Assembly (NCBI GenBank): GCA_964371935.1
Contig: CAYJOT010000001.1
Span: forward strand, 50,730-105,494
Direction of reading: 5' to 3'
DNA from: an uncultured Candidatus Saccharibacteria bacterium
GTDB lineage: Bacteria > Patescibacteriota > Minisyncoccia > Sungbacterales > HO2-52-23
Length of the DNA: 54,765 bases
Part shown: positions 1-54,765 of the stretch, one piece after another
How the letters are laid out: every line of letters starts with the position of its first letter
How positions within the stretch are numbered: the first letter of the stretch is position 1
Made by a program: the position numbers and the translations under genes
The notes under the pieces: model-generated
Database searches by the model: none
Told to the model about the DNA's origin: nothing
The model's input: the letters and a program-made list of their open reading frames with translations, nothing else

Positions 1-76
1 GAGTTCCGCGCGTCTCATCGCCTTTGCCCCTGCCTTTCTGCCATTTTCGATGTTTTACTTTCTTGGGTTGAAACAT
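1..76 (-). CDS. rplP: 50S ribosomal protein L16, N-terminal fragment (gene runs off the left edge)
   Basis: Minus-strand ATG at 76-74 translates MFQPKKVKHRKWQKGRGKGDETRGT, an L16-type N-terminus. It follows rpsC as in S10 operons. Confidence 0.7.
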   Translation of the reverse strand, partial: MFQPKKVKHRKWQKGRGKGDETRGT

Positions 77-78
77 AA

Positions 79-756
79 TTATTTCTCAAACACGTCTCCT
101 TTATAAATCCACACCTTCACGCCAATCGTGCCATACGTGGTGTGCGCGGTCTTTTCCGCATAATCAATTGCCGCGCGGATGGTCTGGAGCGGGATTCTTC
201 CTTTTCTCCCCCACTCGTAGCGCGCCATCTCAGCCCCGTCAAGGCGGCCCTTGAGCGCGATGCGGACTCCTTTTACCTCGCGGGAGTTCGATATCTTTTC
301 CAGCGCCTGCTTCAACACCCGGCGAAACGGAATTCTTTTCTCAAGATCGTCCACGATCATCTGCCCAGCAATTGCCGCATGCGTTTCCGGATTCCTGACT
401 TCCTCAATGGTGAGTTTGATCTCATCCGCCGCGGCGGACTTCGATTCAATATGAAAATGTTTCTGCGTTTTAATGATAAACTTCTTGATTTCGTTTTTCA
501 GCACCTCCGCCCCCTCGCCACCACGGCCGATTAAAATTCCCGGACGCGCCGTGCGGATAATCACCTGGAGCACATTGGGGGATCGCTCAAGCTCAACCAC
601 CTCAATGTGGCTCGGCCGAAGTTTCTTATCAAGCCACGCCCGCAGCATCGTATCTTCCAAAAGATAGTTTTTAAAATTTTTACGCTGAAACCAGCGCGAC
701 TTCCATGTCGTGGTTTCTCCGAGCCGAAATACATAGGGGTGTACTCTGTGGGTCAT
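79..756 (-). CDS. rpsC: 30S ribosomal protein S3
   Basis: ORF 79-831. The conserved S3 start [23 protein letters not shown] begins at the internal Met (ATG 756-754), which avoids overlap with rplV. Confidence 0.9.
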
Positions 757-768
757 TGAAGTAGTAAA

Positions 769-792
769 TAGTGTATAGCGAGTAGTGTATAG
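769..792. repeat. Direct 10-mer TAGTGTATAG x2 in the rplV-rpsC spacer
   Basis: 769-778 and 783-792 are identical and separated by 4 nt. Confidence 0.6.
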
Positions 793-796
793 TGCG

Positions 797-1318
797 TCAT
801 ATAACTTTTCGCTGAAATATTTTTGGGGCAAAGCTTCTTGTGCGCCAGGTTTTTTTCTGAGAAAGTTCCCGCCCCTTTCCTTTTTCCTGATCCGTCACAT
901 CCGATTTCAAATCTTCAGCTTGCGCGTCCCGGACAACAAGCTGGTCATTTTTATGCTGAACTTTTTTTGCCGGAATAATGCGATGCTCCCGCGCTTCCAG
1001 CACCAACACTACATGGCTCGTCCGCTTCCGGATAGTGGCGCCCCTGCCGAACGCCCGCGGCATCATGCGCTTGGCCACCGGACCTGCATCTACCTTTATA
1101 TACTTAACATACAAGCCGGACTCGTCAAGCTGGAAATTATTCACGGCGTTTGCCACGGCGGATTTCAGAAGCTTCAGCACCGGAGCCGCGCCCCGTTTTA
1201 TCAAACTGCCCAATACCAACTCGGCCTCGCTCACATTCCTGCCCTTGACCATATTGATAACCAACCGCATCTTTCGCGGAGCAATATGGGCGTAATGAAG
1301 CTGTGCGTTGATTTCCAT
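797..1318 (-). CDS. rplV: 50S ribosomal protein L22 with a long basic C-terminal extension
   Basis: [33 protein letters not shown] is L22-like. Operon position is between rpsS and rpsC. Confidence 0.9.
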
Positions 1319-1327
1319 AAATTTCTT

Positions 1328-1397
1328 GTCATCCTGAACGAAGTGAAGGATCTCTTGCGGTCGTGCGTGTGAGATTCTTCGCTTCGCTCAGCATGGC
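1328..1397. repeat. 68-70-nt imperfect hairpin element, copy 1 (family GTCATCCTGAACGnAGTGAAGGATCTC ... GAGATTCTTCGCTnCGCTCAGAATGAC)
   Basis: 27-nt arms with a variable loop. Near-identical arms occur at 36000-36067 and, inverted, at 43841-43908. Confidence 0.8.
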
Positions 1398-1403
1398 CTA
1401 GCC

Positions 1404-1721
1404 CTATTTCTTCGCGGGCGTTGCCGCGGTTGAGGTAGCGGCTTTCTGTTCGATATCGCGCTGCTGTTTTCCGCCGTGCCGGACAAACTTTCGGGTAGGA
1501 GAGAACTCGCCAAAGTGATGTCCCACCATGTCCTCCATAACCTTGATCTCGATAAACGCTTTGCCATTGTGCACGCCAAAGGTATAGCCGATCATCTCGG
1601 GAGTGATCATTGATGCGCGCGACCATATTTTGATCACGACTTTCGAGTTGGGCGAAGTGCGCCCCATGTGTTTGAGGATGCTCGGATGAACGTATGGACC
1701 CTTCTTTAAGCTTCGCGGCAT
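1404..1721 (-). CDS. rpsS: 30S ribosomal protein S19
   Basis: MPRSLKKGPYVHPSILKHM ... GHHFGEFSPTRKF is S19-like and in the expected operon position. Confidence 0.95.
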   Translation of the reverse strand: MPRSLKKGPYVHPSILKHMGRTSPNSKVVIKIWSRASMITPEMIGYTFGVHNGKAFIEIKVMEDMVGHHFGEFSPTRKFVRHGGKQQRDIEQKAATSTAATPAKK

Positions 1722-1829
1722 ATCTTGTTATTGGTTATTAGTTATTTGTTTTAGTTTCTTAGTTATTGGTTCAAGTCATTTGCAAAACTGGCAACCAACA
1801 AACTAAAACCAAGAACTTAAGACTAATGA
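1722..1829. repeat. AT-rich heptamer-periodic imperfect hairpin filling the rpsS-rplB spacer
   Basis: The left arm is GTTATTG/GTTATTA/GTTATTT-type units. The right arm (CCAACAAACTAAAACCAAGAACTTAAGACTAATGAC) is its imperfect complement. It is related to spacer 2679-2796. Confidence 0.5.
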
Positions 1830-2678
1830 CTACTTCTTCCTTCTCGACAAAATAAATCTGCTCGAGGTTTTTTTGCGCTTGCGCGTCTTTACTCCGCGCG
1901 CAAGCTTGCCCCACGGCGTTGCCGGGCCGCGACGGCGCCCGACCTGCGTGCGTCCCTCGCCGCCTCCGTGCGGATGGTCAACCGGGTTCATAGCGGTGCC
2001 GCGCACACTCGGGCGGATTCCTTTGCGACGATTGCGTCCGGCAGTGCCGATCGTTATAAAACTATGCATCGGATTGGACAAGGTGCCAATCGACGCGAAG
2101 TTTTGCGCATGTATCATACGCACCTCTTTGGACGGCATCTGGATATTCGCATATCCTCCCTCCTGTGCCAGCACCAATGCTCCCACGCCAGCAGAGCGCG
2201 CAATTTGCGCGCCGTGCCCGGCCTGCAGCTCGATATTGTATACCATGGTGCCAACGGGAATTCTGTGCAAGGGCATGCGATTACCCGGCTCAATCGGCGC
2301 ATCAGGACCGCTTACTACCATACTCCCTACGGCAACATCCTGCGGAGCAAGCACATACCGCTTTTCTCCATCATGGTAATGCAGCAGCGCTATAAAACTC
2401 GAGCGATTCGGATCGTATTCAAGAGACACGACGCGAGCCGGAACTGCGATCTTGTCGTATTTGAAATCAATCTCGCGCCACAGCCGCTTCACGCCAGATC
2501 CTTTATGCCGCGTAGTGATGCGCCCCTGCGAGTTGCGCCCCACATCGCGCTTTCGTCCCCAGGTCAGCCGCTTTTCCGGCCCGCTCGTCTTGGTCAGCAC
2601 CTTTCTCCAGTTCACAAACTCGGCCTGGCGTCTGCCAGGGGATGTGGGAGGATAGGTTTTGAGCTTGGTTTGGATCAT
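1830..2678 (-). CDS. rplB: 50S ribosomal protein L2
   Basis: 282 aa with GRNSQGRITTRHKGSG and MNPVDHPHGGGEGR motifs. Confidence 0.97.
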   Translation of the reverse strand: MIQTKLKTYPPTSPGRRQAEFVNWRKVLTKTSGPEKRLTWGRKRDVGRNSQGRITTRHKGSGVKRLWREIDFKYDKIAVPARVVSLEYDPNRSSFIALLHYHDGEKRYVLAPQDVAVGSMVVSGPDAPIEPGNRMPLHRIPVGTMVYNIELQAGHGAQIARSAGVGALVLAQEGGYANIQMPSKEVRMIHAQNFASIGTLSNPMHSFITIGTAGRNRRKGIRPSVRGTAMNPVDHPHGGGEGRTQVGRRRGPATPWGKLARGVKTRKRKKTSSRFILSRRKK

Positions 2679-2796
2679 GAAGTCAGTTATTGGTCACTGG
2701 TTCTTAGTTTTAGTTTTTTAGTTACCGATCCACTTTGTGTACGAACCAATGACCCACAAACTAAGACTAAAAACCATGAACTAGAAACCACTATGC
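2679..2796. repeat. AT-rich imperfect hairpin filling the rplB-rplW spacer (same family as 1722-1829)
   Basis: CACTGGTTCTTAGTTTTAGTTT pairs with AAACTAAGACTAAAAACCATG. It shares the TTAGTTTTAGTT / AACTAAnACTAA motifs with the other spacer. Confidence 0.5.
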
Positions 2797-3072
2797 CTAT
2801 TGCATCTCAATGGTCTGGCCTTCCATCAGCACCACCACCGCTTTTTTAAATCCGCTTTTCCAGCCAATAGTGCGCCCGCGCCTGCGTTCTTTCCTTGGCA
2901 TGTTCAGCACTCGCACGTCTTTGACGGTTACGCCAAAGCGCTTGGCTACGGCAAGTCCCACTTCGCGCTTGTTTGCAGTACCGGCAACGACAAACGTATA
3001 CTCGCAGGTCTTGCCCATGGTCTTTTCCGTAAGATGCGGCCGGATTAAAATGCCGAATGTGTCATTTTTCAT
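2797..3072 (-). CDS. rplW: 50S ribosomal protein L23
   Basis: 91 aa, LIRPHLTEKT start region, in the expected operon position. Confidence 0.9.
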   Translation of the reverse strand: MKNDTFGILIRPHLTEKTMGKTCEYTFVVAGTANKREVGLAVAKRFGVTVKDVRVLNMPRKERRRGRTIGWKSGFKKAVVVLMEGQTIEMQ

Positions 3073-3074
3073 AA

Positions 3075-3716
3075 TTACCTTGCCAAAATCTGGATGGCGG
3101 CCTTGGGAAGCATTAAAAATTTATGCTGCATCACCTCGTAGGTATTCAAATTTCTGGCCTCGTCCACCGTGACCCGGCTGATATTGCGCATCGCGCGGCG
3201 CGCCGAATTGTCTTTGGTAAAAAGCGCCACCAATATGCTCTTGTTTTGTTTCAACTCTGCCAGTTCTTTCTGCTCTGCAAGTTTGCGGAACATCTCGGCC
3301 GCATATTTGGTCTTGGCTTCGGGAAAATCAAGATCCTCCATTACCACTATTTCCCGATCCCGCAATTTTGCCGAAAGCACGACCGCGAATGCCTTTCGCG
3401 CCATCTTCTTGTTGATCTTCTTCTCATAATTTTTCTCCATACGCGGCCCGTGCGTAATGCCGCCGCCCCTCCATATCGGCGAGCGTGTAGACCCGTGCCG
3501 CGCCCGGCCGGTTCCTTTCTGCCGCCACGGCTTTCTCCCGCCCCCGCGCACCTCTGCTCTGCTCTTCGTGTGCGCCGTACCCGACCGCCGATTCGCGGCC
3601 TGCGACGTCACCACCTGATGCACCAGATCCGCATTCCACTTCAACCCAAACACCCCGTCCGGCAATTCCACGGTCCCGGTCTCTTCCCCTATTTGGTTGT
3701 ACACCTTGACTTGCAT
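3075..3716 (-). CDS. rplD: 50S ribosomal protein L4
   Basis: 213 aa with GGGRKPWRQKGTGRARHGS motif. Confidence 0.95.
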   Translation of the reverse strand: MQVKVYNQIGEETGTVELPDGVFGLKWNADLVHQVVTSQAANRRSGTAHTKSRAEVRGGGRKPWRQKGTGRARHGSTRSPIWRGGGITHGPRMEKNYEKKINKKMARKAFAVVLSAKLRDREIVVMEDLDFPEAKTKYAAEMFRKLAEQKELAELKQNKSILVALFTKDNSARRAMRNISRVTVDEARNLNTYEVMQHKFLMLPKAAIQILAR

Positions 3717-3772
3717 AGATAAATATGAAATCTTCTAACCAATTCGTTTACAAAAAAATAATATTGATATTC

Positions 3773-4444
3773 TTAAAAAATAGAACTGACTACCCCCCTA
3801 ATCTCCATCAAAGTCCCTCGTCGTCCTGGCACGGCACCCCGTAGTGCCAGCATTTTATTTTCCGCGTCGACTTTTACGATCTCGACTTTTCGCACCGACA
3901 CACGATCGGCTCCCATGCGGCCGGCCATGCGCATGCCTTTGATCACGCGCTGGGGCCAGGTGGCACCAATGGATCCGGGCTGGCGATGGGCGTGCTTGGT
4001 GCCGTGCGAGGCAGGGGCACCATGAAAGCCGTGGCGTTTTACTACGCCCTGAAATCCTTTGGCTTTTGAAATACCGCTCACGCGTACGCGATCCCCTTCC
4101 TGGAACACCGATGCGTCAATGATTGTGCCGACCTTCATGTCTTCTTGGGGCAGCACATCCGCTGGCGCATCAGTACCCTTCTTTAGTGTGTGCGTTTTTA
4201 CGCGAAATTCCTTTACGTAACGAAAGTTCCCAAGTCCCTTAAAGTGTCCGATCTGCGGTTTTGCGATATTCTTTTGCTTTTTCTCTCCTGCGCCAAGCTG
4301 TACGCTGCAATACCCGTCCTTTTCCATGGTGCGAATCTGAATCACGGTGTTGGGCATAACGGAAATGAAAGTCACCGGGATCACATTGCCGGTTTCGTCA
4401 AAGATTTGCGACATATTCACTTTTTCTCCCAAAAGGCATTTCAT
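3773..4444 (-). CDS. rplC: 50S ribosomal protein L3
   Basis: ORF 3773-4483. The L3-type start MKCLLGEKVNMSQIFDETGNVIPVT is at the internal Met (4444). Confidence 0.93.
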   Translation of the reverse strand: MKCLLGEKVNMSQIFDETGNVIPVTFISVMPNTVIQIRTMEKDGYCSVQLGAGEKKQKNIAKPQIGHFKGLGNFRYVKEFRVKTHTLKKGTDAPADVLPQEDMKVGTIIDASVFQEGDRVRVSGISKAKGFQGVVKRHGFHGAPASHGTKHAHRQPGSIGATWPQRVIKGMRMAGRMGADRVSVRKVEIVKVDAENKMLALRGAVPGRRGTLMEIRGVVSSIF

Positions 4445-4606
4445 AAATGGTAACAAAAAAGCCGGATGCCCGGCGCCACGCACAGACGAAAATTTTCTTA
4501 GCTTTCTTTTTTGAACAAACCAGCTGTACTCATAAATACACTAAATTTCCCTTATCAACCTATGGCTACCTCAAGTTTCTTGATCTGCTTGTCATGCTCA
4601 TGAATA

Positions 4607-4927
4607 TCATCGGTAATTCTGAACATGAAGCGCACTGTGGGCTGCTCGATCTTTTTCCGCAACATCAAAACGAGTTATCACCTTATCAACCGCTTGCAGC
4701 AAGGTTGCTGTCTGCTCTCGCATCTTTTCATCCATCGTTTCCCCAAATTCGTCAAACCGAAGATTAAGATATTCTTTAAAGTATTCTTGTGTAACAAACC
4801 CCGCAAGCTTCTCATCAAGGTAATCTTTCGTAACAAAAGCTTCCAGCTTTTCATCAAGCGTTTTGTCCAGATACCCCTTGGTAACCAACTCTTCAGATTC
4901 TTTTTTCTCCTGTATTTGTTCGGACAT
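4607..4927 (-). CDS. Hypothetical acidic coiled-coil protein with internal repeats, inserted between rpsJ and rplC
   Basis: 106 aa with [17 protein letters not shown] / [13 protein letters not shown] / [10 protein letters not shown] repeats. I recognise no family. Confidence 0.5.
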
Positions 4928-4937
4928 ATCAAAGATA

Positions 4938-5273
4938 TTACATCATCTTGACCTCGATATCCACTCCGGCAGGCAGGTTGAGATTGGTGAGCGAGTTGAT
5001 CGTACTCGGCGTCGGGCTCAAAATATCAATCAGCCGCTTGTGCACGCGCATCTCATACTGCTCGCGGGCGTTTTTGTGAACAAAACTTGAACGATTTACC
5101 GTATACCTATGGATCTCGGTTGGCAGCGGAATGGGCCCGACCACGTCGGCGCCGTTTCGCAGCGCGGTATCAACAATCTGCTTGACCGAATTATCAATAA
5201 TCTTCGAGTCATACGCCCGCACTTTGATCCGCACTCGCGTTTTCAATTCTTCAACTATCTTTTTCGTTGCCAA
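4938..5273 (-). CDS. rpsJ: 30S ribosomal protein S10
   Basis: [23 protein letters not shown] ... GPIPLPT is S10-like and lies downstream of tuf. Confidence 0.95.
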
Positions 5274-5280
5274 GGAACAT

Positions 5281-5376
5281 CAACAAATTTTCAATTTACA
5301 ATTTTCAATTTACAATGACGGTCCGAACTTAAATCATTGAAAATTGATTGAAAATTGCAAAATTGAAACTTGAAAA
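5281..5376. repeat. AT-rich tandem/inverted repeat hairpin in the tuf-rpsJ spacer
   Basis: TTTTCAATTTACAA x2 faces TTGAAAATTG-type units across the loop CGGTCCGAACTTAAA. Confidence 0.5.
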
Positions 5377-6570
5377 TTATTTCACTATCTTCGTGACCAC
5401 GCCCGCGCCGACGGTGCGGCCGCCCTCGCGGATCGCGAAGCGCTGCCGCTCTTCAAGCGCTACCGGCACGATCAGCTTGACCACAAACTTGATTGTGTCT
5501 CCGGGCATGACCATCTCAACCCCTTCCGGCAGAGTCACTTCGCCGGTCACATCCGTGGTGCGGATGTAAAACTGGGGCTTGTACCCTGCAAAAAACGGGG
5601 TGTGCCGACCTCCTTCCTCTTTGGTAAGGATATATACTTCGGATTCAAAATCAGTGTGCGGCGTGACCGATCCAATCTTCGAGATCACCTGCCCGCGCTC
5701 CACATCTTCCTTTTTCAAACCGCGCAACAGAATGCCCGCGTTGTCTCCGGCCATGCCTTCGTCAAGCGATTTGTTAAACATTTCAATGCCGGTGACGGTT
5801 GTCTTTGCCGTATCTTTCATGCCAACGATTTCAATTTCCTCGCCCACCTTTACTTTGCCGCGCTCAATGCGTCCGGTTACCACCGTACCGCGTCCCTCAA
5901 TAGAAAACACGTCCTCAACAGGCATCAAAAATGGCTTGTCCAGATCGCGAACCGGTTCCGGAATATAACTATCCAAAGCATCGGTCAGCTCGCGGATCTT
6001 TTTCACCCACGGGTCATCCACGGAAGTTGCCTCAAGCGCCTTGAGCGCGGAACCGCGGATAATGGGTGTTTCGTCTCCGGGAAATTCATACTTTTTTAAA
6101 AGCTCGCGCACCTCTGCCTCAACTAAGTCAATCATTTCCGGATCATCCACCATATCAACTTTGTTGAGAAATACCACCACCGCAGGCACGCCTACCTGAC
6201 GCGCAAGCAAAATATGCTCGCGGGTCTGGGGCATAGGTCCGTCAGTCGCAGACACGACCAAAATCGCGCCATCCATCTGGGCAGCACCGGTAATCATATT
6301 CTTGATGTAGTCCGCGTGTCCGGGCGCATCAATATGCGCGTAATGCCGCTTCTCGGTCTCATACTCCGAGTGATGCAACGCAATCGTAATCCCGCGTGCC
6401 TTCTCCTCGGGCGCATTGTCGATCTGCGACACGTCTTCAACGCGTGACGGAAGCCCGGCCAAATGCAATGCCTTGGTAATAGCCGCCGTCAACGTGGTCT
6501 TGCCATGGTCAACGTGTCCGATAGTGCCTACGTTTACATGCGGCTTGGTGCGTTCGTATTTTCCTGCCAT
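5377..6570 (-). CDS. tuf: Elongation factor Tu
   Basis: 397 aa with [18 protein letters not shown] and NKVD GTPase motifs. Confidence 0.98.
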
Positions 6571-6680
6571 TGTTTTGATAAATATATGAAATAAGAAACG
6601 GGTGACAAAATACGCTTTTGTCGCGCCATTCCTACTCCATAATTGGAGATTAGGGGTATATTTTGCCGATATGATCTACT

Positions 6681-6815
6681 CTATAGGAAACAATAAAAAA
6701 CGTCAAGCGGCGCGACTAGAGGAAGTTCTTTCTCAAACTGCTCCGCTAAAAAAGCGCCGACTTTTTGGTCGCCATTCGCATGATAAATCAGGATATTCGT
6801 ATCAATGGTGTACAT
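6681..6815 (-). pseudogene. Truncated PIN-domain (VapC-like) toxin remnant
   Basis: Minus ATG at 6815 overlaps the antitoxin stop. It translates MYTIDTNILIYHANGDQKVGAFLAEQFEKELPLVAPLDVFYCFL then a stop: 44 aa against roughly 130 for an intact PIN. Confidence 0.55.
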
Positions 6816-7074
6816 GGAGCCAAGGCAAAACGCGATCCCATTCTTTTCTGATTTTGCGCTGCCAGGTAACAGGATCGGTGATTCTTCCTTTCAGGATTCC
6901 CGCTGCCGCTTTCAGCGCCGCAAGCGCTTGTTGTTTCTTCTCCGACGTAACTCGTTCCAGCACCATGCGAGTACCGCTGTACTCCCGAATTTCAAGATGC
7001 GCGTCTTTCCATTGAGGACGTATATCTTTCGGAAGCGTGATCTTCCCATCTTTCACCTTTATTGTTGTAGTCAT
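6802..7074 (-). CDS. AbrB/MazE/SpoVT-type antitoxin-like protein
   Basis: N-terminus TTTIKVKDGKITLPKDIR resembles a SpoVT-AbrB swapped hairpin. It is followed by the PIN remnant. Confidence 0.65.
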   Translation of the reverse strand: MTTTIKVKDGKITLPKDIRPQWKDAHLEIREYSGTRMVLERVTSEKKQQALAALKAAAGILKGRITDPVTWQRKIRKEWDRVLPWLHVHH

Positions 7075-7268
7075 GCTTCTATCTTACCCCCGATAGCGAA
7101 ACCGTCAAGCACACTAGATAGCATTACTACTCTAGATTTTAGTATCATTTCAAACCCAAAAGATAGAAGAATATAGTGATAAATTAAGCGTGCTTCGTCC
7201 ATATTGTCAAGATCATCCCGCAAATAATCGCGCACAAACTTAACAGATTGCGATCCTCGGCACATCAT
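7071..7268 (-). CDS. Hypothetical 65-aa ORF (possibly a gene fragment)
   Basis: ATGA overlap with the next ORF. No recognisable motif. It abuts the left end of the IS. Confidence 0.3.
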   Translation of the reverse strand: MMCRGSQSVKFVRDYLRDDLDNMDEARLIYHYILLSFGFEMILKSRVVMLSSVLDGFAIGGKIEA

Positions 7269-7289
7269 TCTGTCTGCAATTTTTCTCTT

Positions 7290-8126
7290 GGTAATTAGTG
7301 TATTTCGTAACCACGAGGAGCTAAAATATCCTTATGGTTACTACTCGAAATAACGTTTTCAACTGTGCGACCAACTTTTTGAGGGGTAGAAAGTGTATTT
7401 TCTGCGGTTCGTTCAAGATAAACAGAACGAGGCGTGGATATATCAAATGCCAGCGCAAGAGCTGTGGAAAACAGAAATCCCCGAAACGGTTGCGCAAGGA
7501 GATAGGCATCATTACCGGCTTCTACCAGCAGCAACCGGCATATCGTGTGGCGAGCGATCTGGGCATGGATTACCAAGTAGTTACTCGCGTCTATCAACGA
7601 CTGCGCGAAACAATCTATCATGTGGCGGAGCTGGAAGCAGGCAAACTGAAGAGCGAAGTAGAGATTGACGAAGCGTACTTTGGAGGCAGACGCAAGGGCA
7701 GGCGAGGAAGAGGTGCTGCTGGAAAAAGCATTGTTTTCGGCCTTCTGGAGCGCAACGGCAAGGTTTACACCAAGGTGGTGGAACGGGTTACTGCCGATGA
7801 ACTGATGGCTCATATTCGGAAGCATACCAGAAAAGGGGCTGTCTACTATACGGACACTTTCCGAAGCTACAACTCGCTGAAACGCTGGGCATACACCATC
7901 GCCTTAACCATTCCAAGTCTTTCACTTATCGCGGCAAGAACCACATCAATGGCATTGAAGGATTCCGGAGTTACGCTAAGCATATCCTGTACAACTATCG
8001 TGGAGTTTCCAAATATCACTTTCCGATGTATATTAAAGAAGTGGAGTATAGATTTAATCATCGTCGAGATAATTTATTCAAGTTGTTTATTAGTGTCTAT
8101 TTTGGTTACGTTTCGTACTAATTACC
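7290..8126 (+). mobile_element. IS1595-family-like insertion sequence (about 837 bp)
   Basis: Imperfect terminal inverted repeats: GGTAATTAGTGTATTTCGTAACC (7290-7312) against the reverse complement of 8104-8126 (GGTAATTAGTACGAAACGTAACC). They enclose the transposase. Confidence 0.7.
7334..8121 (+). pseudogene. IS1595/ISXO2-like DDE transposase, frameshifted near 7886-7888
   Basis: Frame 0 runs through ...EIDEAYFGG...YYTDTFRSYNSLKR. The conserved continuation GIHHRLNHSKSF...HINGIEGFRSYAKHIL...YIKEVEYRFNHR is in the -1 frame and ends at TAA 8119-8121. Confidence 0.75.
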
Positions 8127-8134
8127 TTTTATTA

Positions 8135-8392
8135 TCATGCTAAAAGCGCCTCAATCCGTTTTTGCTCTTTGTGCGCGTCAAGCAATGCTGTGCGCTTGCG
8201 CGATTCGTCGAAAAAGATGCAAAACTGTGTAAAAACTCCTTCCCGGCCCAGGATGCGCGGCACGGCAGCGCCCTCAACAAAGATTATCGGAATACAAATG
8301 GTTATAGTACCAGATTTGATTTTTATAGAATTCCAGAGCGATATACCACAGTTAATCCTTTGGGAACGCTTACCAATAAAATATCCTGCCAC
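8135..8392 (-). pseudogene. C-terminal remnant of a retropepsin-like protease (third, decayed cassette copy)
   Basis: IKIK...ILGREGVFTQFCIFFDESRKR aligns with IKIR...[20 protein letters not shown] of 11057-11464. The DSGA active-site half is missing. Confidence 0.45.
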
Positions 8393-8535
8393 GTTGTATG
8401 CGGCAATTGTTTTTTTACGTCTTTCAGTATCGTTGTGGCATCGTGGCCGGATGCAACGATTTTTCCCTTGACAATAGCGACTTGTTTGCCGCCGTATTTT
8501 TTGATGCTGATGGTGGGCAAGATAAGCTTCTTCAT
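8323..8535 (-). CDS. Small cassette partner protein (DUF5678-like by my recollection), third copy
   Basis: KKYGGKQVAIVKGKIVASG matches KKYERKWVALVSGKVVGAG (11448-11651) and KYANKWVALVGHKVVAAG (40097-40282). Confidence 0.55.
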   Translation of the reverse strand: MKKLILPTISIKKYGGKQVAIVKGKIVASGHDATTILKDVKKQLPHTTWQDILLVSVPKGLTVVYRSGIL

Positions 8536-8559
8536 GTTTCTACTATACCATGACAGCCA

Positions 8560-8853
8560 CTACACTGGCAAATCCTCGAGGCGGATGTCTTCCAGATGGA
8601 TGGGTAATCCAACGGTCTCATTTTTTCCGAATCCGGCGAATTTTCGGTATGGCGCTGGCTCCTCCGACGGATGCTGGAGTTCCGGGGCTCCGGCCTGAAA
8701 CAGGTCGGAATACCCGACCGCATCATCTTCCCGCTCAATCAAGCGCTCATACTCAGCAAAAGACATCACAACCAAATCCGGCTCCCCGTTCTCGACAAAA
8801 ATAAACTTGTCGCCGTTCTTCTTAACTAAATTTTTGATTTTCGTGAGGTCCAT
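8560..8853 (-). CDS. Phd/YefM-like antitoxin-fold protein with an acidic/proline-rich tail
   Basis: N-terminus ...FIFVENGEPDLVVMSFAEYERLIE is typical of Phd/YefM. There is no adjacent toxin. Confidence 0.5.
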   Translation of the reverse strand: MDLTKIKNLVKKNGDKFIFVENGEPDLVVMSFAEYERLIEREDDAVGYSDLFQAGAPELQHPSEEPAPYRKFAGFGKNETVGLPIHLEDIRLEDLPV

Positions 8854-8936
8854 AGAAAATCACATAACACGTAAAACATAAAACGATAAAACCTGATTCA
8901 TTTTTGTTCTACGTTCTATGTGTGCTACGTTTATCG
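8854..8936. repeat. AT-rich imperfect hairpin in the fusA-downstream spacer
   Basis: CGTAAAACATAAAACGATAAAAC faces GTTCTACGTTCTATGTGTGCTACGTTTATCG. The mismatches become G.U pairs in the minus-strand RNA. Confidence 0.4.
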
Positions 8937-11054
8937 TTATTTCTTCCCCTCTATAATCTGCTGGGCAACGTTGTGGGGCACTTCCTCGTATCGGTCAAAC
9001 TCCATAGTAGAGGACGCGCGTCCTTGAGTCAAGGACCGAAGCGTGGTCACGTATCCGAACATTTCGGACAACGGCACTTTGGCGGAAATGACCTTAATGC
9101 CCATGCCGCGATCATCCATGGCCTCAATGCGGCTGCGTTTGGAATTTAAATCCCCGGTTACTTCGCCCAAAAACTGCTCCGGCACCACTACCTCGATATT
9201 CATAATTGGCTCAAGCAAAACAAGTCCGGCGCGCTTGGTCACCTCCTGCAAACACATGGAGCCCGCAATCTTGAACGCAGCCTCGGATGAATCAACTTCG
9301 TGGTATGATCCGTCATAGAGCGTGATCTGCACATCCACCACCGGGTAGCCGGCAAGCACGCCGCGCTCAAGCGCCTCTTTCACACCTTTCTCAACCGCTG
9401 GAATATATTCCTGCGGTATCACGCCTCCCTTGATTGCATTTACAAATTCAAATCCCTTGCCTGCTCCAAGCGGCTCGGCCCGCAACCGCACATGACCATA
9501 TTGTCCGCGCCCGCCTGATTGCTTGATGTACTTGCCTTCGGCTTCGGCCTCTTTCTTGATGGTCTCGCGATACGCCACCTGGGGCCTGCCCACATTGGCC
9601 TCTACGCTAAACTCGCGCTTCATGCGATCCACCAAAATTTCCAGATGCAATTCGCCCATGCCCGAGATAATAGTATCGCCGGTTTCCAGGTCTCCTTTAA
9701 TCCGGAATGTCGGGTCCTCCTGGCTTAATCTGCGCAAGGCTATGCCCATTTTTTCCTGGTCTGCTTTGGTTTTTGGCTCGATTTTTAAAGACACGACCGG
9801 CTCCGGAAACTCAATTCTTTCAAGCACAATCGGGTGCTCCGGATCACAGATCGTATCGCCGGTATAGGTGTTTTTAAGCCCGACAATCGCGCCGATATTG
9901 CCCGCGCTGATCTCTTTCAATTCCTCGCGCGTATTTGCGTGCATGCGCAAAATTCTGCCCACGCGTTCCTGATCTCCTTTGGTTGCGTTCAACACATACG
10001 ACCCGGCTTTTAAGGTTCCGGAGTACACCCGAAAGAAAGTCAGCTGTCCCACATACGGATCGGACTGGAGCTTAAAGGCAAGCCCGGCAAACGGCGCATC
10101 ATCAGACGCGGCGCGATCTTCCTCAAGTCCGGTCTTTTCACTCATGCCTTTAACCGGCGGCAGATCAGACGGCGACGGCAGATAATCAATCACGCCGTCA
10201 AGCACCAGCTGCACGCCCTTATTTTTCAAAGCCGAACCCGCAAATACTGGCACAAGCTTGTTGGACAATGTGGCGCTGCGAAGCGCTTTCCGCAATTCCA
10301 ATATCGAAATTTCTTTTCCCTCAAGATATTGCTCGGTCAAAACATTATCGGTTTCCGCGATTTTTTCCACCATGTTATGGTGCCATTTTTCTGCTGTTTC
10401 TTTGAGCGCCGCGGAAATGTCCGATAATACCAGCTGCTCGCCATGCTCGCCGTTAAAAGACACTGCTTTCATTCGCATCAAGTCAATCACGCCCTCGTGC
10501 TCCTGCTCGTGTCCGATAGGCAGCGTTACCGGAACCGCATTTGGCGTAAGCCGTTCATAAATGGACTGCAGCGAGCGCTCAAACGACGCACCAATGCGAT
10601 CGAGCTTGTTGATAAAACAAATTCGCGGCACGCCAAATTTATCCGCTTGGCGCCACACAGTCTCGCTCTGGGGCTCCACGCCCGCAACGCCATCAAACAC
10701 CACCACCGCGCCATCAAGTACGCGCAAGCTACGCTGCACTTCAACCGTAAAGTCAATATGCCCCGGAGTGTCAATGATATTGAACCGATACTCGTTTTCC
10801 TTTCTGTCCCGTTCTTCATCGGAGAGATAGGTCTTTCGCCAAAACGCCGTGGTTGCCGCAGCCGTAATCGTAATCCCACGCTCCCGCTCCTGCTCCATCC
10901 AGTCCATAACCGTATCGCCCGTATGCACCTCCCCGATCTTGTGCGAAACCCCGGTATAAAAAAGCACTCGCTCCGTAGTGGTGGTCTTTCCCGCATCAAT
11001 GTGCGCGATAATCCCGATATTGCGTATTTTTTCTATGGGGTATTCGGCAGACAT
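8937..11054 (-). CDS. fusA: Elongation factor G
   Basis: 705 aa with [15 protein letters not shown] and DTPGHIDF motifs. Confidence 0.98.
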
Positions 11055-11056
11055 AT

Positions 11057-11464
11057 TTATTTTCTTGCAATAAGATCAAAGGTCTTTTTATATTTTTCAA
11101 ACGTAACTTTATAGTTATCAAAAAATCCGCGCTGACCAAGCAGGCCGTCAAAGCTGGGAAGTTTGAGAATTGCGCATTCAATCAGAAATTCACGACGATC
11201 ATCTACCAGTCGTATTTTAATGGGATGCCGATATCCGGTCACGATGCCGCCCACACCTGCATATTCGTGCTTCTTCCCGCTCTCAATGTCAATGCCCAAC
11301 GCCGCTCCGATCTCCCAATGGAGCAATGTGTCCGATGCACCGGAGTCAACAAGACCAAACACCGGAATTTCCAATCCATTTTTCGGATTAGAAAACATTA
11401 CAGGTACCCGCGGTACCTGCTCAAATCCATAAGCGGTAAGCCGAGTGTCATAGCGAAATTGCAT
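11057..11464 (-). CDS. Retropepsin-like (clan AA) aspartic protease, cassette copy A
   Basis: About 135 aa from MQFRYD, the same start as paralog 39681-40097. It has the active-site motif [11 protein letters not shown] and C-terminal [13 protein letters not shown]. Its stop is 2 nt before the fusA start. Confidence 0.75.
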
Positions 11465-11651
11465 ACGGCGCAAGAGATACGGATGACGGCGGCACAAGAT
11501 GAAAGACGTAATTTTTCAAGCGCTTCTTCTCAACAAGTTCTTTCACTTCTTGCAGCGTACTCCCTGCACCCACTACTTTACCGCTCACCAAAGCCACCCA
11601 TTTCCGCTCATATTTTTTTATTGACTTTGCGTACACTTTTTCTTTTTTCAT
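11448..11651 (-). CDS. Small cassette partner protein, copy A
   Basis: 67 aa. It overlaps the protease start by 17 nt. It is a paralog of 40097-40282, sharing EKVYAK, KWVALV and NYVFH.VPP..SLAP. Confidence 0.6.
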   Translation of the reverse strand: MKKEKVYAKSIKKYERKWVALVSGKVVGAGSTLQEVKELVEKKRLKNYVFHLVPPSSVSLAPYAISL

Positions 11652-11663
11652 ATTCTTAGTTTA

Positions 11664-11861
11664 TCAGAGTAAAACCAACGAGTCCCGCGCCTCTTTCAAC
11701 GCCCGCTTTGCATTCTCAATTTCCCAGTGCCGTTGCATCTCACGCTTATACTCTTTCGGATCAACGACAACCAGCCGCCGCGAGGACCCGCCGCGCTCCA
11801 AAATCTTTTGAGGAATTTCTATGGTGATTGTTGCCATGCTGTTCTTAATATCATAAAACAA
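11664..11861 (-). CDS. Hypothetical small protein (alternative start MATITIEIP at 11837)
   Basis: ORF only; it could be a ribbon-helix-helix/antitoxin-like protein but I cannot support that. Confidence 0.35.
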   Translation of the reverse strand: MFYDIKNSMATITIEIPQKILERGGSSRRLVVVDPKEYKREMQRHWEIENAKRALKEARDSLVLL

Positions 11862-11904
11862 AACCTAATGCAAGAGATAATGGGACAAAAAAATTATTGG
11901 ATCT

Positions 11905-12315
11905 TTATTTTCCGTCAAGCATTTCTCTCATTCTTTTGCGCTGATCAACAGTTAAATCATCGGGCGGAGGTGGTTCTGTCTTTTCTCTCTCTTTGATCTC
12001 TTTTGAATACTCAATAGATTTGTCAACCATATCAAAAAAATCTTTGAGCGTGATGGTTTCACCAGAGATGGGGTGAACAATTTGTGTGATATTCTTCTCA
12101 CTGGCGAATTTTCTCATCCTATCGAGCATCCCTTGAACATGCCCAACATCCCACCAATATCGTATATTGTTCGGTTTCTCGACAACAAAACGAGGAAGGT
12201 CGCTCACATCGGAAAACCCATCATACATATGTGCAAGCTCAAATATAGGATTTAATTCCTCTCCTTTTTCTTCCTCACTACTTCTTATGAACTCTCCTGA
12301 TTCATTGATAGACAT
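11905..12315 (-). CDS. Hypothetical protein
   Basis: 136-aa ORF between rpsG and the cassette. No motif recognised. Confidence 0.45.
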   Translation of the reverse strand: MSINESGEFIRSSEEEKGEELNPIFELAHMYDGFSDVSDLPRFVVEKPNNIRYWWDVGHVQGMLDRMRKFASEKNITQIVHPISGETITLKDFFDMVDKSIEYSKEIKEREKTEPPPPDDLTVDQRKRMREMLDGK

Positions 12316-12350
12316 ATTTTTTATTGTTTACGCGTACCGCCACAATACCA

Positions 12351-12818
12351 TCACCAACTAAAATGCGCAAACGCTTTGTTGGCTTCGGCCATGCGGTGGG
12401 TGTCCATGCGCTTCTTGATCGCGGTGCCTTCGTTTTTGGAGGCGAGCATCATTTCTTCGGCTAGTTTCTTGTGCATGGGTTTGCCTTTTTTGGCGCGGCT
12501 GGCGCCCAAAAGCCAGCGGCAGGCAAGCGCAAACTTCCGCTCTCCCCGCACCTCGCGCGGCACCTGGTAGGTAGCGCCTCCGATGCGCCGGGACTTTACC
12601 TCAACCGTGGGCCCTATATTTTCTATCACTTTGTCGAAGAGCGCAATCGGTTCTTGCTTGTACTGCTCCTGCAAAACATCAAAGGTCTGATATACCACTC
12701 GTTGCGCGGTTGATTTCTTTCCTTTTTTCATCACGTAGTTAATAAATTTCGCAACCGTAACGCTCCCGTACTTCTGATCGGGCTGAATTTCTCGTACAAA
12801 TTTATGTTTTCTTCTCAT
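12351..12818 (-). CDS. rpsG: 30S ribosomal protein S7
   Basis: 155 aa; KFINYVMKKGKKSTAQ ... EVKSRRIGGATYQVP is S7-like. Confidence 0.97.
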   Translation of the reverse strand: MRRKHKFVREIQPDQKYGSVTVAKFINYVMKKGKKSTAQRVVYQTFDVLQEQYKQEPIALFDKVIENIGPTVEVKSRRIGGATYQVPREVRGERKFALACRWLLGASRAKKGKPMHKKLAEEMMLASKNEGTAIKKRMDTHRMAEANKAFAHFSW

Positions 12819-12877
12819 AACAAGATACTAATATACAAATATATGCGAATCTACAAATAGCTACGAATGGTATGATT

Positions 12878-13291
12878 TTATTTTTTCTGCCGTTTCGCTC
12901 CATACTTACTCCGCTGCTGCTTCCGTCCCTCAACCCCCTGCGTATCCAAAACCCCGCGCACGATGTGGTAGCGCACGCCCGGCAAGTCCTTGACGCGTCC
13001 GCCGCGAATCATGACCACCGAGTGCTCCTGCAGATTATGCCCCTCCCCGGGAATGTACGCCGTCACCTCCATGCCGTTGGTCAGCCGCACGCGCGCCACT
13101 TTGCGCAAAGCAGAGTTTGGTTTTTTCGGCGTCATGGTGGTCACCTTCACGCACACCCCCCGCTTAAACGGCGAAGCATACAACACTGGCCGGTTTTTGA
13201 GCACGTTAAATCCCCGCGCAAGAGCAGGCGCCTTTGTTTTATACTTTCGAACAACCCGTCCGCGCTTAATAAGCTGGTGAATGGTAGACAT
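12878..13291 (-). CDS. rpsL: 30S ribosomal protein S12
   Basis: ORF 12878-13315. The S12-type start [12 protein letters not shown] is at the internal Met (13291). [10 protein letters not shown] motif present. Confidence 0.95.
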
Positions 13292-13375
13292 AGAACAACA
13301 GGAAAAGAATAGCAAACATTCGCTTTTTCGTCAAACCAAAAAATAAAAAGCCCACCAATGATATGCCACATAATC

Positions 13376-13413
13376 TACCAAAAATATTATCCGATAGGTA
13401 TAAATTTTTGGTA
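13376..13413. repeat. 38-nt REP-like hairpin, copy 1 (TACCAAAAAT-N18-ATTTTTGGTA with conserved loop CCGATAGGTATA)
   Basis: 10-bp perfect arms. Very similar copies lie at 31765-31802 (same orientation) and 32414-32451 (inverted). Confidence 0.65.
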
Positions 13414-13424
13414 ATATACGACTT

Positions 13425-14069
13425 TCAAAAAATCGGCATGCTCCCAGTAATCAGCCGAAAGAGCAAAAGTACGATCGGCAGGAGAAAACCCGAGAAAAAG
13501 AAGATGAAGATCAGCAGCATGATAAATCCGTACTGGGTGAGAAAGGTTTCTACCTCGTGCCATCGGTACGGAAGCAACGCAAACAAAACTTTGGAGCCGT
13601 CAAGCGGCGGGATGGGCACGAGGTTGAAAAGCGCCAGAACAAGATTGAGCACGGCAATGGTGCTTGCGATGGTCAGAAAATTGAACAAGAATGTGCCGGT
13701 CATATTATTTTGCAGTGTCGGCACAAAACGCACGAACAGTCCGAATGCGAGCGCAAGCGAAAGGTTTGCGGCAGGCCCGGCAGCGCCTACGATCGCCGGA
13801 CCCCACTTTTGATTTTTGAGATTATGCGGATTGTACGGCACCGGTTTCGCCCAACCGATAATCGGCATCTGGAAAAACGCGAGGAGTGCGGGCAGCAGGA
13901 TTGAGCCAAACGGATCAAGATGGCTGACCGGATTCAGAGTCAGGCGTCCCGCGTATTTGGCAGTACGATCCCCCAATGCTAAGGCCGCATAGCCGTGCGC
14001 CACTTCGTGGATCACCACCGAAAACAGAATAATCAATATCTGAAAAATCACCTGGATTGCATTTTCCAT
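13425..14069 (-). CDS. Site-2 protease family (peptidase M50) membrane metalloprotease
   Basis: HEVAHG zinc motif in the first TM segment, multiple hydrophobic helices, and an LDG motif. Confidence 0.85.
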   Translation of the reverse strand: MENAIQVIFQILIILFSVVIHEVAHGYAALALGDRTAKYAGRLTLNPVSHLDPFGSILLPALLAFFQMPIIGWAKPVPYNPHNLKNQKWGPAIVGAAGPAANLSLALAFGLFVRFVPTLQNNMTGTFLFNFLTIASTIAVLNLVLALFNLVPIPPLDGSKVLFALLPYRWHEVETFLTQYGFIMLLIFIFFFSGFLLPIVLLLFRLITGSMPIF

Positions 14070-14093
14070 GAAAAAATGTTAGAGTGGTCGCAT

Positions 14094-14282
14094 ATGGCAA
14101 ACACCTGTACCATCTGCGGCAAAGGATCGGTCAAGGGCGGCGCACGTTCGTTCCTCCGCAGCCATTATAACCCAACCGCATCGGTTCGCAAACGCCCCAA
14201 CCTCCAATGGGGCAAACTTGACAATGGCACACGCGCCAAAATGTGCGCCAAGTGCTTGAAAATACGCTCGAAAAAATCCTAA
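14094..14282 (+). CDS. rpmB: 50S ribosomal protein L28
   Basis: The internal Met of ORF 13995-14282 gives MANTCTICGKGSVKGGARS...HYNPT, which is L28-like. Confidence 0.85.
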   Translation: MANTCTICGKGSVKGGARSFLRSHYNPTASVRKRPNLQWGKLDNGTRAKMCAKCLKIRSKKS

Positions 14283-14298
14283 CTATCTTTTGTTCCTC

Positions 14299-15816
14299 AT
14301 GAAGATCATTGCTCTTCCGTACCAGGACGCGGTGCGGAAAAAAAATATATTTATTCCGCTTTTTAAGGAAGACCGCCTTGCGGGGCAGGAAATTTTTTCG
14401 TATCTGCCTGCTGCGGTGAAAACTGCGGTCGCGAAACTCACAAAGGAAGAATTCAGGGGCGAAGAGGGAGAGACAAAATCCGTGTGGTTCCCGGGCGGGA
14501 CCATCAGGCGCGTGCGGTTGTTCGGGCTTGGAGAGAAATCAAAATGGAATCCGCGACGGACGCAGGTCATTGCACGAACTTTTGTGCGCTATGCCAAAAG
14601 CGAGAGAATAGAAGAGTTTGCTACTCCGATACCAGTATTCCAGACTAAGTCTGGAACGGCTATTCCAGACTTAGTCTGGAATACGAGGATATTCGCCGAA
14701 AACGCGCTGATGGCGGATTTTGAATTCAACGCGTACCGGCAAAAACCAAAAGACGGCTGGCCTGAAGTGAAAACGCTCTATCTTGCCGGAGACGAAAAAA
14801 ACCTGGCCGACATGGATGCCGGGATACGCGAGGGCATGATTATCGGCGAGGAGGTGAACGCGTGCCGGCATCTGGCAAACACTCCAGGCAGCGATATGAC
14901 ACCGACCCTGCTCGCGAAAGCGGCGCGCAACTCTGCTGCTGGCAAAAAAATCCGCATCCGCGTGATGGAAGAAGCGGAAATGAAGCGTTTGCAGATGGGC
15001 GGTATTTTGGGAGTGGCAGCCGGTTCGGATGAAAAACCAAAATTAATTATCCTTGAATACCTTGCCGGACCCAAAAACCAGAAACCCCTCGTAATCGCCG
15101 GCAAGGGCGTTACGTTTGACTCGGGCGGGCTCAATATCAAGCCCCACCCGCACATGTACGAGATGCACATGGATATGTCCGGCGGCGCTGCGGTCATCCA
15201 CGGAATTGCGGCAATTGCGCGACTTAAACTCCCCGTCAATGTTTTTGGTATTATTCCGGCAGTTGAGAACATGCCGTCAGGTTCAAGCTACCGTCCGGGG
15301 GACTTGCTCAAGACCCACTCGGGAAAAGTTATCGAGGTCTTGAACACGGACGCAGAAGGTCGCGTGATCCTGGCAGATGCCTTGAGTTACGGCGCCAAGA
15401 AATACAAGCCCGGGCTGCTCATAGATTTTGCAACGCTGACCGGAGCCAGCCACGCGGCGCTCGGCCACCACTGCTCGGCGATTTTTACCCAAGATGAAAA
15501 ACTCCAGCAGCATCTTGTTGAGATCGGAAACACATCAGGCGATTATGTGTGGCCGCTCCCCTTGTGGGACGAATATTTGCCCGAGATCAAAGCCACATTC
15601 GGCGACCTTGCTAATATCAGCCCGAGCAACGACCGCTCCGGCGGCGCTATTCACGGCGCAAAATTTCTGGAGCAATTTGCCGAAGGTGCCCGATTCGCCC
15701 ACGTTGACATTGCTCCCCGCATGACCACCACTGACTCCGACTGCATGAGCAAAGGCGCATCCGGAGTCGGGGTAAGGTTTATCGTTGAGTTGGCAAAGGC
15801 GTATCCGGAGTTATAG
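14299..15816 (+). CDS. pepA: Leucyl aminopeptidase (M17 family)
   Basis: C-terminal catalytic domain motifs GKGVTFDSGG, NTDAEGR and ATLTGA. The ATG at 14299 is preferred over the TTG at 14290. Confidence 0.9.
   Translation: MKIIALPYQDAVRKKNIFIPLFKEDRLAGQEIFSYLPAAVKTAVAKLTKEEFRGEEGETKSVWFPGGTIRRVRLFGLGEKSKWNPRRTQVIARTFVRYAKSERIEEFATPIPVFQTKSGTAIPDLVWNTRIFAENALMADFEFNAYRQKPKDGWPEVKTLYLAGDEKNLADMDAGIREGMIIGEEVNACRHLANTPGSDMTPTLLAKAARNSAAGKKIRIRVMEEAEMKRLQMGGILGVAAGSDEKPKLIILEYLAGPKNQKPLVIAGKGVTFDSGGLNIKPHPHMYEMHMDMSGGAAVIHGIAAIARLKLPVNVFGIIPAVENMPSGSSYRPGDLLKTHSGKVIEVLNTDAEGRVILADALSYGAKKYKPGLLIDFATLTGASHAALGHHCSAIFTQDEKLQQHLVEIGNTSGDYVWPLPLWDEYLPEIKATFGDLANISPSNDRSGGAIHGAKFLEQFAEGARFAHVDIAPRMTTTDSDCMSKGASGVGVRFIVELAKAYPEL
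14635..14684. repeat. Double palindrome element inside pepA (TTCCAGACTAAGTCTGGAA ... TTCCAGACTTAGTCTGGAA)
   Basis: Two perfect 9+1+9 palindromes lie at 14638-14656 and 14663-14681. The same pair occurs at 51291-51342 in polX. Confidence 0.85.
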
Positions 15817-15826
15817 AAAGTAAAAC

Positions 15827-15897
15827 CGGGCCGTAGTATAATGGTAGTACACAAGGTCGGGGATCTTGTAGCGGGAGTTCGATTCTCCCCGGCCCGA
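15827..15897 (+). tRNA. tRNA-Pro (anticodon GGG if folded with a 7-nt loop; no encoded CCA)
   Basis: Hand fold: acceptor CGGGCCG/CGGCCCG with C1-G72 and A73 (Pro-like), T arm GGGAG-TTCGATT-CTCCC, anticodon arm CAAGG-UCGGGGA-UCUUG. Position 33 would be C, which is unusual. Confidence 0.8.
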
Positions 15898-15940
15898 AAT
15901 ATAATTTGTGCGGTATTAAACATTCTGTTATTATTAAGCC

Positions 15941-17137
15941 ATGCCAACCCAAGACGAAAACAAAATCCTTGACGCGGAAGAGCTTCGGGAAAAAATGCTG
16001 ATTGCGGCCGAGAAGGGGCGCGCATCGGACATTCATATTGATCCGACCGAAGACGCGCTGCTCATCCGGATCCGCGTTGACGGGGCGCTGCATGTCTGGG
16101 CAAAACGTCCGCTGCTTGAGCATGAGAACCTGATCTCGCATCTCAAGGTCTACAGCGGGCTCGACATTACGCGTCGCGCAACTCCCCAAGAAGGACACTT
16201 TGTCTGGAGTTCTCCTGCAACAAAACCCGAAGACGCAACTAAGAGCCGGATGTACAACGTGCGCGCCTCATTTTTCCCGACGGTTCACGGCGAGGCAGTC
16301 GCGATGCGGCTTTTCAACCGGGCTGACCTCCTGATGAAACTCTCGGACCTCGAATTCAACGACAAAGACCGTGGGCTTATTAAAAAACTCATCAACTACC
16401 CTCACGGCATGTTGCTCGTGGTGGGACCTGCCGGATCAGGCAAGACCACCACGCTCTATGCCCTGCTCACCGAACTCGCCAACGAAAGCAAAAATATCGT
16501 TACCATTGAAGACCCGGTCGAGTACACGCTGCCACTGGTGCGCCAAAGCCAGATCGATGCGGACCGGGGATACACGTTTGCCGTCGGCATCCGCTCCGTG
16601 CTGAGGCAGGACCCGGACGTGATCATGGTGGGCGAGATCCGCGACCCGGAGACCGCGGAAACCGCGGTGCGCGCCTCGCTCACGGGCAAGCTGCTTATTT
16701 CCACCCTGCATGCCAACAACAGCATAGGTGCGATCTCCCGCCTTCTTGACATGAAAATCGAGCGCGATACCCTTAGCTACGCATTGGCCGGCATTATCGG
16801 CCGCCGCTTGGTCCGCCGCATCTGCCAGCAATGCCGCATCCCCTACGCTCCGGAGGTCTCGCTCATCGAGGCAATCGGCATGACGCCTCACGACTCCTTT
16901 TCCCGTGGCGCCGGATGTGAACAGTGCGACAACACCGGATTGCACGGGCTTGTCGGCCTCTTTGAAGTGCTTGCCTTTGACGAAGAAATGAGGCGCATGA
17001 TCATCGAGGGCGCATCTGGGCAACAGCTTTTTACAGCTGTGCAGAAAAAAGGATTCCACACCCTGCAGGAAGACGGCATTGAAAAAGTGCGCGCCGGATT
17101 GGTCACGCCGGAAGAATTGCTCAAAGCAATTGCATAA
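15941..17137 (+). CDS. Type II/IV secretion (PilB/GspE-family) ATPase, short form
   Basis: Walker A GPAGSGKTTT, the Asp/His box region, and a C-terminal CxxC...CxxC tetracysteine motif. Confidence 0.85.
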   Translation: MPTQDENKILDAEELREKMLIAAEKGRASDIHIDPTEDALLIRIRVDGALHVWAKRPLLEHENLISHLKVYSGLDITRRATPQEGHFVWSSPATKPEDATKSRMYNVRASFFPTVHGEAVAMRLFNRADLLMKLSDLEFNDKDRGLIKKLINYPHGMLLVVGPAGSGKTTTLYALLTELANESKNIVTIEDPVEYTLPLVRQSQIDADRGYTFAVGIRSVLRQDPDVIMVGEIRDPETAETAVRASLTGKLLISTLHANNSIGAISRLLDMKIERDTLSYALAGIIGRRLVRRICQQCRIPYAPEVSLIEAIGMTPHDSFSRGAGCEQCDNTGLHGLVGLFEVLAFDEEMRRMIIEGASGQQLFTAVQKKGFHTLQEDGIEKVRAGLVTPEELLKAIA

Positions 17138-17138
17138 C

Positions 17139-18461
17139 ATGTTCGCATTGAACAAAAATCGTCTTGTTATAATAATCATCTTGCTCGCACTCGCGAGCCT
17201 TTTGCTTTTGGGATACTTTCAAGCCAGGCATGAGCGCAAAGAAGTGCCCGACGTCCGTCTGGTGACTTCCTCGCCTCAAAAAACTGCCGAGTCCGCAATG
17301 GAAACGAACACCCCGTCACAAAAAACCGCATCAGTATCTTTTGCCGGCACGACTCCCGTTCAAATTAAAAATACAACGCCGCGCGCTTCAGTCACCATAC
17401 CGCTTGCGGATATCAAGACGTGCATGATTAAGCCGGTACAGCAAATCGGGCCATGCTATGATGCGCTCTTCCGCACATTTCTCAAAACCAATACGACCAT
17501 GGATGCGCTCAAGATCGTGGCACGCTATGAAGACACGGATTCGCAATTGCGCTATGCGTGCCACCCGGTAGTGCATGCGATCGGCCGCGAAACATTTGCC
17601 AAAACAGGCACCGTGCACGACTCGTTTGCCGCATGCGACCAGACCTGCCACTCCGGCTGCTACCATGGTGCGGTGGAGCACTTTATCCGCGGCGATCATC
17701 CGCCAGTTGGCGGAGACGGCACGATCAGACACATTAGCGAAGAAGAGCTGGAAGCAAAAATAATCGCCGCGTGCCCCGCCAACCAGCCAGGCCGGTTCCG
17801 GTTTCAGTGTTTGCACGGTCTCGGGCATGCCCTGCTTTTCTCGCTCGAGTATAAACTCGAAAACACGCTACAGACATGCGACAAGCTCGGCACCGGATGG
17901 GACCGGAGCTCATGCTGGGGCGGCGCATTCATGGAAAACTTGTTTCCGTCCGATCCGACCAAAAGCGACGTAAGCGCCACCGATTACCACTACCCGTGCG
18001 ATAAGCTCGGCGACCAATACAAAAGCGACTGCTACGTCATGCAGACCACACGCATGACCACCATGGGGCTCAATACCGCCGGGCTTTTTACCGAGTGTAG
18101 GAAAGCCGGCAATTACGCACTCTCGTGTATCCAATCAATCGGCAGAGATCTTTCCAATGACGCGCGCATAAAAGACCCGCGCCTCACCGCCGAAAAGTGC
18201 GAGTTCGGGCAAACCGATGCCGAACGCCAATCCTGCATCCGCGGCGTGATCTACGCGCTTATGGATAATACATGGGACGGCCAATACGCCTTCCCGTTCT
18301 GTAAGACATTTGCAAACGAATCCGACCGCGCCTATTGCGCAACCGCAAGCGCCCGGTATTTGCGCGCAACGTACGATAAGACAAAAGAGGCGATTCTCAA
18401 CGACTGCGTACTGCGAACTCAAGACCAAGCCGCATGTGCAGAGACGGTTAAGGAACTGTGA
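17139..18461 (+). CDS. Membrane-anchored cysteine-rich repeat protein (hypothetical)
   Basis: Start MFALNKNRLVIIIILLALASLLLLG is an N-terminal TM segment. Repeated C-x-x-G-x-G/H motifs follow (CHSGCYHGAVEHF, QCLHGLGHAL, CIQSIGRDL, CIRGVIYAL). Confidence 0.5.
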   Translation: MFALNKNRLVIIIILLALASLLLLGYFQARHERKEVPDVRLVTSSPQKTAESAMETNTPSQKTASVSFAGTTPVQIKNTTPRASVTIPLADIKTCMIKPVQQIGPCYDALFRTFLKTNTTMDALKIVARYEDTDSQLRYACHPVVHAIGRETFAKTGTVHDSFAACDQTCHSGCYHGAVEHFIRGDHPPVGGDGTIRHISEEELEAKIIAACPANQPGRFRFQCLHGLGHALLFSLEYKLENTLQTCDKLGTGWDRSSCWGGAFMENLFPSDPTKSDVSATDYHYPCDKLGDQYKSDCYVMQTTRMTTMGLNTAGLFTECRKAGNYALSCIQSIGRDLSNDARIKDPRLTAEKCEFGQTDAERQSCIRGVIYALMDNTWDGQYAFPFCKTFANESDRAYCATASARYLRATYDKTKEAILNDCVLRTQDQAACAETVKEL

Positions 18462-18491
18462 CGCAAGATTTGGTTATCCACAGCATTGATA

Positions 18492-18520
18492 TTGACAACT
18501 CTCACATAAGGGAATATGCT
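18492..18520 (+). promoter_or_regulatory. Sigma70-type promoter TTGACA-N17-TATGCT
   Basis: Consensus -35 at 18492-18497 and -10 at 18515-18520. No protein gene lies downstream. Confidence 0.45.
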
Positions 18521-18526
18521 CTATGT

Positions 18527-18595
18527 AGATGACGAGTTTGCTATGATCGGTACCGGTTGATTCCCCGAAGAGCCCCGTAAGGGGCTTTTCTTTTT
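18527..18595 (+). ncRNA. Predicted ~69-nt sRNA (locus 1) whose 5' end is antisense to the adjacent tRNA-like anticodon arm
   Basis: It runs from the predicted TSS to the intrinsic terminator AGCCCC-GTAA-GGGGCT + TTTCTTTTT (18571-18595). Nt 18529-18542 are the exact reverse complement of 18657-18670. Confidence 0.4.
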
Positions 18596-18632
18596 ATCTC
18601 AATGCCATGGTAGTATGCGTGTGTGGATACGA

Positions 18633-18703
18633 GGGCCGAGTCCGATCGGCATCGGGAGCAAACTCGTCATTTTGCTTTAGAGGTTCGACTCCCCCTCGGT
18701 CCA
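18633..18703 (+). ncRNA. Aberrant tRNA-like RNA, 8/4 acceptor/T geometry, 8-nt anticodon loop (locus 1)
   Basis: Extended -10 TGgTAGTAT at 18608-18616. Fold: acceptor GGGCCGAG/CTCGGTCC, D arm CCGAT-CGGC-ATCGG, anticodon stem AGCAAA/TTTGCT with loop CUCGUCAU, T arm GAGG-TTCGACT-CCCC (one A.C mismatch), discriminator A. Confidence 0.4.
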
Positions 18704-18708
18704 CGCCT

Positions 18709-18735
18709 AAAAAGCTGCCATAACGGCGGCTTTTT
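18709..18735. terminator. Bidirectional intrinsic terminator (AAAAA-GCTGCC-ATAAC-GGCGGC-TTTTT)
   Basis: The hairpin is flanked by an A-run and a T-run. It overlaps the argH stop and ends the tRNA-like unit. Confidence 0.65.
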
Positions 18736-20044
18736 AGATTTGTTTGAATTTTCTCTGCTGCTTCTGAACTCTTGCCCGATAATACCCAATACTTAAATTC
18801 CCCGGAGCACCCAAACTCTTTTTTGAGGCAATATTTTCCTCCAAGTTTGGTATGTAATCGCGCAGCATGCCCATAGCCGCCTTGTAGGCATCTCTGAATG
18901 GAATATCTTTTTCGAGCACCAATTTGTTGGCAATATCCGCAGCAAAGATGTCTTTATGAATCTTAATCCGTATGTTTTCGCTTTTAGGAGCAAGTCCTTT
19001 GAGGACGATCTTCACCACCTCGAGACTACCCAATATGATCTTTACACTCTCCATGAGCGGTTTCTTGGTGAGCTGTAAATCCCTGTTATATCCGGATAGC
19101 AAATTTTTGTTGATCCCTTTTACCGCAAGTTGGTTTGCGCTTACCACACCCACATTGCCACGTAAAATTTCCATCACGTCCAGGTTGTGCTTATGAGGCA
19201 TGATACTGGATCCTGTTACAAGACTCTCATGTACCACGAAGAAATCAAACTCTTGCGACGTGAATAAAAGCAGGTCATGTGCGAATCTGCCCAGGGTCGA
19301 CATAACTTGCACCAGCGCTTCAAGAAAAAGACTTTCAAACTTGCCCCGTGAATTTTGGCAGTACAAGGCATTGACCTGAATATCCACAAACCCGAGTTCT
19401 TTCGTGGTGAATACCCGGTCGAGCGGAATAGACACGCCGAAACCGGCGGCAGAACCTAATGGGTTTTTATCAAGGTGCTTTGCAACGAGCATCAGATAAT
19501 CCGCATCGTCAAGTAAACTTTCCACAAAACTCAACATATAGTGCCCCGCGCTTGAGAGCATGGCTTGCTGGGTATGCGAATACCCGGGCATGGGAATGTC
19601 TTTGTACTTTTTGGCAAAATCCAAAAAAGCTGCGGCAAGTGTCACGCATTTCTGCGAGATCATCATAAGATTGTGCTTCATATATAACCGCAATGCGACC
19701 AGTACTTGATCATTCCTGCTTCTGCCCGTATGAATTTTTTTTCCAACATCTCCAAGTTTTTGCACGAGATAATTTTCAATAATCGTATGACAGTCCTCGT
19801 CTGCCGGAGTGATTTTTATTTTCCCGGCGTGAAATTCCTTTTCTATCAACTCAAGCGTTTTAAGAATCTTTTTTAGTTCTTGACGAGTAAGGACGCCGAT
19901 TTTGTGCAGTCCTTTTGCATGCGCTCTGCTTGCCTGTATATCAAAAGGCATCAGAATCGCATCGAAAATATAATCCTGCCCTGCGGTGTATTTTTCAATA
20001 ACCGGATTGAGTTCTTGTTTTGATTTTTTCCACAATTTTGTCAT
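18734..20044 (-). CDS. argH: Argininosuccinate lyase
   Basis: Fumarate-lyase family signature SSIMPHKHNLDVME. Start taken at MTKLWKK (20044), just after the argG stop. Confidence 0.92.
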   Translation of the reverse strand: MTKLWKKSKQELNPVIEKYTAGQDYIFDAILMPFDIQASRAHAKGLHKIGVLTRQELKKILKTLELIEKEFHAGKIKITPADEDCHTIIENYLVQKLGDVGKKIHTGRSRNDQVLVALRLYMKHNLMMISQKCVTLAAAFLDFAKKYKDIPMPGYSHTQQAMLSSAGHYMLSFVESLLDDADYLMLVAKHLDKNPLGSAAGFGVSIPLDRVFTTKELGFVDIQVNALYCQNSRGKFESLFLEALVQVMSTLGRFAHDLLLFTSQEFDFFVVHESLVTGSSIMPHKHNLDVMEILRGNVGVVSANQLAVKGINKNLLSGYNRDLQLTKKPLMESVKIILGSLEVVKIVLKGLAPKSENIRIKIHKDIFAADIANKLVLEKDIPFRDAYKAAMGMLRDYIPNLEENIASKKSLGAPGNLSIGYYRARVQKQQRKFKQI

Positions 20045-20057
20045 AAAGTTGGGAGTA

Positions 20058-21314
20058 TTATTTCTGTTTCCGGACGACTTCATTTGCGATCTTCATCTGT
20101 AGCGTATAAATTTCCGTAAATCCGGCGCTCGCATTTACGTTGAATGTGTATCCTTCACCAATGTTGAAGGAGGCATATTTTAATCCAAACGGAGAGTTTA
20201 GGGAAATCACGCTCACATTGCCTTTATGGAGCTTTAGGGTCACAATGCCGTGCACTTTCTTGTTGACCTCATCGTTCAGCGCATTGATCGCGCTCATCGC
20301 GGGATCATACCATTTCGCTCCGTAGCACAAGTAGCCCCATTTGATATCAAGGTTCGACTTCACTTCATTCAACTCACGCGTAGAAACATATCGTTCGAGC
20401 GCTTTATGCGCTTCAACAATAATATGAGCCGCGGGTTGTTCATATACACCCCTATCTTTCAGACCCACAAGACGATCTTCTATCATATAGACAATGCCAA
20501 CGCCGTGCGCTCCGCCCCTTTTATTCAATTGCATGATAATATCCGCAAGTGGCAGTTTTTTGCCATTCAGTGCGCACGGTATTCCTTCTCTGAATTCCAG
20601 GGTAATCAACTCTGCTCTTTGCGGCGCTTTCTCCGGCAATGTATAGGTGGTAAGAAATTTTTCCACAAGCGGCACTGATGCCGGGTTTTCTATTTCTCCG
20701 CCCTCCCATGTCATGCCCCACATGTTATCATCAACCGAGTAAGGGAAATTCTTTTTTGCCGGCACCGCTATAGTATGTTTTTGCGCATATGCGATTTCTT
20801 CGTCGCGATCCATATTCCACTCGCGAACAGGAGCAATAATTTTCATCTCGGGATCAAGTGCGAGGATATACCCTTCAAGCCGAACTTGATCATTCCCCTT
20901 TCCGGTGCAACCGTGCGCAATGCAGGCGATATGTTTTTTCCGCGCGACTTCCACTGCTTTCCTGGCAATGATCGCTCTGCCGATTGGAGTTGAGAGATGG
21001 TACTCGCCTTGATAACACGCATTTGCTTTGATTCCCTTTGCCACGAATTCCTCCGCAAACTCTTTCCTGACATCAAGAGTAATGGCATCTTGAGCGCCAA
21101 GATGCAACGCTTTCTTTTGAATTGCGTCCAGATCATCTTTTTGCTGACCAAGATCAAGAGTTAGTGTCACAATCTTTGTGTGATACTGATCCTGTATCCA
21201 CTTGAGCATCACTGATGTATCAAGACCGCCGGAATATAGTAAAAGCGCCGTATCGACTTCTCCTCTTTTCCCTTCATATGAAGCTATCTTTTTATATTGT
21301 GTTTGTGTGTTCAT
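20058..21314 (-). CDS. argG: Argininosuccinate synthase
   Basis: LLYSGGLDTSV ATP-PPase motif. Start taken at MNTQTQYKK (21314). Confidence 0.93.
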   Translation of the reverse strand: MNTQTQYKKIASYEGKRGEVDTALLLYSGGLDTSVMLKWIQDQYHTKIVTLTLDLGQQKDDLDAIQKKALHLGAQDAITLDVRKEFAEEFVAKGIKANACYQGEYHLSTPIGRAIIARKAVEVARKKHIACIAHGCTGKGNDQVRLEGYILALDPEMKIIAPVREWNMDRDEEIAYAQKHTIAVPAKKNFPYSVDDNMWGMTWEGGEIENPASVPLVEKFLTTYTLPEKAPQRAELITLEFREGIPCALNGKKLPLADIIMQLNKRGGAHGVGIVYMIEDRLVGLKDRGVYEQPAAHIIVEAHKALERYVSTRELNEVKSNLDIKWGYLCYGAKWYDPAMSAINALNDEVNKKVHGIVTLKLHKGNVSVISLNSPFGLKYASFNIGEGYTFNVNASAGFTEIYTLQMKIANEVVRKQK

Positions 21315-21333
21315 AATTGTTATGCGGTTTAAG

Positions 21334-21371
21334 GAAGAAGCGGACTCGGACGCGAATCCGCTTCTTTTTTG
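21334..21371 (+). terminator. Terminator-like hairpin oriented for the plus strand, between GNAT and argG
   Basis: GAAGAAGCGGA-N12-TCCGCTTCTT followed by TTTTT on the plus strand. No plus-strand gene ends here. Confidence 0.35.
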
Positions 21372-21376
21372 TGATC

Positions 21377-21865
21377 TCAAAGAACAAACATTCGGCACTC
21401 GTTTTTAACAGCCCGAAACTGACACCCATGCTTATCGCGATTGGGTACCCGATCGCATGGTGCGCAGCTCGCTTCCCGTGGGACATTCGTAAACCATGTT
21501 CCAACATTTTCCTCATGCATGCCATGTTTAATAGCCAGATGAACAACCTTCGGATCATGCGTGATTAGAAACGCGCGATCTTTATTGGAGATACGCATGA
21601 CGAGGGATGCAAAAAGTTCTGAAATAATCCCCCTGCCTCGAAATTCATCCGCAACCCACAGCGACCCGATTTCTAGCCATCCTTTTGCTCTTTTTGTACT
21701 TACAGACCAAAGTGCGCCAAAAGCGATGATTCCCTCACTGCATTCGATGATCTCGGCACTTCCTGAGAGCCAAATCTCAAACAGCGCCTTCGCTTCAACA
21801 CGGCTACCCAAAAGTGAACGTTCACTTTTTAATCTTCGCGAAAGAACTTTCCATTTCTCTTCCAT
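21377..21865 (-). CDS. GNAT-family N-acetyltransferase
   Basis: WVADEFRGRGIISELF is a GNAT motif A. It lies upstream of argG, so an ArgA-like role is possible but unproven. Confidence 0.7.
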   Translation of the reverse strand: MEEKWKVLSRRLKSERSLLGSRVEAKALFEIWLSGSAEIIECSEGIIAFGALWSVSTKRAKGWLEIGSLWVADEFRGRGIISELFASLVMRISNKDRAFLITHDPKVVHLAIKHGMHEENVGTWFTNVPREASCAPCDRVPNRDKHGCQFRAVKNECRMFVL

Positions 21866-21903
21866 TCAATCTCTCCTTTCTTTTGCGATATGATACAAAG
21901 AAC

Positions 21904-21927
21904 AAAAACGGCCTCGTGTTTGAGGCC
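21904..21927 (-). terminator. Intrinsic terminator (minus strand)
   Basis: Read on the minus strand: GGCCTC-AAACAC-GAGGCC followed by GTTTTTG. Confidence 0.5.
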
Positions 21928-22078
21928 GCGTGGTAACATTCAAGTGTAAGATTTCACTACGATTTACATTTTTGAACACTAACAAACAACCTCAAAAATA
22001 TTCTTGAGTTCCTTCGACGACGGATTATTCTTTGGGTTGTTTTTAACATGTCTCTATGGCAGCACCACTTCAAATTTA

Positions 22079-22297
22079 TTACTTGCGACGGTTGAATTTC
22101 TTGATCCCCCGACCTAGCTCAACTATACTTTTTCCGGCAAAAAGTTTATGCCTTATTTGCAGATAATCACCGCTTGGTGGAGTCAATACCTGCCACACTC
22201 GCGCAGCTTTTTCCGGACCCAGCTTTTCCAAAATCGCCTCAAATGCGTCTGTGAGTAAGGACTGCCGGAAAGTTCTCTTTTTAGTCGTGTTTGCCAT
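22079..22297 (-). CDS. Small protein downstream of the PIN gene (putative cognate antitoxin)
   Basis: Start MANTTKKRTF (22297) overlaps the PIN ORF end by 17 nt. No family recognised. Confidence 0.4.
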   Translation of the reverse strand: MANTTKKRTFRQSLLTDAFEAILEKLGPEKAARVWQVLTPPSGDYLQIRHKLFAGKSIVELGRGIKKFNRRK

Positions 22298-22721
22298 AGT
22301 TATTAAGAAAAACCAGTGGGGTAACAATTCGCATACTTCCTCGATAGTGTCTAACTAAAGCATAATCGCAAGTAATGAAAAAGTCAACCTGCACAACTTC
22401 AGCAGATGCGACATGTAGAGCATCCAAAGGCTTGAGTCCAAATTCTTGCCCTAGTATCATTGCCCGCTTCTGAATCTCCTCTGTATAGTTTTGGTAGACT
22501 ACTGTATGCTGCATCACTTTTTCTACAAAACGCTTTCTCTCTAGAAATGGGTTGAAGGAATTTTCAAATTCAATCACCGATGAATTCACGAATTGTATTC
22601 TGCCTGTTTGTACTGATTGTATAATTATCAGCAACAAAATTTCTGCTTCAATCCTATTGAGCTTAATAGTAGGATCATCAAAGGGTCGATTCAAAAAACT
22701 GTTGTCAAGATATATCCTCAC
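22281..22721 (-). CDS. PIN-domain nuclease (VapC-like toxin)
   Basis: MRIYLDNSFL ... DALHVASAEVVQVDFFITCDYAL contains the acidic PIN residues. Confidence 0.75.
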   Translation of the reverse strand: MRIYLDNSFLNRPFDDPTIKLNRIEAEILLLIIIQSVQTGRIQFVNSSVIEFENSFNPFLERKRFVEKVMQHTVVYQNYTEEIQKRAMILGQEFGLKPLDALHVASAEVVQVDFFITCDYALVRHYRGSMRIVTPLVFLNNYGKHD

Positions 22722-22736
22722 ACGTCTTTTAATATT

Positions 22737-23834
22737 TTATAACCCAAGCACGCCAACCATCTGTTTGATGAGCGAAACCACCACAGCTGCGGGGAGCAAA
22801 CTGTACGAGGGTATGCCGTCATCATCGCTGATGACCCACGGCTCTTCGATCACGTTTACTTTCTTTTCCACTTCATTCCACCCATAACGATAGCTTGGAG
22901 TTATTTCGTAATCATCAATCGCTTCTGCGGCCTCGCTTACCGGCACGGAATTGCGTAGGAAGACCTTTGGCACGCCTTGCAGAGTTAGCAATGTACGCAT
23001 GATCTTATCATCCTCCTCGATCCGGTCGCGAATCGCCTCAATGCCCAGATCATCTCCTTCTTTTGAAACCATGCGCGCGGTTCCAAACCCGGGGCAGGCG
23101 GCATTGTCGCAGATCAGAAAGAATTCTTTTTTCTCTTCATCATATCCAACTTCTTTGGTCCGCAGGACTTTCGGACTCCGGGGGCTTTGACACTGGGGAC
23201 AGATCACCCGCGTTTTCATCCGCATATCCATAACAGTATTTGCCACGTCAATAAACGCGAAGAAGTCGGGGTCATCGCGATAGCCCATGATTGACCGGAA
23301 ATAGAGCGCCGCTGAAATCTGGCTCATCTCACGGGGAAATCCGTCAACAAATATTGCCTTTCTGCCAAGACGGCTGATCTCCCGCTCCACGAGTGCGAGG
23401 ATAACTTCAGTCGGCAACAGCGTCTTCGTATCGCGTCCTTCAATAATATCAAACACCTGATCAACCGGAATAAACCCGCGGTACCGTCCGGCTAAAAATG
23501 AGACAACATCTTTTTTCTTGCCCTCGTCCGCAAGATCGGCATGCGCGCTTCGTACCACATCCCCCACCGAAATATGCGCCACGTGCTCTTTGCCCACGGC
23601 TTCCATAAAAAGTTTCGAGTAGGTGCCCTTGCCCGAATTTTTTTTGCCGAGCAGAAATCCGACAAATATGCCCGTACGCAAATACTCGCGCAGCTTTTCA
23701 ATCTCGGCTCCGGCTTTGTGCTCAAAATATTTCCGGCGCCCCACCGGATCTTCAAGAGAAAATTTCAATGTGTCCCCCGCGATTTTTGTTTTGAAGACAG
23801 GAAATTGCAGTCCATTTTTATTTTCGCCGTTCAT
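22737..23834 (-). CDS. Adenylate-kinase-family protein, extended (365 aa) with a Cys4 LID
   Basis: P-loop GKKNSGKGT, HISVGDVVR, VDGFPRE, and a CPQC...C..AC zinc LID, with large N- and C-terminal additions. Confidence 0.6.
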   Translation of the reverse strand: MNGENKNGLQFPVFKTKIAGDTLKFSLEDPVGRRKYFEHKAGAEIEKLREYLRTGIFVGFLLGKKNSGKGTYSKLFMEAVGKEHVAHISVGDVVRSAHADLADEGKKKDVVSFLAGRYRGFIPVDQVFDIIEGRDTKTLLPTEVILALVEREISRLGRKAIFVDGFPREMSQISAALYFRSIMGYRDDPDFFAFIDVANTVMDMRMKTRVICPQCQSPRSPKVLRTKEVGYDEEKKEFFLICDNAACPGFGTARMVSKEGDDLGIEAIRDRIEEDDKIMRTLLTLQGVPKVFLRNSVPVSEAAEAIDDYEITPSYRYGWNEVEKKVNVIEEPWVISDDDGIPSYSLLPAAVVVSLIKQMVGVLGL

Positions 23835-23938
23835 ATGTAGAGAATGTAACAGATGTATTAAAAATATGCAAGATCAGCACTTACTCCCATATTGCTACAA
23901 TCGTAAGAAAATGATAATAGATGGTTACAAACCCAACT

Positions 23939-24805
23939 TTATTGTATCCTCTCAAACCTCTTCCCATCGCTCACAAATTCCACATCGCCACCCTGATCGG
24001 TACGAAATATTGGGATGTTAAATTTTGCAAGTGTATTGAGCGTCTGCTGTGTCGGGTGGCCGTAGCGGTTTTTTCTACCGACGGAGATCACGGCGTAGCG
24101 GGGCGAGACCGCGCGGACAAAATCTTGGGTTGTTGATGTCTTTGACCCATGGTGGCCGACTTTCAAAATATCGGATTTGAGTTTTGCCCCAGAAAGTAGC
24201 AAGCGATATTCAACCTGTTTTTCCGCATCCCCCATCAGCAGCGCGGAAGATGATCCATAGACCAGTTTTGACACCACCATAGCATCGTGTACGTTGTTTG
24301 GCGACTTCCCGACAAAAGATTCAAGTGGAGTAAGAATACCAAGCTCTGTTTTTGGCGAGAGGTGTATTTTCTGTCCCGCTCGCGCAATGATTACCGGAAT
24401 CTGTTTTTCTTTCAACAGCCGATGCCACTCTGCGTACTCTGCCGTTGAGTAGTTAGCATCCGACTCCAACACCATCCCCACATCATACCGCTTGAGCACC
24501 TCGACCAATCCCGCAACATGATCCGCGTGCGGATGCGTGAGCACGACCAGATCAATGGAGCGATCCCAAAATGGCATCACACTGCCGAGTTTGCCAAGCA
24601 CCGCGCTTGACGGTCCCCCGTCAATCAATACTTGATTCCCGTTTGGCGCCTCAATAAAAATACTGTCTCCCTGTCCGATATCAAACACCGTAAGCCGCAG
24701 TTCATCTTGTGCTTCAAGGGTAAAAATTGCGTACCAAATAAAGCCCGCTACGAGCGCGAGCAGAACTATAAAATATGTTGTTCCGTACTTGCGCAAGATA
24801 TTCAT
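23939..24805 (-). CDS. ComEC-type metallo-beta-lactamase domain protein (the C-terminal module of ComEC as a separate ORF)
   Basis: N-terminal TM segment, then HPHADHVAG and MBL-fold motifs. It lies immediately downstream of the ComEC channel ORF. Confidence 0.8.
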   Translation of the reverse strand: MNILRKYGTTYFIVLLALVAGFIWYAIFTLEAQDELRLTVFDIGQGDSIFIEAPNGNQVLIDGGPSSAVLGKLGSVMPFWDRSIDLVVLTHPHADHVAGLVEVLKRYDVGMVLESDANYSTAEYAEWHRLLKEKQIPVIIARAGQKIHLSPKTELGILTPLESFVGKSPNNVHDAMVVSKLVYGSSSALLMGDAEKQVEYRLLLSGAKLKSDILKVGHHGSKTSTTQDFVRAVSPRYAVISVGRKNRYGHPTQQTLNTLAKFNIPIFRTDQGGDVEFVSDGKRFERIQ

Positions 24806-24826
24806 ACTTTAAGTACTCTCATATTC

Positions 24827-26365
24827 TCAAGAACGTTGGAATGTTTTTCGATATACCCTCCATGCGACCACACCATATAATGCAAGGACTACAAATACGC
24901 CGCTTATGCCAAGCTCAACGGTTGCGTAGGGAAACGCGGCAAAAAATTTGACTATGTCCATAATGTATTCGAGCAAAAGCCAGCTTGCGATTCCTACGGC
25001 GCTTCCCAATAGTGGCGAGAGAAACCAAGCAAGACCCATAAAAAACCCCGCTCCCATGGCATACGGCACGGCAATGAGTGCGGCGATATTGGCAAGCGGA
25101 CTTATGATCGAAAGATATCCAAAAAGATAAACCAGAAGCGGCAGGACCGCAAGCTCGGCCGCAAGCGTTTCAATGAGTAGGCGTTTTATCGTGAAAAAAA
25201 CCTGCGGAGTAGTTTCATCTTTACTCCGTTTAAGCGCACGCGACTTTTGCCGCATGCCAAAAAGTTTTGCCAGATAATCCGCACAGCGTTCGACATGCCG
25301 TTCAATTCCAGGCGAAAAATAGACAAGCCCCGTAGTCGCCAGAAACGACAATTGAAATCCAACATCAAAACGAAGAAGCGTCGGATCAAACATGAGCATA
25401 GCCGCACCCGCGAGCGCAAGCGCATTGGTCATCTGATACGGTCTTCCCTCCCGATACGCGATGAGTGCCAGTACAGCAATAATACCTGCGCGCACCGCAG
25501 ATGCTGATGCGCCAGTCATAACTACAAAAAGAATCATCGCGCTGAACGCAACCCAAAACGATGCATAGAATGGGACAGCGAGCATTGCGAGCACGGACGC
25601 AAGAGATCTTCCCACGATGGTAATATTATAGCCGGAAAGCGCCACCATGTGCGAGGTGCCGGTTTTCTTAAAACTCTCCGCAAGATCAGCAGGTAAAGAC
25701 GCACGCTCGCCGAGCAGCAAACCTTTGAGAAACGCCGCGTGCGGCTCCGGTAATGCGGCATCAATATTTTTCTCAAACGCGCGTTTGAGATTTGCAAGAC
25801 CGCGCATAATCGGCCGTTGATTGGGCGCATCTGTTTTTTCAATATGCGGGAAAAGCATAACCGGCTCCTGCATTGGCGCATTGCTTTGGTAGTTGGCATC
25901 ATCGGCGGGATCGCTTATCCTGCCAGAGAGTATAAGCTCTTCCCCTATCTCATACGCAGGATATTTTTTGTTCACGACGCGAAGCATAAACTGATCTACG
26001 GCATTGTGCGCATTTATAGAATGCGCGCGCACGAGCAGCGTCTGGCTCTGCGGGCCAAATATCGGTTCCGCCCATACTACTCCCTGCACCGTTGTTGATG
26101 TGCCGATCAGCGAGGCCACATCGGGATTGATGCGCGTTGCGGCATTAAAACGCACGATGCCCGTGAAGAAACTCACGACCATAAATCCATAGATTATCCT
26201 GCTGCGATTTTTCCTGGAAACCCCAAGCGCCAACACGATGCTTCCTGCGAGAAATCCGACAAGCACCAACGAATAGGGAATAATAAGAAATGACCGAAAC
26301 GCAACTCCGGCAATTATGGAGAAAAGCACCCAGAGAAACACACGCGATTTATGAACATCCGCCAT
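24827..26365 (-). CDS. comEC: ComEC/Rec2 DNA internalisation channel (OB/DUF4131 plus competence domains)
   Basis: 512-aa polytopic membrane protein with SHMVALSGYNITIV, a competence-domain-like motif. Confidence 0.8.
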   Translation of the reverse strand: MADVHKSRVFLWVLFSIIAGVAFRSFLIIPYSLVLVGFLAGSIVLALGVSRKNRSRIIYGFMVVSFFTGIVRFNAATRINPDVASLIGTSTTVQGVVWAEPIFGPQSQTLLVRAHSINAHNAVDQFMLRVVNKKYPAYEIGEELILSGRISDPADDANYQSNAPMQEPVMLFPHIEKTDAPNQRPIMRGLANLKRAFEKNIDAALPEPHAAFLKGLLLGERASLPADLAESFKKTGTSHMVALSGYNITIVGRSLASVLAMLAVPFYASFWVAFSAMILFVVMTGASASAVRAGIIAVLALIAYREGRPYQMTNALALAGAAMLMFDPTLLRFDVGFQLSFLATTGLVYFSPGIERHVERCADYLAKLFGMRQKSRALKRSKDETTPQVFFTIKRLLIETLAAELAVLPLLVYLFGYLSIISPLANIAALIAVPYAMGAGFFMGLAWFLSPLLGSAVGIASWLLLEYIMDIVKFFAAFPYATVELGISGVFVVLALYGVVAWRVYRKTFQRS

Positions 26366-26410
26366 CAGTAGTTAAGTGTACCAAACCTTGTTGATGCCGC
26401 AAAAGATAAG

Positions 26411-26941
26411 ATGACAAATGTGTTAATAATGTCTCTTTCTCGGTGGATACCGGAGAATTTTTTGCGCTGCTCGGACCCAATGGCGCAGGCAAGACCACGA
26501 TCATTTCTATCCTTTCCGGCCAACTTATGCGCTTATGCCCGAGCCATACAAAAACGCGTGTACGAACTTGCCGAAGTGCTTGGCATCAGCGATGCCCTTT
26601 TTGATCCCATTAAGACATTTTCGGGCGGCATGCGGCGCAAGCTTGAGATCATCCGCTCGCTTATGCACCGCCCGGCTATTTTGTTTCTGGACGAGCCCAC
26701 CACCGGTCTTGATCCGATGAGCCGCAAAAATCTCTGGGAGTATCTCCAACACGTGCGAAAAGGCAAGCGCACCACCATGTTTCTTACCACGCATTATCTC
26801 GAGGAAGCCGAAGACGCGGACCACACCTGCATCATCAACCACGGCAAAATTATCTCGCTCAGCACACCGATGAACATAAAAAGAGGACTTGTTGAAGAAT
26901 ATATCTTGATAGATGCTAAAGATCAGAAAGCACTGGTGTAA
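26411..26941 (+). pseudogene. Decayed ABC-transporter ATP-binding gene
   Basis: The Walker A ([16 protein letters not shown], about 26446-26500) is in a different frame from the signature/Walker B part (FSGGMRRKLEI...LFLDEPTTGLD). About 60 expected residues and the N-terminus are missing. Confidence 0.65.
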
Positions 26942-26943
26942 TC

Positions 26944-27442
26944 TCACTAATCGAAGACCGGGAAAACGATTTCAGCCAGGCGGTATTTGTAGCGCCGATC
27001 TCTCGTTACTCCATTATTCTCGGAAAAATCCTTGGCGAATCGCTTGTCTCGCTCGGCCAAGCCATCGGCATTATTGTTTTCGGACTCATTCTGGGAGTGC
27101 CACTTACCACTGGAACATTGTTTGCACTCATCCCCGCCGTTATTATTGCCTGTTTTCTCGGCGGCGCATTCGGCATTTTCGTGCTTGCCAATCTTGGCAC
27201 CCAGCGGCGCGCAAATCAGGTATTCCCGCTCGTCATTTTCCCGCAATTCTTTCTTGCCGGCGCCATTAACCCCATTCAAAACCGCCTGCCCATTCTCTTT
27301 TTTCTTTCACGCATCACCCCCCGAATACGCAAAAACCGTGCTCTACAGCACGGTCACAAATCTCCTGGCCATCACGATATTCTTCACCGCTTTCCTGGCC
27401 CTCGGCACCTACTTTTTCGTGAGGAATGAAAGGAGTAAATGA
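26944..27442 (+). pseudogene. ABC-2-type permease fragment, N-terminally truncated and frameshifted
   Basis: An open frame without a start codon reads ...FVAPISRYSIILGKILGESLV...VFPLVIFPQFFLAGAINP. The last TM segment (TVLYSTVTNLLAITIFFTAFLALGTYFF) is in another frame. Confidence 0.55.
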
Positions 27443-27489
27443 TTTTCTATCACTATGTTGTTCGATCGGTCAGAATAGTGATAGAAAAT
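27442..27489 (+). terminator. Perfect 15-bp inverted repeat (ATTTTCTATCACTAT / ATAGTGATAGAAAAT), terminator-like
   Basis: The arms are 27442-27456 and 27475-27489 with an 18-nt loop, followed by TTT. Confidence 0.5.
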
Positions 27490-27596
27490 TTTGTAGAGAA
27501 ACCCGACCGAGAAATTAAGAAACTCCGTACGCGCTGCGCACAGAGTTAGTGTTCTTCAAGGTACCCTGGAGCATACAATGAAAAAAGTTTTAGAAA

Positions 27597-28025
27597 CTAT
27601 CCCTCGCGTATTCTGTATTCATCGCGTTCTTTCCTAAAATCGATTAGTACCCGCACCATCTCCACTACACGTTTTTGCTGTTCCGGAGACATTGCATCTT
27701 CCATGAATTTTAATAATCCCTCAAACTTCTGTCTTAAATCCTCGCCGGACATTTTTTTTATTTCATTCAATTTACTTCTCACTTTAGCTTCTTCCTCGGT
27801 TTTTGGTTTACACGCACGAAAATAAAAATCATCTACAGAAAGACCAAGAAACATCGTCAGCTGAAAGTATTGACGGGATTTGAGTTCGATACTTTGAGCT
27901 TCAAACTGCGCAAGTGTCTGCTCATTGATACCAGTCAGTAGTGCAAGCTCAAAGATTTCCATATTCATTGCTTGCCTTCCTTCTTGTGCAATCTGTCCCA
28001 GTGATTTTTCTTCATTCGTGCCCAC
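27597..28025 (-). CDS. XRE-family helix-turn-helix protein
   Basis: FELALLTGINEQTLAQFE is HTH-like. The rest is coiled-coil. Confidence 0.55.
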   Translation of the reverse strand: MGTNEEKSLGQIAQEGRQAMNMEIFELALLTGINEQTLAQFEAQSIELKSRQYFQLTMFLGLSVDDFYFRACKPKTEEEAKVRSKLNEIKKMSGEDLRQKFEGLLKFMEDAMSPEQQKRVVEMVRVLIDFRKERDEYRIREG

Positions 28026-28089
28026 TGCAGCTCTCCTCTTTTTTAAATAACAAACGCATAGCTACAGGAAACCACCTATTCAAAAAAAG

Positions 28090-28611
28090 TCAATACTCCA
28101 ATCCTCGCTTCCCCTTGATCCCTTTCGCGTATGGATGCTTTACGTCCCGCATCTCGGTGACGAGGTCGGCTTTCTCGATGAGCTCGGGCAAGGCATCGCG
28201 GCCGGTCAGAATCAGGTGTTCGATCTTGTCTTTGACCTCATCGACGAATTCCAGCACGTCCTCTTTCAATAAAAGCCCGAGTTGGAGAGCATTATTGATC
28301 TCGTCAAGGATCAGCAGATTCCAGTTGCCGGTTGCCGCTTCTTTTCGCGCATACTCAAGCGCATCATCCGCGGCCCGTTCATGCTCCTCACGCGGCAGCG
28401 TGTCTCCTAAAATCCCCACAAATCCTTTACCCATTTTGACGAGCTTGAAACTGGGCGCCAGCCCCTCCGCCAAAAAATCCTCGCCAGATTTCCACGGCCC
28501 CTTGATAAATTGCACCATCAAAACTTTCTTCCCCTCACCCACGGCCCGCATTGCCTGCCCGAGCGCCGCAGTTGTCTTGCCTTTTCCGTTTCCGGTAAAT
28601 ATGTAGAGCAT
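28090..28611 (-). CDS. cobO: Cob(I)yrinic acid a,c-diamide / cob(I)alamin adenosyltransferase (CobO/BtuR type)
   Basis: IFTGNGKGKTTAALGQAMRAVG...VQFIKG. Start at the Met at 28611; the alternative at 28629 overlaps nrdJ. Confidence 0.82.
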   Translation of the reverse strand: MLYIFTGNGKGKTTAALGQAMRAVGEGKKVLMVQFIKGPWKSGEDFLAEGLAPSFKLVKMGKGFVGILGDTLPREEHERAADDALEYARKEAATGNWNLLILDEINNALQLGLLLKEDVLEFVDEVKDKIEHLILTGRDALPELIEKADLVTEMRDVKHPYAKGIKGKRGLEY

Positions 28612-28615
28612 GAAG

Positions 28616-31381
28616 TCAGCATCCCCCATTACTGGTCCCGCACTGGAGGCATGTCTTACAGGTACCGGTTTGGATCATCATGCCGCCGCAAGAACGGCAG
28701 ATGGTGTCGGCGTATACTACGCACTTGATTTCTGCAACCGTTTCAGTGGTTTTGCTTGTCTCTTTTATCTCTACTATTTCAACGGCGTGGGCATCGGCAG
28801 AAACAAGCTCCTTAACATGCGCGCGCACGCCCAACTCTTCAAGATCAGAATCGGAAAGGAAGCGAATCGCCAAGTACCGGAAAATATAATCGGTGATGGA
28901 AGTCGCAAGCTGCACGTCCGGATTATCCGTATAGCCGGACGGCTCAAACCGCCAGTACGAAAACTTCTGCACGAGCGCTTTCAACGGCACGCCATACTGA
29001 AGCGCTATTGAGACAGTCAATCCAAGCGCCTCAAGCAACCCGGCTAACGTTGAACCCTGTTTGGACATGCGGATAAAAAGCTCGGCCAAATCCCCTTCTT
29101 CAAAAAAACTATAGGTAATGTAGCCCTCATGTCCGGCAATGGAGAATTTATGGGTTTCGGACTTGCGTGTCGCGGGCAGATGACGGCGCACGGAACGCGC
29201 AGTCGGCTCCTCCGCTTTCTTTTGATTGCCAAAGGCAGTCAGAGGCTGTGCCGCTTTTGATCCGTCGCGGTATACGGCAAAGGCCTTCAGACCCAGTTTC
29301 CACCCCATAATATATGCCTGCATGATCTCCTCAATTGTGGTCTCGCTGGGCATATTAAAGGTCTTGGAGATGGCGCCCGAGATAAACGGCTGGATCGCGG
29401 CAACCATTTTGACGTGTCCCTGCCATGAGATCACGCGGCGGCCTCCGGTTGGTTTTACCGCACAGTCAAATACCGCGAGATCTTCATCCTTGATGCCCGG
29501 TGCGCCTTCAATCGTGCCAACCCGTTCAAGATGTTCGATGATTCCGGCGACCGCATCAGCACCATATCCCAGATGCGAGAGTGCATCGGACACGGACGTG
29601 TTCACGAATTTCATAGTGCCACCACCGACTAATTTTTTATTTTTTACTAATGCGAACTCGGGCTCAACGCCGGTGGTGGCACAGTCCATCATAAGCGCAA
29701 TAGTGCCGGTGGGTGCCAATACCGTTACCTGCGAGTTGCGCACGCCGTTGCGCCTGCCAAGCGTGAGCGCCTCTTCCCATGCTTTCTTTGCCGCATCATG
29801 TATGGCGGGGTCAACCACCCGATCCTTGCGCACGCGGCTCATGGCAGCTCCATGCATCTCAATGACATTGAGCATCGGCTCTTTATTCACCTCATATCCG
29901 GCAAACGAGCCCATGCGCTTGGCAACTTCGGTTGAGTAGCGGTACGCCTCGCCGCACATGAGTGCGGTAATGGCCGCAGCGGTGTGGCGCGCGCCTTCGG
30001 AATCGTACGGAAGCCCCCAGGTCATCAGAAGCGCTCCAAGATTTGCGTAACCCATGCCCAGTTGGCGGAAATTGTGCGCGTTTTCGGCGATCTTTTCGGT
30101 GGGATAGCGCGAGCCGTCAACTATGATCTCCTGCGCCAAAATAACTATATCAACCGTGTGCACAAAACTTCTCACATCAAAACTGCCGTCGGCCTTCAGA
30201 TATTTTAACAAATTGATCGAGGCCAGATTACACGCAGAATTATCCAGATGCATGTACTCGCTGCACGGGTTTGACGCGTTGATCCTACCCGTGTTTGGTG
30301 CCGTGTGCCAGCGGTTGATGGTCGTGTCATACTGCATACCTGGGTCTCCGGATTCCCAGGCGGCCTTGGCAATCTCGTACATGAGTTCCCGGGCGCGGTA
30401 CTCGTGCGCCACTTTTCCGTCCCGGATATAACGCGTGGCAAACGTCTCATCATCCTCGACTGCCCGCATAAACTCGTCGGTCACGCGCACTGAGTTGTTC
30501 GCATTCTGATACTGGATCGAATTCCATGCCGGATCGTTGAGATCGTACATATTGTACCCGGCCATGATCAATGCCTGCACTTTTTTCTCCTCATCCGCCT
30601 TTGAGCGGATAAATTTCATGATGTCCGGATGATCCATATTCATGACCACCATTTTTGCGGCGCGGCGCGTCGATCCGCCCGATGCGATCATGCCCGCAAC
30701 CGCATCGGCCCCGCGCATAAATGACACCGGGCCGGACGATCTCCCGCCCGCAGACAAGGTTTCGGACGAAGAGCGGAGGGGAGACAAGTTGACTCCAGAC
30801 CCGGAACCGCGCTTGAAAATAACGCCCTCGGTATAGATCCAGTCAAGAATGGACTCCATATTGTCCTCAACCGCCAAGATAAAACATGCCGAGCACTGCG
30901 GCACCTCCTCCACCCCGACATTGAACCAGACCGGCGAGTTAAATGCGGCCTTTTGATGGAGCACGATATGCGAGAGCTCCGCGGCAAAGATATCGGCTTC
31001 CTGTTCATTGTCAAAATAGCCGAATTTGAGGCCCCAGCCCCGGATGACGCCCACCACGCGGCCGATCATAGACCGCACCGATGTCTCGCGCTCATCCGAG
31101 CCGATCCTGCCCCGGAAGTATTTTGACCCGGTAATGCTGGTGGCATTGTCCGACCATGTCTCGGGAAATTCAAGCTCCCGCTCCTCGGTCGTGGTATTCA
31201 TGCCGCTCCCCCGCACCGTTACTTTGATCTTCTTCCACGCGATCTGGTCGAAGGGATGCACTCCTTCTTTGGTAAACACCCGCTTCAGTGGCAACCGTTT
31301 TTTCGGATCCCCCGCTCGTGCCTGGCCCTTTGCGGCCCCCAACCCCCCCGCTGTTCTGCTCGCTATTGCCGACTTTGCCAT
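28616..31381 (-). CDS. nrdJ: Adenosylcobalamin-dependent (class II) ribonucleotide reductase
   Basis: 921 aa with NPCSEY active-site region, CNLASINL, and a C-terminal CxxC...CxxC zinc ribbon. Confidence 0.93.
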   Translation of the reverse strand: MAKSAIASRTAGGLGAAKGQARAGDPKKRLPLKRVFTKEGVHPFDQIAWKKIKVTVRGSGMNTTTEERELEFPETWSDNATSITGSKYFRGRIGSDERETSVRSMIGRVVGVIRGWGLKFGYFDNEQEADIFAAELSHIVLHQKAAFNSPVWFNVGVEEVPQCSACFILAVEDNMESILDWIYTEGVIFKRGSGSGVNLSPLRSSSETLSAGGRSSGPVSFMRGADAVAGMIASGGSTRRAAKMVVMNMDHPDIMKFIRSKADEEKKVQALIMAGYNMYDLNDPAWNSIQYQNANNSVRVTDEFMRAVEDDETFATRYIRDGKVAHEYRARELMYEIAKAAWESGDPGMQYDTTINRWHTAPNTGRINASNPCSEYMHLDNSACNLASINLLKYLKADGSFDVRSFVHTVDIVILAQEIIVDGSRYPTEKIAENAHNFRQLGMGYANLGALLMTWGLPYDSEGARHTAAAITALMCGEAYRYSTEVAKRMGSFAGYEVNKEPMLNVIEMHGAAMSRVRKDRVVDPAIHDAAKKAWEEALTLGRRNGVRNSQVTVLAPTGTIALMMDCATTGVEPEFALVKNKKLVGGGTMKFVNTSVSDALSHLGYGADAVAGIIEHLERVGTIEGAPGIKDEDLAVFDCAVKPTGGRRVISWQGHVKMVAAIQPFISGAISKTFNMPSETTIEEIMQAYIMGWKLGLKAFAVYRDGSKAAQPLTAFGNQKKAEEPTARSVRRHLPATRKSETHKFSIAGHEGYITYSFFEEGDLAELFIRMSKQGSTLAGLLEALGLTVSIALQYGVPLKALVQKFSYWRFEPSGYTDNPDVQLATSITDYIFRYLAIRFLSDSDLEELGVRAHVKELVSADAHAVEIVEIKETSKTTETVAEIKCVVYADTICRSCGGMMIQTGTCKTCLQCGTSNGGC

Positions 31382-31482
31382 AGAATAAGAGATAAAAATA
31401 CTCTTTCATCCAAAGAGGATCTTTTCGGAGGAAAGAGAACTTTTTCAGGAAAAAATTGATAAAAATTTACGCGCTAATTTTG

Positions 31483-31510
31483 ATTATACTCTCGACAAAA
31501 CTCCAGTCAA
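31483..31510 (-). promoter_or_regulatory. Candidate nrdJ promoter TTGACT-N16-TATAAT (minus strand)
   Basis: The reverse complement of 31505-31510 is TTGACT and of 31483-31488 is TATAAT. It lies about 100 nt upstream of the nrdJ ATG. Confidence 0.45.
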
Positions 31511-31537
31511 AAAAATCTGTGGATAAGAGGGCAAAGG

Positions 31538-31566
31538 TTGACTTTTTTATTAGGATATGCTATGAT
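31538..31566 (+). promoter_or_regulatory. Candidate promoter TTGACT-N17-TATGAT (plus strand)
   Basis: Divergent from the nrdJ promoter. It precedes the small ORF at 31609, which has an AAGGAG RBS. Confidence 0.45.
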
Positions 31567-31608
31567 CGTAGGTATTCCAGTGCCAAACCCCTTCAAGGAG
31601 AATGCGTC

Positions 31609-31803
31609 ATGGACGAGATTCGACAAAAGGTCATCAGGCATTATCGCGACATGGTTCAGAGAGACCCGCGGTATATGCCCACACGAATAGCAGAGTTAGG
31701 ACCCGGAGTTGTGGCTGTGGAGGATAGGGCTGGCGAGTGCGACATCAGAATCACAGAACAAATCTACCAAAAATCTATTCCGATAGGGATAAATCTTTGG
31801 TAA
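31609..31803 (+). CDS. Hypothetical 64-aa protein
   Basis: RBS AAGGAG lies 8 nt upstream of the ATG. The last 13 codons and the stop are supplied by REP-like copy 31765-31802. Confidence 0.35.
   Translation: MDEIRQKVIRHYRDMVQRDPRYMPTRIAELGPGVVAVEDRAGECDIRITEQIYQKSIPIGINLW
31765..31802. repeat. 38-nt REP-like hairpin, copy 3
   Basis: TACCAAAAAT-CTATTCCGATAGGGATAA-ATCTTTGGTA, in the same orientation as 13376-13413. Confidence 0.6.
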
Positions 31804-31818
31804 CCTATGGCCATACCC

Positions 31819-32400
31819 TTACAGAAATCCAAAAAACCTGCGGGCTGTTCCTTCTGACTTTCCTAAATCAGCAGTTTCAAGATATCGGACATAGGGGTGC
31901 ACCTCCCAAAACGAAGCGAGGAAGTCAATTTCATCTTGACAGGCGTGGGGATAGACAAACACGCTTTTTTGGAGCGGAAAACACCCAAGCGACTGGAGTC
32001 GTTTTTGAAATGCGCGTCGTGCGCTCCCCTTTTGTTCGGGAATGTCAAAGAGAATCATTCGCCATTTTCTATCCCATTCTTTCTGCGGAAACAAAAGCGT
32101 ATCTACTTCAAACTGCCGTACATATTTTTTACCGTTTTCCGTTGATCTGATATACGTTTTTTGGCCGCGTTCAATATATTCAACGAGACGCCGTTGCTGT
32201 AGGGTGCGGAGCGCCTGGCGGATTCTCTCCCGTTTATAATTTTTCCGTCTGCCTTCGCCGAGAAATGGTTTGAGAATCTCCAATGCGTTCGGCGCAACAA
32301 TCGCCGCGACAAGTATGGTTCCCGTTCCCAAACTAATCAAAATCGCCTTGGTAAGGGTTTTCACTTTTGAGTAATCATGTATACTACGCATAGAGATCAT
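31819..32400 (-). CDS. Membrane-anchored PaaX-like / Cas2-fold regulator-like protein
   Basis: N-terminal TM segment, then a winged-helix-like segment, then WRMILFDIPEQKGSARRAFQKRLQSLGCFPLQKSVFVYP (Cas2/PaaX C-terminal-like ferredoxin fold, from memory). Confidence 0.5.
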   Translation of the reverse strand: MISMRSIHDYSKVKTLTKAILISLGTGTILVAAIVAPNALEILKPFLGEGRRKNYKRERIRQALRTLQQRRLVEYIERGQKTYIRSTENGKKYVRQFEVDTLLFPQKEWDRKWRMILFDIPEQKGSARRAFQKRLQSLGCFPLQKSVFVYPHACQDEIDFLASFWEVHPYVRYLETADLGKSEGTARRFFGFL

Positions 32401-32413
32401 GATATGCGATGAT

Positions 32414-32451
32414 TACCAAAATTCTATACCTATCGGGAATTATTTTTGGTA
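32414..32451. repeat. 38-nt REP-like hairpin, copy 2 (inverted)
   Basis: TACCAAAATT-CTATACCTATCGGGAATT-ATTTTTGGTA. The loop is the reverse complement of the loops in copies 1 and 3. Confidence 0.6.
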
Positions 32452-32494
32452 ATTTTATAACCTCCAGCAGTTTCCCTGGCCAAGAGATAAAACG

Positions 32495-33616
32495 TTATCT
32501 CCTATTCCTCCGCAAAAAGGCCGGGACGGCGTCCCATGGCTCGTCGGCTTGACTCGGAGATGATTTTTCAGCGCCTGAAGCGGGACGATCAATCGGTTTT
32601 TTCATAATCTCGATCCGTTCTTCCGAGGTTGGATCGTAGGAACCCGCATCGCGGGCGGCTTGAGTCATGAAGCCGGTGGCGATCACGGTGATTTTGACCT
32701 CACCTTTTTTCAAAGTATTGTCGTGCACGGCACCAAAGATAACCTTGGCTTCGCGGTCAATGGACTCGGTAATGACTTTGGCGGCCTCGTTGATCTCCCA
32801 CATGGTCAAATCCTGCCCGCCAGAAACATTAAAGAGCACGCCGCGGGCGCCGTTGATCGAGACATCGAGCAGGGGGGAATTGATCGCGGCGCGGGCAGCA
32901 TCTACGGCACGGTCCTCACCAGCGGCAGTACCAACACCCATGAGCGCGGAGCCGGCATCTTTCATGATGGCGCGCACATCTGCGAAGTCCACATTGATGA
33001 TGCCGGGAGTTACAATCAGGTCTGAGATGCCGCGCACGGCCTGGCGCAACACGTCGTCGCAAATAGCAAACGCCTGCAGAAGCGGTGTTTCTTTGGTAAT
33101 TACGCCGAGCAGCCGGTCGTTGTGAATCGTGATCAGCGCATCCACGCGCTCTTTCAACTGTTGCCAGCCCTCTTCCGCGATCTTTGAACGCTGTACACCT
33201 TCAAAACTGAATGGCTTGGTAACCACACCGATCGTGAGCGCTCCTGCATCGCGCGCGACTTCCGCAATAATGGGTGCGGCACCCGTGCCGGTTCCGCCGC
33301 CAAGCCCACACGTCAAAAACACCATGTCCGCGCCTTTGAGCGTCTCATGGATCTCGTCGCGATTCTCCTCGGCTGCCTGGCGCCCTACTTCAGGGTTCAT
33401 GCCGGCGCCAAGGCCCTTGCTCAAATTTTTTCCAATATGGATCTTGGTACGCGCTTTGGTAAAATGAAGGTCCTGCGCGTCGGTATTGACGGTCACGAAG
33501 TCAACGCCGTTGATCTTGTGGTCAATCATGCGGGTCACGGCTTTGCCGCCGGAGCCGCCGACCCCCACTACTTTGATCCGCGCATACGTTTCAATTTCCG
33601 GTTTGAGTTGAGGCAT
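32495..33616 (-). CDS. ftsZ: Cell division protein FtsZ
   Basis: GVGGSGGKAV and GGGTGTGAAP tubulin signature. Confidence 0.98.
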   Translation of the reverse strand: MPQLKPEIETYARIKVVGVGGSGGKAVTRMIDHKINGVDFVTVNTDAQDLHFTKARTKIHIGKNLSKGLGAGMNPEVGRQAAEENRDEIHETLKGADMVFLTCGLGGGTGTGAAPIIAEVARDAGALTIGVVTKPFSFEGVQRSKIAEEGWQQLKERVDALITIHNDRLLGVITKETPLLQAFAICDDVLRQAVRGISDLIVTPGIINVDFADVRAIMKDAGSALMGVGTAAGEDRAVDAARAAINSPLLDVSINGARGVLFNVSGGQDLTMWEINEAAKVITESIDREAKVIFGAVHDNTLKKGEVKITVIATGFMTQAARDAGSYDPTSEERIEIMKKPIDRPASGAEKSSPSQADEPWDAVPAFLRRNRR

Positions 33617-33911
33617 ACATTTATTTCTTATCTTGGTACTCTACTATACTACTCACAACTTCGCAAACACCAACTTCTCCCCATGCTATCCACATGTTTT
33701 CCAGACACTTTTTCTAATAACTGCCCAAGACTTTAAGCATATTTTCCGAAAGTGCGCTAAATTACTCTTTTGATTTCTCAATATTTTCCTTGGTACCCTG
33801 ATGATGATCCGCAACCAGAGATGGATTCAAGTTAAAAATAAAGATGCTCGCGCACCTTGACCGGAATTTTTTCCATTTATCTTCCATCGCTCATATTTTT
33901 GTTTTTAACAA

Positions 33912-35144
33912 TTACGGCAGCAGGGATTTGAGCCACTTGCTTACTTTATTCGTGTTCATGCGCGAAAGACGCGGGCTCCATATTGAGCCGGGCTGTTCGG
34001 ACCTGCGGCTTGCCCATTCAAGCACGCCAAAGACCGGGATCAGTGAGAGCGCCATATTCTCATCGGCGATGGGAGCATTCTCAAGCTTGCCCAGTTCTAC
34101 CGGTAAGCCAAGTTCTTCGCGGGTCAGCTCCACCAGCCCCGGAAGCAGTGAGGATCCGCCGACCAATACTACTCCGGCAGGCAGCAGTCGCGTGCGATCT
34201 ATTTTTTTCAACTCCTTTTGCAGAAGTTCGAAAAGATCCTGCAGCCGCGCCTCCACGATCTCGGCAAGTTCGCGCCGGCTGTGCGATGCCTGGGCTTCGG
34301 GTACGAAGTCGGCAAGTTTGATCTGCTCCTTGCGGGGAATTTGATCCGGAAGAGACGAGGCATGCACCAGCTTGATCTGCTCGGCAATATCAATATGCGC
34401 GCGAAATCCGATCGCTATGTCATTGGTAATGTGACTCCCGCCGATCGGCACCACTCCGGCATGGATCGGCACGCCTTCTTCAAACACCATAAAGCTGGAT
34501 GTGCTCCCGCCAATATCAACGAGCATCACGCCAAGCTCTTTTTGCCGCTTGCTCAAAGCGACTTCGGCCGCGGCATACGGGCTGAAAATATAGTCCTCCA
34601 CTTTCAGGCCCGCGCTCGCCACGCACTTGAGCAGATTTTTTAAAAACGGGGTCGAGCACTCGATAATGAGCGTATCAACTTCAAGACGAACCCCATGCAT
34701 GCCAACCGGATCCTTGACTCCGGACTCATGGTCCACGCGAAAGTCGCGCGGAATAATATGCAAAATTTCCTTGTTCGCGTTTTTGGGAATAAACGTTTCC
34801 GCGGCCGCGATCGCGCGACGCACGTCTTCGGGAGAGATTTCCTGATCCGCGCGCGAAACCGCCACCACGCCCCGCGACGAGGAGACCGTGACATGCGCAT
34901 CTCCGACCGCAAGCCATACGGATCGCAACGGCACGCCTGATGCCCGGGCCGCCTCTTGAACCGACTGCTGGATTGCGCCGGTCGCGTCTTCGATATTGAC
35001 GATTACACCCCGGCGCACGCCCGCAGACGGCACCACTCCCACGCCTAAAATATGCAGGGCATCTTCCCCGCGCCGCTGTTCGGCAATCACCGTCTGAATC
35101 GTCGAACTCCCCACATCAAGCGCTGCAATAATCGTGCGTGTCAC
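33912..35144 (-). CDS. ftsA: Cell division protein FtsA
   Basis: Actin-like ATPase motifs LDVGSS, VDIGGSTS and GGSSLLPG. It lies upstream of ftsZ. Confidence 0.95.
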   Translation of the reverse strand: MTRTIIAALDVGSSTIQTVIAEQRRGEDALHILGVGVVPSAGVRRGVIVNIEDATGAIQQSVQEAARASGVPLRSVWLAVGDAHVTVSSSRGVVAVSRADQEISPEDVRRAIAAAETFIPKNANKEILHIIPRDFRVDHESGVKDPVGMHGVRLEVDTLIIECSTPFLKNLLKCVASAGLKVEDYIFSPYAAAEVALSKRQKELGVMLVDIGGSTSSFMVFEEGVPIHAGVVPIGGSHITNDIAIGFRAHIDIAEQIKLVHASSLPDQIPRKEQIKLADFVPEAQASHSRRELAEIVEARLQDLFELLQKELKKIDRTRLLPAGVVLVGGSSLLPGLVELTREELGLPVELGKLENAPIADENMALSLIPVFGVLEWASRRSEQPGSIWSPRLSRMNTNKVSKWLKSLLP

Positions 35145-35154
35145 AAAATAAAAT

Positions 35155-35535
35155 TTAAACCGATGTAAGTTTTGCCAAAATGCTTCTTTCGAGCGCTTCC
35201 ACCCCTTTTGCCGCCGCTTCCGATTTTTCGTGGTGCACCCCGGCTAAATGCAGCATACCATGAACAATCATCCATGTCATCTGGTACTCAAACGAGTTCC
35301 CTTGCGCTTTTGCTTCAGCCCGAATAAGCGCCGGACACACCACAATCTCACCATACTCCGGCGAATATAAAAAAGAAAGCACATTGGCGGGCGCGCGCCT
35401 GTTGCGGTATCTGCGGCTCAGCGCCAATGACTCGTGAGCCGAAACCGGCACCACTATAATTTTGGCAGGTAATTTATTCCGGATTGCTGCCGGAAAAAGT
35501 TTGCGCAGTCGTCCCATCTGTGCCCGCAACGTCAT
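35155..35535 (-). CDS. ybeY: rRNA maturation endoribonuclease YbeY
   Basis: HGMLHLAGVHH zinc motif. Confidence 0.9.
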   Translation of the reverse strand: MTLRAQMGRLRKLFPAAIRNKLPAKIIVVPVSAHESLALSRRYRNRRAPANVLSFLYSPEYGEIVVCPALIRAEAKAQGNSFEYQMTWMIVHGMLHLAGVHHEKSEAAAKGVEALERSILAKLTSV

Positions 35536-35996
35536 GAGAGCGCTTTTCGCAGTATATCTCGAACTCGATCACCTGACGCGCGTCCCGCCACAACCTTTAT
35601 CGCGAGGCCCATCACCGCGCCAAAATCAGTGAAAGCTCGTCCCGCCGCCAATGGTTGGACGAGCTTTTCTATTTCCTCATCTGAAAGTTCCTGTGGCAGA
35701 TATTTTTCAAGTATCGCAAGCTCTGCAGCTTCTTTCTGTGCGGCTTCCTGACGACCGCCGCGAGTAAATTCTGTGATCGCGTCTTTGCGCTTTTTGGCTT
35801 CGGAACGAATAATCGCGATTATTTCCTCATCACTCAAATCACCGGAGCCGGTCTTGGTCCGCTTCTCAATCTCACGATTGTGAATCGCGGTGAGCAAAAG
35901 ACGCAACGTGGAAAGCAAAAGCTCCTCCTGATTTTTCAGGGCATGGCGAGCCGCATCTTCGATTTGCACTTTAAGCATTTTTTCTTCCATAATCAA
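35532..35996 (-). CDS. GatB/YqeY domain protein
   Basis: LSTLRLLLTAIHNREIE ... ILEKYLPQELSDEEI is YqeY-like. Confidence 0.8.
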   Translation of the reverse strand: MIMEEKMLKVQIEDAARHALKNQEELLLSTLRLLLTAIHNREIEKRTKTGSGDLSDEEIIAIIRSEAKKRKDAITEFTRGGRQEAAQKEAAELAILEKYLPQELSDEEIEKLVQPLAAGRAFTDFGAVMGLAIKVVAGRASGDRVRDILRKALS

Positions 35997-35999
35997 TCC

Positions 36000-36067
36000 G
36001 TCATCCTGAACGCAGTGAAGGATCTCTTTCGTTATTGGGATAGATTCTTCGCTACGCTCAGAATGAC
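36000..36067. repeat. 68-nt imperfect hairpin element, copy 2
   Basis: GTCATCCTGAACGCAGTGAAGGATCTC-N14-AGATTCTTCGCTACGCTCAGAATGAC. Its right end supplies the last codons and the stop of rpsU. Confidence 0.8.
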
Positions 36068-36300
36068 CTCGCTACCCGGGTGTTCTCCGGCAGCTTGCCA
36101 AGCTTATCAAGGCGATTACGCTCTGCTGTCTTCTGTTCCCGGCGCAGCGCGTGTTCGCGGGTCTGGCGCTTGCTCTTGGCCGGCTTGTACGACTTCAGCC
36201 GGCGCGCATTGATCAAAATGCCGGACTGCTGCACCCGCCTCGTAAACCTGCGCAGCATAGCTCCGGTTGTCTCGTGTTGTCGTCTTCGTACTTCAACCAT
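36058..36300 (-). CDS. rpsU: 30S ribosomal protein S21
   Basis: MVEVRRRQHETTGAMLRRFTRRVQQSGIL is S21-like. Confidence 0.9.
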   Translation of the reverse strand: MVEVRRRQHETTGAMLRRFTRRVQQSGILINARRLKSYKPAKSKRQTREHALRREQKTAERNRLDKLGKLPENTRVARSF

Positions 36301-36315
36301 AAAAAATTTTGTTAT

Positions 36316-36669
36316 TTATGCTTCTACTTTTTTCTCAGCTTCCTGGCCCCATCCGCCCAGCAGATGCAAGTGCAGATGATCGATCAGCTGTCCTCCATCC
36401 CGTCCTACATTGAAGATCAGTTTATATCCTTTCAACTCAAACTTAGCGGCAATGTCTTTGGCCGTATAAATAAGGGTTGCAACAATCTCACGATGATTGC
36501 TCTCAAGATGCGCGATTGACTCAATATGGGATTTCGGGATCACGATCACGTGTACCGGCGCCTTGGGATACAAATCATAAAAGGCTTTGACCGCGTCATT
36601 TTCAAATACCACGTCGGTCATCTCAATTTCCGGGTCTCCCTGTGCGCGTCTGCAAAAAATACAATTCAT
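36316..36669 (-). CDS. HIT-family nucleotide hydrolase
   Basis: Histidine triad DHLHLHLLGG. Confidence 0.85.
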   Translation of the reverse strand: MNCIFCRRAQGDPEIEMTDVVFENDAVKAFYDLYPKAPVHVIVIPKSHIESIAHLESNHREIVATLIYTAKDIAAKFELKGYKLIFNVGRDGGQLIDHLHLHLLGGWGQEAEKKVEA

Positions 36670-36670
36670 A

Positions 36671-38041
36671 TTATTCGCTTGGCATTCTCCGTTTTAAAAA
36701 CTCGACTAATTTTTCCTGCGGCACTGTTTCCTGCATACCGGAGCTGACATCGCGCACGATCACGGTATTGTCCAAGGCCTCCTTTTGTCCGAGAATCAGC
36801 GCGATCTCCGCTTCCACCCGTTCCGCTATTTTGAGCTGCGATTTCATTGAGTCCCTGCCGAGCGACTCCACCACGCCAATGCCGCCTTGCCGAAGTGTTT
36901 CCATGAGCCCGAGACTTTTCCGTTTTGCCAGATCTCCGAGTTGCGCCAGGAACACTTTCTGCGCGGCCGGAAGTTTAAGCCGGATGTGCTGTTCCCTGCA
37001 GACCCGCTCAAGCGCATCGCGTATGATAATTCCGCTGACTGCATCAATCCGCCGACCCACGATCAACTCGCCCGCGTATGATACCCGCCCGCCTTCCGCA
37101 AGCAGTACCATCTCCTTAGCCAAAACCGAGGACTCGCCTTCTTCGCGCAGCATGCCTGACACCAAAAGTTCCGGACAAAGGGCTACTTCAAAGACAAACT
37201 GGGAGAACCACGACCCCTCGCGTAAAAGCCGCGAATCAAGAAAGTACGGCACCCCGGCCTCATCGAGAAATTCAAGTGCGCCCCGTAAGTGTTTTTTACA
37301 CGTTTCGCACAAAAAATCAAGTACCTGCGGCGCCCCGTGCACCAGCATTCTGCACTTTTCTTCTTCGCACAACAGCACGCGTGTCGGAAGCCGCTTCAGA
37401 TCCCGACGACAATTCCGGCACAGGCGCTGCCCCCGGGTCCGGAAATACGCGAGAAACGATGAGCGAAAACGCCCCCGGCACTGGACACACCCGATAGCAT
37501 TGACCGTAAGCTGCAAGGCATGACTCGGGATTCCGATGTCCGCAAGCGTCTGCCATACACAAAAAATAATCTCCGCTTCCGCAATTGCCGTGTCCTCACC
37601 GATCATCATGAGGCCTCGCTCCTCAACACTCTCCATGCGCGATCCGCCGGCTGGCGAAGTGGAGCTGCCTCGATCGCTCCGCAGAAAAAAGCTTTCGCCC
37701 TCAAAAGAGAACTTGAGCGGATGCGGCAGATCGTTCATCTTGAGCGTAACGTAACTTCGCAAAAGCGCCAAGGCACCCGAAGACCGCAACGCCAGCTCCT
37801 CGCCGGTACGCACCCTCCAGATCATTGGCATGCGTTCTTCAAACAGTTTTGCCTTGATGAGTGCTGCGAGCGGTTTGGCATCATCAACCGCCGATGTCGC
37901 CGTCTTTTCGAATCCGTAGAACTCGGCAAGCTCGGCCGCAACGGAATCAAGATGCATTATCACGGCCTCGCGTTCGGGCAGCCGGTCATGCGGCGAGAAA
38001 AATTTTTCATCGTGCTGTTGTTTTGATTTACGGGTGGGCAT
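36671..38041 (-). CDS. hisS: Histidine--tRNA ligase (divergent)
   Basis: HisRS architecture: a zinc-like insertion C..C...LC.TC, GGR in motif 3, and a C-terminal anticodon-binding domain. Motif 2 is atypical. Start at MPTRKSK (38041). Confidence 0.7.
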   Translation of the reverse strand: MPTRKSKQQHDEKFFSPHDRLPEREAVIMHLDSVAAELAEFYGFEKTATSAVDDAKPLAALIKAKLFEERMPMIWRVRTGEELALRSSGALALLRSYVTLKMNDLPHPLKFSFEGESFFLRSDRGSSTSPAGGSRMESVEERGLMMIGEDTAIAEAEIIFCVWQTLADIGIPSHALQLTVNAIGCVQCRGRFRSSFLAYFRTRGQRLCRNCRRDLKRLPTRVLLCEEEKCRMLVHGAPQVLDFLCETCKKHLRGALEFLDEAGVPYFLDSRLLREGSWFSQFVFEVALCPELLVSGMLREEGESSVLAKEMVLLAEGGRVSYAGELIVGRRIDAVSGIIIRDALERVCREQHIRLKLPAAQKVFLAQLGDLAKRKSLGLMETLRQGGIGVVESLGRDSMKSQLKIAERVEAEIALILGQKEALDNTVIVRDVSSGMQETVPQEKLVEFLKRRMPSE

Positions 38042-38061
38042 ATATTGGACTGCGCAAGATA

Positions 38062-38628
38062 TTAGTAAGTCGTCGTAACGGTGCCAAGGCGGCTCAACGG
38101 CCAGACGCGGAACAAGGTCCGCCCGGTAATGAGTTTCTTGGGCAACATACCCCATACGCGCGAGTCGGAACTGAAATCCCGGTTATCACCCAGAACAAAA
38201 TATTCGTCCATCCCGAGCTTGCGATGCACGTCCGGATAGGTTGGCCGATTCGGCGGGTCAAGATAGGACTCATCCATGACAAATCCGGACGGATATTCCG
38301 CATTCAGGATCGTCACGCGTCCGCTCTTGATATCAACCTCCTCCCCGGGAAGACCGACGATCCGTTTGATAAAAAACTGGCGCGGATCGCGCGGGTAGCG
38401 AAACACCACGACTTCTCCCCGCCCGGGCTGCCGGAGATAATAGGAGAGCTCGTCAACGATCAAGTATTCACTGTCCTCGAATGTCGGCTCCATGGACGCG
38501 CCCCGGACGATAAACGGCTGCACCAAAAAATAGCGGATCGGCAGCACGATCGCCAAAGACACAAAGAGCACTTTCATGATATCCCACAATTCGTATCCAA
38601 TCCTATTGCTCTGTTCGCGTTCTTCCAT
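38062..38628 (-). CDS. lepB: Signal peptidase I
   Basis: RGASMEPTF catalytic Ser motif and GDNRDFSSDSR box. Start at MEEREQ (38628). Confidence 0.85.
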   Translation of the reverse strand: MEEREQSNRIGYELWDIMKVLFVSLAIVLPIRYFLVQPFIVRGASMEPTFEDSEYLIVDELSYYLRQPGRGEVVVFRYPRDPRQFFIKRIVGLPGEEVDIKSGRVTILNAEYPSGFVMDESYLDPPNRPTYPDVHRKLGMDEYFVLGDNRDFSSDSRVWGMLPKKLITGRTLFRVWPLSRLGTVTTTY

Positions 38629-38656
38629 GAGTGTAGTATACTTACTTTCGTAACTA

Positions 38657-39232
38657 TTGCAAATTATGACTCCATTTCTGATTATAGGTCTTGGCAATCC
38701 TGGCGACGAATATAAAAACACGCGACATAATATCGGCCGCGAGATTATCGAATTGTTTCGGAAGCAGCAGGGCCTTCCCGACTTTCACTTTGAAAAAAAA
38801 TGGAACGCCGAGATCTCCGAGGGCAAGATTGGCAAAAATAAGGTGATGTTAGCGCTCCCCAACACGTTCATGAATAAATCCGGTGCTGCGATAGCACCTA
38901 TTGCAAAATTTTTCAAAACCAAGTCCGATCACATCATACTCATCCACGACGATGCCGACATCCAGTTTGGCACAGGCAAACTCTCATTCGACAAGCGATC
39001 CGCCGGCCACAAAGGCGTCGAGTCCGTGATCCGCGCCCTCAAAACCACCGCCTTCTGGCGCTTCCGCATCGGCATCGCAGGTAAAAGAGACATACCTGCC
39101 GAAAAACTCGTCCTCAAAAAATTCACCCCAGACGACCAAAAAATAGCCCAAAAAATAATCAAGCGCACCATAGATGCGCTTGAACAAGCAATCACCGAAG
39201 GCCCTGAACGCGCGATGAACGGGTATAATTAA
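38657..39232 (+). CDS. pth: Peptidyl-tRNA hydrolase
   Basis: LIIGLGNPGDEYKNTRHNIG and HDDADI motifs. Confidence 0.93.
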   Translation: MQIMTPFLIIGLGNPGDEYKNTRHNIGREIIELFRKQQGLPDFHFEKKWNAEISEGKIGKNKVMLALPNTFMNKSGAAIAPIAKFFKTKSDHIILIHDDADIQFGTGKLSFDKRSAGHKGVESVIRALKTTAFWRFRIGIAGKRDIPAEKLVLKKFTPDDQKIAQKIIKRTIDALEQAITEGPERAMNGYN

Positions 39233-39316
39233 TATGATTCGTTACTCTTTTCATACTTTGCTTGTTTTATACTACGAGCAGTTCCAGTTTATTGCATCAT
39301 AGAGGGAGAGATACTC

Positions 39317-39553
39317 GTGGCAATCTCACATGATGATCTTTCAAATTTTAATGTCAGACATCCTGAGCTGGGAATGTTCATTTCTCAATTTCTCGGTACC
39401 TATCATGCGTGTGCGATAGGACCAGAAAGTTGGAATGCTGCTCTCGATGAGATGTATGAGCATATCTACGGAAGCGACAAACAACCATCATGTCAACGGT
39501 GCAAACCCTATTTAGAACGCCTTATCGAGTACACTAAACAGTTCATTAAATAA
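39317..39553 (+). CDS. Hypothetical 78-aa protein (GTG start)
   Basis: ORF followed by a good intrinsic terminator. No family recognised. Confidence 0.4.
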   Translation: MAISHDDLSNFNVRHPELGMFISQFLGTYHACAIGPESWNAALDEMYEHIYGSDKQPSCQRCKPYLERLIEYTKQFIK

Positions 39554-39574
39554 AAACAATCCCCGTGCAATATC

Positions 39575-39608
39575 ACGAGATGTGGCAAAATACCATATCT
39601 CGTTTTTC
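39575..39608 (+). terminator. Intrinsic terminator
   Basis: ACGAGATGTGG-CAAAATA-CCATATCTCGT (11 bp including one G.U) followed by TTTTTCTC. Confidence 0.65.
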
Positions 39609-39680
39609 TCTTCTCGCGCAGGCCCAAGTAGAATCTCTTCATCAGAGAGAAATCCCCACCCACATTTTTTTCCATCCATC

Positions 39681-40097
39681 TCAACGACTTTTTCTCTGCG
39701 CGGTAACCTCAAAACGCTTTTTATATTTCTCAAACACTACTTTGTAGTTATCGAAAAACCCACGCTGACCAAGCAGCCCATCATAGGCGGGTAAGGGCAG
39801 TACGCCGCATATTACGATAAACTCTTTCTTGTCGCCCATTACTTGCATCTTGATGGTATGCTGATAACCCGTTACAGTTCCGCCAATCCCACCATAAATT
39901 CGCGGCTCGCCCCGCTCAACATCAATACCCAATGCTTGAGCAATCTCGGTGTTGATAAGGATTTCTGATGCGCCCGAATCAATGAGACAAAAAATGGGAA
40001 GTTCCCTTCCATTTTTGGCATTCCGAAATACCACGGGGATGCGCGGTACCATTTCAAACCTGTCGCCTGCATAACGTATATCGTATCGGAACTGCAT
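39681..40097 (-). CDS. Retropepsin-like (clan AA) aspartic protease, cassette copy B
   Basis: 138 aa with LIDSGASEILI. By my hand count about 79 of 135 aligned positions are identical to copy A. Confidence 0.75.
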   Translation of the reverse strand: MQFRYDIRYAGDRFEMVPRIPVVFRNAKNGRELPIFCLIDSGASEILINTEIAQALGIDVERGEPRIYGGIGGTVTGYQHTIKMQVMGDKKEFIVICGVLPLPAYDGLLGQRGFFDNYKVVFEKYKKRFEVTAQRKSR

Positions 40098-40282
40098 TAT
40101 GGTGCGAGTGATATCGGAGGTGGTACGCGATGAAAAACATAGTTTTTGACCTGTTTTCGTCTTACCTCTTCCTGCACTTTTTGCAAGGTATCCCCGGCTG
40201 CTACCACTTTATGCCCAACCAGCGCGACCCATTTGTTTGCATATTTCAGCAATTTCTTTGCATACACTTTTTCCTGTTCCAT
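40097..40282 (-). CDS. Small cassette partner protein, copy B
   Basis: 61 aa. Its stop overlaps the protease start codon. It is a paralog of 11448-11651. Confidence 0.6.
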   Translation of the reverse strand: MEQEKVYAKKLLKYANKWVALVGHKVVAAGDTLQKVQEEVRRKQVKNYVFHRVPPPISLAP

Positions 40283-40327
40283 ATTTGTATCCTATCAAAT
40301 AAAACATGATGGTGCAATAGATCCTTT

Positions 40328-43246
40328 TTACGCAACCCCCACCCACACTTTTTTTCCGTCCACCTCAATCTCCCGCTCGGCTTTGATCCGCCCACTGGCG
40401 GATTTCCCGCCGACCACGATAGTCTTGGCGTTGATGTCTTTTTGCAATTGCTTCTGCAAACGGCTCACCGCGTTTTCGATCGCCACATCTCCCGCAAACT
40501 GGCACCGGATCATGTCTTTGGGCTTGAGCCCCATGTCGCGCCGCATCTCCTGAATGTTGCGCGCCAGTTCGCGCACCATCCCCTCCTCGCGCAATTCAGG
40601 CGTCAGCGTCGTATCCAATCTCATCTCATCACCAAACACAATCTCTTTCACATTTACTTCATCTCTTATCAATTCCCGCAATACTTTTTGTAATTTGTAA
40701 TTTATAATTTGTAATTTCGCCAGCGGCTGTCGCACTTTGATACCGGCCTCTGCCCGCAGTTTTAACGCCTCGGTAACTATCATGCGCACCGTATCCATAT
40801 CTTCCGCTAACTTTTCGCTTTGCGCTTTTCGCTTTGCGCTTTTCGGCCACTTCCGCAAATGTACGCTCTCTTCTTTCAATCCCATTTTTTTGCGAAGTCC
40901 ATGATACACGGCGTCGGCAATAAACGGTGTAAAGGGCGCTGCAAGTTCTGCAAGCGACGCTAAAACTTCCCCCATGGTTGCCGCGGCTTCGTTTTTTTCC
41001 TGTGCGCTCTCCGGATGCTGGAATCGCCGGCGCGAGCGGCGCACATACCATTGAGAAAAATCATTCACTGTAAACGTGTCAACCGCCCGTGCCGCGCCCA
41101 CCAGATCATATGCGTCCAGATCACCCGTCACCTCCGCCACCAGCACATTCAATTTTGCGATGATCCATCGGTCAAGAATATTTTTTGATTTTGTGATTTG
41201 TGATTTGTGATTTGTGATTTTCGTGATGTAGGTGTCAAAAAACACAAAACTGTTCCAAAGCGTCGCGACAAATCCCCTCTGCCGCAATGCCACATCTTTT
41301 TCATCAAACCGCTTCTCATCGCCTGGCGCGTTGATGGTAAAAAAATACCACCGAAGCGCATCCATGCCATATTTGTCGGCCATCTCCTGCGGCACCACGA
41401 TATTGCCTTTGGACTTGGACATCTTCTCTCCATTGCCATCAAGCAAAATGCCCATAGAGATGACATGTTTGTACGGCGCGGCGCGGCCAAGGAGTGTCGT
41501 GACATTCAGCATGCTGTAAAACCACCCGCGCGTCTGATCCACGCCCTCGCAAATGTAATCCGCCGGAAAAGCCAGTTTCTCTTTTTTGTTAAACGGATAG
41601 TGATTCTGCGCAAACGGCATGGCCCCGGAATCAAACCACACGTCCGCGACCTCCGGCACACGGTACATTATTCCTGCGCACGACGCACATGAAAACGTGA
41701 TCTCATCCACATACGGTCTATGCAAATTGATTTCTTTTTTTTCATCCTGTGGAAGCGCGCCCGCGCGTTGCTTCAGCTCATCAGTGGAACCGATCACTTC
41801 AATCTTACCACATTTCTCGCACTTCCATATCGGTAATGGCGTGCCCCAGTATCGCTCACGCGAAAAACACCAATCACGCACGTCGCGCAAAAACTCGCCA
41901 AATCTCCCATGTTTGAGATGCTCCGGCACCCAGTTTACTTTCTCGTTGTTCGCGATTAATTGCTTTTTGACCGCTGTGGTACGCACCCACCATGCCTTCC
42001 GCGCATAGTAGAGGAGCGCAGTTGAGCATCGCCAGCAATGCGGATATTCGTGCTGGTACGATTCTTGATGAAAAATCTTGTCGCCCAAAATCTCCAAAAT
42101 CTCCTTTGTTGTCTCCGGCGCTTTCACGTGCAAACCCGACAGCACACCAAGTCCTTGAATAAATTTTCCATCTTCGGTCACGGTATGAAAAGTCGGCAGC
42201 CCAACTTTTTTTCCCAATTGATAATCATCCTCACCATACATCACCGCAGTATGCACCACACCGGTCCCTTCTTCAGCTGAAACAAAATCGGCCGGATAGA
42301 TTTTGTAGGCGTTCTCCGATTTTTTGAATTCCGGCACATCAAAAAGCGGTTTATACTTTTTTCCAGAGAGTTCGTCTCCACCCATAAGAACATACTGCTG
42401 TCGATTTGCCTCTAACAGAGACCAAGCGAATGGATCTTTCCCTAAAATTGTATTGGGTTGTAAAGCTATTTTTTCAGCTAGGATATAAGTCTCGCCTTTT
42501 CTATTGGGTCCAACCTTAAGATATTGAAGGCCAGGATTCACCGCCAAAGCAACATTCCCAGGCAAAGTCCACGGAGTTGTTGTCCATGCCAATACATAAG
42601 TTCCGGGTTCATCCTGTAACTCAAATTTCGCGATAACAGCCGTGTCCGTATCTTCCTGATACCCAAGACCGACTTCGTGCGATGAAAGGCCGGTCTGGCA
42701 CCGCGGACACCACGGGACTACCTTAAAATCTTCATAGAGCAGGCTCTTTTTCCAAAATTCTTTGATAATCCACCATAGCGACTCTATATATGACGTCTCA
42801 TAGGTAATGTATGGATGTTTCAAATCAACCCAAAATCCCATCCTCTCCGTAAGGTGTTCCCATACTTCTTTATACTCCCACACGGATTTCTTCGCCTCAG
42901 CATTGAATTTTGCAATACCATAGTTTTCAATGTCGTGCTTGGTCTTGAACCCAAGTTTTTTCTCCACCTGAATCTCCACCGGAAGCCCATGCGTGTCCCA
43001 CCCGGCACGGCGCGGCACAGAAAACCCCTGCATGGTTTTGTAGCGCAATACCGCGTCTTTGAATGCGCGTGCTTCTACATGATGAATCCCAGGCATACCG
43101 TTGGCAGTCGGCGGCCCCTCGTAGAACACGAACGTTTTACCCTTCCGGTTCTTTGCGAGTGATTGCTCAAAAATCTTATGCTCATTCCAAAACGCCAAAA
43201 TTTCCTCCTCCCGCTCCGGAATGGATTTTTTCTTTTCGTCAGCCAT
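40328..43246 (-). CDS. ileS: Isoleucine--tRNA ligase
   Basis: HIGH-type PTANGMPGIHH and KMSKS motifs, zinc-like CWRC/CEKC. Start at MADEKKK (43246). Confidence 0.97.
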   Translation of the reverse strand: MADEKKKSIPEREEEILAFWNEHKIFEQSLAKNRKGKTFVFYEGPPTANGMPGIHHVEARAFKDAVLRYKTMQGFSVPRRAGWDTHGLPVEIQVEKKLGFKTKHDIENYGIAKFNAEAKKSVWEYKEVWEHLTERMGFWVDLKHPYITYETSYIESLWWIIKEFWKKSLLYEDFKVVPWCPRCQTGLSSHEVGLGYQEDTDTAVIAKFELQDEPGTYVLAWTTTPWTLPGNVALAVNPGLQYLKVGPNRKGETYILAEKIALQPNTILGKDPFAWSLLEANRQQYVLMGGDELSGKKYKPLFDVPEFKKSENAYKIYPADFVSAEEGTGVVHTAVMYGEDDYQLGKKVGLPTFHTVTEDGKFIQGLGVLSGLHVKAPETTKEILEILGDKIFHQESYQHEYPHCWRCSTALLYYARKAWWVRTTAVKKQLIANNEKVNWVPEHLKHGRFGEFLRDVRDWCFSRERYWGTPLPIWKCEKCGKIEVIGSTDELKQRAGALPQDEKKEINLHRPYVDEITFSCASCAGIMYRVPEVADVWFDSGAMPFAQNHYPFNKKEKLAFPADYICEGVDQTRGWFYSMLNVTTLLGRAAPYKHVISMGILLDGNGEKMSKSKGNIVVPQEMADKYGMDALRWYFFTINAPGDEKRFDEKDVALRQRGFVATLWNSFVFFDTYITKITNHKSQITKSKNILDRWIIAKLNVLVAEVTGDLDAYDLVGAARAVDTFTVNDFSQWYVRRSRRRFQHPESAQEKNEAAATMGEVLASLAELAAPFTPFIADAVYHGLRKKMGLKEESVHLRKWPKSAKRKAQSEKLAEDMDTVRMIVTEALKLRAEAGIKVRQPLAKLQIINYKLQKVLRELIRDEVNVKEIVFGDEMRLDTTLTPELREEGMVRELARNIQEMRRDMGLKPKDMIRCQFAGDVAIENAVSRLQKQLQKDINAKTIVVGGKSASGRIKAEREIEVDGKKVWVGVA
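40700..40727. repeat. Tandem heptamer (GTAATTT)x4, one G-to-A variant, inside ileS
   Basis: It encodes KLQIINYKLQK on the minus strand. Confidence 0.8.
41193..41220. repeat. Tandem heptamer (GTGATTT)x4, perfect, inside ileS
   Basis: It encodes ITNHKSQITKSK on the minus strand. Partial units flank it. Confidence 0.85.
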
Positions 43247-43302
43247 AGTTTTCATAATACGCCACAACCACCAAAAATCAAGCAAAACAAAAAGCGGGGC
43301 TT

Positions 43303-43509
43303 TTACCCTCGCCTCATCTCTTCTTCAAATGTCGCACTGACTAATTCTTTTACATCTCTCTGCTTCACAAGAAAATACCTCGCTTCCAGCCATCGCCACG
43401 CTTCTTGCATGGCCTCACGTTCGGGTTTCTCTTCAAAACTATTTGCGACAAAAAATTTCGCGAGCAATTCATGTGCAAGAAATTTGATAGTTTTGTCATC
43501 AATTCCCAT
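43303..43509 (-). CDS. Hypothetical 68-aa protein
   Basis: ORF between argS and ileS with no recognisable motif. Confidence 0.35.
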   Translation of the reverse strand: MGIDDKTIKFLAHELLAKFFVANSFEEKPEREAMQEAWRWLEARYFLVKQRDVKELVSATFEEEMRRG

Positions 43510-43561
43510 TTGCTCCTCCTTCTTTTTCTCAAATCACCATAAGGAATCTACCCGGTATATA

Positions 43562-45376
43562 TCACATCTCTTCAGGGGCGTCAATGCCAAGGAGATACAA
43601 TCCTTTTTTGAGCGTGGTGGAGGCGGCGAAAACTAATGCAAGAAGAAAATATTTTTTTTCATTGTCGGCCTCGGCAAGAATCGGCGTTGCGTGGTAGAGT
43701 TCGTTCGCGCGAATGGCAAGGTCGTAGAGATAGGCCGCGAGCACATGCGGAGACCAGATCGCGAGTCCGTCTTCAATTGCCTCGGGAAAGCGGAGAAGCG
43801 CGGCAACAAGGTTTCGCTCTACCGGGTCAAGCACTATCGTGTCATTCTGAGTGAAGCGAAGAATCTCATGCTGCCGTGAAAGAGATCCTGCACTGCGTTC
43901 AGGATGACCAGAATCAACTTTTCTTAAAATACTCTTCAATCGCGCGTGCGTATACTGGAGATACGGCCCGGTGTTTCCCTCAAACGAGAGTGCACGATTC
44001 CAGTCAAACGTAATATCAGATGTGCGGTGATGGGCAAGATCAAAGTATTTTAACGCGCCAAGCCCCACCATGGCCGCAATGTTGTCGGCACCAGGGAGCT
44101 CCGGATTTTTTTCTTCGATCACGGCTCGCGCGCGCTCTTGAGCCTCATCTAAAACTTTCTCAAGCGAGATCCCGCTCCCTGCGCGCGTGCTCATAGCCCC
44201 GCCTTCAGGCAGCTTTATAAAGCCGTACTCCACATGCTGGCTCATGCCAGAGACCCCGTCAAATCCCAAGAGTTCCGCGACCCGAAATACCTGCTTGAAA
44301 TGGTGTGATTGGCGCACATCAACTACATACAAATTTTTCCAAAAATCCCAACGCTCTTTCCGATACCGAATGGTTGCCAGATCACGCAACAGGTAGGTAG
44401 ATGCGCCATCTGATTTTATCAGCACCGCATCATCCAGCCCCTCGCTTGTCAGATCAACGATCACCGCGCCATCATCAGTTTTTTTAGCAATATTTTTTTC
44501 CAAAGCAAGTTGTACGATAGGCGCCATTTTGTCCTCATAAAAACTCTCGCCCCGATGTTCGTCAAAAGGAAGCAGCCCGAGCCGGTTGGCTGCCTCAAGT
44601 AATTTTTGCATCGAAATCGCTACCATCCATTTCCAGATTCTCCGATTTTCAACATCCCCCTGCTCAAGTTTTGCGAATTCCTGCTTGGCATGCTCGCGGC
44701 GCAACGGATATTCTTTTATCCGTGCGTTTTCAGCCAAATATATTTCCTCAAGTTCGCCAAAAGGATCTTCCGTAATCTTTTTGGTGTGCAGATCAGCCCC
44801 GGCTTCTTTATATCCCAGCAACAAAATTCCAAATTGCGTTCCCCAATCGCCGACATGGGTATCAGATACCGCATGATACCCCTGCGACAAGAGCATGCGC
44901 TTGAGCGCGTCTCCGATAATTGCCGAGCGTATGTGGCCGATATGTGGCCTCTTAGTGATATTAAGCGCAAAATATTCAACTATCACGGTCTTGCCCTTGC
45001 CAATTTTGCTTTCACCGAACTTTTCAGGATCCTCAATCACCCGCTGAAGCAGTTCAAATAATTTTTGATCGGCAACAAAAAAATTGAGAAACCCCGGCGG
45101 TGCGGCCTCGACTCGAGCAAATATGTTTGAGCCGGAGAGCTTCTCCGCGAGTTGCTGTGCGATCTCCGTGGGATTTTGTTTGAGTGGCCGGGAAAGCAAC
45201 AGAGCAATGTTGCTCGCATAATCCCCATGCTCGTGCTGTTCCGGCACCGCAACTTCAATTGGTAAAGCCGCCGTCAGCCCGCCTGCCTGCCAGTAGGCCA
45301 GGCCGGCAGACATGGCCTCAGGATAGAGCGCAGTGACCGCACCTTGAATCTGTTTTTGAATTTCTGATCGAAGCAT
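43562..45376 (-). CDS. argS: Arginine--tRNA ligase
   Basis: 604 aa with HIGH-type ITKRPHIGHIRS and a DALR anticodon-binding C-terminus. It carries an in-frame repeat insertion. Confidence 0.95.
   Translation of the reverse strand: MLRSEIQKQIQGAVTALYPEAMSAGLAYWQAGGLTAALPIEVAVPEQHEHGDYASNIALLLSRPLKQNPTEIAQQLAEKLSGSNIFARVEAAPPGFLNFFVADQKLFELLQRVIEDPEKFGESKIGKGKTVIVEYFALNITKRPHIGHIRSAIIGDALKRMLLSQGYHAVSDTHVGDWGTQFGILLLGYKEAGADLHTKKITEDPFGELEEIYLAENARIKEYPLRREHAKQEFAKLEQGDVENRRIWKWMVAISMQKLLEAANRLGLLPFDEHRGESFYEDKMAPIVQLALEKNIAKKTDDGAVIVDLTSEGLDDAVLIKSDGASTYLLRDLATIRYRKERWDFWKNLYVVDVRQSHHFKQVFRVAELLGFDGVSGMSQHVEYGFIKLPEGGAMSTRAGSGISLEKVLDEAQERARAVIEEKNPELPGADNIAAMVGLGALKYFDLAHHRTSDITFDWNRALSFEGNTGPYLQYTHARLKSILRKVDSGHPERSAGSLSRQHEILRFTQNDTIVLDPVERNLVAALLRFPEAIEDGLAIWSPHVLAAYLYDLAIRANELYHATPILAEADNEKKYFLLALVFAASTTLKKGLYLLGIDAPEEM
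43841..43908. repeat. 68-nt imperfect hairpin element, copy 3 (inverted), in frame within argS
   Basis: GTCATTCTGAGTGAAGCGAAGAATCTC-N14-AGATCCTGCACTGCGTTCAGGATGAC. It is translated as ...SGHPERSAGSLSRQHEILRFTQND... Confidence 0.8.
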
Positions 45377-45400
45377 GCACCCACTCTACCAAAAAAGGAC

Positions 45401-45425
45401 AAAAAGAAAAGGGTCTCAGAGACCC
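45401..45425 (-). terminator. Intrinsic terminator (minus strand)
   Basis: Read on the minus strand: GGGTCTC-T-GAGACCC followed by TTTTCTTTTT, downstream of ORF 45443-45808. Confidence 0.55.
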
Positions 45426-45442
45426 TATCGTGGGGATTACCA

Positions 45443-45808
45443 TCAGTTGAGTTTTGCCTGCTGCTCGGCGAGAATGGTTTGTTTCAATGCTTCGATAATA
45501 CCCGATACCAATTTAGGCTCCATCTCCTTATTGGCATACTCTTCCGCATAAAATGATCGCACCAAAATATGTTTTACCATGACTAGTGCAGAGTCCGGAC
45601 AGTCCCTTGTCCACAACAATGCAATATAGGGCGTACCATCATCCATCACGTCACCCATCAAAGTCATACTATGTCCTTCCTGAGCAAGGTCTTGCGAGAC
45701 ACGAGCGCACCATACATCAAAAAAAGAAAGGGCATTGTCCATGTCTGCCTCTGTTTTCATGATCCAGATACATCCAAAAAGTGGTAGGGTGTGCCTATCA
45801 CCTGCCAT
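45443..45808 (-). CDS. Hypothetical protein
   Basis: 121-aa ORF with its own terminator. No family recognised. Confidence 0.4.
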   Translation of the reverse strand: MAGDRHTLPLFGCIWIMKTEADMDNALSFFDVWCARVSQDLAQEGHSMTLMGDVMDDGTPYIALLWTRDCPDSALVMVKHILVRSFYAEEYANKEMEPKLVSGIIEALKQTILAEQQAKLN

Positions 45809-45867
45809 GAGTTTACCTCCTTTTGAGCTTTTTTATGTACTCCTCCCACTATACCACACTTTCGAAA

Positions 45868-46698
45868 TTACCGAAACTCGTACACGATCGTAACGTTCGC
45901 AGTCACCTCCTGCTCGCCGGGCTGGACTTGCGGACCCGGAGCGGCCGGAGATGCCTCCATTCTTGCCCCAAGCCCGTTGACCATGTATGGCTGCGGGTAA
46001 TTGGCGCTCTCGTCGGTATATGCCACGATTTTTTTCAGGCGCACGCCAAGGTCGTTAGCCAGGGTTTGTGCTTTTACCATGGCGTTATCAATGGCCTTTT
46101 TCCGGGCGGCGGCGCGCGCGACTTCCGGATCATCCACTTTAAAAGTAAGAGAACCAACCTCATTTGTGCCTGCCGATACTACGCCGCTTAAAAGATCATC
46201 CGCTTTAGCAAGATCGCGCACCTTGATCTGGATGGTTTGCCGCACCTGGTACGATGTGATTTCCGGTGGACGGACAGTCGTCACCGGACACGGCCCCGGA
46301 AACACGCACGGCAACGGCGGATATGAAGATGAGTATTGTGGATAGATATTATATTCAGTGGTCTTGATGTCTTTTTCATCAACCCCCTGTTTTTTAAGAA
46401 AATCAACAATGGTGTTGGATTTTCTCGTGTTCTCTGCCTGTGCGTCTTTTACTTTGGCCGCCTGCGTAACCACGCTTGCCGTAAACACCGCAACATCCGG
46501 CTTCACTGTTGTCTTGCCCTCACCCGCTACCGCAAGCTGGCGCGGCAATTCGCCCGCGGGCCGCGTATGCCCCAGCTTCAACGCTGACACGCCAAAATAG
46601 AGAATCAGCACAAGCACGAACAGATTCAGCAGGATCACAAACTGATTGCGCCCCCGCTCCCCCAAAAACTGCTCGAATTTTTGTATGTTTTCGTTCAT
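45868..46698 (-). CDS. SIMPL/DUF541-family periplasmic protein
   Basis: N-terminal TM segment, then LAVAGEGKTTVKPD ... VTANVTIVYEF, as I recall for the family. Confidence 0.7.
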   Translation of the reverse strand: MNENIQKFEQFLGERGRNQFVILLNLFVLVLILYFGVSALKLGHTRPAGELPRQLAVAGEGKTTVKPDVAVFTASVVTQAAKVKDAQAENTRKSNTIVDFLKKQGVDEKDIKTTEYNIYPQYSSSYPPLPCVFPGPCPVTTVRPPEITSYQVRQTIQIKVRDLAKADDLLSGVVSAGTNEVGSLTFKVDDPEVARAAARKKAIDNAMVKAQTLANDLGVRLKKIVAYTDESANYPQPYMVNGLGARMEASPAAPGPQVQPGEQEVTANVTIVYEFR

Positions 46699-46748
46699 AG
46701 GAAAATATATTAGGAGAAAACCAAAAAATATGCTAAAATAAGCATAGC

Positions 46749-47198
46749 ATGAATGAACTTTCTGTCAACCGCCGGGCGCATTTTGACTACTCAATCCTCG
46801 AGACCTACGAGGCCGGATTGGCGTTGACCGGATTTGAGGCAAAGGCGGCCAAAGCCGGGCGCATGAGTTTGACTGGTGCGTTTGTGGTCACGAGGGACAA
46901 TGAGGCATGGCTGCTCAATGCAACGATCTCGCCGTACCAGCCCAAAAATACACCGCCAAATTACGATCCTGAACAATCGCGCCGGCTTCTTCTGCACCGC
47001 TCGGAAATCAAGGAATTGATTGGGAAAACCAGCCAGAGCGGTTTGACAATTATCCCATTACGGGTGTATACTTCGCACAATCGCGTGAAGATAGTGATCG
47101 GGCTTGCCCGCCACAAAAAGCAGGGTGACAAGCGCGAAACCATCAAAAAACGCGAAGCGCAAAAAGAGATCGGACGCGCATTAAAAAATAGGGGGTGA
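46749..47198 (+). CDS. smpB: SsrA-binding protein SmpB
   Basis: NRRAHFDYSILETYEAG ... GLTIIPLRVY is SmpB-like. tmRNA lies immediately downstream. Confidence 0.95.
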   Translation: MNELSVNRRAHFDYSILETYEAGLALTGFEAKAAKAGRMSLTGAFVVTRDNEAWLLNATISPYQPKNTPPNYDPEQSRRLLLHRSEIKELIGKTSQSGLTIIPLRVYTSHNRVKIVIGLARHKKQGDKRETIKKREAQKEIGRALKNRG

Positions 47199-47561
47199 CG
47201 GGATTCGACGGATTTTTGAACGCACAAAATCAGGTTGGAGACGCGCGGTTTCTCCATAAACCGTCCGCGCAACACATAAGTGCAAACTTATTGACGAAAG
47301 CACGAGATTCGCTCGTAGCCATTTTTGGCAACAGCGCTCTTGCTCCCGCATACGCCTAAGTAATTAGGCGCGTGCCATCGGCCTCTTGACGCTCGTAGGA
47401 GAGATCACCGGTGTCATACATCGAGCTTGGCGATTCCGATTGTTCGATACGAATCGCGACATTATCGGACAAACCCGTTGAGCCGCAAGGCAAGACAAAA
47501 CCTGTACATAAGTTTTTTGCCGGAAAAAGTTCGGACACCGGTTCAACTCCGGTCATCTCCA
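47191..47561 (+). ncRNA. ssrA: tmRNA (SsrA), about 371 nt, no encoded CCA
   Basis: 5' GGGGGTGACGGGATTCGACGG. 3' T arm CCGG-TTCAACT-CCGG plus acceptor TCATCTCC-A pairing with the 5' end. Candidate tag ORF GCA AAC ... GCT CTT GCT CCC GCA TAC GCC TAA. Confidence 0.85.
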
Positions 47562-47665
47562 TCGCGTCAAACGCGATTTATCGCGGTGGACGAGATGAGC
47601 CACGTCTGATCGCGTCTGACGCGACTGACGTGGCCACTCGTACCACAATATACAATAATATAAGC

Positions 47666-47941
47666 GTGTTTTATGTCTATATTTTATTTTCAAAAAAGGA
47701 TCATGGTCTTTATATCGGCTTTACTAAAGATTTAAAGCAAAGGTTCAAGCAACACACTGCGGGTCAAGTGCGATCTACAAAATACAGGAATCCGCTCCTT
47801 TTAATTCATTACGAAAGTTTCTTATTAAAAGAGGACGCGACTGCACGAGAAGAATATCTCAAAAGTGGGTACGGTAGAGAACAGTTGAAGTCACAACTCA
47901 AACAACTTTTTATGAAACTCAAAGTAAGGTGGCTAAAATAA
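47666..47941 (+). CDS. GIY-YIG nuclease-family small protein (GTG start)
   Basis: (M)FYVYILFSKKDHGLYIGFTKDLKQRFKQH ... AREEYLK is GIY-YIG. The upstream part of ORF 47411-47941 overlaps tmRNA and is discarded. Confidence 0.75.
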   Translation: MFYVYILFSKKDHGLYIGFTKDLKQRFKQHTAGQVRSTKYRNPLLLIHYESFLLKEDATAREEYLKSGYGREQLKSQLKQLFMKLKVRWLK

Positions 47942-48069
47942 ACGAACTGGGCTATAAATTATTTTCTATGAAACCACTCCTTCCTATTTCCACAGTATTA
48001 CTTTTTCTCATTCATAGAAAATGAAAAAAATTTGCGCTATACGGAGGATTAATAGGAGCGGCTGTCGGG

Positions 48070-48294
48070 TTGTTTGAGCTTTTTATCGTTGCCCCCACTC
48101 TCCCCACTGCGGTAGTTCTTTTTCTTTATTATTTTTCGTGGGCATTTGCTATAGATATACTTGTTCGATACATTCCTGGTGATACTGCTATGGGCATTGG
48201 GTTTTTTCTCATGCCCATAATCTCTGCGGTAGCATTTAGTATATACGGCATTATCATCGGCGTGGTACTACGCATACTCCGTAACCAGCAATAA
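48070..48294 (+). CDS. Hypothetical small membrane protein
   Basis: 74 aa with 2-3 hydrophobic helices. Confidence 0.35.
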   Translation: MFELFIVAPTLPTAVVLFLYYFSWAFAIDILVRYIPGDTAMGIGFFLMPIISAVAFSIYGIIIGVVLRILRNQQ

Positions 48295-48445
48295 ATAATT
48301 TCAGGATTTTTTGTCAACGCACAAACAGAGATGCATGAGCTTATATAACTAAGAGGTTGTAACATTCTCCCCTCATAAGATGAGCAAATATGCTGATTAC
48401 GGCTAATTTGTTCTCTGTCATCATATCTGATATCATAGAGATAAT

Positions 48446-48936
48446 ATGTCCCTCCATCGGAAAAAGTATCAGAATGCCATTTTGTACTTGTGCCAGCAGT
48501 TGAAGGGCGAAGTGCGGGGCAAGAAAAAGCTGGCGAAATTGCTGTATTTCGCGGATTTTGATTTTTATGAAAAATATCAGAAATCTATTACGGGCGATGT
48601 GTATCGCGCCCTTCCTATGGGGCCTGTGCCAAGCGCGTTAGAAGAGATCACCGAAGAGATGAGAAAGAAAAAAACACTTGCTATTGAGCATATTGAGGAA
48701 CATAAGGGATATAATCCGACAGAAGTATTTCGTTGTATAGCAGAGCCGGATGTGTCCGTCTTTGATGTAAAAGAAAAAAGATGCTCGATAGGGTCGTTCT
48801 CAAATACGGAAACCTGACGGGCAAACAGCTGGAAGAATTGTCTCATGCGGAGGCGCCCTATACTGCCGCACAGCCATACCAAGAAGTGCCGTATGAGTTT
48901 ACGTATTATCGCGGCACGGATTTCAGCGACTTATGA
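48446..48936 (+). pseudogene. Panacea/DUF4065 (SocA-like) antitoxin-domain gene split by a frameshift in an A-run near 48771-48780
   Basis: The N-terminal part KLAKLLYFADFDFYEKYQKSITGDVYRALPMGPVP (ORF 48446-48817) continues in another frame as MLDRVVLKYGNLTGKQLEELSHAEAPY... (48781-48936). Confidence 0.6.
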
Positions 48937-49163
48937 TAACATTTTCGTACCACGACGGTTTTGAGAAAGAAATCGCCGCTCTAGAAAAGCGGCGCTCGCA
49001 TTGTTCTTTTATGCATCTCATCGCATATTGATAATTATAATGACGAGCACATGAATCGTCTCACCATGTCGCGGGTGTCGGACTTCTCTTGATCATTGAC
49101 TTTCTTCCCCCTATCATGTATAGTCCCGTATGTAAGGTAAAATCAATTTAAACTTTTTTTACT

Positions 49164-49673
49164 ATTCAACGACGTTATCGTATTAATCAACTTATCCGCA
49201 CCACGCCGATCCGAGTCATTGATGACGAGGGGGCTAATCTGGGCGTGATGGAAACCACTGACGCACTTCGTCTTGCCAACGAACGCGGGCTTGACCTTAT
49301 TGAGATCGCGCCGACCGTGAAGCCGCCTGTGTGCAAGATCATGGACTTTGGCAAGTTCAAGTACGAGCGAGAAAAGGGAGAACGCGAGCAAGGCAAGAAG
49401 CGCAAAGACACGAGCGAGGTCAAGGGCGTGCGCATCGGATTTCTGACCGGCACACACGATCTTGAGCTGCGCGCCAAAAACATCAAGAAATTCCTTGATG
49501 AAGGCCACAAGGTGCGGATCGACATGAAGCTGGTGGGCAGGCAGAAAGCCCACGGCCCGTTCGCGCTTGAGAAGTTCAACGCGTTTCTGGAGATGATCCC
49601 TACGGACTTTACCATAGAGCTCGCCCCAAAGCGCCTGCCGCACGGATTGCTTGCGGTGATAACAAAAAAATAA
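49164..49673 (+). CDS. infC: Translation initiation factor IF-3, probable AUU start
   Basis: The conserved N-terminus INQLIRTTPIRVIDDEGANLG lies upstream of the first ATG/GTG. In-frame ATT codons at 49164 and 49182 follow the in-frame TAA at 49149. Confidence 0.85.
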   Translation: MQRRYRINQLIRTTPIRVIDDEGANLGVMETTDALRLANERGLDLIEIAPTVKPPVCKIMDFGKFKYEREKGEREQGKKRKDTSEVKGVRIGFLTGTHDLELRAKNIKKFLDEGHKVRIDMKLVGRQKAHGPFALEKFNAFLEMIPTDFTIELAPKRLPHGLLAVITKK

Positions 49674-49674
49674 T

Positions 49675-49740
49675 GCAAATCTACGAATGTATACGAATGC
49701 TCCGAATAGATTTCATTCGCGGCATATGCATAGGATTTGC
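49675..49740 (+). promoter_or_regulatory. Irregular ~66-nt hairpin in the infC-rpmI spacer (candidate L20-responsive leader)
   Basis: GCAAATC/GGATTTGC, TGTATA/TATGCA and CGAATG/CATTCG helices. The position matches known L20 autoregulatory leaders. Confidence 0.35.
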
Positions 49741-49754
49741 ACCATTCGCATTTT

Positions 49755-49937
49755 ATGAGTCGAAAAGCCGTTCTCAAACGAATCAAATTTACTCGAACCG
49801 GAAAAGTGCTCCGCCGCCGCGCCGGACACAATCATTTTAATGCCAAAAAGGGACAGAGCGAGCAGGGGCGCAAAAAAGGCATGCTGGGTTTTACTCCCGC
49901 TCTTGAGAAAAAAATGAGGGCATACGCAAACCAATAA
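49755..49937 (+). CDS. rpmI: 50S ribosomal protein L35
   Basis: MSRKAVLKRIKFTRTGKVLRRRAGHNH is L35-like. It starts at the internal Met of ORF 49737-49937. Confidence 0.85.
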   Translation: MSRKAVLKRIKFTRTGKVLRRRAGHNHFNAKKGQSEQGRKKGMLGFTPALEKKMRAYANQ

Positions 49938-49952
49938 GCTTCCAACTTATTT

Positions 49953-50336
49953 ATGACCAGAGTCAAACGAGGAACCATTGCCCATAAGCGGCGCGAAAAA
50001 CTTCTCAAATATGCGAAGGGATTTCGCTGGGGGCAAAAAAATAAAGAAAGGCTTGCGCGGCAGGCATTGCTGCACGCATGGCCAAACGCATTTGTCGGAC
50101 GCAAACAAAAGAAACGCAATTTCCGCCGCCTGTGGCAAATAAAAATCGGCGCCGCAACCCGCGCCCAGGGTATTTCATACAGCGCATTTATCGGCGGGCT
50201 TAAAGACAAAAAAATCGAGATAGACCGCAAAATCCTCGCCGAGCTTGCCGAGAACTACGCATCGGCGTTTCAGAAAATTTTGTTTGTCTCTCATCCTGTG
50301 ACGGCAGACGAGTGTGCTACTCCAGATACCAGATAA
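49953..50336 (+). CDS. rplT: 50S ribosomal protein L20
   Basis: MTRVKRGTIAHKRREKLLKYAKGFRWG is L20-like. Confidence 0.93.
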   Translation: MTRVKRGTIAHKRREKLLKYAKGFRWGQKNKERLARQALLHAWPNAFVGRKQKKRNFRRLWQIKIGAATRAQGISYSAFIGGLKDKKIEIDRKILAELAENYASAFQKILFVSHPVTADECATPDTR

Positions 50337-50482
50337 GCACTGGTGATGTTGAGCATGTCCTTTTTTCCCGCCGTTGGTTTTCTGCAATTTGTTTCTTTGT
50401 GAAGCTCCTCCTATGACTTCGCCTTTTTCGCTATCCGCGCGAGTTGTTTGTCAAAAGTAACGAAGCAACCCAGACCGAGCTA

Positions 50483-52336
50483 TCAACGAGATGCGCCATA
50501 CAAAATGTGATCTATTGCACCACTCATGTTCTCTTTTTTACGAAATTTCAATGCCCGTAAGAATTCTTTGAGCGGGCGCGTGTTGATGATGTCTTTTTTT
50601 TCGGCCCAGCCGCGGCGGGCCTGGGCGATGCCGTATTCGAGAAACTTAAAGTGATCGGCCGCGTGCGCATCCGAGTCAATCGTCATTTTCACTCCGGCTG
50701 CAACGCATTTACGGATGTATTCGTCTTTGAGATCGAGACGTTCGGGCGATGCGTTGATCTCCAGGACCGTGCCGGTGCGTTTTGCCGCGGCAATGATCGC
50801 GTCAATATCAAGATCAATTGGCTCGCGTTTGTTGATGCGCCTGCCAGTCAGGTGGAAAATAATATCTACGTGCGGATTTTCCATGGCGCGGATCACGCGG
50901 GCCGTTTGTTCCATACGCGAAAGGCGGAAATGACTGTGCACTGATGCGCCAACCATGTCGAGCCGGGCAAGCATTGCATCCGCGATGTCGAGCGTACCGT
51001 CTTTCATAATATTGACTTCGGCACCGGTAAGCACGGCACAGTTAATTTTTTTCTTCTGCAGCTCTTTGTTCACTTGTTTGATCTCCATAATTTGCTGCGC
51101 GAGCTTTTTCTCATCCAATCCACCAGTCATAGCAAGAGATTTGGTATGGTCCGTAATCGCAATATATTCGAGCCCCGCGTCTGACGCGGCCATTGCCATT
51201 TCTTCAATCGAATTATCACCGTCGGTCCAGTCGGTCTGCACCTGTAAATCACCGCGCAATTCACCATACCCAATAAGATTCGGCAACCCTATTCCAGACT
51301 TAGTCTGGAATAAATCCCGAGATTCCAGACTAAGTCTGGAACGAATTGCTGCAGCATCAATCTCGCCTGTGTTCTCGCGAAGCTCTGGTTCGATATAGTG
51401 AAGCCCGAGTTTTGTATAAATCTCCTCCTCGGTTTTGCCTGCCATCATCTTTGTGCCGTCTTGTCCGCCTTTGGAGGAAGACATGCCGTACTCATTGAGC
51501 TTCCATCCTTTTGTGATGGCAAGCTTGCGGAGCGCCACATTGTGTTCTTTGGATCCGGTAAAATAATTCAATGCCGCGCCATAAGATTTTTTAGGCACGA
51601 TGCGCAAATCCGCATCCAGCCCGTTGGTAAGCCGCACATTAGTTTTGGTCTGCCCATGTCCGTACACATGGCTGATAAATGGCAGCGCAAGAAAACGTTT
51701 GGTAACCGCATCCGGCTCTGACGATGCAACCACAATATCAATATCACCGACTGTTTCTTTTCTCCGGCGTATTGATCCGACAACCATCGCATCCTCGACT
51801 TCCGGAAACGAGCGGATCATCTGCTCAAGCGTGCGCGCTTCGGGCAGGATTGAGCCAAGCAGCTTTCGCCCGCCGGATTTTTTGAGAAATTCAATTCCCT
51901 TGAGAATACCCGCCTCCGACTTTTCGCCGAGTCCGGGAAGCGCGCGGATCTTCCCGGCTTTTGCCGCGGCCTCAAGATCCACAAGATTTTTGATGCGCAA
52001 CTTCTGCCAGAGCAATTTGATCATCTTGGGCCCCACGCCCTCGACTGCCGCAAGTTCGAAAACCGCAATCGGATACTTTTGAGAAAGCACCGCGTGCTCG
52101 CGAAAATCCCCTTTTCGTAAAAGCTCGTCCAAATGATCCGCGATCCCCTTTCCCACGCCGGGAATATCCGCAAATGCGTCTCTTCCCCTTTCCCGATACA
52201 GTCCGGCAAGTTCAGAGCCAAGCAACTCAATGGATTGACCAGCCCGCTCGTACGCGGCCGGCTTAAAGGCAACGTTCTCCATTTCAAAGAATATCGCCAT
52301 CTCATGCAATATGTTGGCAATTTCGCGGTTGGTCAT
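50483..52336 (-). CDS. polX: DNA polymerase X family protein with C-terminal PHP domain
   Basis: HhH motifs, GSIRRRKETVGDIDIVV nucleotidyltransferase motif, and PHP motifs ITDH, SVHSHF, EINASPERLDL, DSDAH. The first PHP motif reads GDLQVQT instead of HxH. Confidence 0.9.
   Translation of the reverse strand: MTNREIANILHEMAIFFEMENVAFKPAAYERAGQSIELLGSELAGLYRERGRDAFADIPGVGKGIADHLDELLRKGDFREHAVLSQKYPIAVFELAAVEGVGPKMIKLLWQKLRIKNLVDLEAAAKAGKIRALPGLGEKSEAGILKGIEFLKKSGGRKLLGSILPEARTLEQMIRSFPEVEDAMVVGSIRRRKETVGDIDIVVASSEPDAVTKRFLALPFISHVYGHGQTKTNVRLTNGLDADLRIVPKKSYGAALNYFTGSKEHNVALRKLAITKGWKLNEYGMSSSKGGQDGTKMMAGKTEEEIYTKLGLHYIEPELRENTGEIDAAAIRSRLSLESRDLFQTKSGIGLPNLIGYGELRGDLQVQTDWTDGDNSIEEMAMAASDAGLEYIAITDHTKSLAMTGGLDEKKLAQQIMEIKQVNKELQKKKINCAVLTGAEVNIMKDGTLDIADAMLARLDMVGASVHSHFRLSRMEQTARVIRAMENPHVDIIFHLTGRRINKREPIDLDIDAIIAAAKRTGTVLEINASPERLDLKDEYIRKCVAAGVKMTIDSDAHAADHFKFLEYGIAQARRGWAEKKDIINTRPLKEFLRALKFRKKENMSGAIDHILYGASR
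51291..51342. repeat. Double palindrome element inside polX (same family as 14635-14684)
   Basis: ATTCCAGACTTAGTCTGGAAT (51291-51311), a 10-nt spacer, then ATTCCAGACTAAGTCTGGAAC (51322-51342). Confidence 0.85.
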
Positions 52337-52442
52337 GCGCTTGATTTTGAATCAGTATTTTTTACTTCTTTTCCTCCGCCCACTTTTTCCATGCAGCCAA
52401 AAGGCGGAATATCTTGGTACGGTTGTACGCATAATCCTAATG

Positions 52443-52808
52443 CTAACCGCGGATCTTCTTGGTGATGGCGTTAAAAATAAGGTTAAGCTCTTTTGCTTCT
52501 TGCCAGAGAACCCGACATTCTTCGGTAAACTCCGGGCAGGCAACGGCGATCATTCGAAACCAATGTTTGGATTCGCGGGCCTCTTTTTTAAAAATGCCGA
52601 TTTTATGCACAAAATCCTTTTTTGATTCGGCATCATCTGCCTCGCAATAGTTTGCGCCAACACTTGTTCCTGCTCTTACCAACTGGCTGATAATGGAAAT
52701 TGTCACAACACTCTTTGGGATTTTTTTAGTAAAGAGAATGACCGACTCTCCAAATTTTGCCGTCCGCTCTTCAAGGTCGTATTGCTTGGGATTTTCTTCA
52801 TTGGTCAT
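52443..52808 (-). CDS. Four-helix-bundle protein (23S rRNA intervening-sequence protein family)
   Basis: QLVRAGTSVGANYCEADDAESKKDFVHKIGIFKKEARESKHW is the family signature as I recall it. Confidence 0.8.
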   Translation of the reverse strand: MTNEENPKQYDLEERTAKFGESVILFTKKIPKSVVTISIISQLVRAGTSVGANYCEADDAESKKDFVHKIGIFKKEARESKHWFRMIAVACPEFTEECRVLWQEAKELNLIFNAITKKIRG

Positions 52809-52839
52809 TGGGATTTGATTAGATCAATTAGAAATTAGG

Positions 52840-53913
52840 TCAATTTATGAGCATCTTTTGTCTTCTTTTTGCCTTCTTCTTATACACCACATGCAGCGGG
52901 AAAAATTCGTGATAGCTTTTCTCGTCAAACCACGCGCACTTAAAATTGTAGAGTTTCAAGCCGGTAAGCCGCGAGAGCGCGAGCGCGTAGAACGTGAGCT
53001 GGTTGATCGGCTGCTCTTTTTTGGCAGCTGGCTTATAATCTAAAATGTGTATAGCGCCGTTGCGCACCTGCACGATATCAATGTGGCCAGTCAGCGTTTT
53101 TTCCAGCGTAAGCGGAATCGTAAACCCCAAGACGCTTTTCATGTGATCCAGATCCTCGGGCGTGAAGTAGATCGGCACCTCCACCGCGACCGTTACCGAG
53201 TCGTTGGCGAGCATAAATCGCTCCAGCGCCTCGTGCCGCTCTTTGTTGTTTTGCACGGCCTGCAATGCCAGCCCAGCAAGACGGTTTGCAAAATTATGCT
53301 TTTCGCGGATCATGACGCGCTCCATATCAAACTTCGCTTTTACTTCGGACGCGCGTACCCCCTCGCGAAAGTACTGATGCGGACACTCTACGGACACGTT
53401 GTCCAAAAATTCCTTGAGCCGGTACAGAGGCTCGTTTTTAAAGTCCTCTTCAAGCAATAATTCCAGTTTAGCAGGATGGTAGCGAAATGTATACACCTGG
53501 CGGTGGTAGAGGGTAGCGGACACCAGGGTCTGCTGGGGCGTATACAGGCGCATGGCATACTCGCGCATCCGCCGATAGGTGCACAGTTCGCGATATTCTT
53601 CGATCCACTGCCCCACCGTGGACGGGGCCACCGCAAGCCCGTATTTGGCTTTGAGAAGCTTGCATGAATTTTCCATGGAGTAGCCAAGATTGTAGTAGGA
53701 CATGCCGTCGAAGATCACGCGGAGCGGAAAGCTTTTCCCTTTCACCATCTGCGGCGTAAATACTTTTTTGCAGTCCGCGCAATACCACAGCTGCACGATC
53801 TCCATTTTTTTCTCGCGCCGCCCCTTTTTCACGATAGCACTCCCGCTGCAATACGGGCATTTTCCCTGAACGGAGCCGATGATGGATTTTTTTGGTTTTG
53901 TCATGCGTGGCAT
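52840..53913 (-). CDS. Zinc-ribbon + HTH (IS1 InsA-like) N-terminus fused to a PD-(D/E)XK (RecB/Cas4-like) nuclease domain
   Basis: CPYCSGSAIVKKG...WYCADCKKVF, then an HTH-like segment APSTVGQWIEEY. C-terminus: E..P...GHIDIV...ILDYKP...QLTFYALAL (D, D/ExK and QxxxY motifs). Confidence 0.6.
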   Translation of the reverse strand: MPRMTKPKKSIIGSVQGKCPYCSGSAIVKKGRREKKMEIVQLWYCADCKKVFTPQMVKGKSFPLRVIFDGMSYYNLGYSMENSCKLLKAKYGLAVAPSTVGQWIEEYRELCTYRRMREYAMRLYTPQQTLVSATLYHRQVYTFRYHPAKLELLLEEDFKNEPLYRLKEFLDNVSVECPHQYFREGVRASEVKAKFDMERVMIREKHNFANRLAGLALQAVQNNKERHEALERFMLANDSVTVAVEVPIYFTPEDLDHMKSVLGFTIPLTLEKTLTGHIDIVQVRNGAIHILDYKPAAKKEQPINQLTFYALALSRLTGLKLYNFKCAWFDEKSYHEFFPLHVVYKKKAKRRQKMLIN

Positions 53914-53931
53914 AGATGTGGATAATGGGGC

Positions 53932-53959
53932 TTGACAGATTCTCTTGTTTTGCTATACT
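53932..53959 (+). promoter_or_regulatory. Strong sigma70-type promoter TTGACA-N16-TGcTATACT
   Basis: Consensus -35 at 53932-53937 and extended -10 at 53951-53959. It is divergent from the nuclease gene. Confidence 0.5.
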
Positions 53960-53965
53960 AATATT

Positions 53966-54046
53966 GTTTATCAGGCCGCGGCTCCATTTCGATGGAATCG
54001 AATCATCAATAACAATCTCGACAATCTCGGGGTTGTTATTGTTTTT
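53966..54046 (+). ncRNA. Predicted ~81-nt sRNA (locus 2) whose 5' end is antisense to the adjacent tRNA-like anticodon loop
   Basis: It runs from the predicted TSS to a 15-bp terminator hairpin (54007-54041) plus TTTTT. Nt 53968-53975 (TTATCAGG) are complementary to CCTGATAA at 54111-54118, with 2 more pairs after one mismatch. Confidence 0.4.
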
Positions 54047-54060
54047 ATGAGCGGTATAAT
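54033..54060 (+). promoter_or_regulatory. Promoter TTGTTA-N16-TATAAT for the tRNA-like RNA
   Basis: A perfect -10 at 54055-54060 lies 20 nt upstream of the cloverleaf start. The -35 lies in the preceding terminator arm. Confidence 0.45.
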
Positions 54061-54079
54061 AAAAGCGCGGAGCGGTATT

Positions 54080-54167
54080 GGAGGGTATTGTCGCACGGTT
54101 GCGACCACGACCTGATAATTCGCTGATTCGGTTCATATCGAATGGAGTTCGACTCTCCTGCCCCCCG
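54080..54167 (+). ncRNA. Sec/allo-tRNA-like cloverleaf (8-bp acceptor, 6-bp D stem with 4-nt loop, long variable arm, 4-bp T stem), anticodon-loop sequence CUGAUAA
   Basis: Acceptor GGAGGGTA/TGCCCCCC (one A.C, one G.U), D arm GTCGCA-CGGT-TGCGAC, weak anticodon stem, V arm ATTCG-N8-CGAAT, T arm GGAG-TTCGACT-CTCC, discriminator G. Confidence 0.45.
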
Positions 54168-54176
54168 TGTCAAAGG

Positions 54177-54202
54177 GTCTCGGCTATGCGCCGGGACTTT
54201 TT
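54177..54202 (+). terminator. Intrinsic terminator after the tRNA-like RNA
   Basis: GTCTCGG-CTATGCG-CCGGGAC followed by TTTTT. Confidence 0.6.
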
Positions 54203-54246
54203 GATTTTCGATTTTGAATTCATTAGTCATTTTTACTTCTCATCTT

Positions 54247-54318
54247 ATGTCACGGGTTTTGGTTACTAAATGTCACGGATATACTCAAAAATGGGGGGTA
54301 TCATTGTATTCGTGACAT
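54247..54318. repeat. Three copies of ATGTCACG(G): two direct, one inverted
   Basis: Copies at 54247-54255, 54270-54278, and the reverse complement at 54311-54318. Confidence 0.6.
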
Positions 54319-54343
54319 GGTCCGCCGCGGCGGAGATCGATCT

Positions 54344-54765
54344 TTATGGCGCGGTTTTCGGTGGAGATCCCGGAGTCGCGGAAGGCGCTGGTTCAGAAGC
54401 GGGAACGGGTGCCGGTGAAGGCGTTGTCTCTTCCGGAGCATGGGTTGATTCAGGTGCCACAGGCGTGGTTGATGACGCGGCTACGGTGTCATTCTGAGGC
54501 GGAGCCGAAGAATCTCCAGATCCTTCGCTCCCGCTCAGGATGACAGGAGAAACTCCGCACGCGCCGGGCTCGCTGACCACGGCGCCATTGCGGATCTTTA
54601 CGCAATAGGGCGTGCCACCTGTTTCGTCGTAAAGCGTAATGCCGGACGGCTTGCTTGCCGAGCCCACGGTGAGTCTTTGTGTAACAATTTCATCCGTAAT
54701 AATCTTCACCGCCATCAGCGTCCCTCCCTCATCAATACTCCAATTACCCAATGATGATGCGATTC
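54344..54765 (-). CDS. Hypothetical secreted/surface protein with a Pro/Ser/Thr-rich C-terminus (5' end probably beyond the right edge)
   Basis: The frame stays open to the window edge and the track start is a TTG. The tail reads PSPAPVPASEPAPSATPGSPPKTAP. Confidence 0.45.
   Translation of the reverse strand, partial: IASSLGNWSIDEGGTLMAVKIITDEIVTQRLTVGSASKPSGITLYDETGGTPYCVKIRNGAVVSEPGACGVSPVILSGSEGSGDSSAPPQNDTVAASSTTPVAPESTHAPEETTPSPAPVPASEPAPSATPGSPPKTAP

What the first reader, a model, noticed from the sequence alone, without database searches (positions are those of the whole stretch)
18492..18735. Locus 1: stand-alone sRNA whose 5' end is a perfect 14-nt antisense to the anticodon stem-loop of an adjacent aberrant 8/4 tRNA-like RNA
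The 270-bp gap between the Cys-rich gene and argH contains two compact transcription units and no ORF.

Unit 1 is TTGACA-N17-TATGCT (18492-18520) followed by a ~69-nt RNA that ends in a GC hairpin plus U-run (18571-18595).

Unit 2 starts with an extended -10, TGgTAGTAT (18608-18616), followed by a 71-nt cloverleaf at 18633-18703:
- 8-bp acceptor
- D arm CCGAT-CGGC-ATCGG
- 6-bp anticodon stem with an 8-nt loop CUCGUCAU, which is the Asp-type loop CU-GUC-AU plus one extra C
- 3-nt variable region
- 4-bp T stem with one A.C mismatch and a canonical TTCGACT loop
- no CCA, then a bidirectional terminator

Nt 18529-18542 (ATGACGAGTTTGCT) start 2-3 nt from the predicted TSS. They are the exact reverse complement of 18657-18670, which is the 5' anticodon-stem strand plus the whole loop. 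GATCGG (18545-18550) can additionally pair with CCGATC of the D arm. An 8-nt palindrome, CGGTACCG, follows the antisense block.

The same promoter/sRNA/terminator/promoter/tRNA-like/terminator layout, with the same placement of the antisense block, recurs at 53932-54202. Chance is therefore unlikely.

Possible readings (inference): an RNA-RNA addiction or regulatory pair in which an sRNA masks the anticodon of a frameshifting or missense tRNA; a decoy or regulatory tRNA mimic; or a maturation guide. I know of no described system with this layout.
Basis: partly seen in the sequence, partly recalled or inferred. Interest (0 to 1): 0.8.

Follow-up and report, generated by a model that had tools for sequence, protein, structure and literature searches.

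The report
Antisense sRNA paired with odd tRNA
Some tiny-genome (Parcubacteria) bacteria carry two-gene RNA cassettes in which an unusual, probably mis-decoding tRNA sits next to a small RNA built to base-pair with that tRNA's anticodon arm, which looks like an undescribed way of keeping a dangerous tRNA switched off.

Summary
Both window loci (18492-18737 and 53932-54205) have the layout promoter, sRNA, terminator, promoter, tRNA-like RNA, terminator.

- **More copies.** I found three more full cassettes and one orphan sRNA in three related Parcubacteria (Sungbacteria-like) assemblies.
- **The tRNA-like RNAs.** They fold as 8/4 cloverleaves with a tRNA-Sec-type D arm. Between two orthologs, 12 of 30 pairs carry compensatory changes. 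ARAGORN finds none of them, and the four that Rfam matches hit tRNA-Sec below threshold (22-46.8 bits; cut-off 47). This matches the known allo-tRNA class. They carry Ala (G3.U70, A73) or Ser (long V arm, G73) identity marks and GUC, GCU or GAU anticodons.
- **The sRNA pairing.** In every cassette the first 14 nt of the sRNA block pair with the 5' strand of the anticodon stem plus the loop (12-14 Watson-Crick pairs). Differences between anticodon arms are mirrored by complementary sRNA changes. Cognate pairs gain -12.6 to -15.9 kcal/mol, and non-cognate pairs 0 to -7.9.

Best reading: the sRNA masks and unzips the anticodon arm of a potentially toxic mis-decoding tRNA, as an RNA-RNA toxin-antitoxin-like pair or a recoding switch. 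The function is inferred; I had no expression data. I found no published description of such a pair.

The parts
18474..18482 (+). TTATCCACA box (DnaA-box consensus) 9 nt upstream of the -35 of the sRNA-1 promoter
   Evidence: One of only 3 perfect copies in the window (0.29 expected). The same box lies upstream of the sRNA promoters in L015, L149 and L152.
18492..18520 (+). sRNA-1 promoter TTGACA-17-TATGCT
   Evidence: 10 of 12 matches. Conserved in L152 and L149.
18527..18597 (+). sRNA-1, predicted ~70 nt: 5' seed, small hairpin, intrinsic terminator
   Evidence: The ends are predicted, not mapped.
18529..18542 (+). Antisense block of sRNA-1 (ATGACGAGTTTGCT)
   Evidence: 14/14 complementary to 18657-18670. 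It starts 8 nt after the -10 hexamer.
18608..18616 (+). Extended -10 promoter (TGgTAGTAT) of tRNA-like 1
   Evidence: Read from the sequence. Conserved as TGGTATTAT in L152 and TGATATAAT in L149.
18633..18703 (+). Allo-tRNA-like RNA 1: 8/4 cloverleaf, G3.U70 plus A73, 8-nt loop CUCGUCAU, short variable region
   Evidence: fold; tRNA-Sec 22 bits, E = 0.05; model R2; cross-hit by the locus-2 model, E = 9e-4. ARAGORN negative.
18657..18670 (+). Target block: 6 nt of the 5' strand of the anticodon stem plus the whole 8-nt loop
18707..18737 (.). Terminator shared by tRNA-like 1 and the convergent argH gene
53917..53925 (-). TTATCCACA box (reverse orientation) 6 nt upstream of the -35 of the sRNA-2 promoter
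53932..53959 (+). sRNA-2 promoter TTGACA-16-TATACT
   Evidence: 11 of 12 matches, TG present. Conserved in L015.
53966..54048 (+). sRNA-2, predicted ~83 nt: 5' seed, UUCG hairpin, terminator 54007-54041
53968..53981 (+). Antisense block of sRNA-2 (TTATCAGGCCGCGG)
   Evidence: 12/14 complementary to 54105-54118. Its ortholog in L015 is 15/15.
54033..54060 (+). Promoter of tRNA-like 2 (TTGTTA-16-TATAAT), with its -35 inside the sRNA-2 terminator
   Evidence: Conserved in L015 as TTGTTT...TAGAAT.
54080..54167 (+). Allo-tRNA-like RNA 2: 8/4 cloverleaf, 6-bp D stem with tetraloop, 7-bp variable arm, G73, core loop CUGAUAA (anticodon GAU)
   Evidence: fold; 12 of 30 pairs compensatory against L015..
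54105..54118 (+). Target block in the anticodon arm of tRNA-like 2
54169..54205 (+). Terminator of tRNA-like 2
   Evidence: Both stem halves are nearly identical in L015.

Best explanation
These are self-contained two-RNA cassettes found in Sungbacteria-like Parcubacteria.

**Gene 2** encodes a tRNA-Sec-like 8/4 'allo-tRNA'. Its amino-acid identity marks do not match its anticodon:
- Type 1: G1-C72, G2-C71, G3.U70 and A73 (alanine marks) with GUC (Asp) or GCU (Ser) in an 8-nt loop.
- Type 2: long variable arm and G73 (serine marks) with GAU (Ile).

If charged and used, such an RNA would mistranslate, or with the 8-nt loop frameshift, across the whole proteome.

**Gene 1** is driven by a near-consensus promoter and encodes a ~70-80-nt sRNA. 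Its first 14-16 nt are single-stranded. They first kiss the anticodon loop and then invade the 5' strand of the anticodon stem; in type 1 the pairing runs on into the D arm. This masks the anticodon and unfolds the tRNA, and probably marks the duplex for degradation.

The sRNA thus acts as a specific antidote or off-switch for its own tRNA. This resembles an RNA-RNA toxin-antitoxin pair: a stable tRNA as toxin and an abundantly made, presumably short-lived sRNA as antitoxin. Such a pair could serve addiction or abortive-infection roles.

**Shown:** the layout, the fold, the family relationship and the intermolecular covariation.
**Inferred:** transcription ends, aminoacylation, toxicity, relative stability and the biological role.
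For: **1. Five cassettes in four organisms share one layout.**
- Window locus 1 and window locus 2.
- L015 4260-3985 (minus strand).
- L149 9590-9830.
- L152 5290-5560.
- Sources.

**2. sRNA and anticodon arm covary between molecules.**
- In a common register, cognate pairs form 12-14 Watson-Crick pairs out of 14.
- Non-cognate combinations form 3-10 (3-8 between cassettes of different sRNA/anticodon type).
- 12 of the 14 positions show at least two pair types.
- L149b has the same tRNA body as locus 1 but a different anticodon arm (GAGCAGG-AUUGCUAC-CCUGCUC). Its sRNA seed is rewritten to a perfect 16-nt complement.

**3. Predicted binding is specific.**
- Cofold gain is -12.6 to -15.9 kcal/mol for cognate pairs and 0 to -7.9 for non-cognate pairs.
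- In four of the five cassettes the predicted dimer uses the seed-anticodon-arm duplex; in window locus 2 the seed pairing (8 perfect plus 4 of 6) is not in the predicted MFE dimer.

**4. The 8/4 cloverleaf is supported by covariation.**
- 98.3% of cells are paired, and 12 of 30 pairs changed on both sides in a single two-sequence comparison.
- Slid-register controls give 0-2 such pairs.
- The eighth acceptor pair changes from A-U to G-C.

**5. The RNAs match the allo-tRNA class.**
- Where Rfam gives any match, it is tRNA-Sec below the gathering score of 47: 46.8, 29.4, 26.5 and 22 bits. Window locus 2 gets no tRNA-family hit at all.
- ARAGORN finds none of them.
- The two types cross-detect each other better than they detect canonical tRNAs.

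**6. Allo-tRNAs have published properties that fit (PMC5389517).**
- 8/4 acceptor branch, tRNA-Sec-like D arm, and G73/U73 or G3:U70.
- Predominant anticodons UAU, GCG and GUC.
- Ser or Ala inserted at non-cognate codons in E. coli.
- Growth arrest and cell death on induction.
- Frequent location near toxin-antitoxin genes.

**7. The loops keep tRNA-like features beyond mere complementarity.**
- G at loop nt 4, A at nt 7 and U at nt 2 or 3 in all four distinct loops.

**8. The promoters are asymmetric.**
- The sRNA promoter has TTGACA in all six copies.
- The tRNA-like promoter relies on an extended -10 or a weak -35.

**9. The neighbourhoods are rich in mobile and toxin-antitoxin genes.**
- HicA near L152.
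- Y1 transposase in L015.
- A PD-(D/E)XK / IS1-type zinc-ribbon gene within 1.5 kb of 3 cassettes.

**10. An orphan sRNA-1 copy in L149** fits the pattern of an orphan antitoxin.
Against: - I had no transcript, aminoacylation or toxicity data. Promoters, ends and terminators are consensus predictions.
- The sample is small: 5 cassettes from one clade, found through neighbouring genes, so sampling is biased. The type-1 tRNA body is invariant, so its fold has little covariation support of its own.
- The anticodon loops are 8-9 nt rather than 7. Locus 1 and L152 have C where U33 would be under one reading. These RNAs may decode poorly.
- Both window copies carry an A.C mismatch (T stem of locus 1, acceptor pair 3 of locus 2) that their orthologs lack. 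This may indicate attenuation or decay.
- Type 1 lacks the long variable arm that defines most allo-tRNAs.
- In window locus 2 the seed is 8 perfect pairs plus 4 of 6, and the MFE dimer prefers another pairing, with the variable arm.
- The cassette is missing at the syntenic sites of several relatives (L001, L002, L153, L154). It is therefore dispensable and patchy.
Confidence: 0.45

Rival explanations
1. Gated recoding switch. The pairing mechanism is the same, but the purpose is regulated, beneficial mistranslation or frameshifting. The cell releases the tRNA from the sRNA under particular conditions, for example via the TTATCCACA-box regulator. This diversifies the proteome or reads specific recoded genes.
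For: - Natural mistranslating tRNA families exist and can be beneficial under stress (tRNAProX in Streptomyces, PMC10404621).
- A conserved box lies upstream of every sRNA promoter, and a related box (TGTGGATA) lies at the start of the type-1 tRNA-like transcript. This suggests regulated rather than constitutive expression.
- Anticodon-loop features are conserved.
Against: - No candidate recoded gene or dedicated synthetase lies next to the cassettes.
- The cassettes are patchily distributed and sit in mobile-gene contexts.
- The anticodon changes between close relatives (GUC versus GCU on an identical body). That is odd for a dedicated recoding function.
Confidence: 0.2
2. Sponge or decoy. 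The sRNA is the effector, regulating mRNAs or canonical tRNAs through its 5' seed. The stable tRNA-like RNA is a target mimic that titrates it. Alternatively, the tRNA-like RNA is a decoy for anticodon nucleases and the sRNA controls it.
For: - The sRNA has the classic build of a 5'-seed trans-acting sRNA.
- An orphan sRNA-1 exists without a partner on the L149 contig.
- The locus-2 seed UUAUCAG would also match a canonical tRNA-Ile(GAU) loop (inference from the sequence).
Against: - The seeds change wholesale between close relatives, in step with the partner's stem as well as its loop. An external target would be expected to hold the seed constant.
- No other site in the window matches the locus-1 seed better than 11 of 14.
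- A pure mimic would not need conserved aminoacylation identity marks or a full L-shape-compatible cloverleaf.
Confidence: 0.12
3. Cis-acting leader. The 'sRNA' is the 5' leader of a single precursor. Terminator read-through yields leader plus tRNA-like RNA, and the leader pairs in cis with the anticodon arm to control folding, processing or attenuation. This would be a self-sensing, T-box-like device.
For: - The genes are in tandem, on the same strand, only ~35 nt apart.
- The -35 of the second promoter overlaps the first terminator.
- Anticodon-leader pairing is the principle of T-box leaders (general knowledge).
Against: - Strong intrinsic terminators are conserved in all copies: 10-15-bp stems plus a T-run.
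- The second promoter is conserved in both types.
- No T-box or other leader family is matched, even at E up to 10.
- The orphan sRNA stands alone in L149.
- There is no antiterminator alternative involving the tRNA 3' end.
Confidence: 0.08
4. Maturation or modification guide. The sRNA guides an enzyme (nuclease, methylase or editing activity) to the anticodon loop of the tRNA-like RNA, in the way archaeal C/D guides act on tRNA.
For: There is precise, position-conserved pairing over the anticodon loop.
Against: - The sRNA has no C/D or H/ACA-type boxes.
- No conserved protein partner lies next to the cassettes.
- The pairing consumes the stem, so it would unfold the substrate rather than present it.
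Confidence: 0.05
5. A DNA-level feature or decaying relic. The inverted repeat would be a recombination site or hairpin, or the remnant of an inverted duplication of a tRNA pseudogene, with no RNA-level function.
For: - Inverted repeats at 114-123 nt spacing could arise by inverted duplication.
- Both window tRNA-likes carry an A.C mismatch.
- Allo-tRNA pseudogenes are known.
Against: - Complementarity is maintained across cassettes while the sequence changes.
- The block keeps a fixed 8-nt distance from a near-consensus -10 in all copies.
- Promoters and terminators are conserved, and stems carry compensatory changes. All of this indicates ongoing selection at the RNA level.
- The arms differ in sequence between copies, unlike transposon terminal repeats.
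- There is no repeat of the tmRNA or tRNA end that would mark an integration site.
Confidence: 0.05

Closest known systems
Allo-tRNAs, the tRNA-Sec-like tRNAs with an 8/4 or 9/3 acceptor branch (Mukai et al., NAR 2017, PMC5389517)
   Same: - 8-bp acceptor and 4-bp T stem, with a 6-bp D stem and tetraloop.
[quoted passage not shown]
- Ser marks (long V arm, G73) or Ala marks (G3:U70) combined with non-matching anticodons. GUC and an Ile anticodon are among the predominant classes.
- Toxicity on expression in E. coli.
- Location near toxin-antitoxin and mobile genes.
   Different: - Reported from Clostridia, Proteobacteria and Acidobacteria, not Parcubacteria.
- No partner antisense sRNA is mentioned in the paper or in the 2020 review.
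- Type 1 here has only a 3-nt variable region and an 8-nt anticodon loop.
RNA-antitoxin toxin-antitoxin systems. Type I uses an sRNA against a toxin mRNA (for example tisB/IstR-1). Type VIII has an RNA toxin (SdsR/RyeA, and CreT/CreA where CreT sequesters a tRNA; PMC8501985).
   Same: - Two adjacent small genes.
- An abundantly transcribed sRNA pairs by a short seed with a harmful RNA.
- The module needs no protein of its own.
- The link to tRNA and translation toxicity resembles CreT.
   Different: - Here the presumed toxin is itself a tRNA-like adaptor, not an mRNA or a tRNA-sequestering mini-mRNA.
- The antitoxin acts by pairing with the anticodon arm, not by transcriptional repression through Cascade as CreA does.
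- The genes are in tandem, not overlapping and antisense.
- Toxicity is untested.
Natural mistranslating tRNA families (tRNAProX with ProRSx in Streptomyces; PMC10404621)
   Same: Genome-encoded tRNAs whose identity and anticodon disagree. They are toxic in E. coli and may be beneficial under stress.
   Different: Those have a canonical 7/5 fold and are paired with a dedicated synthetase gene, not with an antisense sRNA.
T-box leaders (general knowledge)
   Same: An RNA reads a tRNA by pairing with its anticodon.
   Different: - T-boxes pair with 3-4 nt of an intact anticodon loop and with the NCCA end.
- They act in cis on a downstream gene and leave the tRNA folded.
- Here 14-16 nt pair and the stem is invaded. 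No T-box model matches.
+1 frameshift suppressor tRNAs with 8-nt anticodon loops, such as sufD or SufB2 (general knowledge)
   Same: An expanded 8-nt anticodon loop on an otherwise chargeable tRNA (type 1).
   Different: Those are laboratory or spontaneous mutants of canonical tRNAs. They have no 8/4 fold and no partner sRNA.

Membership tests
Allo-tRNA (8/4 type) | 12-bp acceptor branch split as an 8-bp acceptor stem and a 4-bp T stem | tested here: met
   - All five RNAs take this fold as their MFE structure.
- In the type-2 pair the eighth acceptor pair changes from A-U to G-C, and 2 of the 4 T-stem pairs are compensatory.
Allo-tRNA (8/4 type) | tRNA-Sec-like D arm: long stem with a tetraloop | tested here: met
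   - Type 2 has a 6-bp stem and a 4-nt loop, with 3 compensatory pairs.
- Type 1 has a 5-bp stem (6 with U.G) and loop CGGC.
Allo-tRNA (8/4 type) | Long variable arm | tested here: inconclusive
   - Type 2 has a 7-bp arm with 3 compensatory pairs, so it meets the feature.
- Type 1 has only 3 nt, so it does not.
Allo-tRNA (8/4 type) | [quoted passage not shown] | tested here: met
   - RF01852 scores are 46.8 (L015), 29.4 (L149b), 26.5 (L152) and 22.0 (window locus 1) bits, against a cut-off of 47.
- Window locus 2 is not hit.
- The anticodons are GUC, GCU and GAU.
Allo-tRNA (8/4 type) | Ser identity marks (G73 or U73 with a long V arm) or Ala identity (G3:U70), combined with a non-matching anticodon | tested here: met
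   - Read from the sequence: type 2 has G73 and a long V arm with GAU.
- Type 1 has G1-C, G2-C, G3.U and A73 with GUC or GCU.
- Actual charging cannot be tested here.
Canonical tRNA | Recognised by ARAGORN or by Rfam RF00005 at the gathering score; 7/5 fold; 7-nt anticodon loop | tested here: not met
   Searches give no call. The loops are 8-9 nt and the fold is 8/4.
tRNA-Sec (selC) | UCA anticodon, 8/5 (bacterial) fold, score at or above the gathering score | tested here: not met
   There is no UCA, the T stem is 4 bp, and all scores fall below 47 bits.
RNA-antitoxin toxin-antitoxin system (type I / type VIII) | An adjacent sRNA gene with specific complementarity to the toxin RNA | tested here: met
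RNA-antitoxin toxin-antitoxin system (type I / type VIII) | The toxin RNA is harmful when expressed without the antitoxin, and the antitoxin is less stable than the toxin | not testable with these tools
   The only support is by analogy with allo-tRNA toxicity in E. coli (PMC5389517).
T-box riboswitch | Stem I specifier loop, a T-box antiterminator that pairs with NCCA, and cis control of a downstream gene | tested here: not met
   No T-box hit at E up to 10. The terminator has no alternative antiterminator pairing with the tRNA 3' end.

The most novel reading that the evidence does not exclude
This would be a new class of protein-free, 'programmable' RNA-RNA module. A natural missense or frameshift-suppressor tRNA is kept silent by a dedicated anti-anticodon sRNA. 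Anticodon and seed co-evolve as a matched specificity pair, so cassettes diversify the way toxin-antitoxin or immunity pairs do. If antisense partners also accompany the acidobacterial allo-tRNAs, this would explain how cells tolerate those tRNAs at all.
Probability: 0.4. Interest if true: 0.9.

Novelty: new variant of a known kind. Interest (0 to 1): 0.8.

Why it matters
- **Allo-tRNAs have had no known function since 2017.** Some kill E. coli when expressed, and it is unclear how their hosts live with them. A cognate antisense sRNA aimed at the anticodon arm offers a concrete, testable answer.
- **It would be a first.** I know of no other case of a bacterial sRNA whose dedicated target is the anticodon stem-loop of a tRNA.
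- **It would extend RNA-only toxin-antitoxin logic** to a toxin that is itself a translation adaptor.
- **The seed and anticodon arm are visibly re-programmable in nature.** The same tRNA body carries a different anticodon arm with a matching seed. This could serve as a design template for switchable suppressor tRNAs in synthetic biology.
- **It adds a regulatory RNA system** to the poorly understood, tiny genomes of the Candidate Phyla Radiation.

Tried and rejected
- **Synteny through argH.** Relatives at 66-73% protein identity (L001, L002, L007-L010) lack the cassette beside argH. L001 and L002 have tRNA-Cys and tRNA-Leu there instead. The contigs carrying an identical argH (L004-L006) come from the same strain and give no variation.
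- **Promoter-plus-T-loop pattern on viral contigs.** More than 120 hits, all ordinary tRNA arrays or noise. They were useful only as a background for chance complementarity: exact matches of 8-10 nt occur in a few per cent.
- **T-arm-plus-terminator pattern of the locus-2 type.** The viral scan gave 10 random coding hits.
- **Exact type-1 body patterns on viral contigs.** No hits.
- **The PD-(D/E)XK protein on viral contigs, as a single sequence and as a profile.** Nothing found.
- **BLAST of both cassettes against the phage database.** Nothing, apart from one terminator-like 30-mer.
- **Small-peptide reading of the sRNAs.** Locus 1 could encode MTSLL, but locus 2 has no equivalent ORF. Rejected (and reading the sequence).
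- **Integration-site remnant of the tmRNA or a tRNA.** No repeat of the tmRNA 3' end, and the sequences are unrelated.
- **Obligate link to the PD-(D/E)XK gene.** Rejected, because close homologs in L011-L014, L147 and L148 lack the cassette.
- **Extra copies.** Covariance models R1 and R2 found none in about 188 kb of related sequence.
- **Literature.** Full-text searches found no description of an sRNA antisense to a tRNA anticodon arm, or of a partner RNA for allo-tRNAs.
Full report
**1. What is at the coordinates**

The 270-bp gap between a Cys-rich membrane-anchored protein gene (ends 18461) and the convergent argH gene (stop at 18734) holds no credible ORF. The consensus scans find these elements:
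- a promoter, TTGACA-17-TATGCT, at 18492-18520 (10 of 12 matches);
- a strong intrinsic terminator at 18567-18590;
- a second terminator at 18707-18737.

The stretch 18633-18703 folds as its minimum-energy structure into a cloverleaf. It has an 8-bp acceptor stem, a CCGAU/CGGC/AUCGG D arm, a 7-bp anticodon stem with the 8-nt loop CUCGUCAU, a 3-nt variable region and a 4-bp T stem with loop UUCGACU.

The block 18529-18542 is a perfect 14-nt reverse complement of 18657-18670. No 14/14 inverted repeat at this spacing appeared in 30 Markov simulations of the window. By contrast, 12/14 repeats are expected about 17 times per window.

The second locus has the same anatomy:
- promoter 53932-53959 (11 of 12 matches);
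- terminator 54007-54041;
- second promoter 54033-54060;
- cloverleaf 54080-54167;
- terminator 54169-54205.

Its 14-nt block 53968-53981 is 12/14 complementary to 54105-54118. In both loci the block begins exactly 8 nt after the -10 hexamer. In both it covers 6 nt of the 5' strand of the anticodon stem plus 8 loop nucleotides.

**2. Where the window comes from**

The closest relatives of argH and of the Cys-rich protein are in Parcubacteria/Patescibacteria MAGs. They are labelled Candidatus Kaiserbacteria, Candidatus Sungbacteria or simply 'bacterium', at 66-74% protein identity. Three short Logan contigs carry the same argH and the same cassette at 99.9-100% DNA identity, so they add no variation.

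**3. Relatives with the cassette**

I wrote a scan for three features together: a 14-nt inverted repeat (at least 12/14, spacing 85-160 nt), a sigma-70-type promoter ending 5-11 nt before the left arm, and a terminator between the arms. In the window it recovered only the two loci plus one weak false positive.

In contigs fetched through neighbouring protein genes it found three more cassettes.

- **L015** (a Logan contig from a relative, minus strand 4260-3985).
  - It is an ortholog of window locus 2. The promoter, second promoter, T loop and terminator are conserved.
  - The sRNA block GGTTATCAATCAGTG is 15/15 complementary to the anticodon arm.
- **L152** (Ca. Sungbacteria GCA_016196115.1, 5290-5560).
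  - It lies downstream of the Cys-rich gene homolog and is an ortholog of locus 1.
- **L149** (Ca. Sungbacteria GCA_016206285.1).
  - Directly after the Cys-rich homolog it has an orphan copy of sRNA-1, with no partner on the contig.
  - About 500 bp further on, at 9590-9830, it has a full cassette.
  - That cassette's tRNA-like body is identical to locus 1, but its anticodon arm is different (GAGCAGG-AUUGCUAC-CCUGCUC).
  - Its sRNA begins with AGGGTAGCAATCCTGC, a perfect 16-nt complement of that new arm.

**4. The cloverleaf is real**

Window locus 2 and L015 differ at many stem positions. Of 30 proposed pairs, 12 changed on both sides and 98.3% of cells are paired. Sliding the 3' partners by 1-3 columns gives 0-2 compensatory pairs and 29-52% pairing.

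Every helix has at least two compensatory pairs. These include the eighth acceptor pair (A-U to G-C) and two of the four T-stem pairs. This supports an 8/4 split rather than 7/5.

The type-1 body is invariant among its three copies. Its fold therefore rests on thermodynamics, on two compensatory pairs in the anticodon stem, and on its similarity to type 2. The type-2 covariance model finds the type-1 RNAs at E = 8e-5 to 9e-4, above all canonical tRNAs in the same sequences.

**5. What kind of tRNA-like RNA**

- ARAGORN reports none of the five.
- Where Rfam gives any match, it is tRNA-Sec below the gathering score of 47: 46.8 bits (E = 1.6e-6) for L015, then 29.4, 26.5 and 22.0 bits. Window locus 2 gets no hit.

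This is how Mukai et al. (PMC5389517) found 'allo-tRNAs'. The published traits of that class are:
- a 12-bp acceptor branch split 8/4 or 9/3;
- a tRNA-Sec-like long D stem with a tetraloop;
- usually a long variable arm with G73 or U73 (serine identity), or G3:U70 (alanine identity);
- anticodons that do not match that identity, with UAU, GCG and GUC predominant;
- efficient insertion of Ser or Ala at non-cognate codons in E. coli;
- growth arrest and death on induction;
- frequent location near toxin-antitoxin genes.

The RNAs here compare as follows.
- **Type 2** meets all the structural criteria. It has G73, a 7-bp variable arm and the core loop (C/U)UGAUAA, with the Ile anticodon GAU.
- **Type 1** has G1-C72, G2-C71, G3.U70 and A73, the alanine set. 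Its 8-nt loop carries GUC (Asp) or GCU (Ser AGY). It lacks the long variable arm.

All four distinct loops keep G at loop position 4, A at position 7 and U at position 2 or 3. These are anticodon-loop features (U33, G34, A37) and are not required for pairing with the sRNA.

An encoded CCA is absent, but it is also absent from the window's canonical tRNA-Pro.

**6. The intermolecular pairing is under selection**

I put the five cassettes in a common register, with sRNA block position 1 opposite loop nucleotide 8.
- Cognate pairs form 14, 13, 13, 12 and 13 Watson-Crick pairs over 14 positions.
- Non-cognate combinations form 3-10 (3-8 between cassettes of different sRNA/anticodon type).
- 12 of the 14 positions show two or three different pair types across cassettes.
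- Locus 1 and L149b differ at seven anticodon-arm positions inside the block, and all seven are matched by the complementary change in the sRNA.
- Locus 2 and L015 differ at four positions, and three of these are matched by compensatory sRNA changes.

Predicted heterodimer stabilisation is -12.6 to -15.9 kcal/mol for cognate pairs, and 0 to -3.7 (up to -7.9 between related pairs) for non-cognate pairs.

The predicted dimers use the seed-anticodon-arm duplex. In type 1 they continue into the D arm, giving an imperfect duplex of about 30 bp.

The exception is the window's locus 2. Its seed has two C.A mismatches, and its MFE dimer prefers pairing between the sRNA's central hairpin and the variable arm.

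**7. Expression logic (inferred)**

- All six sRNA copies have a perfect TTGACA -35 and a good -10.
- The tRNA-like genes rely on an extended -10 in type 1 (TGgTAGTAT, TGGTATTAT, TGATATAAT). In type 2 they rely on a weak -35 embedded in the sRNA terminator.
- A perfect TTATCCACA box lies 6-10 nt upstream of every sRNA -35.

An abundantly made sRNA facing a stable, weakly transcribed tRNA is the usual arrangement for an RNA antitoxin.

**8. Interpretation**

The best-supported mechanism is this. The sRNA's free 5' end kisses the anticodon loop, invades the stem, masks the anticodon and unfolds the adaptor. This neutralises an RNA that would otherwise mis-decode Asp, Ser or Ile codons as Ala or Ser, or would frameshift.

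- That the two RNAs are selected to pair with each other: about 0.8 likely.
- That the outcome is neutralisation of a harmful mis-decoder, in the manner of a toxin-antitoxin pair: about 0.45.

The main alternative keeps the same mechanism but sees it as a regulated recoding switch. Less likely readings are a sponge or decoy, a cis-acting leader, a modification guide, and a DNA-level or relic feature. The reasons are given under the rival explanations.

**9. Context**

- Locus 2 lies in a stretch downstream of the tmRNA gene. That stretch carries GIY-YIG, Panacea-domain, PolX and 23S-IVP genes, and a PD-(D/E)XK gene with an IS1-type zinc ribbon.
- The PD-(D/E)XK family is very widespread in CPR and DPANN organisms. 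It lies within 1.5 kb of a cassette in three of six distinct loci, but it also occurs without one.
- A HicA toxin gene, a Y1 transposase gene and a diversity-generating retroelement lie near other cassettes.
- The cassette is absent from several syntenic sites in relatives, so it is accessory.

**10. Novelty**

The tRNA-like half is a new, phylogenetically distant member of the allo-tRNA class, or for type 1 a variant of it. I found no report of the partner sRNA, the cassette layout or the co-evolving seed and anticodon arm in full-text searches. That library is incomplete.

**11. Limits**

- The five cassettes come from one clade and were found through neighbouring genes.
- The large collection scans by exact pattern failed.
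- There are no expression or biochemical data.

Noticed in passing
window 18474-18482 (+), 31518-31526 (-), 53917-53925 (-); also L015 4271-4279, L149 8970-8978 and 9592-9600, L152 5291-5299, L147 1844-1852: The DnaA-box consensus TTATCCACA occurs perfectly only 3 times in the window (0.29 expected). Each copy lies 6-11 nt upstream of a near-consensus -35. Two of these are the sRNA promoters and the third is promoter 31538-31566. The same box precedes the sRNA promoters in relatives. Copies with up to 1 mismatch are twice as frequent as expected (20 against 9.4). It looks like a promoter-proximal regulator site in this lineage.
   Followed up: partly
window 52840-53913 (-): This protein has an IS1/IS1595-type zinc ribbon and a Cas4-like PD-(D/E)XK nuclease domain. 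It belongs to a very large and unusually conserved family: 3474 hits, 55-60% identity across CPR bacteria, DPANN archaea, Omnitrophica and Endomicrobia. It lies within 1.5 kb of an sRNA/tRNA-like cassette in 3 of 6 distinct loci, which suggests a mobile gene that may favour such sites.
   Followed up: partly
window 47191-47564 (+) and 47411-53913: The tmRNA has an unusually long tag, ANLLTKARDSLVAIFGNSALAPAYA. It is followed by accessory-looking genes (GIY-YIG, SocA/Panacea domain, PolX, 23S rRNA IVP protein). I found no attachment-site repeat of the tmRNA end.
   Followed up: partly
L149 about 8966-9093 (+): An orphan copy of sRNA-1 with intact promoter, seed ATGACGAGTTTGCT and terminator. 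No complementary tRNA-like RNA is present on the 11.8-kb contig. A 160-aa gene of unknown family lies between it and the next cassette.
   Followed up: partly
L001 12409-13306 and L002 6974-7190: In more distant relatives the position downstream of argH, in the same orientation, is occupied by canonical tRNA-Cys(GCA) and tRNA-Leu(UAA) genes instead of the cassette.
   Followed up: no
window 18681 (T stem of tRNA-like 1) and 54082/54164 (acceptor pair 3 of tRNA-like 2): Each of the window's two tRNA-like RNAs carries one A.C mismatch where its ortholog has a standard pair (G-C in L152 and L149; A-U in L015). This may reflect attenuation or early decay in this strain.
   Followed up: no
L066 623-706 (-), viral contig IMGVR_UViG_3300007220_000270: ARAGORN reports a tRNA with a four-base anticodon (gatg) next to a tRNA-Ile(UAU) on a viral contig that was fetched by chance.
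   Followed up: no
L152 12841-14235: A diversity-generating-retroelement-like pair (a reverse transcriptase gene plus a bAvd gene) lies about 7 kb from the cassette. A HicA toxin gene lies about 2 kb from it.
   Followed up: no

Follow-up and report, generated by a model that had tools for sequence, protein, structure and literature searches.

A tRNA-like RNA with a GAU anticodon and its cognate antisense small RNA: a candidate two-gene RNA module in uncultured bacteria

Positions 53932-54215 of the window (the whole stretch of 54,765 nucleotides that was analysed) contain two tandem transcription units, each with a promoter and a terminator, the first for a small RNA (sRNA) and the second for an RNA that folds as a cloverleaf. 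At least 13 further sequences from uncultured bacteria carry the same pair, with matching compensatory mutations, and we consider it very probable that the two genes are a real cognate pair of a tRNA and an antisense sRNA. A fuller proposal is that they form a conserved accessory two-gene RNA module, in which a Ser-type tRNA with a GAU anticodon is the toxin and the antisense sRNA its antidote, and here our confidence falls a little short of even.

Organization of the locus

The features of the locus are collected in Table 1. The promoters, the terminators, the sRNA and the cloverleaf were all found at the positions given for them in an earlier, sequence-only reading of the window. In the homologous units, TTGAC(A/T) and a TAnnnT -10 box are found ahead of the sRNA at equal distance in 12 of 13 cases, the -10 box being mostly TG-extended. 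The -35 box of the tRNA-like gene overlaps the tail of the sRNA terminator. Its -10 box is conserved in the family alignment and is TG-extended in most homologues, where a terminator also follows the gene at the equivalent place. Pairing between the leader of the tRNA-like gene and the 3' end of its RNA amounts to 6-10 bp in 10 units and covaries (GGCGG/CCGCC in L026, L048 and L052); it is weaker in the window copy, which has two substitutions.

Table 1. Features of locus 2, in positions of the window
Feature	Position	Strand	Description
sRNA promoter	53932-53959	+	TTGACA-N16-TATACT, TG-extended -10; 11/12 matches
Antisense sRNA	53966-54046	+	about 80 nt; 5' end inferred from promoter geometry, 3' end is the terminator T run
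sRNA helix A strand	53968-53980	+	UUAUCAGGCCGCG; antisense to anticodon loop and anticodon-stem 5' strand
sRNA helix B strand	53982-53990	+	CUCCAUUUC; antisense to V-arm 3' strand and T-stem 5' strand
sRNA intrinsic terminator	54007-54046	+	hairpin 54007-54041, 15 pairs, then TTTTT
tRNA-like gene promoter	54033-54060	+	TTGTTA-N16-TATAAT; 10/12 matches
Leader motif	54067-54072	+	GCGGAG; homologue counterpart complementary to tRNA-like RNA 3' end CUCCGC
Cloverleaf	54080-54167	+	88 nt, 8/4
Helix A target	54106-54118	+	anticodon-stem 5' strand and anticodon loop
Helix B target	54139-54147	+	V-arm 3' strand and T-stem 5' strand
tRNA-like gene terminator	54169-54215	+	hairpin 54169-54205, 16 pairs, then T run

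A second place in the window, locus 1 (18492-18737), has the same layout as locus 2, as had been claimed for it. The idea that locus 1 is an integration-site remnant at the tRNA-Pro gene was rejected, the adjacent gene coding for a PilT-type ATPase and not for an integrase. No relatives of locus 1 were found beside argH. From locus 1 there is a hint of related modules whose anticodon loops differ.

The cloverleaf as a tRNA

The cloverleaf is made up of an 8-bp acceptor stem, a 6-bp D stem with the loop CGGU, a 7-bp V arm, a 4-bp T stem with the loop UUCGACU, and G73; the anticodon loop is CUGAUAA and the anticodon GAU. This fold is the minimum-energy structure of 54080-54167 in RNAfold, with an energy z-score of a mere -1.46. 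ARAGORN makes no call on this segment at its default settings; with the threshold at 95% it reports a tRNA-Ile(gat) whose ends are precisely 54080 and 54167. Run at that threshold over the whole window, it identifies the true tRNA-Pro and loci 1 and 2 and nothing else, while twenty shuffled windows gave one match in total.

The Rfam tRNA-Sec model (RF01852) scores the window copy at 40.5 bits (E 2e-7) in a 111-nt scan, a 601-nt scan having missed the tRNA-family match through a speed-filter artefact. It scores the homologue L022 at 43.1 bits; both values lie below the gathering score of 47. The covariance model thus recognises a Sec-type tRNA in both and does not score them as non-tRNA, in keeping with the cloverleaf first proposed. 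The family model R1 gives the window copy, one of its own training members, 90.8 bits, and the canonical tRNA model RF00005 has no match in the family sequences scanned. The RNA departs from a canonical tRNA-Ile(GAU) in its 8/4 branch, its 18-nt V arm and G73, the loop CUGAUAA itself being canonical, and from tRNA-Sec in its GAU anticodon, its 4-bp T stem and the two scores below gathering. An A3.C70 mismatch in the acceptor stem is found in the window copy alone among family members; with this and two mismatches in the intermolecular helix A, the window copy may be partly decayed.

A family of homologous pairs

Of 38 loci returned by a pattern scan of metagenomes, 16 are homologues, and the covariance model added one further copy. 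The pattern required CTGATAA, so that the invariance of GAU in the family is partly built in and other anticodons lie outside the sampling. The family sequences are 42-94% identical to one another. Across 13 distinct sequences the fold is kept, as expected of the cloverleaf that had been proposed: 95.4% of cells are paired, compared with 37-48% in slid controls, and 25 of the 29 pairs show compensatory changes. The acceptor stem (8 bp) is paired in 97% of cells with 5 covarying pairs, the T stem (4 bp) in 100% with 3, and the V-arm stem, which has 6-7 bp throughout the family, in 98.6%; all six pairs of the D stem covary, with CGGU or CGGC in the loop. The weakest helix is the anticodon stem, consisting of an outer C-G across a one-base bulge and four inner pairs, at 83% paired. 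An extra position beside the anticodon loop, a closing pair outside the model, is mismatched in 7 of 13 members. The mismatched closing pair and the weak stem may impair decoding.

A cognate sRNA is present in every homologue with enough flank. Its 5' motif UUAUCAG lies 102-112 nt upstream of the 5' end of the tRNA-like RNA in the window and in 13 of the 16 homologues, and none of the 22 non-family matches has it within 200 nt upstream. In L036 and L019 the gene order is swapped, with the sRNA gene downstream of the tRNA-like gene, and L052 carries two tandem units in which each sRNA matches its own anticodon stem only. Because of this swapped order and these two non-matching units, the sRNA is predicted to act in trans.

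Two of the hosts could be named by protein matches, and both are Parcubacteria (Sungbacteria and Staskawiczbacteria). Most of the remaining loci resemble those of CPR bacteria in gene content and GC; one contig stands at 66% GC. A generic search for antisense partners (a T-loop element with a nearby 12-nt antisense, over about 740 kb) returned the family and locus 1, and no further anticodon types. An anticodon-agnostic scan of viral contigs found nothing but phage tRNA-Ser-like genes without a partner sRNA, with a single, chance-like 8-mer match in L071.

Base pairing between the two RNAs

The sRNA is complementary to the cloverleaf RNA in two stretches, 53968-53981 against 54105-54118 (14 nt, 86%) and 53982-54005 against 54124-54147 (24 nt, 71%). 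The energy of the duplex is better than that of 1000/1000 dinucleotide shuffles, and the cross-pairs between locus 1 and locus 2 have energies at the shuffle mean. Dimer formation is predicted to be favoured by 3-18 kcal/mol.

The sequence-only reading had the start of the sRNA antisense to the anticodon loop and the 5' side of its stem. This match is conserved and covaries in the homologues, and it extends to a 13-bp helix (helix A), which is 95.5% paired across 12 sequences, has 6 pairs with compensatory changes and reaches a score found in none of 500 shuffles. In the window copy 11 of the 13 positions are paired. A second patch, proposed to be complementary to the V arm and T stem, is likewise conserved, as a 9-bp helix (helix B) that has 5 covarying pairs and is 95.8% paired, a fraction inflated by the registers (offsets 13-16) having been chosen by hand. 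The helix B strand CUCCAUUUC doubles as the 5' strand of the first hairpin within the sRNA. The GC palindrome GCCGCGGC, which had been described as an element of its own, proved to be merely part of the extended antisense helix, and homologues have no palindrome there.

About 11 nt at the 5' end of the sRNA are unpaired in the minimum-energy structure of the window copy, and this end is free in most predicted folds. In the sRNA alignment A4, conservation is limited to the 5' UUAUCAG, G13 and the terminator, whose pairs covary, with no conserved sequence outside the pairing segments and the terminator.

Genomic setting

Comparison of sites shows that the module is accessory and variable in genomic location. 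It lies just downstream of rpoB and ahead of rpoC in L022 and L055, and downstream of rpoC in L041. In one Staskawiczbacteria genome it forms an insertion of about 760 nt between ftsA and ftsZ; in four relatives (FtsZ 79-86% identical) these two genes abut, and the model has no match. Near PolX, the module is absent from four loci of three Sungbacteria PolX relatives (77-81% identical), which are also without the IVP gene and the nuclease. Modules that are 89% identical occur at different sites, and relatives with 92% identical RpoB carry 70% identical modules at the same site. As to whether the neighbourhood is mobile, the RNA module is thus found at different sites and as a lineage-specific insertion. 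Among its neighbours are a HEPN/MNT toxin-antitoxin pair and genes for a GIY-YIG and a PD-(D/E)XK nuclease, and many units stand among housekeeping genes with no defence context.

The nuclease gene noted beside locus 2 is indeed there, the adjoining open reading frame (52840-53913, minus strand) coding for a PD-(D/E)XK protein of 357 aa. The adjacency is not conserved, however, and a functional link is unsupported. A nuclease-associated RNA was considered and rejected: in ten loci from a genome scan with the 357-aa protein, a similar RNA upstream of the nuclease homologue is missing in L001-L009 (by BLAST and by eye), L010 has a partial match, and the covariance model has no match in any of L001-L010. 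Those neighbours of family loci that are annotated or recognised by sequence are unrelated to the nuclease. A recurring 12-nt match to locus 1 near nuclease homologues is a coding GNVGIGT protein repeat. BLAST of loci 1 and 2 against a phage database gave terminator-like matches only.

Proposed function and alternatives

In the mechanism that we propose, the tRNA-like gene would produce a tRNA of the allo-tRNA or Sec/Ser class, whose GAU anticodon would read the Ile codons AUC and AUU. We infer serine identity for it because G1-C72, G2-C71 and G73 are invariant in the family, A3-U70 is present in 12 of 13 members, the V arm has 6-7 bp and the scaffold is near that of phage tRNA-Ser(GCU). The identity rules of seryl-tRNA synthetase are the basis for reading these acceptor pairs, G73 and the long V arm in this way. 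If the tRNA accepts serine, then serine would be placed at Ile codons proteome-wide, with toxic effect. Such toxicity is suggested by two precedents: a yeast tRNA-Ser with a GAU anticodon, described as 'extremely toxic' and inserting Ser at AUC/AUU codons (PMC6125640), and allo-tRNA(UAU) variants, some of which are lethal to E. coli (PMC5389517).

The other gene, with its near-consensus promoter, would supply an sRNA that is dedicated to this tRNA and acts in trans. The single-stranded 5' end of the sRNA would bind the anticodon loop and then invade the anticodon stem on its 5' side, 13 bp in all, and the segment after it would form 9 bp with the 3' strand of the V arm and the 5' strand of the T stem. 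With both helices formed, the anticodon would be hidden and the V and T arms unfolded; the targets would then be the decoding element and the element read by seryl-tRNA synthetase. The sRNA would be the antidote, and given a stable tRNA and an sRNA that is short-lived and strongly transcribed (the half-lives being assumed) the pair would behave like an all-RNA toxin-antitoxin system, for addiction or abortive infection. As in antisense-RNA toxin-antitoxin systems, a cognate antisense RNA pairs with the candidate toxin RNA, here through two covarying intermolecular helices. In its boldest form the proposal is of a toxin-antitoxin or abortive-infection module that occurs naturally and is made of RNA alone. 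Its toxin would be a Ser-charged tRNA misreading Ile codons, kept inactive by a short-lived sRNA that unfolds it, and the module would be mobile among CPR and at least one high-GC lineage; this is possible, and we place it distinctly below even.

It is rather unlikely, in our judgement, that the cloverleaf is instead a regulated working tRNA, either a non-toxic AUC/AUU decoder charged by IleRS, auxiliary or even principal, or a Ser-tRNA employed outside ribosomal translation. The sRNA would then tune its availability, for example to throttle translation in dormancy or symbiosis. The loop CUGAUAA is exactly that of canonical tRNA-Ile(GAU) and is invariant (the scan having required CTGATAA), and ARAGORN at default settings calls several family members tRNA-Ile, missing others. 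Many units lie between core genes, the invariant D-loop GG and T-loop UUCGACU fit an L-shaped tRNA, and the CCA is part of the gene in L019 and the two L052 units. Bacterial tRNA-Ile, however, has A73 and C-G at 4-69 by the IleRS identity rules, whereas the family has an invariant G73 and G-C or A-U at 4-69. A working tRNA would also sit poorly with the lack of the unit at the same sites in close relatives, with the mutually exclusive sRNA specificities of the L052 tandem paralogues and with the acceptor-stem mismatch of the window copy.

We rank lower, as distinctly improbable, the reading in which the sRNA is the effector, acting on the loop of the cell's tRNA-Ile(GAU) or on an mRNA, and the tRNA-like RNA titrates it as a decoy, in the manner of the 3'ETS-leuZ sponge or, with roles reversed, of an RNA toxin that sequesters a tRNA. 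The 7-nt seed is invariant and would also pair with the loop of any canonical tRNA-Ile(GAU), the stronger promoter belongs to the sRNA and the pairing is thermodynamically favourable. Against this, covariation with partner-specific stems is seen at sRNA positions 8-13 and throughout helix B; since the sRNA covaries with the stems of its own tRNA-like partner, selection would appear to act on the cognate pair. Nor would a mere decoy need invariant Ser-type acceptor pairs, G73 or the elbow contacts of the D-loop and T-loop.

There is very little probability that the 'sRNA' is a cis leader that works like a T-box attenuator, sensing the tRNA and thereby governing whether transcription reads through into the tRNA-like gene. 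In most loci it does immediately precede that gene in the same orientation, it is closed by a terminator, its 5' end holds an AUC that resembles a codon, and the full-length transcript folds with z = -7.0; but L036 and L019 have the two genes in the opposite order, a conserved -10 box belongs to the tRNA-like gene itself, and neither the T-box nor any other Rfam family matches. The tRNA-like gene might also be a tRNA or selC gene in decay, or what is left of an integration site, and its complementarity to the sRNA due to chance; the sub-threshold tRNA scores, the acceptor-stem mismatch of the window copy and the accessory nature of the region might point that way. This reading has a negligible probability and is refuted for the family by strong covariation of five cloverleaf helices and both intermolecular helices among sequences 42-94% identical, the promoters and terminators being conserved and no integrase lying nearby (the gene by tRNA-Pro near locus 1 being the PilT-type ATPase).

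Implications

Allo-tRNAs have been a structural curiosity with no settled role, and a dedicated, co-evolving antisense partner would account both for their existence and for the association with toxin-antitoxin loci that has been reported. An sRNA aimed at the body of a tRNA would be a new regulatory relationship. If the tRNA is a Ser-inserting Ile decoder, as in the toxin and antidote that we propose, the pair would be a natural switch for proteome-wide mistranslation, of relevance to addiction modules, to defence against phages and to how readily the genetic code can evolve. Engineered suppressor tRNAs could also be turned on and off with such a compact device. For annotation, some pipelines will call the genes of this family tRNA-Ile, and the tRNA sets of CPR genomes will be miscounted.

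Comparison with known systems

In the literature searched, we found no description of a tRNA/antisense-sRNA pair of this kind, nor of a bacterial sRNA with a tRNA body as its conserved target. The nearest relatives in form are the allo-tRNAs of Mukai et al. (2017; PMC5389517), with 8/4 or 9/3 branches, which were described in Clostridia, Proteobacteria and Acidobacteria. Their genes are often in variable regions or near toxin-antitoxin loci, and the group with an Ile anticodon (UAU) is the most abundant and seemingly unused in translation (PMC5389517). The resemblance pointed out in the sequence-only reading holds, on comparison with the published description and not with the sequences: a 12-bp acceptor/T branch split 8/4, a Sec-like D arm with a 6-bp stem and a tetraloop, a long V arm, G73 (allo-tRNAs having G73 or U73) and an anticodon that is unrelated to serine. 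Here, however, the anticodon is GAU, the loop-closing pair is often mismatched and the hosts are mostly CPR-like. A 6-bp anticodon stem is described for allo-tRNAs, whereas here five modelled pairs are 83% paired and the loop-adjacent sixth is mismatched in 7/13. Every unit here with enough flank has a cognate antisense sRNA, which is unmentioned in PMC5389517 (the word 'antisense' is absent from its text).

Phage tRNA-Ser(GCU) has a very similar scaffold (for example GGAGAGUA...UGCUCUCCGC) with a GGAG...CUCCGC acceptor, and belongs to the group termed 8/4 tRNA-Ser by Mukai et al. (PMC5389517). Its anticodon loop, CUGCUAA, is one base away from the CUGAUAA of the family. It differs in scoring 48-67 bits on the family model, compared with 80-98 for family members, in having a less regular D arm, in being located in tRNA arrays and in having no antisense 8-mer within 400 nt, bar one likely chance match. 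Bacterial tRNA-Sec (selC, RF01852) shares the GGAG/GGAA...UCCGC acceptor, the CGGU D-loop on a 6-bp stem, the long V arm and the GGUUCGACUCC T arm, and differs in its UCA anticodon and 8/5 branch; no Sec machinery was seen in the window.

T-box riboswitches are RNAs that read a tRNA anticodon by base pairing, using a Stem I specifier loop and an antiterminator for control in cis. Here too an anticodon is read by pairing, and the 5' end of the sRNA contains an AUC codon. The differences are that the pairing of 13 + 9 bp is predicted to unfold the tRNA and to act in trans, that Stem I, a T-box sequence and a downstream coding gene are all lacking, and that the T-box model RF00230 has no match at E<=10, the sRNA region matching no Rfam family.

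In their logic the two RNAs resemble CopA/CopT, type I systems such as hok/sok and the type VIII system CreTA, which are pairs under antisense-RNA control or RNA-only toxin-antitoxin pairs. In antisense pairs a small, strongly transcribed RNA attacks a YUNR/U-turn loop with a single-stranded seed, after which the helix extends; cognates diverge to mutually exclusive specificities, and the compact module moves between sites. The likeness lies in the loop-seeded pairing, the exclusive cognates (L052) and the mobility between sites. The differences are that the target here is tRNA-shaped and not an mRNA, that the two genes lie on the same strand without overlapping, and that the module has no protein.

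Organisation of locus 2

Two tandem transcription units on the plus strand, one for a small RNA (sRNA) and one for a tRNA-like RNA, occupy the interval from the nuclease ORF to a small convergent ORF. The promoter, terminator and cloverleaf positions proposed in the sequence-only reading are borne out (see the table); overall its observation is confirmed and its interpretation supported. In the 5' half of the cloverleaf, an 8-bp acceptor stem (one A.C mismatch) is followed by a 2-nt linker and a 6-bp D stem with a CGGU loop. A weak anticodon stem carries the loop CUGAUAA, and the 3' half has a 7-bp variable arm (V arm), a 4-bp T stem with UUCGACU, and G73. In the convergent spacer 3' of the locus, two copies of ATGTCACGG (54247 and 54270) are followed by one in inverted orientation, TATTCGTGACAT (54307-54318).

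Features of locus 2 and locus 1 in the window
Feature	Position	Strand	Basis
PD-(D/E)XK/zinc-ribbon ORF	52840-53913	minus	Pfam PDDEXK_1
sRNA promoter, TTGACA-N16-TG-TATACT	53932-53959	plus	11/12 matches
sRNA	start about 53966 (predicted), end at terminator	plus	promoter and hairpin position
sRNA terminator, 15-pair hairpin, then TTTTT	54007-54041 (hairpin)	plus	
tRNA-like gene promoter, TTGTTA-N16-TATAAT	54033-54060	plus	
88-nt cloverleaf	54080-54167	plus	RNAfold minimum-energy structure
tRNA-like gene terminator, 16 pairs	54169-54205	plus	
Locus 1 promoter	18492-18520		
Locus 1 terminators	18567-18590 and 18707-18737		

Locus 1 shares this layout, as had been claimed, since a promoter, two terminators, an antisense 5' end and a tRNA-like RNA are all present. 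Its tRNA-like RNA is 72 nt long and of 7/5 type, and the anticodon loop, CUCGUCAU, has 8 nt. At its 5' end the locus 1 sRNA carries 14 nt (18529-18543) of perfect antisense to the anticodon arm (18658-18672), and the duplex (-42.2 kcal/mol) is better than 1000/1000 shuffles. A locus 1 counterpart adjoining argH is absent in two relatives.

With default settings, ARAGORN finds only tRNA-Pro and tmRNA in the whole window and does not call the locus 2 cloverleaf. At the 95% threshold it adds exactly two genes, 54080-54167 as tRNA-Ile(gat) and 18633-18704 in locus 1; 20 shuffled windows gave one match in total. The tmRNA gene (47191-47561) is overlapped in its 3' third by a GIY-YIG-domain ORF (47411-47941), and a SocA/Panacea antitoxin-domain ORF is found at 48446-48817. 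Rfam gives no match at locus 2 at gathering thresholds, and a 601-nt E-value scan gave no tRNA-family match, which is a filter artefact. On 111 nt of the locus, the tRNA-Sec model RF01852 scores 40.5 bits (E 2e-7), so that this covariance model does recognise it as tRNA-like, though below the gathering score of 47. The homologue L022 scores 43.1 bits, all family members stay below every Rfam gathering score, and default ARAGORN recognises only part of the family, as tRNA-Ile(gat).

A conserved family

A metagenome scan by loop motifs only (CGGT-N12-CTGATAA-N25-33-GTTCGACTC) returned 38 loci. Sixteen are clear homologues, starting with GGAG/GGAA, having equal arm lengths and ending in UCCGC; the other 22 comprise ordinary class-II tRNAs, several within tRNA arrays, and sequences with no relation to the family. 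Across 13 distinct, related sequences (42-94% identical), on which the covariation statistics rest, the 8/4 cloverleaf has standard pairs in 95.4% of cells, compared to 37-48% in slid-partner controls. Both sides change in 25/29 pairs, and not one shuffle attains any of the observed measures; the fold is thus conserved in relatives. The D-loop GG and T-loop UUCGACU are invariant and the fold is compatible with an L-shape. G1-C72, G2-C71 and G73 are also invariant, and A3-U70 is present in 12/13. The anticodon stem is weak, the pair closing its loop being often mismatched, and the invariance of the anticodon is partly by construction, because the search pattern fixed CTGATAA.

A leader motif, GCGGAG (54067-54072; GGCGG in some units), is conserved 2-8 nt ahead of the cloverleaf's first nucleotide, at homologous positions in L022, L025, L026, L034, L037, L041, L048, L052 and L055. 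It is complementary to, and covaries with, the RNA's own 3' end (CUCCGC or CCGCC), pointing to an alternative leader/3'-end helix that would form in the primary transcript at the expense of the acceptor stem.

GAU-anticodon tRNAs of class II, which have a long V arm, occur in two contig groups (L017 1655-1741, L018 4756-4842, L020, L031 and L049; also L023, L027, L030, L043 and L047). One comprises 7/5 genes in tRNA arrays, with viral contigs L017 and L018 and identical metagenome copies, and the second high-GC tRNA clusters. Neither group has an antisense partner nearby, and these could be Ile-codon misreaders or unusual tRNA-Ile genes.

The antisense sRNA

A repeat search of the window matched 53968-53981 with 54105-54118 (14 nt, 86% complementary) and 53982-54005 with 54124-54147 (24 nt, 71% complementary). 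The best sRNA:tRNA-like duplex of locus 2 (-37.3 kcal/mol) is better than 1000/1000 dinucleotide shuffles of either partner, while cross-combinations of locus 1 and locus 2 RNAs lie at the shuffle mean. UUAUCAG is found 102-111 nt upstream of the tRNA-like 5' end in 13/16 homologues (112 in the window), 0-2 nt past the predicted start of a TTGACA/TATACT-type promoter that is TG-extended in most units. It occurs within 200 nt upstream of the match in none of the 22 non-family loci.

The two proposed antisense contacts both hold up in the homologues. In helix A, sRNA nt 1-13 pair with the anticodon loop and the six stem bases on its 5' side; the paired fraction over 12 sequences is 95.5% (slid controls 24-46%), and compensatory changes occur at 6/6 variable positions (22 cells). 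Helix B, in which sRNA nt ~14-22 pair with five bases of the V-arm 3' strand and four of the T-stem 5' strand, is 95.8% paired with 5 covarying pairs in 8 distinct sequences; its registers were hand-chosen (offsets 13-16), so that its paired fraction is inflated, whereas the compensatory pattern is unaffected. Conservation of the sRNA is limited to the pairing segments and terminator, most predicted folds leave its first 10-12 nt single-stranded, and predicted heterodimers are favoured by 3-18 kcal/mol. The helices are not colinear, and the complex would resemble a two-site antisense complex opening the anticodon stem, V arm and T stem.

Genomic sites

Judged by its PolX homologues, the window belongs to Candidatus Sungbacteria (Parcubacteria/CPR). 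At four loci, for three PolX relatives (77-81% identical), an MFS transporter gene replaces the IVP gene, nuclease and RNA units, and locus 2 is therefore accessory. The PDDEXK_1 ORF does adjoin locus 2 as described, but this neighbourhood is not conserved: similar RNA is found at 0/10 nuclease-homologue loci, and by sequence comparison the adjacency is incidental. In L003 (860-1420) a nuclease homologue lies directly past a Hint/intein-like segment ending a GNVGIGT-repeat surface protein, an arrangement suggesting that this nuclease family can serve as a homing module or as a C-terminal one that is released.

Other units stand just downstream of rpoB, before rpoC (L022, L055), downstream of rpoC (L041/L044), or near fusA, uppS or rnhB. 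Protein matches name two hosts, Sungbacteria and Staskawiczbacteria, while for most other loci the taxonomy follows from gene content and GC only. A ~760-nt ftsA-ftsZ gap holds the unit in Staskawiczbacteria RIFOXYD2_FULL_37_9 (L037/L045/L050); in four relatives (FtsZ 79-86% identical) these genes are 4-8 nt apart, and a search with R1, the family covariance model, gave no match in them. Within this insertion, directly past the module (L045 reverse-complemented, about 3800-3960), a promoter-like TTGACT-N17-TGTTAATAT is followed after ~120 nt by a strong terminator, and may mark a further small RNA gene. Between L055 and L037, modules at different sites (rpoB-rpoC and ftsA-ftsZ) share 89% identity, whereas L022 and L055, with RpoB 92% identical, have modules only 70% identical at the same site. 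This comparison points to module turnover or horizontal transfer, and the module is accessory and probably mobile. The proteins encoded nearby include a HEPN/MNT pair in L022, a GIY-YIG protein in L041 and, in the window, the PD-(D/E)XK protein, with no conserved protein partner.

Possible function

By predicted pairing, the sRNA is capable of masking the anticodon and unfolding the V and T arms. Recognition by SerRS depends on the long V arm and acceptor end and not on the anticodon; the tRNA-like RNA is therefore probably serine-accepting. Once charged, it would insert Ser at AUC/AUU. Just such an RNA, a tRNA-Ser whose anticodon is GAU, is extremely toxic in yeast, and additional tRNA-Ile(GAU) relieves the effect (PMC6125640). 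The sRNA promoter is near-consensus, whereas that of the tRNA-like gene is weaker, with only the -10 conserved; this would fit an sRNA antidote made in excess, as would mutually exclusive paralogues and patchy, shifting locations. On these grounds we favour an all-RNA toxin-antitoxin-like module, with putative charging, decoding, toxicity, stability and expression.

There are rival readings: the tRNA-like RNA could be a genuine decoder under regulation, or it could act as a decoy drawing off an sRNA directed at cellular tRNA-Ile. The tandem order in the window would also suit an sRNA that is a cis leader, but this is disfavoured. In L036 and L019 (66%-GC contig) the sRNA gene is downstream of the tRNA-like gene, with a promoter-like sequence of its own and an antisense match of 12-14 nt. 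The R1 search also found a second unit in L052, missed by the scan pattern because its D loop is CGGC; the tandem L052 units differ in anticodon stems, and each sRNA matches its own. Gene order and cognate matching exclude a purely cis leader, and the pair, on this comparative evidence, acts in trans and is cognate-specific. A pseudogene is refuted for the family, although the window copy may be decaying, given A3.C70, a mismatch found in it alone, and two helix A mismatches.

Comparison with known RNAs

Genes for phage tRNA-Ser(GCU) that resemble the family in their acceptor scaffold, retrieved by an anticodon-agnostic pattern, score 48-67 bits on R1 compared to 80-98 for family members, lack a nearby antisense, and have an anticodon loop one base off that of the family. 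The likeness to allo-tRNAs proposed earlier stands: the 8/4 branch, Sec-like D arm, long V arm, G73 and non-Ser anticodon all agree with their description, and both were recovered as near-misses of the tRNA-Sec model (PMC5389517). Allo-tRNAs are reported from Clostridia, Proteobacteria and Acidobacteria, with links to toxin-antitoxin loci; the UAU group is abundant and apparently non-translating, and two variants are lethal in E. coli (PMC5389517). Mukai et al. 2017 (PMC5389517) make no mention of antisense partners, and a literature search for tRNA/antisense-sRNA pairing of this kind found nothing. Sequence comparison thus identifies locus 2 as a conserved tRNA/antisense-sRNA module on an allo-tRNA-class scaffold, in which the RNA class is already known and the regulatory antisense partner is one that we have not found described.
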